A DNA stretch of 30,673 nucleotides from a virus. Lineage: Duplodnaviria; Caudoviricetes. Position numbers and translations under genes: made by a program. Positions 1-30,673 of the stretch are shown piece by piece. The DNA lies in the IMG/VR virus record IMGVR_UViG_3300044878_000069, positions 1-30,673 of that record, one strand, 5' to 3'. Below the pieces are notes generated by a model. It was not told where the DNA came from. It searched no databases and saw only the letters and a program-made list of their open reading frames with translations. Each line of letters opens with the position of its first letter. Positions within the stretch are counted from its first letter, which is position 1.

Positions 1-83
1 CCCTGATTGAAATTGATCTATATGCTGCGCGCTACGTTTCGTTGACGCCTAAAACGTGGCGCGCGAATGTGCGGTCTGTTAAG

Positions 84-479
84 TTAACAGCTGCTGTATG
101 GAATAACAGTGTCAGGTGACGTGGAAGAGACCGAAGAAGAGTTTTGCGCTGGTGCCGTGGAAGGGACTGTGATAGGCATGAGGCTGACGCGATTTGCGAA
201 CTGGAGGCGCTTTGATGGCTCCTGTCGAGCCCTCCGATCAGTCCAGGAGGCTGCCGCCCTGGCGCTGAAGTTGACCTGAATGACATTCCCGCTGACCTGG
301 ACAATCGCCGCATTGCACGACGCGTCCAGGTTGCGATCTATCAATTCCTTCAGGGTCTGAATGCTCAGCCCTGCAACGTGTTCAGCCAGCTCTATGCTGG
401 TGATGCCCGCGAGCGCTGAAATTTCCTCAATCAAGGCAAGATCGGCACTATCCAGCCTAAAATATTCTTCCATGGTCAT
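84..479 (-). CDS. Hypothetical protein, early-right operon
   Basis: 131-aa ORF with RBS GGGAG upstream of the ATG; ATGA overlap with the upstream small ORF. The Ser-rich C-terminus may be an extension. Confidence 0.55.
   Translation of the reverse strand: MTMEEYFRLDSADLALIEEISALAGITSIELAEHVAGLSIQTLKELIDRNLDASCNAAIVQVSGNVIQVNFSARAAASWTDRRARQEPSKRLQFANRVSLMPITVPSTAPAQNSSSVSSTSPDTVIPYSSC
94..109. promoter_or_regulatory. Putative LexA (SOS) box CTGTATGGAATAACAG
   Basis: CTG-N10-CAG with an AT-rich spacer, close to the gammaproteobacterial consensus CTGTATATATATACAG; a possible extended -10 (TGtTAACTT) lies just downstream on the - strand. Confidence 0.55.
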
Positions 480-628
480 GGATTTACTCCCTTGCTGATC
501 ATGCCTGCACGCACCGAAGGCATGACCGCCTCGACCCGGTAAAGCCTGGTCAGGTCATGGACTGCAGCGGCCACTACAACGACGGCGAAGTCATCGCCGG
601 CAAACTCTACAAATTCGTCCCTGGTCAA
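476..628 (-). CDS. Small hypothetical protein (~50 aa, MTRDEFVEFAGDDFAVVVV...)
   Basis: Read by hand: TTG start after GGGGTG, stop overlaps the ATG of 84..479 (ATGA). Below the ORF-track cutoff. Confidence 0.35.
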   Translation of the reverse strand: MTRDEFVEFAGDDFAVVVVAAAVHDLTRLYRVEAVMPSVRAGMISKGVNP

Positions 629-657
629 AGCGGTCACCCCATAAAATTTAGTGAATA

Positions 658-861
658 TTATGCGCGCTGTTTGGCTATGAATTCAGGCAGCTGGCCGGTC
701 CTGCGGTACTCTTCCAGGATTGCCCGCATGGCAATTCTTGCCATGACGCTGTGCAGTTGTCCTTCCGCGTGAGCCATCTCTTTCCACTCTTTGTACTCGC
801 TATCGACGAGTCGGACCTTGATCTGCCTTTCGTGCATCAGTTCTTCTGGTACGTATGCCAT
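658..861 (-). CDS. Small DNA-binding regulator (ribbon-helix-helix-like) at the cII position
   Basis: 67 aa directly downstream of cro; IKVRL beta-strand followed by two helices, RHH-like. Confidence 0.6.
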   Translation of the reverse strand: MAYVPEELMHERQIKVRLVDSEYKEWKEMAHAEGQLHSVMARIAMRAILEEYRRTGQLPEFIAKQRA

Positions 862-885
862 ATAAGCCCCTTTGTTTTACGTTTA

Positions 886-1089
886 TCAGTCTGGTGCTGC
901 TTTCTTCTTTACGATCGGGAAGTCACTAAGCTCTTTCCCTTCTGCCTTTCCGTCCGGTAGCACGGTGACGAATATTTCTCGCCCTGCCTCTACCGCCTTT
1001 GTTATGCCCTGGTGGCTAACGCCGAGCATCTTTCCCACTCTCACCGGACCCAGCTCTGCAACCAACTGTTTTAGCGGAACACCTTGCAT
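886..1089 (-). CDS. cro: Lambda Cro-family repressor
   Basis: LGVSHQGITKAVEAGREIFVTVLPDGKAEGKELSDFP aligns by eye with lambda Cro [37 protein letters not shown]; RBS AGGAG upstream. Confidence 0.9.
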   Translation of the reverse strand: MQGVPLKQLVAELGPVRVGKMLGVSHQGITKAVEAGREIFVTVLPDGKAEGKELSDFPIVKKKAAPD

Positions 1090-1117
1090 GGACTACTCCT
1101 TGGCCAGCCGATGTCCC

Positions 1118-1146
1118 ATGGTAACTAACGGTTGCGGAGTCTTCAA
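1118..1146 (-). promoter_or_regulatory. PR-like promoter (TTGAAG-N17-TACCAT) containing 17-bp operator GGTAACTAACGGTTGCG (1120-1136)
   Basis: Sigma70-type spacing upstream of cro; the operator is quasi-palindromic and matches the inverted copy at 1224-1240 at 14/17 positions. Confidence 0.75.
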
Positions 1147-1171
1147 CGGTATTTCGTCAAGTCTAGTCCCT

Positions 1172-1187
1172 TTGCGGTCTCCCGCAA
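1172..1187. repeat. Short inverted repeat TTGCGG-TCTC-CCGCAA between the divergent promoters
   Basis: Perfect 6-bp stem seen directly; possibly a terminator remnant. Confidence 0.35.
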
Positions 1188-1213
1188 CTTAAAAATTATT
1201 TCATCGAAAGTGC

Positions 1214-1242
1214 TTTACAGGCTCGCAACCTAGAGTTACCTT
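1214..1242 (+). promoter_or_regulatory. PL-like promoter (TTTACA-N17-TACCTT) containing 17-bp operator CGCAACCTAGAGTTACC (1224-1240)
   Basis: Sigma70-type spacing, AT-rich UP-like tract at 1189-1201, operator is the inverted counterpart of 1120-1136. Confidence 0.75.
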
Positions 1243-1295
1243 TAACCCATCGAAGCGGTCCCTCGCAGCTCCCTTGCAAGAGACCGTGCTCGAAC

Positions 1296-1340
1296 CGCTC
1301 TTTAACATCGCTGAAGACAGACCCAGGACGAGATCCTGGG
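1296..1340 (+). promoter_or_regulatory. nut-like site: boxA CGCTCTTTAACA followed by hairpin CCCAGGA-CGAGA-TCCTGGG
   Basis: Match to the extended boxA consensus of rrn/lambdoid antitermination at 1296-1307; 7-bp hairpin at 1322-1340; located in the PL leader. Confidence 0.65.
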
Positions 1341-1410
1341 AACAGTACGCAACACGGCCTGCTTCCGCGTTCGAGAGATCGGCGCGCAAGGTTTGCCGGG
1401 AGTACGGAAC

Positions 1411-1451
1411 ATTTCACTGATGCACCTGGTTGCCCGGGTGCATTGGGAAAT
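1411..1451 (+). repeat. 41-nt structured repeat copy 1 (ATTTCACTG...GGGAAAT), long bulged hairpin
   Basis: Folds into an 18-bp helix (with G-U pairs) with a single A bulge; same ends and length as 1685-1725. Confidence 0.6.
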
Positions 1452-1466
1452 TAACCCGACAGGAGT

Positions 1467-1679
1467 ATGAGCATGGCACGGTTCAACATTGACTCACACC
1501 TGAGCAACGGAAGGCGTCTCGACTGGCTTGCACTGCCTGACAAGGGCGAAACAGCTCAGCAGGTCGTGTCGAAGGTAAAGCAGGCTGCTGTCGACAAATT
1601 CGGCGCGTCAGTGTTCTTCAAGAAATGGACGCACGTAGTAGCCAGCAATGGCTACGTTACGGTGCAGATGCACGCTTGA
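1467..1679 (+). CDS. Hypothetical protein, first gene of the early-left operon
   Basis: 70-aa ORF with RBS AGGAG; actual start may be the second ATG (1473). Confidence 0.75.
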   Translation: MSMARFNIDSHLSNGRRLDWLALPDKGETAQQVVSKVKQAAVDKFGASVFFKKWTHVVASNGYVTVQMHA

Positions 1680-1684
1680 TGGAA

Positions 1685-1725
1685 ATTTCACTGGCTGGCC
1701 TTCTAACCAGGGCCAGACGGGAAAT
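1685..1725 (+). repeat. 41-nt structured repeat copy 2 (ATTTCACTG...GGGAAAT)
   Basis: ~17-bp helix with the A bulge at the same position as copy 1 but a different apical sequence. Confidence 0.6.
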
Positions 1726-1753
1726 CAACCAACGCAAGCAGGGGTACAGGAAC

Positions 1754-1948
1754 ATGAAAAATGAAACAGGTGTAGCCCTCTTGGGCGACGAAATTGAACT
1801 TGACGCACTGAGCCTTCGCGGCCTGTTCGTCACCAAGGCGATGGGCGACTCGGCTGTGTATCCGGGCACCAGGGCGTATCGCCAATCCCAGCAACGCATG
1901 CACGGCAGCAACTCGGCCCGCACCTTCCGCCATCACAGCCGCCTTTAA
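1754..1948 (+). CDS. Possible small hypothetical protein (MKNETGVALLG...)
   Basis: ATG after CAGGAAC inside the 1625..1948 frame; no recognisable motif. Confidence 0.3.
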   Translation: MKNETGVALLGDEIELDALSLRGLFVTKAMGDSAVYPGTRAYRQSQQRMHGSNSARTFRHHSRL

Positions 1949-1993
1949 AGCACGAAATTAGCGGTCTCTTCCACGTCACCGAGGGTTACTTAA

Positions 1994-2236
1994 ATGTTCA
2001 ACTCCACAGCGAGAGCGGTTTTCGATGAGCGATTGAAAAAGGTCCACGCAATGCCCGCCGGCGACCTGGTTGGCAGCGAATCTGAACTGAATTACCTGGC
2101 AGGCCTGGTCTCCTACGCGCTTTTCGAGGGAAACATCGGGCACGAAGAGTCGAGCCAACTGAACGACCAATTAAACGCCGCTCGCTCCCTGCGAGTGTCA
2201 CGCCTTTGCGGATCAACCGAGAGGATGCACGCATGA
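1994..2236 (+). CDS. Hypothetical protein
   Basis: 80-aa ORF, RBS GAGG, ATGA-coupled to the next ORF. Confidence 0.7.
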   Translation: MFNSTARAVFDERLKKVHAMPAGDLVGSESELNYLAGLVSYALFEGNIGHEESSQLNDQLNAARSLRVSRLCGSTERMHA

Positions 2237-2427
2237 CCACGCCAATCGTTAAATCACTGATCGACGAGCAGCTCGAAGAGATCGAGCGCGGCCTGGCCAT
2301 CATTGCCCACGGCATCCCGTTCTATCAGGTGATCGGCAAGTCGCCGGACTTCAAGGTCTGCGACCTCAAGGTGCAGCTCTCGGCAACGCAGAAAGGCAAC
2401 AGGATTGCCGTGAGAGCGCGGCCATGA
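2233..2427 (+). CDS. Hypothetical protein (MTTPIVKSLIDEQLEEIER...)
   Basis: RBS GAGG, ATGA overlaps at both ends. Confidence 0.7.
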   Translation: MTTPIVKSLIDEQLEEIERGLAIIAHGIPFYQVIGKSPDFKVCDLKVQLSATQKGNRIAVRARP

Positions 2428-2804
2428 CGCAGACAGCAGAGGCAAAGCTCGTTGAGCTGGCCAAGGCCTACGCCCGGCACCGGAAAGCGTTGCGCGAGAA
2501 CGCCCAGGCCATTCGCGACCTGAATCGCAAGCAGGACGAGTTCATCGACCTCAAGCCGATCCGGGCCGAGTATTTCGATCCGAAGCGCCCGGACCTTGCC
2601 ATGTACGAATGCGTCGTCTGGGAAGGGTGGGCTCATGCAGTCGGGGTTTACATCGACAATCACGACATCGAGGACGGCTACGACAGCCCAATGATGGCTG
2701 CCGCCCGGCTGCTCGATGAGCGCAAAGAAATCAACGCCCAAGGCGCCCGCATCCGCAACCGCCTGCGCATCATTGGGGACCAGCTACTGAGGGCTGAGCC
2801 ATGA
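2424..2804 (+). CDS. Hypothetical protein
   Basis: 126-aa ORF translationally coupled on both sides. Confidence 0.75.
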   Translation: MTQTAEAKLVELAKAYARHRKALRENAQAIRDLNRKQDEFIDLKPIRAEYFDPKRPDLAMYECVVWEGWAHAVGVYIDNHDIEDGYDSPMMAAARLLDERKEINAQGARIRNRLRIIGDQLLRAEP

Positions 2805-2932
2805 ACGCAAACCCACGCAAGACAGTACGCAAGCAACCGCGCCCTGATCTGCACGACTGCGCCAAGGGGCGGATGCACGAGCCTGTAGCACGGCGCGTCG
2901 TAACCACTATGCCGGGCGGGTACATCGCCTGA
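2801..2932 (+). CDS. Small hypothetical protein (43 aa, MNANPRKTVRKQPRPDLHDCAKG...)
   Basis: Read by hand; ATGA overlap with the upstream stop; fills the gap before the next RBS. Confidence 0.55.
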   Translation: MNANPRKTVRKQPRPDLHDCAKGRMHEPVARRVVTTMPGGYIA

Positions 2933-2945
2933 GAAGGAGTAAGTC

Positions 2946-3203
2946 ATGCGAGCATTTTGGCTCACGTTTCAAGGTAAACCCGCTGGCTGCGTAGAGGCGC
3001 CGAGCGAGGCTGAAGCCCGCGCAATTGGCGAGGCGGATCGCGGCACGCCGGCGCTGACTTGCGACGGCATCCCGTACCCGGCGAACCCGCGCATTAACAA
3101 GCACATCGACCCGAAGTGGGGTGTCTGCCCGGCTTTCTGCTACTCGCCCGAGCGGTGCAAGGGTCGAACCTGCTGCCCTCAAAACTACTCCTGCACCGAG
3201 TAA
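2946..3203 (+). CDS. Small Cys-rich hypothetical protein
   Basis: Strong RBS AAGGAG; 85 aa with 8 Cys, 6 of them in the C-terminal third. Confidence 0.75.
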   Translation: MRAFWLTFQGKPAGCVEAPSEAEARAIGEADRGTPALTCDGIPYPANPRINKHIDPKWGVCPAFCYSPERCKGRTCCPQNYSCTE

Positions 3204-3230
3204 CCAGGCCGCCCAACCCAGGAGGCAACC

Positions 3231-4568
3231 ATGTCAACAAGCTACGCAGACAGCGCCCAGGCCCGGGAATGGGATCGACGGTATGACGCATGGGGCAGAC
3301 CCAAGCAGGCTTCGGCTGACTTCTTCCACGACTACGAGGCGAGCGCCGCCCGGAGCGCTGAGCGGGAAGCGATCCGACTGGCCGAACGCAAGGCCGCCCA
3401 GGTGCGGATCAATGCGGCCGTTGAGCAGATCGGCGACTTCTTCGGACTAAATGACAACATTTCTCAAAGTCCCTTGCACGGGACCATCGACGTACAAGGG
3501 GTGAACATGAACGCAACGACTGAACTGGCCACCGTGCCACCAAAGGAAACCGCGCTGGCCGTGTACAGCGCGCCGAACGGCCTGGAGCCGTGGCTGCAAA
3601 AGATCCGCGACGAGGTTCTGGCATTAGTTCCAGACACCAGCACCGCAAAGGGTCGCGCCGCCATCGCCTCTATTGCCTATAAGGTCGCGAAGTCGAAAGT
3701 GGCCCTGGACGACGCCGGCAAAAAGCTGGTGGCCGAGCTGAAGGAAGTCCCGAAGCTGATCGACGCAGAGCGCAAGAGGATGCGCGAGACGCTGGAGGCT
3801 CTTCAGGATCAGGTCCGTCGCCCACTGAATGAGTGGGAGGAAAAAGAGGCGGCCCGGGTCGCTGCGCACAAGGCCGTGATCGCGCACATCGAAAACACCG
3901 ACACCGCCGGCATGAGCGCTGCGCTGATCGGTGCCAAGGTCCAGGATCTGGACAGCCTGGAGATCAACCAGGAGCTGGAAGAGTTCGAGGCCGACGCACA
4001 CCGGGCAAAGGCTGCCTCTCTGGCGATCCTGCGCAAGACCCTGGCAGACCAGGAGCAGTACGAGGCGGAACAGGCCGAACTGGTCAGACTGCGAGCCGAG
4101 GCTGACGCCCGCGAGCAGAAAGAGCGCGAGCAACGAATCGCCCACGAAGCCGCCGAGAAGGCCCGCATCGAGGCGGAACAGAAGGCGCAGCGCGAGCGGG
4201 ACGAAGCAGCCAAGCGCGAGAACGACCTGAAGCTGGCCGCGGCCGAGTCTGAACGCAAGGCCGAGCAGGCAAAGCGCGACAAGGAAGAAGCCGACCAGCG
4301 CGCCGAGCGTGAGCGCAAAGAGGCGGCAGCCCGGCAAGAGCAAGCAGTCGAGCAGGCGCGACTGGATGAGCAGAAGCGCGCAGACGATGCCGCCGCCGAG
4401 ATCATCCGCCAGCAGGACGCCCGCGCAGCCGATACGGCGCACCGCGGCAAGGTCAACCGGGCAGCGCTGGAAGCCTTCACCGCTAACGGCATGACCGAAG
4501 CCTGCGCCAAGCAAGCCATCACTCTGATTGTGCTGGGCAAGATCCCGGCCATCACCCTCACTTACTGA
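3231..4568 (+). CDS. Phage coiled-coil (Ala/Glu/Arg-rich, often labelled TolA-like) protein of the recombination module; second likely start at 3507
   Basis: RBS GGAGG at the 5' end and GGGGTG before internal in-frame ATG 3507; motif TAKGRAAIASIAYKVAKSK followed by a long charged helix. Confidence 0.75.
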   Translation: MSTSYADSAQAREWDRRYDAWGRPKQASADFFHDYEASAARSAEREAIRLAERKAAQVRINAAVEQIGDFFGLNDNISQSPLHGTIDVQGVNMNATTELATVPPKETALAVYSAPNGLEPWLQKIRDEVLALVPDTSTAKGRAAIASIAYKVAKSKVALDDAGKKLVAELKEVPKLIDAERKRMRETLEALQDQVRRPLNEWEEKEAARVAAHKAVIAHIENTDTAGMSAALIGAKVQDLDSLEINQELEEFEADAHRAKAASLAILRKTLADQEQYEAEQAELVRLRAEADAREQKEREQRIAHEAAEKARIEAEQKAQRERDEAAKRENDLKLAAAESERKAEQAKRDKEEADQRAERERKEAAARQEQAVEQARLDEQKRADDAAAEIIRQQDARAADTAHRGKVNRAALEAFTANGMTEACAKQAITLIVLGKIPAITLTY

Positions 4569-4575
4569 GGTCGCC

Positions 4576-4719
4576 ATGAACACACCACGACTGACCGCCC
4601 AGCTCGACTGGATGACGGTAGGCGCGTTCGACCCTGAGAAGTACCAGGGCGAACAGCGCAAAGAATATGAAGACGAGGCGCTGCGTATCCAGCGCCAGTG
4701 GGATAACCAGCCAATCTGA
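4576..4719 (+). CDS. Small hypothetical protein (47 aa)
   Basis: RBS GAGG before ATG 4576; tight packing before the ATPase. Confidence 0.65.
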   Translation: MNTPRLTAQLDWMTVGAFDPEKYQGEQRKEYEDEALRIQRQWDNQPI

Positions 4720-4728
4720 GGTGCCGAC

Positions 4729-5367
4729 ATGGCAACTGTAACCCTGATCCTCGGCAAGTCCGGCAGCGGTAAGAGCGCGTCAATGCGCAACTTCAAGCCC
4801 GCCGACGTGGCCCTGATCCAAGTCATCAAAAAGCCCCTCCCGTTTCGAGACTCCAAGGTCTGGAAGCCCTACGTCACGGACGACTGGAACAAGGTCATCG
4901 GCGCCACCCGGCAGACGAAGCGGAAGGTGATCGTGATCGATGACTTCCAATACATCTTGGCCAACGAGTTCATGCGCCGGAGCGAGGAAAAGGGCTTCGA
5001 CAAGTTCACCGAGATCGGTCGGCATACCTGGAACATCTTCGAGGCGATGCTTCATCTGCCCGACGACGTTCGCGTCTACATCCTAAGCCACACCGAGGAA
5101 ACAGACGCCGGCCAGATCAAGATGAAAACCATCGGCAAGATGCTGGACGAGAAAATCACGCTGGAAGGCATGGTGACCATCGTTCTGCGCTCGCTTGTCA
5201 TGGACGGCCAGCACTTCTTCAGCACCCGCAACAACGGATCGGACACGACCAAGGCCCCAATGGGCATGTTCGAAGATCCCATGGTCGAGAACGACCTGGC
5301 AGCGGTTGACGCTGCGATCTGCGATTACTACGACATCAAACCTACCGAAATCACCCAGGCCGCATAG
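4729..5367 (+). CDS. sak4: Sak4-like P-loop ATPase / single-strand annealing recombinase (AAA_24-like)
   Basis: Walker A GKSGSGKS, Walker B VIVIDDFQY, ILSH motif; followed by an SSB-like gene as in Sak4 modules. Confidence 0.8.
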   Translation: MATVTLILGKSGSGKSASMRNFKPADVALIQVIKKPLPFRDSKVWKPYVTDDWNKVIGATRQTKRKVIVIDDFQYILANEFMRRSEEKGFDKFTEIGRHTWNIFEAMLHLPDDVRVYILSHTEETDAGQIKMKTIGKMLDEKITLEGMVTIVLRSLVMDGQHFFSTRNNGSDTTKAPMGMFEDPMVENDLAAVDAAICDYYDIKPTEITQAA

Positions 5368-5378
5368 GAGCCTTCCAC

Positions 5379-6032
5379 ATGTTCAATCTTGACGCTAACG
5401 CAGCACGTTCCGCCGACAACAAGTCCGCCTTCATTGACGAGGCCGGCAAGTACATCGGCGACTTCACCCGGGCCGAGTACATGGAGAAGAAGGAGACCGG
5501 CTCTACCGGGATCGGCTTCACCTACAAGACCCGCGACGGCGCAGAAGGCAACTTCTACGTGAACCTGACCTACCAGCACGGCACCCGAAATGACGGCGGT
5601 TACGCGATCGTAAACGCGATCATGGCCTGCTTGAAGCTGCGCGCAGTCGGCGCACCTCAGCCGATCAAGTTTGAAAAGTGGGACAACGACCTGAAGCAGC
5701 GCGTTGAAGTGACCGCGCCGGGCTTCCCGGAGCTGATGGGCAAGACGATCGGCCTGCTGCTCCAGATGGAAATCGAGAAGACCAGCACCACCGGCATGGA
5801 ACGCCCGATCATCTACGCGCCATTCAGCGCCGAGTCGGAAAAGACCGCTTCAGAGATCCTTGATCCGAAGTGCATGGCACCGGTGAAGCTGGCCAAGATG
5901 GTTCAGCAGCTCATGAAGAAACCGGTTCGCGACAACCGACCGAAGCACCTGCAGGGCCAGCCGAGCAATGACGGCTACGGCCACAACCAGGACGAACCGC
6001 ACTACGAATTCGACGACATCCCGTTCGATTGA
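5379..6032 (+). CDS. Phage ssDNA-binding protein (DUF669-like)
   Basis: Acidic C-terminal tail EFDDIPFD typical of SSBs; directly downstream of the Sak4-like gene. Confidence 0.7.
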   Translation: MFNLDANAARSADNKSAFIDEAGKYIGDFTRAEYMEKKETGSTGIGFTYKTRDGAEGNFYVNLTYQHGTRNDGGYAIVNAIMACLKLRAVGAPQPIKFEKWDNDLKQRVEVTAPGFPELMGKTIGLLLQMEIEKTSTTGMERPIIYAPFSAESEKTASEILDPKCMAPVKLAKMVQQLMKKPVRDNRPKHLQGQPSNDGYGHNQDEPHYEFDDIPFD

Positions 6033-6109
6033 TCGTCACGCCGCATGAGCAATAACCCGCCGGGCCATCGCCTGGCGGACTAAAAACCAAGTGAAATCAG
6101 GGGTAACCA

Positions 6110-6784
6110 ATGAACGCAATTATTTTCGATTCCGAGACTACAGGCCTGAAAGACCCGCAGATGGTCGAAGGCGCCTATCTCAAACTCGCCGACATCCAGA
6201 CCTTGGAAGTCGTCGAAGAATTCCTGCAGCGCTACAAGCCGTCGAAGCCGATCGAACTGGGCGCGCTGGCCACCAGCCACATCTACGACGAAGAGTTGGT
6301 CGACTGCCCGCCGCACACCGACTTCGCTCTGCCTGAAGGCACCACCTACATCATCGGCCACAACGTCGACTATGACTGGGGCGTGATCGGCCAGCCGGAC
6401 GTGAAGCGGATCTGCACCCAGGCGCTGAGCCGTGCGCTCTGGCCGGATGCGGACTCGCACAGCCAGTCGGCGATGATCTACCTGCACTACCGGGAGCACG
6501 CACGCGGACTCTTGCAGAACGCTCACGCCGCGCTCGACGACGTACTCAACTGCCGCCGGCTCCTGGTCAAGATCCTGGAAGAACTGGTCACCCGCAACGG
6601 CGCACCGGTTTTCAGCTTCGAAGACCTCTGGATGATCTCCGAAGAGGCGCGCATTCCGACCGTGATCCGATTCGGCAAGCACGCCGGATCGAAAATCGCC
6701 GACATCCCGGCCGACTACAAGCGTTGGCTGCTCGGTCAGGCCGACGTTGATCCGTACCTGCGCAAGGCGCTGATGACCAAATAA
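6110..6784 (+). CDS. DEDDh 3'-5' exonuclease (ExoX / DNA pol III epsilon-like)
   Basis: Motifs FDSETTG, GHNVDYD, AHAALDDV; C-terminal FGKHAG...IPADY..WL small domain. Confidence 0.9.
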   Translation: MNAIIFDSETTGLKDPQMVEGAYLKLADIQTLEVVEEFLQRYKPSKPIELGALATSHIYDEELVDCPPHTDFALPEGTTYIIGHNVDYDWGVIGQPDVKRICTQALSRALWPDADSHSQSAMIYLHYREHARGLLQNAHAALDDVLNCRRLLVKILEELVTRNGAPVFSFEDLWMISEEARIPTVIRFGKHAGSKIADIPADYKRWLLGQADVDPYLRKALMTK

Positions 6785-6801
6785 CCGACCAGTAACCGAC
6801 C

Positions 6802-6831
6802 AAAGGGCGCCAGATGAGCGCCCTTTCTTTT
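6802..6831 (+). terminator. Intrinsic terminator-like hairpin
   Basis: AAAGGGCGC-CAGATGA-GCGCCCTTT followed by CTTTT. Confidence 0.6.
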
Positions 6832-6840
6832 GGGTGCCAA

Positions 6841-7335
6841 ATGAACCAATACAACGACCTCAAATCCCTCGACAGATCTTCGCTGGAAGCCGCGAAAGCC
6901 AACTTTTTTGCATCCGGCGGCAAGATCGACGTTCTGCAAACCTTCGAATTCAAACCGCTACCCCCGCGCATCGAGCCTCGGCTGACGCAGGAAGAGATCG
7001 AGCTACGACAGATGGCCGATCAGATCCGAACGCTGAGCGTGACGATGATCAAGCTGGACCTGGCCAAGCACCTTGGCATTTCGCAAGACCGCGTGACGAA
7101 GATCTGCAAGCAGTTCGGGATCAACCTCAAGTCCGGCGCCGGGCGCGCCTCGGGGAAGAAGGGCGTCTACATCATCGACCCGGAAGAGGACAAGGCTTTG
7201 GTCGAACGGCTTCGCGCGATGGCTGAGATTGGAGTGTCGAAGCGCCAGGCCGGCGCCCACCTGAAAATCGGCTGGCACAAGATGACGCGCCTGGTCGACA
7301 CCTTCCAGATTCGATTCAAAGGGACGCGCAAGTAA
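6841..7335 (+). CDS. Hypothetical protein with possible tandem HTH motifs
   Basis: Start taken at ATG 6841; LAKHLGISQDRVTKI and AGAHLKIGWHKMTRL resemble HTH units. Confidence 0.7.
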   Translation: MNQYNDLKSLDRSSLEAAKANFFASGGKIDVLQTFEFKPLPPRIEPRLTQEEIELRQMADQIRTLSVTMIKLDLAKHLGISQDRVTKICKQFGINLKSGAGRASGKKGVYIIDPEEDKALVERLRAMAEIGVSKRQAGAHLKIGWHKMTRLVDTFQIRFKGTRK

Positions 7336-7407
7336 TGCGACTCCGATCAGGGGCGCGCCAGCGTGCGCGCCTTGTCCAGCACCAACTGCCAGCGAGCGGG
7401 TTATCGA

Positions 7408-7866
7408 ATGAAAAAGCGCAAGCCGAACAACATGCGGGCCCGGGTCGAGCGTTCCTGCCGGGCGCTGCTCCGAACCAATCACACTTGCATCGTGAACATC
7501 GATCCGAGCGGCAAGCAGTCGCTGTTCAACGCGGTCAACTCCCGGCGAATTGTCAGCCATCAAATCGGTAGCGCCATCTTTGAAATATCGCACCGATGGA
7601 CAATTTATATCAGCTGCATGTGCATCGACCAGGCCGGCGCAGAATACTGCAAGTCAGTAGAGGTCTCGCCAGTAGGCGTGCATCTGGCGTCCAACATATC
7701 GGACGTTATCGAGCACTTCTATATCGATCTGCGCGATTCATGCAACGCCTTGCACCTGGTCGCGAGCGGCTGGATTGCGATTCCCTACGAGACATCACTG
7801 GAAGAAAAACAGGCGGCTCAGCTGTTCGAGGCCGCCGGGGCATGGAACCAACTGAAGGCAGCATAA
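7408..7866 (+). CDS. Phage hypothetical protein (MKKRKPNNMRAR...)
   Basis: Long ORF in the operon; ATG 7408 chosen as start. Confidence 0.7.
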   Translation: MKKRKPNNMRARVERSCRALLRTNHTCIVNIDPSGKQSLFNAVNSRRIVSHQIGSAIFEISHRWTIYISCMCIDQAGAEYCKSVEVSPVGVHLASNISDVIEHFYIDLRDSCNALHLVASGWIAIPYETSLEEKQAAQLFEAAGAWNQLKAA

Positions 7867-7867
7867 A

Positions 7868-8260
7868 ATGGCGAAGACAACTCAGGAGCGGCACGCAAAG
7901 GCCGCGAAGAAACGCGAAAGGCTCGGAGAAAAAGAGCTGAGACATAAGGTCCGCCCCGGCATTCATCAGGCGATGGACCGTATCCGGACGCGATCGGGCA
8001 CCGAAGAAATCAGCGAAGTCCTGCAGCTGGCCATCCTCAAGATGGACGCCATGACCGACGCCGAACTGGTCGAGTTCCTGAAGCCTCCGCGCCACACTTT
8101 CGATGTCACAGAAACGTGGCGCGAACGATTCGACAACGAGTCGCGCCGTGAGGCTGGTCATCACGGTGATGACAGTGAGTACGAAGTAATCGAGCCGAAC
8201 CGCCTGCCGCACGGCCCGGACGAATGCGCCAAGGCCCAGCTCGACATCCTCAGCCAGTGA
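7868..8260 (+). CDS. Hypothetical protein (MAKTTQERHAKAAKKR...)
   Basis: 130-aa ORF abutting the previous stop. Confidence 0.75.
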   Translation: MAKTTQERHAKAAKKRERLGEKELRHKVRPGIHQAMDRIRTRSGTEEISEVLQLAILKMDAMTDAELVEFLKPPRHTFDVTETWRERFDNESRREAGHHGDDSEYEVIEPNRLPHGPDECAKAQLDILSQ

Positions 8261-8276
8261 CCCAGGAGTAACCCGC

Positions 8277-8432
8277 ATGGAAACGATCTACACCCACCGC
8301 CCGACCGGGCGCACCTACTCGCTGGCTCGCACTTCTGCCGAGTTCGCGATCCTGCATCACCTGACTGGCGGGGCGAAGTTTGTACCGGTTGATACGCTGG
8401 CCGATGGCGCTGTTTGGAGTGTGAAGCCATGA
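8277..8432 (+). CDS. Small hypothetical protein (51 aa, METIYTHRPTGRTY...)
   Basis: Read by hand; RBS AGGAG, ATGA overlap with the next gene. Confidence 0.65.
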   Translation: METIYTHRPTGRTYSLARTSAEFAILHHLTGGAKFVPVDTLADGAVWSVKP

Positions 8433-8890
8433 AAGTGACTGACGCAGAAATCCTCAAGGCCGTATGGCTCGCTCAGGTCAAGCGCACCGCGCGAGGCGCG
8501 ATCGACAACTACATCGGCGGCGGCAAGGGTCTCAAAAACGATAGCGAGCAAGACCGCCACTTCGCTCAATACCAGAGCATGATCAGCCGGGGAAATCTTG
8601 GCCTCCCACTGAGCAACGGGCAGCTCGCACGACGCCTGAAAGCCTTGATCGGCAGTCATGGCCTGAAGTGGCGGGACGGCCAGAGCAATTCCTACGAGTT
8701 CATGACCGATGCGGCAATGGATGTTTTCCGTTATGCCAGAAGCTGGTGGGCTGAGTACGGCGTTCCGTCCGGTTTCGACGAGATCAATAAGTGCATGCGG
8801 ACCATTCGCCTAACCGACTACGAGAGCCTGGCCGAACAGCTTGAGCGGGAGCTCATCGAAGTTTTCGGCAGCCTGGAGGTGGCAGCATGA
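8429..8890 (+). CDS. Hypothetical protein
   Basis: ATG 8429 with RBS GGAG; coupled to neighbours. Confidence 0.75.
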   Translation: MKVTDAEILKAVWLAQVKRTARGAIDNYIGGGKGLKNDSEQDRHFAQYQSMISRGNLGLPLSNGQLARRLKALIGSHGLKWRDGQSNSYEFMTDAAMDVFRYARSWWAEYGVPSGFDEINKCMRTIRLTDYESLAEQLERELIEVFGSLEVAA

Positions 8891-9072
8891 CCGAACAACT
8901 GACCGTCCACGAATGGGAAGCCGTCCTGCGAGGCACACCAGCCGCCGACATGCGCCCGAGCGAGACAATCGCCCGGTACATCCATCGCAAGGTTGAGGCG
9001 CTGACCAGTGAGCGCGACCGGCTGAAGCGGGACTATGACGGCCTGCTTGAAGACTGCGCGGGGCTCCTATGA
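8887..9072 (+). CDS. Small hypothetical protein
   Basis: RBS GGAGG, ATGA overlap. Confidence 0.65.
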   Translation: MTEQLTVHEWEAVLRGTPAADMRPSETIARYIHRKVEALTSERDRLKRDYDGLLEDCAGLL

Positions 9073-9109
9073 TCCGCCGAATCAGCACCAATTACAGGGA
9101 GGCGAAGTG

Positions 9110-10165
9110 ATGACGGAACAGCACCGCATACTGGTCGGGGATTGCATTGATATGATGCGGGCCCTGCCAGATAGATCGGTTCACACTTGCGTCACCTCGC
9201 CGCCCTACTTCGGGCTCCGCGACTACGGCGTCGACGGGCAGATCGGACTGGAAGAAACGCCGGCCGAGTTCATCGCCCGCCTGGTCGAAGTGTTCCGCGA
9301 GGTACGCCGAGTACTCCGCGACGACGGTACCGCATGGGTGAACATGGGTGATAGCTATGCCGGAAGTTGGGGAGCGCATGGTCGGGACGACATGGGTGTT
9401 GGCGTCTCAACAATCAGCCAGCGGCAGGTCATGGCATCTCAACGCAAGGCGAAAGCCACAACGCACGCTGAGTACAAGCCGAAGGATTTGATGGGTATGC
9501 CGTGGCGCCTTGCCTTTGCGCTGCAGGATGACGGGTGGTACCTGCGTCAGGACATCATCTGGAATAAGCCAAATCCAATGCCGGAGTCGACGCGCGACCG
9601 GTGCACAAAGGCTCACGAATACATCTTTTTGCTCAGCAAGTCGCGGCGGTACCACTGCGACATGGGAGCGATACGGGAGCCGGCGATCTATGGCGCAACG
9701 CCGACCGGCGTAGGCTTCGGTCATGGATTCGACAAGGTCGTAAAGCATCGAACTCAGCGTGATAGTTTTCAGCGTGATGGATCGAAGCGTGAACAACCGA
9801 TTCCAGGCCAGAGCAAAGGCACTCATCGGCCAGATCGTGAGCAAAGTAGCTGGGATGTTATGACTCGAAACAAGCGCAGCGTGTGGACAGTAGCGACGCA
9901 TAGTTTCAAGGGTGCCCACTTCGCCACCTTCCCGCCTGACCTTATCCGACCATGCGTTTTGGCCGGGGCTCCGCGCGGCGGTGTGGTGCTTGACCCGTTT
10001 GGCGGCGCCGGTACCACGTCGCTGGTCGCCATGCAGGAAGGCCGAAAATCAATCCTCTGCGAGCTCAATCCAGACTACGCCGCAATGGCTGAACGCCGGA
10101 TTGCGGCGGCCTGGCTCGACGGCGCGGCGCAGATGGACGTTTTTCACGACGCTGCAACAGCCTAA
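9110..10165 (+). CDS. Orphan DNA methyltransferase (N4-C/N6-A, beta class)
   Basis: Catalytic TSPPY near the N-terminus, HFATFP and SAM-binding VLDPFGGAGTT near the C-terminus; RBS GGAGG before 9107/9110. Confidence 0.92.
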   Translation: MTEQHRILVGDCIDMMRALPDRSVHTCVTSPPYFGLRDYGVDGQIGLEETPAEFIARLVEVFREVRRVLRDDGTAWVNMGDSYAGSWGAHGRDDMGVGVSTISQRQVMASQRKAKATTHAEYKPKDLMGMPWRLAFALQDDGWYLRQDIIWNKPNPMPESTRDRCTKAHEYIFLLSKSRRYHCDMGAIREPAIYGATPTGVGFGHGFDKVVKHRTQRDSFQRDGSKREQPIPGQSKGTHRPDREQSSWDVMTRNKRSVWTVATHSFKGAHFATFPPDLIRPCVLAGAPRGGVVLDPFGGAGTTSLVAMQEGRKSILCELNPDYAAMAERRIAAAWLDGAAQMDVFHDAATA

Positions 10166-10243
10166 CCAACAACCAGACAATGCCGCCACGCGCGGCACAG
10201 GTCTAAACTGTCGGCCAACTAACAAATTCGTCAGGGGTGGCGT

Positions 10244-11413
10244 ATGGCTGCGAAGCGCGGGGTGCGTGCGGCATCGAAAAGCAGTATCGAGATCAGCTTT
10301 ATGGTCGACGGCAAGCAGTGCCGGGAGCGCCTGCCGCTGGAGCCTACACCGACCAACTTGAAAAGGGCACAGCAGCAGAAGGCGTCGATTGACCTGGCGA
10401 TTCACCGGGGCGAGTTTGACTATGCCGAGGCGTTTCCCCGGTCGAAGCGGGCGGCGTCGGCTGTCGGCCAGTCGGGACAGGTTCCGCTGGGCCAGTACCT
10501 AGAGGAATGGCTTGAGCGCAAGGCCGGCATCCTGAAGGCGTCCACGCTGGACGGTTACCGCAAGATCGTTGCGGGCGTGCTGGTCCCGGCGCTGGGCTCT
10601 CTCCCGCTGGCATCGGTCACGCGCAAAGAGGTCAAGGCGGCTATGGCCAAGATGTCGGCGACCAACAAGCGGCTGGCCAACGTGCAAAGCTGCCTGCGCT
10701 CGGCCCTGAGTGATGCTGTAGACGACGAACTGATCGAATCGAACCCGCTGGCCGGATGGACGTATTCAGTGAAGGGCAAGCCGCGCACCGAGGACGAGAT
10801 CGATCCTTTCTCGCCGGACGAGCAGCGGGCCATTCTGGCAGCGGCAACCGGGCAGTATCGGAACCTTTTGCAGTTCGCCTTCTGGACCGGCCTGCGCACG
10901 TCGGAACTGGTCGCGCTGGAGTGGGGCGACATTGACTGGCATCGCGGGGAAGTGAGGGTGTCGCGGGGGCTGACAGCAGCAGCCAGCGAGGCAGAGACGC
11001 CGAAGACAGCGGCCGGGGTGCGTAGCGTCAGGTTGCTGCCGATGTCGTTCGAGGCACTGAAGGCCCAGCGCGAACATACATATATAGAGGGGCGAGCCGT
11101 TTTCCACGACCCGAGGCACAACCGGGCATTCAACGGTGACCAGGAGCTGCGCAAGTCGCTCTGGACGCCGACCATCCGCCGGGCAGGCGTGCGCTACCGG
11201 AACCCGTACCAGACCCGGCACACGTATGCCTCGATGATGCTGAGCGCTGGCGAGCATCCGATGTGGGTGGCGAAGCAGATGGGGCACTCGAGCTGGCTCA
11301 TGATTGCCCGGGTCTACGGGCGCTGGATTCCAACCGATGGCGACTCGTCGGGGGATAAGGCGGCGGCGATGTTTGGGCGATCTGAAGAAATGCCGAAATC
11401 TCTCCTTGCATGA
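10244..11413 (+). CDS. int: Tyrosine integrase with N-terminal arm-binding domain (DUF3596-like)
   Basis: TGLRTSEL, PKT, YQTRHTYAS, QMGH, VYG catalytic motifs; N-terminal SIEISF...CRERL...YAEAFPRS. Confidence 0.93.
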   Translation: MAAKRGVRAASKSSIEISFMVDGKQCRERLPLEPTPTNLKRAQQQKASIDLAIHRGEFDYAEAFPRSKRAASAVGQSGQVPLGQYLEEWLERKAGILKASTLDGYRKIVAGVLVPALGSLPLASVTRKEVKAAMAKMSATNKRLANVQSCLRSALSDAVDDELIESNPLAGWTYSVKGKPRTEDEIDPFSPDEQRAILAAATGQYRNLLQFAFWTGLRTSELVALEWGDIDWHRGEVRVSRGLTAAASEAETPKTAAGVRSVRLLPMSFEALKAQREHTYIEGRAVFHDPRHNRAFNGDQELRKSLWTPTIRRAGVRYRNPYQTRHTYASMMLSAGEHPMWVAKQMGHSSWLMIARVYGRWIPTDGDSSGDKAAAMFGRSEEMPKSLLA

Positions 11414-11434
11414 CATACAATGTATGTCTAAGAT
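11406..11434 (+). promoter_or_regulatory. acr-type promoter TTGCAT-N17-TAAGAT with perfect palindromic operator GACATACA-A-TGTATGTC filling the spacer
   Basis: Palindrome 11412-11428 lies exactly between -35 (11406-11411) and -10 (11429-11434), upstream of an aca1-containing operon. Confidence 0.85.
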
Positions 11435-11484
11435 GAGTTCATGCAGGCCACAACGGCCGGCTGAACCCAAAGGAAGAAATCAGC

Positions 11485-11865
11485 ATGAACGGCCAAGCCA
11501 TGAACTCCATCACCAGCCTTATCGAAGACCAGCTGAACATCGCAGTGGCGAGCGCCCTGGAAAAAGTGCTCGACGGCAACATGCTGGAAAAGGCCGACCT
11601 GATGTATCTGACTCCGGCGCTTGATGGCTCTGGAATGCTTGAGCTGATCGTTAATGATGAGGACGGCCAAGTTTCAAGCCCGCGCTTTCAGGGCGCCAAG
11701 CTGATCATTGATCCAATGGCCCTAGTCACCGAGCTGAAAGAGTCAATCGTCGGGGAGGGCGGCGAACCTGACGACGACGTTCGCAACGAATACCGGGCAA
11801 CGATTGCTAGAATGCGCGAAGCGTGTGATGCCTTGGAGTCGATGCTTGGCGCTGGCGACCAATGA
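11485..11865 (+). CDS. Candidate anti-CRISPR / anti-defence protein (126 aa, strongly acidic)
   Basis: Lies between the palindrome promoter and the aca1 homologue (ATGA overlap); 24 D/E versus 9 K/R; no match to Acr sequences I can recall. The ORF is confident; the function is inferred from context. Confidence 0.65.
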   Translation: MNGQAMNSITSLIEDQLNIAVASALEKVLDGNMLEKADLMYLTPALDGSGMLELIVNDEDGQVSSPRFQGAKLIIDPMALVTELKESIVGEGGEPDDDVRNEYRATIARMREACDALESMLGAGDQ

Positions 11866-12092
11866 AGCCGGACGCAACCCAGCACAACCCGGACCCGGTC
11901 TACCTGCGCGAAGTGCTGAAGAAAACGGGACTGACCCAGCGGGCGGTCGCCAAGACCATCGGCCTGACTGCCGCCGGCTTTCAGAACTACATCCGCAAGC
12001 CGACCGATCCGCTGTATCGACCAGCACCGTACACCGTGCAGTTCGCGCTTGAGGCGCTGGCAAATGAGGCCGGGCAGTCCGGCGACAAATAA
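11862..12092 (+). CDS. aca1: Anti-CRISPR-associated HTH repressor, Aca1 family
   Basis: PDATQHNPDPVYLREVLKKTGLTQR...YRPAPYTVQFALEALAN matches the recalled JBD30 Aca1 PDASNHDPDPRYLRGLLKKAGISQR...YRPAPYTVQFALECLAN. Confidence 0.88.
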   Translation: MKPDATQHNPDPVYLREVLKKTGLTQRAVAKTIGLTAAGFQNYIRKPTDPLYRPAPYTVQFALEALANEAGQSGDK

Positions 12093-12107
12093 ACGAAGGG
12101 GTGAGTG

Positions 12108-12317
12108 ATGTCCGATTTATTCATATCGCCAGATGAGGCCCGAGCCAGATTCGGCGCGCTGACAGTGACCAGCGGAGCCGTTACGACCGACATCGAGGTT
12201 GTCGTAGCTGGTGGAACGTGGAAGCCATGCTACAGCTCGCTGGATCTTGTGCTGATCGGTTATGAGTTCCATGCAGATGAGCAGCCGCAACCCACTGAAT
12301 CGGGAGAAGACGAATGA
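12108..12317 (+). CDS. Small acidic hypothetical protein
   Basis: RBS AGGGGTG, ATG 15 nt after the aca1 stop, ATGA-coupled to the next gene. Confidence 0.65.
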   Translation: MSDLFISPDEARARFGALTVTSGAVTTDIEVVVAGGTWKPCYSSLDLVLIGYEFHADEQPQPTESGEDE

Positions 12318-13111
12318 GCAAGGAAGAGAGCACGCCGTACAGCTTCAAGGGCGACAACGCCAAACTGGTCGACAGCATCAAGTCGCTGCTGGCCCTCGAT
12401 AGCAAGGGCGCACTTGTGCCGCACGGTGTCTGCGGGCTGGCCCGCCAGTTGCTGGAATCGGCGGTCGAGCGACTGGCAGTCGACGCGCAGCCGGTGGCGT
12501 GGATGTACAAAGAGAATGTATGGGCTACCGGGCTAAGCTCATACGTTTGGCGAGAAAAGCTCGAGCTGGAAGCTCCTGGCGCCGAGTCCGAAATCAAGGA
12601 TTTAGCTCCACTCTTCACCCGATCCGATGCCGGCGAGGTCGATCGCCTGAACACAGTCGTCGAGCAGATGAAGCGCGAAGCCAAGAATGACGCTATCGCC
12701 TACAGAGCTGCAATCGAAAAGCAGGAAGAGTTGCGCCAAGACCTGGAGCTGACACGACTGGCGCGCCAGGGCGACCAGATCGAGATCGACGGGCTGAAAG
12801 CGCTTTGCGATGGCTTCCGCGCCCAGCTTGCCGACGCCGCCCAATCGCTGGAGACAATCAGCCTTCAGGCCGGGCGCGACGAATTCATGAAGGACATGAC
12901 CCAGGTCAGGGGATATGCAAACAGCCGGGCCAGGGTTGCCCGGGGTGCGCTGTCCGCCATCGCTGAACAGAAGTGCGAGACCTGCCACGACCAGGGCGAA
13001 GTGTTCGTGAGCAAGGGCAAGGTCGAATACGGCATGCTGACCGAGCCAGAGCCGATCTACAAGCCATGCCCGGACTGCGCCGAGCCGGCCAACAAGGAGC
13101 GCGCGCAATGA
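12314..13111 (+). CDS. Mosaic early accessory protein with coiled coil and C-terminal CxxC...CxxC zinc finger
   Basis: PVAWMY motif, charged helical centre, CETCHDQG...CPDC. Confidence 0.75.
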   Translation: MSKEESTPYSFKGDNAKLVDSIKSLLALDSKGALVPHGVCGLARQLLESAVERLAVDAQPVAWMYKENVWATGLSSYVWREKLELEAPGAESEIKDLAPLFTRSDAGEVDRLNTVVEQMKREAKNDAIAYRAAIEKQEELRQDLELTRLARQGDQIEIDGLKALCDGFRAQLADAAQSLETISLQAGRDEFMKDMTQVRGYANSRARVARGALSAIAEQKCETCHDQGEVFVSKGKVEYGMLTEPEPIYKPCPDCAEPANKERAQ

Positions 13112-13755
13112 GTGATATCAGAGCAAGATTCGAGGAAATTTGGCCGGTGCCCGAGGGCGTCTATTGGATGCCGCTATCTCGCAATGGCGGCGAGTACATG
13201 GCTGATCCAACAATCAAGGGCGACAACAACCGCATCGAGGCGCAGTTATCCGCTGAAGAATGGGATGCCCGCCTCGACACCTTCACCCGTTGCCAGGAGA
13301 TGATTGGGGCTGAGCGCGACCAGCTCCAGGCAGAGATAGAACGCCTGAAAGGGCTCCAGCCATCATTCCCGCCGCGCCCGCCAGAGGGATACGGCCTGCC
13401 GCGTTTTGGTCTTCGCTGGAATGGCCCGAGCAATCCTCTGGCCGTGTCGATGGATGATGGGTATTGGACACCATGGCATCTGGCCGATCAACTCAAAGTC
13501 GACAACGAGCGGCTTGAGGCTGAGCGAGCCGAGCAATGGCGCCTGCGTCGTGATGTCGAGGCTGACCGAGACACCAAATCCGCCGTTATTGCGGAGCTGC
13601 GCGACCAGCTCAAGCCGAATCCGGCCGAACTTGAGGCAATCGGAACGCTGCGTCGAGTAGGGCAAGTGATCGTGTTCGATGCGATCGGAGATCCGCACAT
13701 CAAAGACGGGATGGAGGTTTTCACGTCGCCGGCAGCTCTGAAAAAAAACGGGTGA
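13108..13755 (+). CDS. Mosaic early accessory protein (Ead/Ea22-like position and architecture)
   Basis: RBS AAGGAG, ATG 13108; coiled-coil segments around DGYWTPWHLA. Confidence 0.7.
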   Translation: MSDIRARFEEIWPVPEGVYWMPLSRNGGEYMADPTIKGDNNRIEAQLSAEEWDARLDTFTRCQEMIGAERDQLQAEIERLKGLQPSFPPRPPEGYGLPRFGLRWNGPSNPLAVSMDDGYWTPWHLADQLKVDNERLEAERAEQWRLRRDVEADRDTKSAVIAELRDQLKPNPAELEAIGTLRRVGQVIVFDAIGDPHIKDGMEVFTSPAALKKNG

Positions 13756-13789
13756 CTAGAAAGGGACTATCAGTCACGCCTAAATGCGG

Positions 13790-13865
13790 TTTCAGCAGCT
13801 TTTCAGCTACCACACCGCTACAGGCCACGGAATACAACGACCGACCGGGGGTTTAAATCCCCCGG
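13790..13865. other. attP-like site: CCGGGGG-TTTAAAT-CCCCCGG core (13845-13865) with upstream TTTCAGC direct repeats
   Basis: Perfect inverted repeat with a 7-nt spacer resembling a tRNA/tmRNA T-arm (GGGGGTTCAAATCCCCC); located where the early and late operons converge. Confidence 0.55.
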
Positions 13866-13917
13866 ATACCCTCTCAGCCGTTCTGGCTACCGAATCCCTT
13901 CATTTATATAGCTACGA

Positions 13918-14469
13918 TCAGTCCAGCACTTTCAGCGCTGCCGTGTAGAAGGCCAGTCGCTCTGCCAGGCCATTCAATCCGCCATTGATGCGACGAGTGA
14001 TGCCGTTGAAGTCCTTGGAATCAGCCAGAGCGTTCAGGTTGCGAGAATTCCAGAACCAGGCCGCCGACTTGCACGCCCACTCAGCCTGCTCCAGTAACTC
14101 AGGCGTGCGCAGCAGGCGGTCATCGCCGAACAGGGCTTTGCTGCAGGCAAGGTAGTTGTCGTGACCGGTGATCTGGATCAGGCCGCGTCCGCGATACTTC
14201 TGGCCATCACCGTCAGCCTCTGGCGTATTGCCAAGGCGCGCAGCCAGCGTTCCGGTGTCGTACTTACTCAGGTACTGGTCGCCGCCCAGCTCGCGCACGT
14301 AGCGAAACTGGCCGGACTCATGACCGACCTGGGCAATGAACGCCGCCATGCGCAGGCGCGTGTTGATCTGGTAGCGGTCCATGGCCAGGGTAAGCGCAGA
14401 CGCAAAAACGCCGGCTTGTTTGCCGGCATTCGGGAGGATCTGCAGCAGTTGCTGCGAGGTGATCGGCAT
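13918..14469 (-). CDS. Endolysin, glycoside hydrolase family 19 (chitinase-like)
   Basis: AAFIAQVGHESG, YRGRGLIQITG..NY, SAAWFW, ITRRINGG. Confidence 0.95.
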   Translation of the reverse strand: MPITSQQLLQILPNAGKQAGVFASALTLAMDRYQINTRLRMAAFIAQVGHESGQFRYVRELGGDQYLSKYDTGTLAARLGNTPEADGDGQKYRGRGLIQITGHDNYLACSKALFGDDRLLRTPELLEQAEWACKSAAWFWNSRNLNALADSKDFNGITRRINGGLNGLAERLAFYTAALKVLD

Positions 14470-14486
14470 ACTTTTCTCCAGGCATT

Positions 14487-14510
14487 AAAAAACCCGCACT
14501 CGGCGGGTTT
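14487..14510 (-). terminator. Intrinsic terminator after the wzy moron, before the endolysin
   Basis: AAACCCGC-CGAGT-GCGGGTTTTTT on the - strand. Confidence 0.75.
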
Positions 14511-14530
14511 CGTGTGGGTCAATCTGTGTG

Positions 14531-15826
14531 CTATGTCTTAGCCATATGGCGACTAAATAATATCGGTCTAAAAGCCTTTTGCTTTTTCGGGAGTATGTTA
14601 TAAACGCCTCTCGACAAAGCATATACACCCAGCGCGAACAGTGAGTGCAGCATTATTTTGTAAATGCCCAATTCCATTGATTCCCTGAAACAGAAGAATG
14701 CGAAAAATATACTTGGAAATGCACAGAAGTAGAAAACTACACTCCTTCTGATGGCGAAATAATCAAGGTACACAAAAAACAGCGACATCAAAAACGAACC
14801 AATAAATATGGCAGCCCATCCACCCATGATGTACAGGGAGCCAATACCCGTTGGCGCAATGATTAGTCCTTTGCCGTAACCGAGAATTTGCTCAGTATAG
14901 AAATAAGCAATGGTATCCAGATAGATAGGCTTACCCGGCCAAAGCGCGCGCGGAATAATTGCATAGAACTGGTTAAAGAAATAATCAAAGCCGGCGTGCC
15001 TCATGGAGACATCAATGATATTGGAAAGCGATGCAACTGGAAATACAGTATCCCTTGTATAGAGTGCCAGAAGCTCAAACAGCCCAACCCCAACCGCATC
15101 GCCATACCGAACCAGGGCCAGCGATGTAATCATCAGAACACCAATCACCGCCAACACCGACAGCGCCTTTAAGCTGATCAGCCTCAGCGAATATCCGGCA
15201 ATGAGCACCGGGATAATTGCGGCTATGAGGTAATTCCGGGCGCCCCCAAGAGTCAGGAACAGCAACATTCCATACGCCAGAACCAGAAAAATTGAAGCGA
15301 ATAGCGTTTTCAAGCTCGGCTTTCTATAAAGCAGCAGAACAGCAACCGTCACCATCGAATAGGACAGGATTGTAAACAGCCCTGTCCCCGCATTGGATTC
15401 GAAGCGAGTCCCGTAATTGCCAACATCAAGCGTTACCCCCTTCATCATGAAGAGGGCCGCAAGGCAAGAGGCGGAAATCACAAACGCAACAAATGCGAAG
15501 AATCGCCCATTCGCGGACTTAGAAAAGCCCTGAATTGTCGCAGGCGTTAAAATCTTCCTGTTAGGAATCAGGATTCCTTTGAGCAATATCGGAATTACGC
15601 AGCAAAGGCAAAAAGCCGCCGTGATAAACCCCATGCTTTCAGGTTTTACTGGGTACTCCCACGCCAAATTCATCAGGCTATTACACATAATGTAATATGG
15701 AACCCAAAGAATCATAATCACATAAAATGACAAGACCCCAAAAAATGTAAAGCCGAGTGCGCGCTTCCATTTTCTAAAGAAAAGCACCATGCAAATTGTT
15801 GCAACTATGAAGCAAAATAAATACAT
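14531..15826 (-). CDS. wzy: Wzy-type polysaccharide repeat-unit polymerase, WzyE-like (low-GC moron)
   Basis: About 10-11 hydrophobic segments; GGARNYLI, LALVRYG, YTRDT, IPRALWPGKP, GLIIAPTGIGSLYIMGG resemble recalled enterobacterial WzyE motifs; visibly AT-richer than the flanks. Confidence 0.8.
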   Translation of the reverse strand: MYLFCFIVATICMVLFFRKWKRALGFTFFGVLSFYVIMILWVPYYIMCNSLMNLAWEYPVKPESMGFITAAFCLCCVIPILLKGILIPNRKILTPATIQGFSKSANGRFFAFVAFVISASCLAALFMMKGVTLDVGNYGTRFESNAGTGLFTILSYSMVTVAVLLLYRKPSLKTLFASIFLVLAYGMLLFLTLGGARNYLIAAIIPVLIAGYSLRLISLKALSVLAVIGVLMITSLALVRYGDAVGVGLFELLALYTRDTVFPVASLSNIIDVSMRHAGFDYFFNQFYAIIPRALWPGKPIYLDTIAYFYTEQILGYGKGLIIAPTGIGSLYIMGGWAAIFIGSFLMSLFFVYLDYFAIRRSVVFYFCAFPSIFFAFFCFRESMELGIYKIMLHSLFALGVYALSRGVYNILPKKQKAFRPILFSRHMAKT

Positions 15827-15905
15827 GTTCCCTATCCCCGGCTAACGCATGTCGTCTATGCGTGGCGTCCATTTACCGCAATTAGATCACAAAACGCTGC
15901 GACCC

Positions 15906-15943
15906 AGCACCTCAACACACCCAATGGATGGCGTTGAGGTGCT
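15906..15943. repeat. 11-bp inverted repeat between tailspike and wzy
   Basis: AGCACCTCAAC-N16-GTTGAGGTGCT, followed by TTTATT on the + strand. Confidence 0.55.
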
Positions 15944-15960
15944 TTTATTATGTAGGCGGA

Positions 15961-18411
15961 CTACAGGGCGATGTTGTTCACGTTCACAATGTTGGTGGTT
16001 GAAGCGGGCAGTGTCAGCGTGGTGCTGACCGTCGTGTTGTTCGTATGAATCAGGCTCCCTCCCGACAATGGCCCGGTATCTACGCGTATTGACCCACCTT
16101 TATAGGTGTTGCCCAGGTCGGTGATGTGAAGTGTTGCCCCGCTGGTGACAGCCGTCAGGTGCCGATCCGTGCCGCCCGTGCGGTCAAACAGGTTATTCGC
16201 CGCGCGAAAGTCGATCAAGCCTCCCGTCTTGGCAAAGGCGAAGATTGCGGATGTGGTCTTGCCGGTCAGATCGAACTTCGAACCGCCGACGACAATCTCA
16301 TGCGCGCCACTGCTGCCGGTGTAGTTGAACCCGGCTTTCACCTCGGCGGAATTCAAGAACGCCAGGTACGGCAAGGTGCAAGTGATGATGGTGGCCGCCC
16401 CGCGCAGCTCAAAGGTGCCGCCGTCAACCGTCAGCCTTGCGCCGGAGAATGTTGGCGATCCCGCAGAGCTGAAGGCGGCCTTATTCAGAAGCACCTTCCC
16501 GGTCCCGAGGATGTCGGCGGCGGCCAGGCAATAGATCAGTCCGCCGTGAAATTCCAAGTCGGACGTTACGCCGGCCGGAATGAACGGGCTTTGCACTTGA
16601 TTCAGATCTGTGCCTCTGAAAACAGTCTTCTTGCCAGACAGCGCACCGTTCTGCTGCAGGGTGGTGAGATTACCGAAGCCGCAGCGCTCGTAGGTGTTGC
16701 CGTCTAGGTTCAGGTACGAGACAGAGGTAAAGCGCGAGTCCTCAAACACGCTGTCGTACACGTTCTGCCCGGTCGAGGCGATGTTCAGGTTCGACCCGTT
16801 ATGCCGCTCGACCTTCATGCGGCGGTTCTTCTGGCCAAAGTCTGTCCCGCTACCGGCCATCGACATGTAGCCCCAGCAATCGCGCCAGGTAATGTCGTGC
16901 TCATACGTGCCGTGCGTGACAAACGACGCGTTGGCGGTTTTCCAGGAGCCGCATTGCTCTGCCACGCAGTTGGAACTGGCAGTGAAGTCGATGACGTGCC
17001 GTTCGTTGTCGGCGCGCAAGCCTTTCGCGAAGCAGTACAGGCTGTCCTCAAACTTGGAGAGATAGCCACCGGACACCGTTTCCTTGGGGGTATCCAGCTC
17101 CGAGTTGCCGAAGCTGCACCCGTAGCAGGCCTGCGCTTCCAGGGAAACCTTCGGTATGCCCTTGATCTTGTTTCCGAACGAGTGGCAGAAGGCCGCATAG
17201 TCAAAAACAATGCCTGACGCACCCTTCCATTTCTGATCGTCCGTCGTGGCGCCGCCGTAGGGGTACGCGGACACGTCCTCAATGTTTGCATTCTTGACCG
17301 TGATTCCGGTCACGGGGCGCAGCTTGGACACACTGACGGCGGCACCACTTGGCATGTCGAATGCCGTCCGGAAGTCAAAAGTCACGTCGTTACCGGCGAC
17401 ACCGACCACTCGGCAATGCCGCGAGAACAGCTTGAACTTCAGCAGGGTGGAACCGCCTGCAGCGGGATCGGTGATCTTCACGAAGGCATGGTCGCCGACT
17501 GCCAGCGCGTGACCTGGTAGCGTAAGGGTGCTCGACCCGTCAGGCAGCAGCGCGGATAGCGTAGCGGATACCGTGGACAGCACTTCCCCCTTAAAGGAAA
17601 TCACCCCCCAGTTCCAGTCGTACTCCTGGCCCTGCGTGCCGTCAGTCTTGCGGTCGCCCCGCCAGAGGATCTTCTGCCCCTTGAAGTCAATCTCGCAGTT
17701 CGAGACTTCTGACGCGTAGACCACGACGAGCTGGTCGACCGGGTAAGCGGTGGCCGGTTGAAAAACCAGGCACTTGCCGGAACTGGCCCGGATCGCCGCG
17801 AGAATTACCGCGCTAACGTCCATGGTCGGTGTGCCGGATTTAACGTTAGCGATTTGCGCGGGCGTCATGTAGTCGAATATTGACACCTCCAGCACGTTCA
17901 GCTTATCTCGCACCGTCCGCGAAACGGCGCCCGTGCCGTCAGGGAGGTATCCGTTCATGTCCGCGCCGTGGATTGCCAGCTCCTGCCGAAGCGCATTATC
18001 ACCAACCGAAACCAGCTTGGCCGAATCGGTCGCCCAAACGCCGGTAGTCGTCCACGGCAGAGTGCCGGCTTTCGCCTTGTACAGCTCGGAGTTGTATTGA
18101 ACGAGCTGAGTCACGCGGGTCAGCGCGATGCCGTTGGTATACGGCACCGGGTTTTCATAGCCGCGATTCGCCTCGGATGCGGCGTAGTCTGCTGCACGCT
18201 GGGCCTGGGCCGCGTTGAAGTCAGCGGCTCGCTGAGCCTGGGCGGCAGCAAACGACGCCTCGATGCCGGCCCACGAGAGGCGGCTGACGCCGCGCCGATC
18301 CGGGTAGCTGAGCAGCGGCCCCAGAATCAGATAGTCCAGGCTCTGCGCGTTGTCGATCAGGTCTTTCGGGCTGGTTGAGCCGACCGGGTTGCCGGTTGCG
18401 TAAATTGTCAT
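15961..18411 (-). CDS. Tailspike / receptor-binding protein with probable pectin-lyase-like beta-helix (depolymerase)
   Basis: N-terminal YATGNPVGSTSPKDLIDNA...DR.G..RLSW anchor, GAVSRTVRDKL..VSIFDY neck, then Gly/Ser/Asn/Cys-rich beta-helix-like body. Confidence 0.85.
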   Translation of the reverse strand: MTIYATGNPVGSTSPKDLIDNAQSLDYLILGPLLSYPDRRGVSRLSWAGIEASFAAAQAQRAADFNAAQAQRAADYAASEANRGYENPVPYTNGIALTRVTQLVQYNSELYKAKAGTLPWTTTGVWATDSAKLVSVGDNALRQELAIHGADMNGYLPDGTGAVSRTVRDKLNVLEVSIFDYMTPAQIANVKSGTPTMDVSAVILAAIRASSGKCLVFQPATAYPVDQLVVVYASEVSNCEIDFKGQKILWRGDRKTDGTQGQEYDWNWGVISFKGEVLSTVSATLSALLPDGSSTLTLPGHALAVGDHAFVKITDPAAGGSTLLKFKLFSRHCRVVGVAGNDVTFDFRTAFDMPSGAAVSVSKLRPVTGITVKNANIEDVSAYPYGGATTDDQKWKGASGIVFDYAAFCHSFGNKIKGIPKVSLEAQACYGCSFGNSELDTPKETVSGGYLSKFEDSLYCFAKGLRADNERHVIDFTASSNCVAEQCGSWKTANASFVTHGTYEHDITWRDCWGYMSMAGSGTDFGQKNRRMKVERHNGSNLNIASTGQNVYDSVFEDSRFTSVSYLNLDGNTYERCGFGNLTTLQQNGALSGKKTVFRGTDLNQVQSPFIPAGVTSDLEFHGGLIYCLAAADILGTGKVLLNKAAFSSAGSPTFSGARLTVDGGTFELRGAATIITCTLPYLAFLNSAEVKAGFNYTGSSGAHEIVVGGSKFDLTGKTTSAIFAFAKTGGLIDFRAANNLFDRTGGTDRHLTAVTSGATLHITDLGNTYKGGSIRVDTGPLSGGSLIHTNNTTVSTTLTLPASTTNIVNVNNIAL

Positions 18412-18469
18412 GCGCTAGCTCCAGGCATGCTGAGCCCGATGGGCGAATTGGTTTTTTGTGCGTCGACGG

Positions 18470-18925
18470 TCATGCCTCCGGCCACTCCTTGTTCATGGCT
18501 CGGTCAAAAATGCTGGAGTAGAGGACGTATTCGGGCGCGTAGAGGATCCAGTCCTTGTCGACCAAGGGCCGCCTGGCCAGTCGGAGCTTGGCCGAGTAGC
18601 GCCAGCGACTCAGATTGACCAGAGTCGGCCCTGAATAGATGTCATCGAAATTGACTTCGAAGACCTCAAGCCCGAGCGGTGTTTTCAGCGGCATTTCAAA
18701 AGGCAGGCTGCCGGAAACCAGCGTGTTCTCGAACCAGTCCTCGAAGGTCGAGCCCTCGCTACTGGTCATCTCCCAGGTCACGCTGACTTCTGTCGGCGTG
18801 CCGCTGGAGCTCAGGCGCTCTATCGTTCGGCCGTTTTGCAGCGGGGTGCTGGACAACGGGTCGAAAGGAGAAAAGCCGTAGCCGTCGCGCAGCGGCAGGG
18901 GAAGCCCTTCGGGGTATGCAATCAT
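18470..18925 (-). CDS. Minor tail (Dit/gpM-like) protein, paralogue 2
   Basis: YPEGLPLPLRDGY...VSVTW...FEDWF...L.SGSLPF..PL.TPLGL. Confidence 0.75.
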   Translation of the reverse strand: MIAYPEGLPLPLRDGYGFSPFDPLSSTPLQNGRTIERLSSSGTPTEVSVTWEMTSSEGSTFEDWFENTLVSGSLPFEMPLKTPLGLEVFEVNFDDIYSGPTLVNLSRWRYSAKLRLARRPLVDKDWILYAPEYVLYSSIFDRAMNKEWPEA

Positions 18926-18951
18926 TGAGTGTCTTCCATGGGGCGAGGCAT

Positions 18952-19329
18952 TTAGACGGACCCTGGCAGAGGGCGACGAAGCAGGCTCAGGGCCGCCTGG
19001 AACTTCCAGCGACTGATCCCGGTCAGTACCGGCCCCTGATAGATGCCTTTGAACTTCGCCTCATAGTCCTGAAGGCCGAGCGGCGTGATTAGCGGGCAAT
19101 CGAAAGGCAGGCTTCCCGAAATCAGGACGTATTCGAACCAGCCCTCAAACAGCTGGGCTTGGCCGTCGTCCATTTCCCATGTCACCTGGACAACTGTCTG
19201 TGTATTGCGAAACCCTCGGCGCTGGATGCTGTGCCCGCCTTTAAGCCCTGTTTTGCGCATGGGGCTGGCCGTATTGAGGTCGTACCCGCTGTATTGCGGA
19301 TTAGGCAGTCCTTCCGGGTACTGGATCAT
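18952..19329 (-). CDS. Minor tail (Dit/gpM-like) protein, paralogue 1
   Basis: YPEGLPNPQYSGY...VQVTW...FEGWF...L.SGSLPF..PL.TPLGL; colinear with the neighbour. Confidence 0.75.
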   Translation of the reverse strand: MIQYPEGLPNPQYSGYDLNTASPMRKTGLKGGHSIQRRGFRNTQTVVQVTWEMDDGQAQLFEGWFEYVLISGSLPFDCPLITPLGLQDYEAKFKGIYQGPVLTGISRWKFQAALSLLRRPLPGSV

Positions 19330-19338
19330 TTGCCGTCC

Positions 19339-22300
19339 TTATGGCGCCGTGGCGCTGTCGTAGGTGTAAACGCGGGCGTCATAGGGCATGCCCTTCATCG
19401 CGACGTTGCCGTTGGATGGGTCGGAGCGCGTGACGAGGACCGGGTAGGCCCACTTCGACCAAGGCCCGATCAGCAACTGAGGCAACTTCATGTTTCCGCT
19501 CATGCTGGTGTCGGGTACAAAGTCGAGATCGGCGATCTGCATGTGATACTCATCGACTTCAGTCGCTTGGAAGGGACCAGAGAGAGAGCCATCGGCACGA
19601 CTGATGCCGACTTTGTAGATCTCAGGTGCTGACCAGTCGATCGGCTCTGACGACTCCAGCAGGAAGCCGCCGCTGACCGCCTGCACGCTCAAAAGCTCGG
19701 CGCTCTGGCATTGCCCAGGGGTATCGCTGGCCACTGCGGCGAAACTCAGGTAGTCCGAGTTCATGCCGGCGAGTTCTGTTTCCCAGGTGTAGGTGTCCTG
19801 ACGGAACTTTTGGTGTCCGCGACGGCGCATGCCGAACTGATAGGCGCGGTTCTTGTCACCCACTCCCGGCAGCTTGACCTTCTCGACCTTGTTGCCGGCA
19901 TCGCCGGGCCAGCGGCACTGGACCGTCTCCCAGGCCCAGGTGATGCTCGAGTAATACTCAACATCCACGCCGTCGATATCGTTGAGCGAGGTCAGCGGCC
20001 CGGCGATGCTGAGCTTTTTGGTCATGTTTTGCGGGCTGTAGGTCTGCGTCTTCGGGCCGTAGGTGATATCGAATATCGCCCGCGGCTCATCACGCACCAA
20101 ACTGACCAGGCCGTTCTTGATGGTCAGCTCGGCAAAGCCGCAGGCCAGCGCATCGTTGAGCTGATCCTTGGCGGTGCTGCTTTCGTCGATTGTCCGGTCA
20201 TAGGTTTGACCGGCCAGCCAGAAGATCGCGTGGTAGCGCTCCCATTCTGCGAGATCAATGTCCGAATCCTCATAACCGAGCGACTTCAGCACGTGCAAGC
20301 ACCACGGCACTATGTGGCGAGTAGGCTCTGCAGGCAGCCAGGTACCTTCATAGAGACCCGGAAGCATTCGCGTAGCCTCGCAACTGATCTGGCTCTCAGA
20401 TTGCGCAGACAGCCGATCACCGCCGCGAATTTTGACGGACATGACGGTCATGCCCGGGTAGCTGGTCGGTCGCGTCTGACGCAAGCCGCGCAAGCTTTCC
20501 CATCTCGGGCTGTCGATCCACTCGCCGCTGTTGGCGCCGCCACCCTTGGCCAGGCGCTTGATTCTGCCTTCTGCTCGCATCGGGTAGGGCAGTGCGACCC
20601 GAAAAGTGAAGCCCATCGAATCCCGCGAATGACCGGTGACGCTTTGCGTCTGAACGGTCCACGCCCCCGAGATATCCATGTCTCGATACTCGAATTGGTG
20701 CGACGAGTAGATCGTGTACTCGTCGCCTTTTCGGCCCATGCCAATCAGGCCGTCGAAGGCGATGGTGTACTCGATGTGCGTCACCTTTTCAGACTCTGGC
20801 GAGCAAGCGAAGGGGCCGCGATAACCACCCTCCAGGCTAGATGGATCAAGGCTGACCGAGCCGTTTACGGTTTCCATTGGATTGAATCCGATCCACCCGG
20901 AATCCACCGAGCCCGACGCAGTTAGCCGGTCGACGGTCATGATCGAGGTGCTGAACGCCGTGATCCGGTAGCGCAGGCCGCGCGGGCCGATGGTGGCCAG
21001 GCCGGAGCCGAGGGCCAAACCAACAACCGGTGCGCCGCCGTCGTAGTCCAGGGTCATTTGCGCCGGGACTTCGGGCGTGCCGGCGCTTGCTGCCGTGCCG
21101 GTGGTATTGGCCGGGCTGGAACCGAGGATATCGGCGCCACCGGTGGCCACCATCGTTTCGCCGCCGAAGGTGCCAAACTGCTTGATCAGTAACTTGCCGG
21201 ACGAGGCACTGGCAATAAATGGCGCTGAACCCTTGGCCGTGTTGAAAGCCGATACCAGGCCAGCAAGATCGGTGGTCGCCGTCGTCAGGTTGACCGCATA
21301 CGGCGTTGCGCCCAGCGTCACGGTGACCGACAACGGGGTCACGTCGAAGTCATAGCGCGCCGGAATGCTTGAGCCGAGGATTGTCGAGGCGGTGCCCGAG
21401 GTCGGCGGCACCGCTGGAGCATACGGCGTGTACGAGTTGACGACGTAGTTGCCCGCGTTCGCGCCGGCAACCTCAATCAACATGCCCGGGGTAGGCCCCA
21501 GCATTTCCAGCGGACCTTGGACGATGTCACGGCCTGCGCCGCCATCGACCACGGTGTAGGTGTAGGGCGCCAGAGCACGGATCACCAGACCGGTCTCCCA
21601 GTCTGCCGGGAAACTGCCGGCGCCGGCCGGAATGGCAATCGTATCGCCGTTGAACTGATAGGCCGAGGCCGTGGCTGACGGGGTGAGGTTGGTCGAGATG
21701 GTCAGTTCAAGCCCCGACGTACCACTGGAACTGGCGCCTACCTCTTTGGCGTTAAACCACAACATCGAGGCCGTATCCGCAGACACGTCAGCGCCGGGCG
21801 CGTAGATCGCCACCTGAGCATCAGAGCCAAGGGAAATCAGCGGGGTTTCGCCCACCTTGAGCTTGTTGAGTGGAATGTCCACCGCGCCTTCGGAGACGTA
21901 CAGCAGCATTTCCACCCACTTTTCGCGTGGCGCGGCAAACCAGGTGCGCGGCTCAGCCACGTACGACGGGAACACCTTCTGATGCCCGGCGACGTTACGA
22001 ATCAGTTCGCCGAGTTTGACCTTGTTGCCCTTGGCGCTGGCTTCATCGATCGGGCTGCCTTGGGCAACGCCGGTGTTGGCCGGCATCCCTGGCATCTTGG
22101 GCATGAGCATCTTGCTCGCGGCAAATGCGCCAACAATCAGCAGGGCGGTGATGGTGAACGGATCGGAGCCTTTCGGCTCGTTCCAGATCTGCACGTGATC
22201 CGCCGGTTTGAATTTGACCTTGTGCCAGAGCGTCGGGCAGATCAGCTCGCCATTGAGCTCGACGCTGACCGGCTGCACCGGGGCGCGCTGGTAGTGTTCC

Positions 22301-22401
22301 GTCATGCCCTTGATCCAGGCCTCGATCGTCATGCGTTCGCGCGTGGTGTAGGTGGCCAGCGGTTGGCAGCCGGCCATTTTGTTGGGGAAGAATTCAATCA
22401 T
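19339..22401 (-). CDS. Tail tip / host-specificity protein (TipJ-like)
   Basis: ~1020 aa from ATG 22401 (MIEFFPNK), ATGA-coupled to the NlpC/P60 gene; GNKVKLGE, YPGMTVMSVKIRG, DGVDVEY motifs. Confidence 0.85.
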   Translation of the reverse strand: MIEFFPNKMAGCQPLATYTTRERMTIEAWIKGMTEHYQRAPVQPVSVELNGELICPTLWHKVKFKPADHVQIWNEPKGSDPFTITALLIVGAFAASKMLMPKMPGMPANTGVAQGSPIDEASAKGNKVKLGELIRNVAGHQKVFPSYVAEPRTWFAAPREKWVEMLLYVSEGAVDIPLNKLKVGETPLISLGSDAQVAIYAPGADVSADTASMLWFNAKEVGASSSGTSGLELTISTNLTPSATASAYQFNGDTIAIPAGAGSFPADWETGLVIRALAPYTYTVVDGGAGRDIVQGPLEMLGPTPGMLIEVAGANAGNYVVNSYTPYAPAVPPTSGTASTILGSSIPARYDFDVTPLSVTVTLGATPYAVNLTTATTDLAGLVSAFNTAKGSAPFIASASSGKLLIKQFGTFGGETMVATGGADILGSSPANTTGTAASAGTPEVPAQMTLDYDGGAPVVGLALGSGLATIGPRGLRYRITAFSTSIMTVDRLTASGSVDSGWIGFNPMETVNGSVSLDPSSLEGGYRGPFACSPESEKVTHIEYTIAFDGLIGMGRKGDEYTIYSSHQFEYRDMDISGAWTVQTQSVTGHSRDSMGFTFRVALPYPMRAEGRIKRLAKGGGANSGEWIDSPRWESLRGLRQTRPTSYPGMTVMSVKIRGGDRLSAQSESQISCEATRMLPGLYEGTWLPAEPTRHIVPWCLHVLKSLGYEDSDIDLAEWERYHAIFWLAGQTYDRTIDESSTAKDQLNDALACGFAELTIKNGLVSLVRDEPRAIFDITYGPKTQTYSPQNMTKKLSIAGPLTSLNDIDGVDVEYYSSITWAWETVQCRWPGDAGNKVEKVKLPGVGDKNRAYQFGMRRRGHQKFRQDTYTWETELAGMNSDYLSFAAVASDTPGQCQSAELLSVQAVSGGFLLESSEPIDWSAPEIYKVGISRADGSLSGPFQATEVDEYHMQIADLDFVPDTSMSGNMKLPQLLIGPWSKWAYPVLVTRSDPSNGNVAMKGMPYDARVYTYDSATAP

Positions 22402-22781
22402 CGGTAGTACACCACTCGTTGATAGCGCTGCTCGAAGTCGCGCACGGTGCGAATGCGGGGACCTCCGGGATTGGTGTCGAGCACCTTCAGTTGGCCGTCC
22501 AGGTACACGACCACGCCGACGTGATCCAGAAACTCGCCAATCAGGGCCGAGGCAATGGCGCCAGGCTCTGGCAGGCACTCTTCCAGGCCGGCACTGACCT
22601 CGCGGTAGGCCTTGGTGTTCTCGCGCACCTTGGACCGGCCGACACCGCCCAGCGATGGCAGCAGCGGCAGGCCGAACACTTCGTGCCGCACGGCGTTGAC
22701 CAGGCCATAGCAGTCGAAAGCCAACGGCCCGCGCGCGCCGTCCCGGTAAGGTGCCGACAGGTAATTCGCGATGTTTTTCAT
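22398..22781 (-). CDS. NlpC/P60-like tail assembly protein (gpK-like)
   Basis: Y.DGARGP.AFDCYGLV and HVGVV motifs; position between the gpL-like and TipJ-like genes. Confidence 0.85.
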   Translation of the reverse strand: MKNIANYLSAPYRDGARGPLAFDCYGLVNAVRHEVFGLPLLPSLGGVGRSKVRENTKAYREVSAGLEECLPEPGAIASALIGEFLDHVGVVVYLDGQLKVLDTNPGGPRIRTVRDFEQRYQRVVYYR

Positions 22782-23263
22782 ATGAAGATCAGCCCCGGCG
22801 CTTTGTCCGAAGTCAGGTTGTTGCGCGGGAAAGCCGTGCCCAGCAGGTCGAACATGCCGCAGGTCAGCGTGGCTACGTCGTTGGCGTACTGCCGGTTAAG
22901 CACCGATAGCCGATAGCGCTCTGCCGGGTAGGTCAGGTTGCTTTCGAGGTAGCGGCGCTTCGTCAGAATGATGCGCGCCGATGCTGCGCGCGCCAGTTCG
23001 ATTGCCTCCTGGACCTTGCCGTTGGTGTTATCCAGGGCAATGTTCAGGTTCTGGTAGCCGCTGTTGTCCCGCACGGGCAGGGCCTCTTCCACCGCCATCG
23101 CCAAAAAGACGAGCGTGCGCCCGTCCTCCGTCCCGCAGACGCGATCCTCATAGCCGGAGCAGATGAGGATCGGTGCCGCCCACGCGGAGCAGGTCGCCTC
23201 GATCGTATCGACGAACAGGTCGTTGCCGACCGAGGCGTAGGCGATGTTGATGGGGTTGCTCAT
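22778..23263 (-). CDS. Minor tail protein (DUF1833 / gpL-like)
   Basis: LP...SGYQNLNIALDN..G, RRYL.S.L..P, FPR......APGL; directly after the tape measure. Confidence 0.82.
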   Translation of the reverse strand: MSNPINIAYASVGNDLFVDTIEATCSAWAAPILICSGYEDRVCGTEDGRTLVFLAMAVEEALPVRDNSGYQNLNIALDNTNGKVQEAIELARAASARIILTKRRYLESNLTYPAERYRLSVLNRQYANDVATLTCGMFDLLGTAFPRNNLTSDKAPGLIFI

Positions 23264-23311
23264 TGATTGGGGCTCCGTGCAGTCCCTAGCAAGAGACCCT
23301 ATGTTAACGCA

Positions 23312-26254
23312 TTAGACACCTTGTGACTGCAAGCCGTACTTCTCTTGGTTTACTTGGTGGATTTCTTTTTCGCCGCGAATTTGGGCGACGTAGATGTCGA
23401 CCACGTCCTGCTCGCTGAGCTGGCGACGATTGACCTGGCCCGCCCGACTGGCATCCTCATAAAAGTTCAAGACCATCGGCCGCTCCGGCGCCGGAACGCC
23501 ATTGCTGGCCGCCGTCGACGAACTGCTACCGCTGGACGCTGAGCGACCAGCCGAGACGTTGCCTTTGCGCAGCGCCTCAACCGTGGCCACACCGCCAGCC
23601 TTGCGAATGTCGGATTGCGACCAGACGACTTCGCCTTTATGGACGTCGCCTGCGTACTCGTTCACGCCGCCGGCGCCGGTATAGCCACCATTGGAGAAGC
23701 CGATACCGGCAATCGCCGACACGTTGGCCGCGGTGGCCACGCCGACCACGCCGGCCGCGATGAAGTTGAACGGAGGGGGGAATGCCGCGAGCGCCTTCTG
23801 AATGGCCAGGTAGCCATCGATCGTGGCTTGAGCCATGGCCGCGGCCTTGCCGATTGCGGCCAGCTTGCTGTGCCCGGACTGGCTCAGCGTGGCCATGATC
23901 CCGAAGAAGCTCGACGACTGGTTGATGATCGCCTCGTTCTTCGCCTTGTCGATCTTGGCCCGATTCTCGGATGCCTGTTTTTCGATGTTGGCGACGCGCT
24001 CGGCATGGGTCTCTTCGTTGATCGCCTGGAGGTCGAGATAGGCCTTTTGCTTTTCAAGCTCGGTAGCTCTCCACTGATCCAGCCTGGCCGACGCCTCATT
24101 GAGTCGAGTGATCTCGCTGTCAGCCCCACCGATGGATGGGTCAAGCCCGGTAGCGGTCGGCGCCTTGCTTACCCCCTCAATGGTTCCAGGCTTCTGCGCG
24201 GCATTTAGGTTGATGTCACGGATCTTGATCAGCGTTTCCAGGCGCTTGGCGGCTTCGGTGTTGCCTTGTCGCTCGTACTCCGCCATTTGCGCGGCATCGT
24301 CCAGGCTGGACTTCAGCTGATTGGCCTCGCGCAGCTGACCGGTGAGGGTCAGCAGCTTGACCTGGTCGTCGTTCGCCTGCTTGATGCCCTTCTGAATCTC
24401 GGCCTCACGCTCAAGACCGGCGTTCTTCTTCAGCTGTGCAGTGATCAGATCCTGACTGGCCAGCAAGGACTTCTGGTCGGCGGTGAGCGTTTTCTTGCCC
24501 TTGATATCGGCGAGTTGCTGCTCCCACTTGATCAGCGCCTGCGCTTGGGCACCGAGCTTTTCGGTGGCGATGCCCTGGCCATTGATCGAGGCGAGTTGCT
24601 GAGTGAGCACGGCATTGGTCTGCCGGGCAGAATTCAGCAGCTTCATGCCGGCGTCTTCGGTGTAGGCCTTGGTCGCCGCCGCCTTTGGCTCCTTGAACTT
24701 GTCGCGAATGGCCTTTTCGGACGCCTCGGCGTCGGCCTGGGTGATCGTGTAGCCAGCCGCGCGCGCCGCGTTGATGCGCTGTTGATCTTCGAGCAGGGCC
24801 TTGTTCAGCTTCTGCTCGCGAGTTCCGGCGGCCTCTACGCCCTTCTGGAAGTCCTCATAAGCCTTCTGCCCTTCGCGCTGAATCCTGGCCTTTTCGGCTT
24901 CGGCGTTTCCTTGTTCGGTGAGCAGCAACTTCTGCTTTTCAAGGAGGTTGAGGCGCGTCTGCAGGAACCGGGTCGAATCGCTGTCGGCGCCGAGCGTATC
25001 GGGGAACATTCTTGCCGCGAAGCTGGTCTTGCGATCCTCGAGCAGCTGCTTGGTATTGGCGATCTGCTCGTCGAGCGACTGCTGACGACCGATGCCGAGC
25101 ATGGCATCCCAGCCACTTTTTGCCGCACCAGTGATCGCATTCCAGGCGGTCTCGATGGTGCCAAGGCTCTCCTTGATGGTCTTGGTTCTTTCTGTCAGCG
25201 CCTTCGCGTAGGCATCCTGGGCAATGGCTGCTGCCTGCTCCTTCTCGCCCATTTGTTCGGCCGCACGCACCTGCTCATAAACCGACGCGGTGAGGAAGTT
25301 GTATTTGTCGTTGAGAGTGGATAGCGCCTTGACTGGACTGTCCGCGAGGGAATCAAACTCAGCGACAGTGGCCGACACCGCCTTGCCGGTGACCTGTTCG
25401 AAGCCAATGGCGGCCGTGGCGATCTGTTCGAAGCTGGAGCTGGCGATTTTGCCGTTTGCTGCCATCAAAGCCAGCGTCTCGGCCGCCTTCCCGGTCGTGC
25501 CGACGGTCGCGCTGATGGTGGTTGCCATGCCGGCCAGAGCCAGCGACGAAGTGCCGGAGGCGTTGCCGGTGGTGATGATCGCCTGCCGGAAGGCGTCCGC
25601 CTCTTGAGAGCCCTGATAGTAGGCCAGGCCCAGCGTGCCGACCGCAGCGGCTGCCACGGTGAACGGGTTGACCAGGCCGAGGACGTAGCCGCCCAGAGCC
25701 TTGGCCGCCGGCCCAGCGCCGCCAAACATGTCCTTGAGCTGACCGCCCTGCTGCAGGAACACGGTCAGCGGATTCTGCCCGCCAGCGAGGGAAGTGGCGA
25801 TGTCCGTGAATTGCGCAGGCACACCGCGCAGGGCTGCCGCCGTCTGTTTGGCGGTGTTTCCGGTGCGGGTCAGCGAGTCGTCAAAGCGCGTCAGGCCAGC
25901 ACGGGTAGCGTTGATCTTCGACTGGTATTCGTCATAAGTGGCAGTGTCGAGTTTTCCGGCCTTGCGGTGCCTGGCCAGGTCCTGCTCTTGCTTGTCCAGC
26001 TCGCCAAGGCGACGAGTTACGGGATCAATCGCACCCAGAAGGCGCTCAAGCTCGTCCGCTTCATCCTCGATGGACTTGGTGGCCTTCTCGGCGTCCTTGC
26101 CCATCTTTTCCATGCCGGCGCCGGCCTTGTTCAGTGCCGGCTGGATACTCAGGCCCGCATCTTCCAGCGCCTCCAGAGCCTTGCGCGTGTCCGCCGCCTT
26201 TGCTTCGGCGTCTCGGCTGTCCAGCTCAATGACGAGGCGGGATGTTTGGGCCAT
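23312..26254 (-). CDS. Tail tape measure protein
   Basis: 980 aa, Ala-rich; LRGVPAQFTDI.TSL.GGQ.PLTVFLQQGGQLKDMFGG lambda-type TMP domain; C-terminal GF..GGYTG.GG....G.VH.GE. Confidence 0.95.
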   Translation of the reverse strand: MAQTSRLVIELDSRDAEAKAADTRKALEALEDAGLSIQPALNKAGAGMEKMGKDAEKATKSIEDEADELERLLGAIDPVTRRLGELDKQEQDLARHRKAGKLDTATYDEYQSKINATRAGLTRFDDSLTRTGNTAKQTAAALRGVPAQFTDIATSLAGGQNPLTVFLQQGGQLKDMFGGAGPAAKALGGYVLGLVNPFTVAAAAVGTLGLAYYQGSQEADAFRQAIITTGNASGTSSLALAGMATTISATVGTTGKAAETLALMAANGKIASSSFEQIATAAIGFEQVTGKAVSATVAEFDSLADSPVKALSTLNDKYNFLTASVYEQVRAAEQMGEKEQAAAIAQDAYAKALTERTKTIKESLGTIETAWNAITGAAKSGWDAMLGIGRQQSLDEQIANTKQLLEDRKTSFAARMFPDTLGADSDSTRFLQTRLNLLEKQKLLLTEQGNAEAEKARIQREGQKAYEDFQKGVEAAGTREQKLNKALLEDQQRINAARAAGYTITQADAEASEKAIRDKFKEPKAAATKAYTEDAGMKLLNSARQTNAVLTQQLASINGQGIATEKLGAQAQALIKWEQQLADIKGKKTLTADQKSLLASQDLITAQLKKNAGLEREAEIQKGIKQANDDQVKLLTLTGQLREANQLKSSLDDAAQMAEYERQGNTEAAKRLETLIKIRDINLNAAQKPGTIEGVSKAPTATGLDPSIGGADSEITRLNEASARLDQWRATELEKQKAYLDLQAINEETHAERVANIEKQASENRAKIDKAKNEAIINQSSSFFGIMATLSQSGHSKLAAIGKAAAMAQATIDGYLAIQKALAAFPPPFNFIAAGVVGVATAANVSAIAGIGFSNGGYTGAGGVNEYAGDVHKGEVVWSQSDIRKAGGVATVEALRKGNVSAGRSASSGSSSSTAASNGVPAPERPMVLNFYEDASRAGQVNRRQLSEQDVVDIYVAQIRGEKEIHQVNQEKYGLQSQGV

Positions 26255-26271
26255 TGCCTTTCTCCAGGTAT

Positions 26272-26293
26272 AAAAAAACCCGCCGAAGCGGGT
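26272..26293 (-). terminator. Intrinsic terminator of the lipoprotein moron
   Basis: ACCCGC-TTCG-GCGGGT followed by a T-tract on the - strand. Confidence 0.8.
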
Positions 26294-26311
26294 CTTTGTA
26301 ATGTGTTGACC

Positions 26312-26884
26312 TTATCGAATGCAGGTCTCTATCTCTTCAGCAACAGCGCTCAGCGAGCGCGCAACATCCTCAGACCCTCCGCCCATCATCACGTGCACGG
26401 GACTGTATCCCGCGTTGACCATGGAGCCGGTATCGAGTTGCGCCTGCTGAATGCCGGCGAACAGGTATTTCCGTTCAGGGCCGGAGTTCTTGATCGTCAC
26501 GGTGTAGCGCACGGATCGCGAGACCATGGCGCTGGTGTAGCCGGTCTCGCCCTTTGCCACGACGCTGGACTCGTCAGGCGCCACGTACTGAATGGCGCCT
26601 CCGCCACCGACTTCGCGATTGGTTCCGGCCTGGTAATAGTTTCCGGTGTGCACGCCCAGGAAGGTTCGCGACGAGTCGCTGAGCGATACCGGGTCATTCC
26701 TGACGGCACCTGCTGCGCACGCAGCCATCTTCCCTGGTGCTGCCGGACCTGAGCCGCTTACCTCGAACGACTTGAGGTAATTGCCGTCAAGCCCTGGCTG
26801 GCCGTACTTGTACAGGTTTTGGGTGCCAGAGGCGCACCCGCCCAAAGCGACCAGCACCAACACAACCGCTGCAATTCTGGACAT
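26312..26884 (-). CDS. Lipoprotein moron (possible superinfection exclusion)
   Basis: MSRIAAVVLVLVALGGC signal peptide II with lipobox; RBS GGGAG; own promoter and terminator. Confidence 0.8.
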   Translation of the reverse strand: MSRIAAVVLVLVALGGCASGTQNLYKYGQPGLDGNYLKSFEVSGSGPAAPGKMAACAAGAVRNDPVSLSDSSRTFLGVHTGNYYQAGTNREVGGGGAIQYVAPDESSVVAKGETGYTSAMVSRSVRYTVTIKNSGPERKYLFAGIQQAQLDTGSMVNAGYSPVHVMMGGGSEDVARSLSAVAEEIETCIR

Positions 26885-26911
26885 TCCGTTTCTCCCTTGC
26901 GTGATGCGGGC

Positions 26912-26920
26912 AATATAGCA
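26912..26920 (-). promoter_or_regulatory. Extended -10 promoter TGcTATATT for the lipoprotein moron
   Basis: TGn-TATATT about 28 nt upstream of ATG 26884. Confidence 0.55.
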
Positions 26921-26935
26921 CCGCACGCGCCTGGT

Positions 26936-27262
26936 TCATTCCTCGTCTTCTGCCTTGAGGCATAGCGCATCGAGGGTATAGACCACCTCGTCGATCTCGC
27001 TGCGCGGCATAGCCGGCGGGTGCGCCTCCAGCCAATCCGAGATTTCCCGGGCCGACAGTGGCAGCGGGAAGGCGCCGGCCGCCGACGAGATGAACCGGCG
27101 CCCGCGGGTGATGTTGCGGAACGTGCTCAGCAGATAGTTGGTCATCGGGTCCGTTTCCGGCTCGTCCGGAACCGCCATCTTGAGGCGCTGGTAGATCAGT
27201 CGGCGCTTTTCGGTGTCTCCGCCCCACTCGCGTTCCCACTCGAAGCGGGCAACGACTTTCCC
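26936..27262 (-). CDS. Tail assembly chaperone gpT segment, expressed by -1 frameshift
   Basis: The -1 frame is open from the slippery site (KVVARFEWEREWGGDTEKRRLIYQRLK-MAVPDEP...) to the stop at 26936. Confidence 0.8.
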   Translation of the reverse strand, partial: GKVVARFEWEREWGGDTEKRRLIYQRLKMAVPDEPETDPMTNYLLSTFRNITRGRRFISSAAGAFPLPLSAREISDWLEAHPPAMPRSEIDEVVYTLDALCLKAEDEE

Positions 27263-27666
27263 ACGGTCTCGGCCAAGGCCTTATGTGCCTCCACGGCGGC
27301 TTTCGTTGCCTCGCGCTTGACGAACATGAAGAAGGCGACATTGGAGCTGAGCAGCTGATCGCCTGCCTCCTGACTGTAGGGAAGCGGGTTTCCATCCTCA
27401 TCCAGCACACCAGACCAGTCCTTGAGGATGAACTGGCTGAACAGCTTGCAATGGATATTGTATTCGGTGGCTTCGCCTTCAATGACGCCCACCACGCCGA
27501 CGCCGAACTGGGCGTCGGCATTAGCCTGCTTGCGTCGCTCGCGCTCAATGGCGACCTCGTAAGCCGTGTTATCAATTCGTGCCAGCAGCACCTTAGTATC
27601 GGCGTCGTAGTCGACCCACTTGGTGTCCGAGGTGTTCTGGTCTTTCTTGGTCAATCGCAAAGCCAT
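27196..27666 (-). CDS. Tail assembly chaperone gpG
   Basis: Between tail tube and TMP; ILKDWSGV.DEDG.PLPYS motif; ends just after the slippery GK codons. Confidence 0.85.
   Translation of the reverse strand: MALRLTKKDQNTSDTKWVDYDADTKVLLARIDNTAYEVAIERERRKQANADAQFGVGVVGVIEGEATEYNIHCKLFSQFILKDWSGVLDEDGNPLPYSQEAGDQLLSSNVAFFMFVKREATKAAVEAHKALAETVGKSLPASSGNASGAETPKSAD
27256..27262 (-). promoter_or_regulatory. Programmed -1 frameshift heptamer G GGA AAG
   Basis: Identical to the lambda G-T slippery site and correctly phased (V-G-K). Confidence 0.85.
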
Positions 27667-27687
27667 GGTAAATCCTCACGCCACGCC

Positions 27688-27727
27688 AAAAAGGACCGCC
27701 CCGGCTGGCGTTGGTGCCGGGGCAGTC
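27688..27727 (-). terminator. Terminator-like hairpin after the tail tube gene
   Basis: 12-bp stem GACUGCCCCGGC/GCCGGGGCGGUC (one U-G) followed by CUUUUU. Confidence 0.65.
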
Positions 27728-27744
27728 AAAGGGGCAAATCGGTA

Positions 27745-28905
27745 TTACGAAACGGTGATGGTCGCGGTGCCGAGCTTCGTGCCGTCGTACTTGCTGGTCG
27801 CGGTGATGATCGCCGAGCCGGATGCCACGCCGGTGACCAGGCCAGTCAAGCTGACCGTCGCCTTGCTAGGGGATCCGCTGGTCCAGTTGACGCCTTGCGG
27901 AGCGCCGGCCGGGGCTACGGTCGCGGTCAGCTGCTGAGTGCCAGCCACGGCAATGGTCGCGGTGCCAGGTGCCACGGTGACGCTGGTCGGTGCCACGTAT
28001 GGCGCGCGGGTGATGGTCGGCGCCTGCTTGGCGACGGTGTAGTTCAGCGTCAGCTCGATCAGATCCTTCTTGCCGCCGTTCGGCAGCTCGCCGTCGACTT
28101 CCACCGCCGGGAAACTGAAGGTGTACTTGTTGCCCACGCTGTCGGTGATCGGGAACTCGACCGCAATCGTTTTGCGGGTGAAGGTGTTCTTCCAGATCGA
28201 CCAGGCCTTGGCAGACCAGGCCAGCGTGATGGTGCCGGTGATGGCCGCCTCCGTGGCGATCTGCGCACCCGGGCCCATCTTGTCGGTGCCGATGCAGCGC
28301 TGAGCCTGCAGGCCGTTGTCGAGGCTGATGGTCATGGCCGAGACGCAAGCCTGACCTTCCAGCGACACACCGTCGACCAGGAGCGTGCCGACGTTGCCGT
28401 TGCTCATGAACGGGGTGGTGGTCGGGGCCGCCGGCGCGAGCACGATCGGCGCGTCGCTGTCGGTGTAGTCCAGGCAGGCGGTGCCGAAGGTCACGGTGAC
28501 CTTGCCGTCGCTCGGGATGTCCAGGGCGAACGTCGGGATGTGCACGCCTTTGAACAGGGCGTAGACGCCAACGTCCGTGTAGTTTTTGGCGATGCTGAAG
28601 GTTTTGCGAACGTCGCCCACGGTCAGCACGTTGCTGGTCCAGGCGCCGTAGAACGCGGCCTCCAGCAGCTTGTCGAAGCTGCCATAGGACAGTTCGGCGG
28701 TCAGGTCGCCGCCGATGTCGGTACTGGTCACGACCGAACCCTGGCCGACCCGCGAGTCGGTGATCTCGTCGCTGGTCGCCGTGTTGACGGTCGGGGTCAT
28801 GGCATTGCCGGTCAGCCGTAGCGTGTCCCAGGTGCCGGAGCCGGGAGTAACGCCGGGCGTCACCTCGGGGATGATGTAACTTGTGACTTTGGCGCCGCTC
28901 GACAT
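27745..28905 (-). CDS. Major tail tube protein with C-terminal Ig-like (Big_2) domain
   Basis: MSSGAKV...E.TPG.TP, SDEITDSR; C-terminal VTVAP.TATIAV.GTQQLTATVAP...V.WTS......TV...GLVTGVA.G.A.ITAT. Confidence 0.9.
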   Translation of the reverse strand: MSSGAKVTSYIIPEVTPGVTPGSGTWDTLRLTGNAMTPTVNTATSDEITDSRVGQGSVVTSTDIGGDLTAELSYGSFDKLLEAAFYGAWTSNVLTVGDVRKTFSIAKNYTDVGVYALFKGVHIPTFALDIPSDGKVTVTFGTACLDYTDSDAPIVLAPAAPTTTPFMSNGNVGTLLVDGVSLEGQACVSAMTISLDNGLQAQRCIGTDKMGPGAQIATEAAITGTITLAWSAKAWSIWKNTFTRKTIAVEFPITDSVGNKYTFSFPAVEVDGELPNGGKKDLIELTLNYTVAKQAPTITRAPYVAPTSVTVAPGTATIAVAGTQQLTATVAPAGAPQGVNWTSGSPSKATVSLTGLVTGVASGSAIITATSKYDGTKLGTATITVS

Positions 28906-28930
28906 AGTGAGTCTCCAGATTGCGGACATG

Positions 28931-28953
28931 AAAAAGCCCGCGATCAGCGGGCT
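28931..28953 (-). terminator. Terminator-like hairpin upstream of the tail tube gene
   Basis: AGCCCGC-TGATC-GCGGGCT followed by a T-tract on the - strand. Confidence 0.7.
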
Positions 28954-28975
28954 GTAGTTGGTGCGTTGCGCTGGA

Positions 28976-29368
28976 TCAGCCGGCGCGGAAGCGGATATTC
29001 ACGTTGACCTGATAGAAGCCCTCGAACTCGCCGGCCGGGATCTGGCTCGCCTCCATGCATTCAAGGTCGCCCGATTGCCAGTAGGCAAAGTGCGCTTCGA
29101 GCTGATCCGATAGGGCGTTGAGCGCATTGATGCCGGTGCCGACCCGGGCGAAGCATTGGATGCTGATCTGGCCGGGCTTGCGGGTGTACGGCTTGTCAGC
29201 CATGCCCGCCATGAAGGCCGTGGCGTGCTGGATGTTCAGGCGGCACCAGAGACCGGTAGCCGGCGGCGTGAATGTCGGGGTGTTCGGGTAGTCGATGCTT
29301 GACTGCGGAAGGCCGGCAAAGGCGACCATGCGCGACTTGATCAGCTTTCCAATGTCGTCATAGGTCAT
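28976..29368 (-). CDS. Tail terminator-like protein
   Basis: IDYPN..F.PP..GLWCRL, G.ISIQCF...G.G, FYQVNV.I.FRAG; directly before the tail tube gene. Confidence 0.78.
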   Translation of the reverse strand: MTYDDIGKLIKSRMVAFAGLPQSSIDYPNTPTFTPPATGLWCRLNIQHATAFMAGMADKPYTRKPGQISIQCFARVGTGINALNALSDQLEAHFAYWQSGDLECMEASQIPAGEFEGFYQVNVNIRFRAG

Positions 29369-29919
29369 TATCGGTAGGCCTCTGATACGCCGAGCCAGGC
29401 CAGGTCATAGACGCCGCCCGGGGCCTGGGTCGAATGCCCGAGCTCGAGCATTTCCGCATACGGCAAATTGGTCTGTATGTAGATCACGGGGTAATTCCCT
29501 GACGACTTGATCAGCATTGAGCCCCTGGACAGGGTTTCGCTGCCTGATGGGTCGATGTTTTCCGTCACGGTGAAGTCAGGGGCGCCGATGGATACGGTGT
29601 GACTGCCGCGGAAGCGACCGCCGACATAGCCCTGCCCTGCGGCCTTGGCATCGACAAAGAAGTTCTCCTTGCGCTCACGCTGGGTCAGCTTCTTATTGCC
29701 AAGGGATGCCGCCATCGCGTCATAGGCATCAGCCTGCGCGGTGTTCTGCGCGCGTAGCTCGGTGTTGGCCTTCCACAGGTCCGGGTTACCGACCGGCGAG
29801 CGCTGAATGACCTCGGACAGCATCGCCAGAGCGATTTCCTGAACGTGCTTCGTCACATCCTCGTCAACCTGATCGGCGAAGTCGCGCAAGCTGTGACTCC
29901 ATCCGGCCTTGGCGTTCAT
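29368..29919 (-). CDS. HK97 gp10-like tail completion protein
   Basis: SPV...GRFRG, NLPYA..LE.GHS.QAP.G motifs. Confidence 0.85.
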   Translation of the reverse strand: MNAKAGWSHSLRDFADQVDEDVTKHVQEIALAMLSEVIQRSPVGNPDLWKANTELRAQNTAQADAYDAMAASLGNKKLTQRERKENFFVDAKAAGQGYVGGRFRGSHTVSIGAPDFTVTENIDPSGSETLSRGSMLIKSSGNYPVIYIQTNLPYAEMLELGHSTQAPGGVYDLAWLGVSEAYR

Positions 29920-30306
29920 TTACGGCGCCCTCAGTTGTATCTGGTAGGTAGCTGACGCTGGGTCGACCTTCACACCCTTGACCAAGTAGCTGACGCTCTT
30001 GGCCCGGTCGGCCATGTCCGGCGCCGTGATCGTGTGACCTTCGGCTGGCCGGTCAGTGACTTCATTGGTCAGTGCGATCAGCTTCAGGTCGCCCGACAGG
30101 ATGTTGATGTTGTCGATGCGCTTGGTTTCGTACTCAGCCATCACGCCGCGACCGGTGTAGGTCACAGTGACGGCCGTAGTCGTTTCCTCGACCGGGTCCC
30201 ACACGCCGGGGCCTTGATAGGAGCCGGTGAAAGCCGACACGGCGTCGGCCAGCTTCCCGTCGAAGGCCTTGGCCAGCTTGGCCTGAAGCTTGTCCTGTAG
30301 GCCCAT
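29920..30306 (-). CDS. Head-closure / head-tail joining protein
   Basis: Position and motifs (YTGRGV, I..GD.KL, DPASATY.IQLR); ATG 30306. Confidence 0.72.
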   Translation of the reverse strand: MGLQDKLQAKLAKAFDGKLADAVSAFTGSYQGPGVWDPVEETTTAVTVTYTGRGVMAEYETKRIDNINILSGDLKLIALTNEVTDRPAEGHTITAPDMADRAKSVSYLVKGVKVDPASATYQIQLRAP

Positions 30307-30308
30307 GC

Positions 30309-30673
30309 TCAACCCCTCACCATCGGAATGGAATTGGTGCCGGTGGTCCAGGGGTAGATCAGCGCCAGGGCGAAGTTCTCCCCAGAAGACAGCGCGACAG
30401 AGCCCTGAACGTAGGTTTCGCTGACGGACGTGCCAGAGGTAGCCGATACCGTCTCGCTGGTCGTCTCGCGCTCGGTGGCCTTGTACAGCGCACCCGTCGA
30501 GGCGATCTTTGCAACTTGGGCGCCGGCCTGCTTGATCTCGGCCGGCACTTCGGCGGGGACAGGACGCTTAATCTTGCTGGTCAGCCAGGCGTTGGCCTGC
30601 ATCACAGACATAACCGGATCACCGGCACCCGCCCAGCCCGACCCCAGCAATGCGTCAACGTCTGCAACAGTGA
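30309..30673 (-). CDS. Head-tail adaptor/connector protein (5'-truncated by the window edge)
   Basis: Frame stays open to the window end (TVADVDALLG...ANAWL...VP.EIKQAGA). Confidence 0.7.
   Translation of the reverse strand, partial: TVADVDALLGSGWAGAGDPVMSVMQANAWLTSKIKRPVPAEVPAEIKQAGAQVAKIASTGALYKATERETTSETVSATSGTSVSETYVQGSVALSSGENFALALIYPWTTGTNSIPMVRG

Follow-up and report, generated by a model that had tools for sequence, protein, structure and literature searches.

The closest described counterpart of the locus analysed here is the acrIF1-aca1 operon of phage JBD30 (PDB 7vjm, 7vjn and 7fa3), which it resembles in having a promoter with a palindrome at its spacer, a hairpin in the 5′ UTR, and a passenger gene followed by aca1. 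JBD30 Aca1 contacts its operator through Arg47 (G4), Arg44 (G5), Tyr48 (C6), Val45 and Tyr48 (the A7:T pair) and Arg59 (the C8:G pair), and the R44A and R47A variants abolish DNA binding; bacterial Aca1 homologues vary at residues 44 and 45, retain Arg47, and may bind other targets (PMC8633003). The aca1-linked inhibitors AcrIF2, AcrIC5 and AcrIF6 are, like the passenger described below, small and very acidic. Most AcrIC proteins are acidic blockers of DNA binding, and acidity is also common among inhibitors of other systems; Ocr of phage T7, which inhibits type I RM and BREX by mimicking DNA, is an acidic homodimer (PMC7913775). An Aca of the RHH class, Aca14 from Pasteurella, and host-linked RNA-motif clusters in aca operons have also been described (PMC13551039).

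The window, i.e. the whole stretch of 30,673 nucleotides that was analysed (a 30.7-kb virus record), represents a temperate siphophage. Its + strand early arm encodes a Sak4-like annealing protein, an SSB, an exonuclease, a DNA methylase and an integrase (Pfam and PHROG matches), and converges with tail, Wzy-like and endolysin genes. The nearest DNA relatives are Pseudomonas phages (~69%, integrase only), and the best integrases in a sample of the genus of Pseudomonas sp. 286 are 71–73% identical to that of the window. An att-core probe gave no match within the window, and attP was not found. Between the tail fibre and endolysin genes lies a low-GC gene on the − strand (14531–15826) for a Wzy-like O-antigen polymerase (Pfam WzyE, E 7e-17), a match that suggests a possible role in serotype conversion. 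The aca1-type operon follows the integrase in the early arm, whereas that of JBD30 lies among Mu-like morphogenesis genes. The features of the region are:

10244..11413 (+), tyrosine integrase (Pfam Arm-DNA-bind_2 and Phage_integrase; phrog_1; survey of 34 loci)
11406..11411 (+), predicted −35 box TTGCAT (TTG in all 14 of the acr-type promoters aligned)
11412..11428 (+), operator palindrome GACATACA-A-TGTATGTC in the promoter spacer (inverted-repeat search; relatives)
11429..11434 (+), predicted −10 box TAAGAT (relatives carry TATAGT instead)
11440..11463 (+), aca1-type 5′ UTR hairpin, upper stem GGCC-ACAAC-GGCC (fold; aligned leaders)
11470..11474 (+), Shine-Dalgarno-like AAGGA, 10 nt 5′ of the ATG (read from the sequence)
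11485..11865 (+), passenger gene, 126 aa, acidic; candidate defence inhibitor (homologues and a predicted alpha/beta homodimer; no family match)
11862..12092 (+), Aca1-family repressor, recognition helix TAAGFQNY (PDB Aca1, E 6e-19; phrog_3865; contact-residue table)
12108..12317 (+), second acidic orphan ORF, 69 aa, 13 D/E and 3 K/R, just 3′ of aca1 (from sequence)

An aca1-type operon with a recoded repressor

The window does carry an aca1-type operon, whose regulator belongs to a known family but represents a new specificity variant. A sequence-only reading of the DNA had proposed a TTGCAT-N17-TAAGAT promoter with a perfectly palindromic spacer, a short structured leader, and an ATGA-coupled 76-aa HTH gene sharing blocks with Aca1; all three are present. 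The 17-nt spacer is a perfect palindrome, its 8-bp arms separated by a single unpaired base (8+1+8), occurs once in the window, and lies inside the core promoter, as in Aca1 operons; the promoter overlaps the integrase stop, with the last integrase codons overlapping the −35 box. The palindrome alone is of modest significance because five inverted repeats of this kind (arms of at least 8 bp, loops of up to 5 nt) occur across the window, and a consensus promoter scan lists nothing at 11406–11434, where 7 of 12 consensus positions were counted. Palindrome and promoter gain significance because relatives keep both in the same position: same-type palindromes occupy the same promoter spacer 5′ of the same Aca1 class, and every other Aca1 with an AAG(F/L)QNY helix and available upstream DNA has an identical operator or a one-base variant.

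The leader had been likened to that of the JBD30 acr gene, which comparison with the leader before AcrF1 in a JBD30-type locus (L024) upholds, at 32 of 47 columns; with the leader before AcrF2 (L017) it aligns at 36 of 46 columns, both names being those of Pfam-named genes. The upper stem of the hairpin is invariant in all 14 aligned leaders (lower-stem columns were set by eye and not relied on), the predicted fold has an energy of −10.2 kcal/mol with a z-score of only −1.5, and an Rfam search gave no match. Judged by its description, the single-hairpin aca1 motif in section 19 of PMC13551039 fits this hairpin.

The HTH protein, the last gene of the short operon, aligns over residues 2–70 to solved Aca1 (7vjn, E 6.1e-19), is ~50% identical to JBD30 Aca1 (36 of 71 residues against the JBD30-type copy in L024), and is joined to the passenger gene by an ATGA overlap (11485–11865 and 11862–12092). 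Arg22, Gln32, Arg33, Tyr49 and Arg59 are shared with JBD30 Aca1, and Ser31 and Ser42 are replaced by threonine. In contrast, the base-reading residues Arg44, Val45, Arg47 and Tyr48 are replaced by alanine, glycine, glutamine and asparagine, respectively, and the half-site core is CATAC in the window versus GGCAC in JBD30. The operator is thus altered at exactly the three bases read by Arg47, Arg44 and Tyr48 (G4 to C, G5 to A and C6 to T), with A7 and C8 kept, which places the window Aca1 in a variant class outside the JBD30 specificity class. The proposal of an Aca1-type promoter repeat accordingly holds for the palindrome in the spacer, but not for its sequence, which differs from the JBD30 operator. 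The palindrome is also centred in the spacer in the window and shifted onto the −10 box in JBD30, where there is a second upstream repeat that the window lacks.

Covariation between repressor and operator was analysed in 112 loci, 109 with Aca1 and 72 with a called operator; the 37 loci with no called operator, many of which end short upstream, were dropped. Among 62 distinct Aca1 proteins, Gln47 occurs with C in 10 of 10 and Arg47 with G in 50 of 52, and at residue 44 all 46 proteins with arginine or lysine pair it with G, whereas 15 of the 16 with another residue have a base other than G; the rows are related by descent, such that the tree cannot count independent events and Fisher values overstate independence. 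The class of the window Aca1 groups with Gly45-type Aca1 proteins (support 99/99 with helix columns), and with helix columns removed both fall in a broader group (SH-aLRT 90). Two independent origins of the Gln47-to-C pairing, to which the tree with helix columns pointed, were not established, a single clade not being rejected once helix columns were removed (p-AU 0.55). Gly45-type relatives lie behind matches to AcrF6 (L055, E 1.5e-31) and AcrIC5 (L047).

From the residue-base covariation we infer that the variant Aca1 would bind and repress its own palindrome, and that JBD30-type Aca1 would give little cross-repression of the window promoter; this regulatory part of the explanation is very likely correct. 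The recoded pair answers a question raised by PMC8633003, in which divergent Aca1 homologues are suggested to recognise other DNA, at sites that the study was unable to name. Our literature search found no description of Aca1 specificity classes, although the figures or supplements of the papers may show variants of the DNA motif. Aca1 serves as an anti-anti-CRISPR tool, and the JBD30-type protein would likely fail to silence promoters of the window class.

The acidic passenger and its family

The 126-aa passenger is the only gene between the aca1-type promoter and leader and aca1. Its composition, 24 D/E versus 9 K/R, agrees with the earlier count and corresponds to a pI of 4.05, making it the second most acidic of the 32 window genes. 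It has no match in Pfam, PHROG, PADLOC or PDB, and no similarity to Acr-named families in Pfam, PHROGs or PDB, libraries of incomplete coverage, which named six of eight control passengers from P. aeruginosa-type aca1 loci; the earlier impression that it matches no recognisable Acr stands within that scope. NCBIfam likewise gave no match, and left the control Acrs unnamed too, and the ESM Atlas gave no usable match. Weak PDB matches of the family profile (AcrB efflux pump, E 0.18 and above) were rejected as noise. The passenger is unrelated to AcrIF1, and differs from AcrIF2, AcrIC5 and AcrIF6 in sharing no sequence similarity with them, in its larger size, and in its predicted intertwined dimer.

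Full-length homologues (P0003 to P0006) share 47–72% identity with the passenger, and more distant ones (P0008, P0009, P0012, P0013, P0024 and P0025) were also found; four repeat proteins (P0007, P0010, P0011 and P0014, of which only P0010 was inspected) were excluded as multi-stretch matches. All 13 members measured are acidic (pI 4.05–4.8), even at 26–28% identity, and the passenger is the founding member of a small family that has no name. Where given, the sources of the homologues are JGI, Logan or ENA assemblies and none is from NCBI or UniRef, which argues against a described Acr, although a distant relative may be among the candidates tested in PMC7913775. P0009 and P0025 (~207 aa) each end in an additional domain of ~80 aa that they have in common.

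Homologues beside aca genes, a point raised for checking by the sequence-only reading, were found. The homologue P0004 (54% identity) has a mis-called N-terminal extension, 18 of whose 25 residues match a translation of the window operator and leader, and thus lies behind the same operator and leader; run X1 contains a diverged passenger copy of the same length between the same promoter and aca1. P0003 and P0004 also come from contigs of the same lengths (29,787 and 1,896) as members of the 90% cluster of the window Aca1, and so appear to lie on the same contigs. No member was detected when the family profile was compared with 205 loci, or beside a known acr gene among the loci scanned, and two RNA-labelled runs (X9 and X22) do not cover the passenger.

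The AlphaFold2 monomer model consists of a helix, three short strands and two helices (pLDDT ~70). As a homodimer in ESMFold2 the passenger gives an ipSAE of 0.77, compared with 0.00 for the best control (pLDDT 59–85), with contacts agreeing by at least 50% between runs; of the solved structures used for reference, 20 of 30 homodimers attain this ipSAE mark, compared with 1 of 23 monomers. In the model the last helices pair around Met110 and Cys114, seven of the nine best-conserved positions are in the interface, and 17 of the 24 acidic residues are outside it. The passenger is thus predicted to form an intertwined acidic homodimer. Fold searches with two monomer models returned generic helix matches only (best Z 3.8 and 5.8; no Foldseek E below 0.001), and at pLDDT ~70 no claim of a new fold is made. 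The passenger resembles Ocr in its measured acidity and its predicted dimeric state; there is no sequence match to Ocr.

The slot behind the integrase and the function of the passenger

A survey of 34 IMG/VR loci with integrases at least 84% identical to that of the window, some of which may be re-assemblies of one phage, shows that the DNA 3′ of the integrase stop, the left boundary of the slot, is a promoter-palindrome-passenger-repressor cassette. The repressor type is Aca1 in 14 loci, an RHH-type promoter is present in 12 (the repressor gene being seen in nine), Rha occurs in two and other types in three, and one slot is apparently empty and two are truncated. None of the 34 loci carries the window passenger, and in contigs of runs X3, X4, X5, X6 and X9 different DNA spans the slot. 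The passenger ORF is therefore accessory and the slot swappable, which removes the objection, raised beforehand, that the ORF might be a conserved core phage gene. Recognisable sister passengers are a DNA methyltransferase (L003, phrog_757), Ead/Ea22-like proteins and an HNH endonuclease, the rest being uncharacterised, and none of the 21 passenger ORFs of the 14 aca1 cassettes matches an Acr-named Pfam or PHROG family. Outside P. aeruginosa, "upstream of aca1" thus denotes a mixed accessory slot and not a list of Acrs.

The passenger probably has an anti-defence role of some kind, and an anti-CRISPR role is narrowly favoured, at a probability of roughly 0.37. This preference arises because, of ten aca1 passengers that exceed that of the window in acidity, eight fall in sequence clusters with a library-named Acr, and because 7 of 27 aca1- or aca4-linked candidates were active (PMC7913775); the same hit rate leaves 20 of 27 with no activity in that set. 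It is weakened by the 0 of 21 sister passengers that are known Acrs, and by a survey of 251 genomes from the genus that includes Pseudomonas sp. 286, which may not be the host genus: type I Cas7 was found in only 17 of them (I-F Csy3 in 11 and I-E Cas7 in 6, with no PF05107 Cas7). A Cas1 survey (1 of 401 genomes, the single match being in an unpublished genome) recovered fewer than the Cas7 searches and was set aside. Of the proposal of a new Acr or other anti-defence protein, the aca1-type operon, the unrecognised ORF and the homologues in the same setting hold up, whereas the further step to an anti-CRISPR is less supported given the mixed slot, the sister passengers and the scarcity of type I CRISPR.

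Mechanistically, known Aca1 biology would imply a strong burst of transcription on entry of the phage DNA, with shut-off following once the variant Aca1 occupies its palindrome. The acidic homodimer may then act as a DNA decoy, filling the site at which a defence complex would bind DNA; the narrowly favoured target of this putative inhibitor is type I Cascade, which would be kept off phage DNA. The unnamed acidic predicted dimer is hence a good but unproven counter-defence candidate, small and testable, from a family with no name or fold match.

The fallback offered by the sequence-only reading, another anti-defence protein, is nearly as likely as an anti-CRISPR, though doubtful taken singly. 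The same Aca1-driven burst and shut-off would then deliver an acidic, Ocr-like dimer inhibiting a non-CRISPR defence such as RM, BREX, phosphorothioate or similar. An acidic homodimer, as predicted for the passenger, is how PMC7913775 describes Ocr, the sampled Pseudomonas genus has little type I CRISPR, and one sister slot carries the DNA methyltransferase; RM, Mom and PAPS-reductase genes occur in aca operons (section 23), and fewer than half of 450 Aca1/Aca2-regulated genes have an assigned function (PMC13551039). However, PDB searches matched the sequence to no solved inhibitor, the aca1 passengers of highest acidity in the collection belong mostly to Acr families, and the passenger is rare, which would suit a rare target no less than a ubiquitous one.

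A further close rival, about as doubtful taken singly, is that the passenger takes no part in counter-defence and is an accessory gene for some other early function (host takeover, phage competition or lysogeny tuning) in a general autoregulated slot. The 34 loci differ widely in their passengers, HNH endonuclease and Ead/Ea22-like genes included, and in their type of repressor, which is consistent with this, as is the extra domain shared by the two distant family members. Yet the close homologues remain tied to the aca1 promoter, acidity is conserved family-wide, and Aca-regulated genes are enriched for counter-defence (PMC13551039). An assembly artefact or a chance non-coding frame is very improbable and largely refuted: although scans of phage, plasmid, IMG/VR, GTDB and JGI metagenome data found no family member, run X1 yields a 640-nt contig identical to 11348–11987 with zero differences, full-length homologues exist, and a ribosome-binding site and ATGA coupling are present.

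A broader and more tentative reading, which we consider rather unlikely as a whole, is that Aca1 proteins fall into repressor-operator classes that are orthogonal to one another and follow a simple code from residue to base. The lineage would swap these and the RHH repressor as modules, such that the inhibitor burst escapes the Aca1 of other prophages, and the passenger would be the first of a new family of decoys, intertwined acidic dimers whose fold is unrecognised, by which type I Cascade or some other defence that binds DNA is blocked in environmental Pseudomonas.

Sister cassettes and neighbouring genes

The slot survey provides a catalogue of further uncharacterised passengers. The RHH-like cassettes (L120, L126–L129, L133, L135–L139 and L142) share a promoter inverted repeat in all 12, and the RHH-like gene is terminal in nine; the 75-aa protein of L120 (2998–3222) has Atlas features at 0.94 to RHH_1 clusters. 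It is a candidate Aca-like regulator, whose passengers are unnamed except for one HNH endonuclease. The likeness to Aca14 (PMC13551039) is that an RHH-like repressor with its own inverted repeat here replaces aca1, in sister loci and not in the window; the operator is different, and no known acr was found among the passengers scanned.

A third cassette type (L146 and L147, ~4214–5060) combines an Aca1-like promoter palindrome with a 102–107-aa gene and a 136-aa probable HTH protein that has no library match. In L144, the short sequence found 3′ of aca1 in the window comes almost immediately behind the integrase (after position 4146), which makes this apparently an empty slot or an attachment junction. 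Aca1 homologues in L046, L063 and L064 lie 3′ of a membrane-protein gene, where no promoter palindrome was found, and are possibly solo regulators on conjugative elements.

The ORF just 3′ of aca1 (12108–12317) is the most acidic of the 32 window genes, has a low GC3 (0.57), and matched nothing in PDB, Pfam or PHROG. It is missing from relatives, a contig of run X3 skipping 12108–12313, is possibly co-transcribed with the aca1 operon, and is a further inhibitor candidate. The commonest passenger with the same Aca1 class is a cysteine-rich protein of 137–143 aa (phrog_22771; L002, 2574–2984; L004, L005, L045 and L051–L053), which has no Pfam or PDB match and is found in two different genomic slots.
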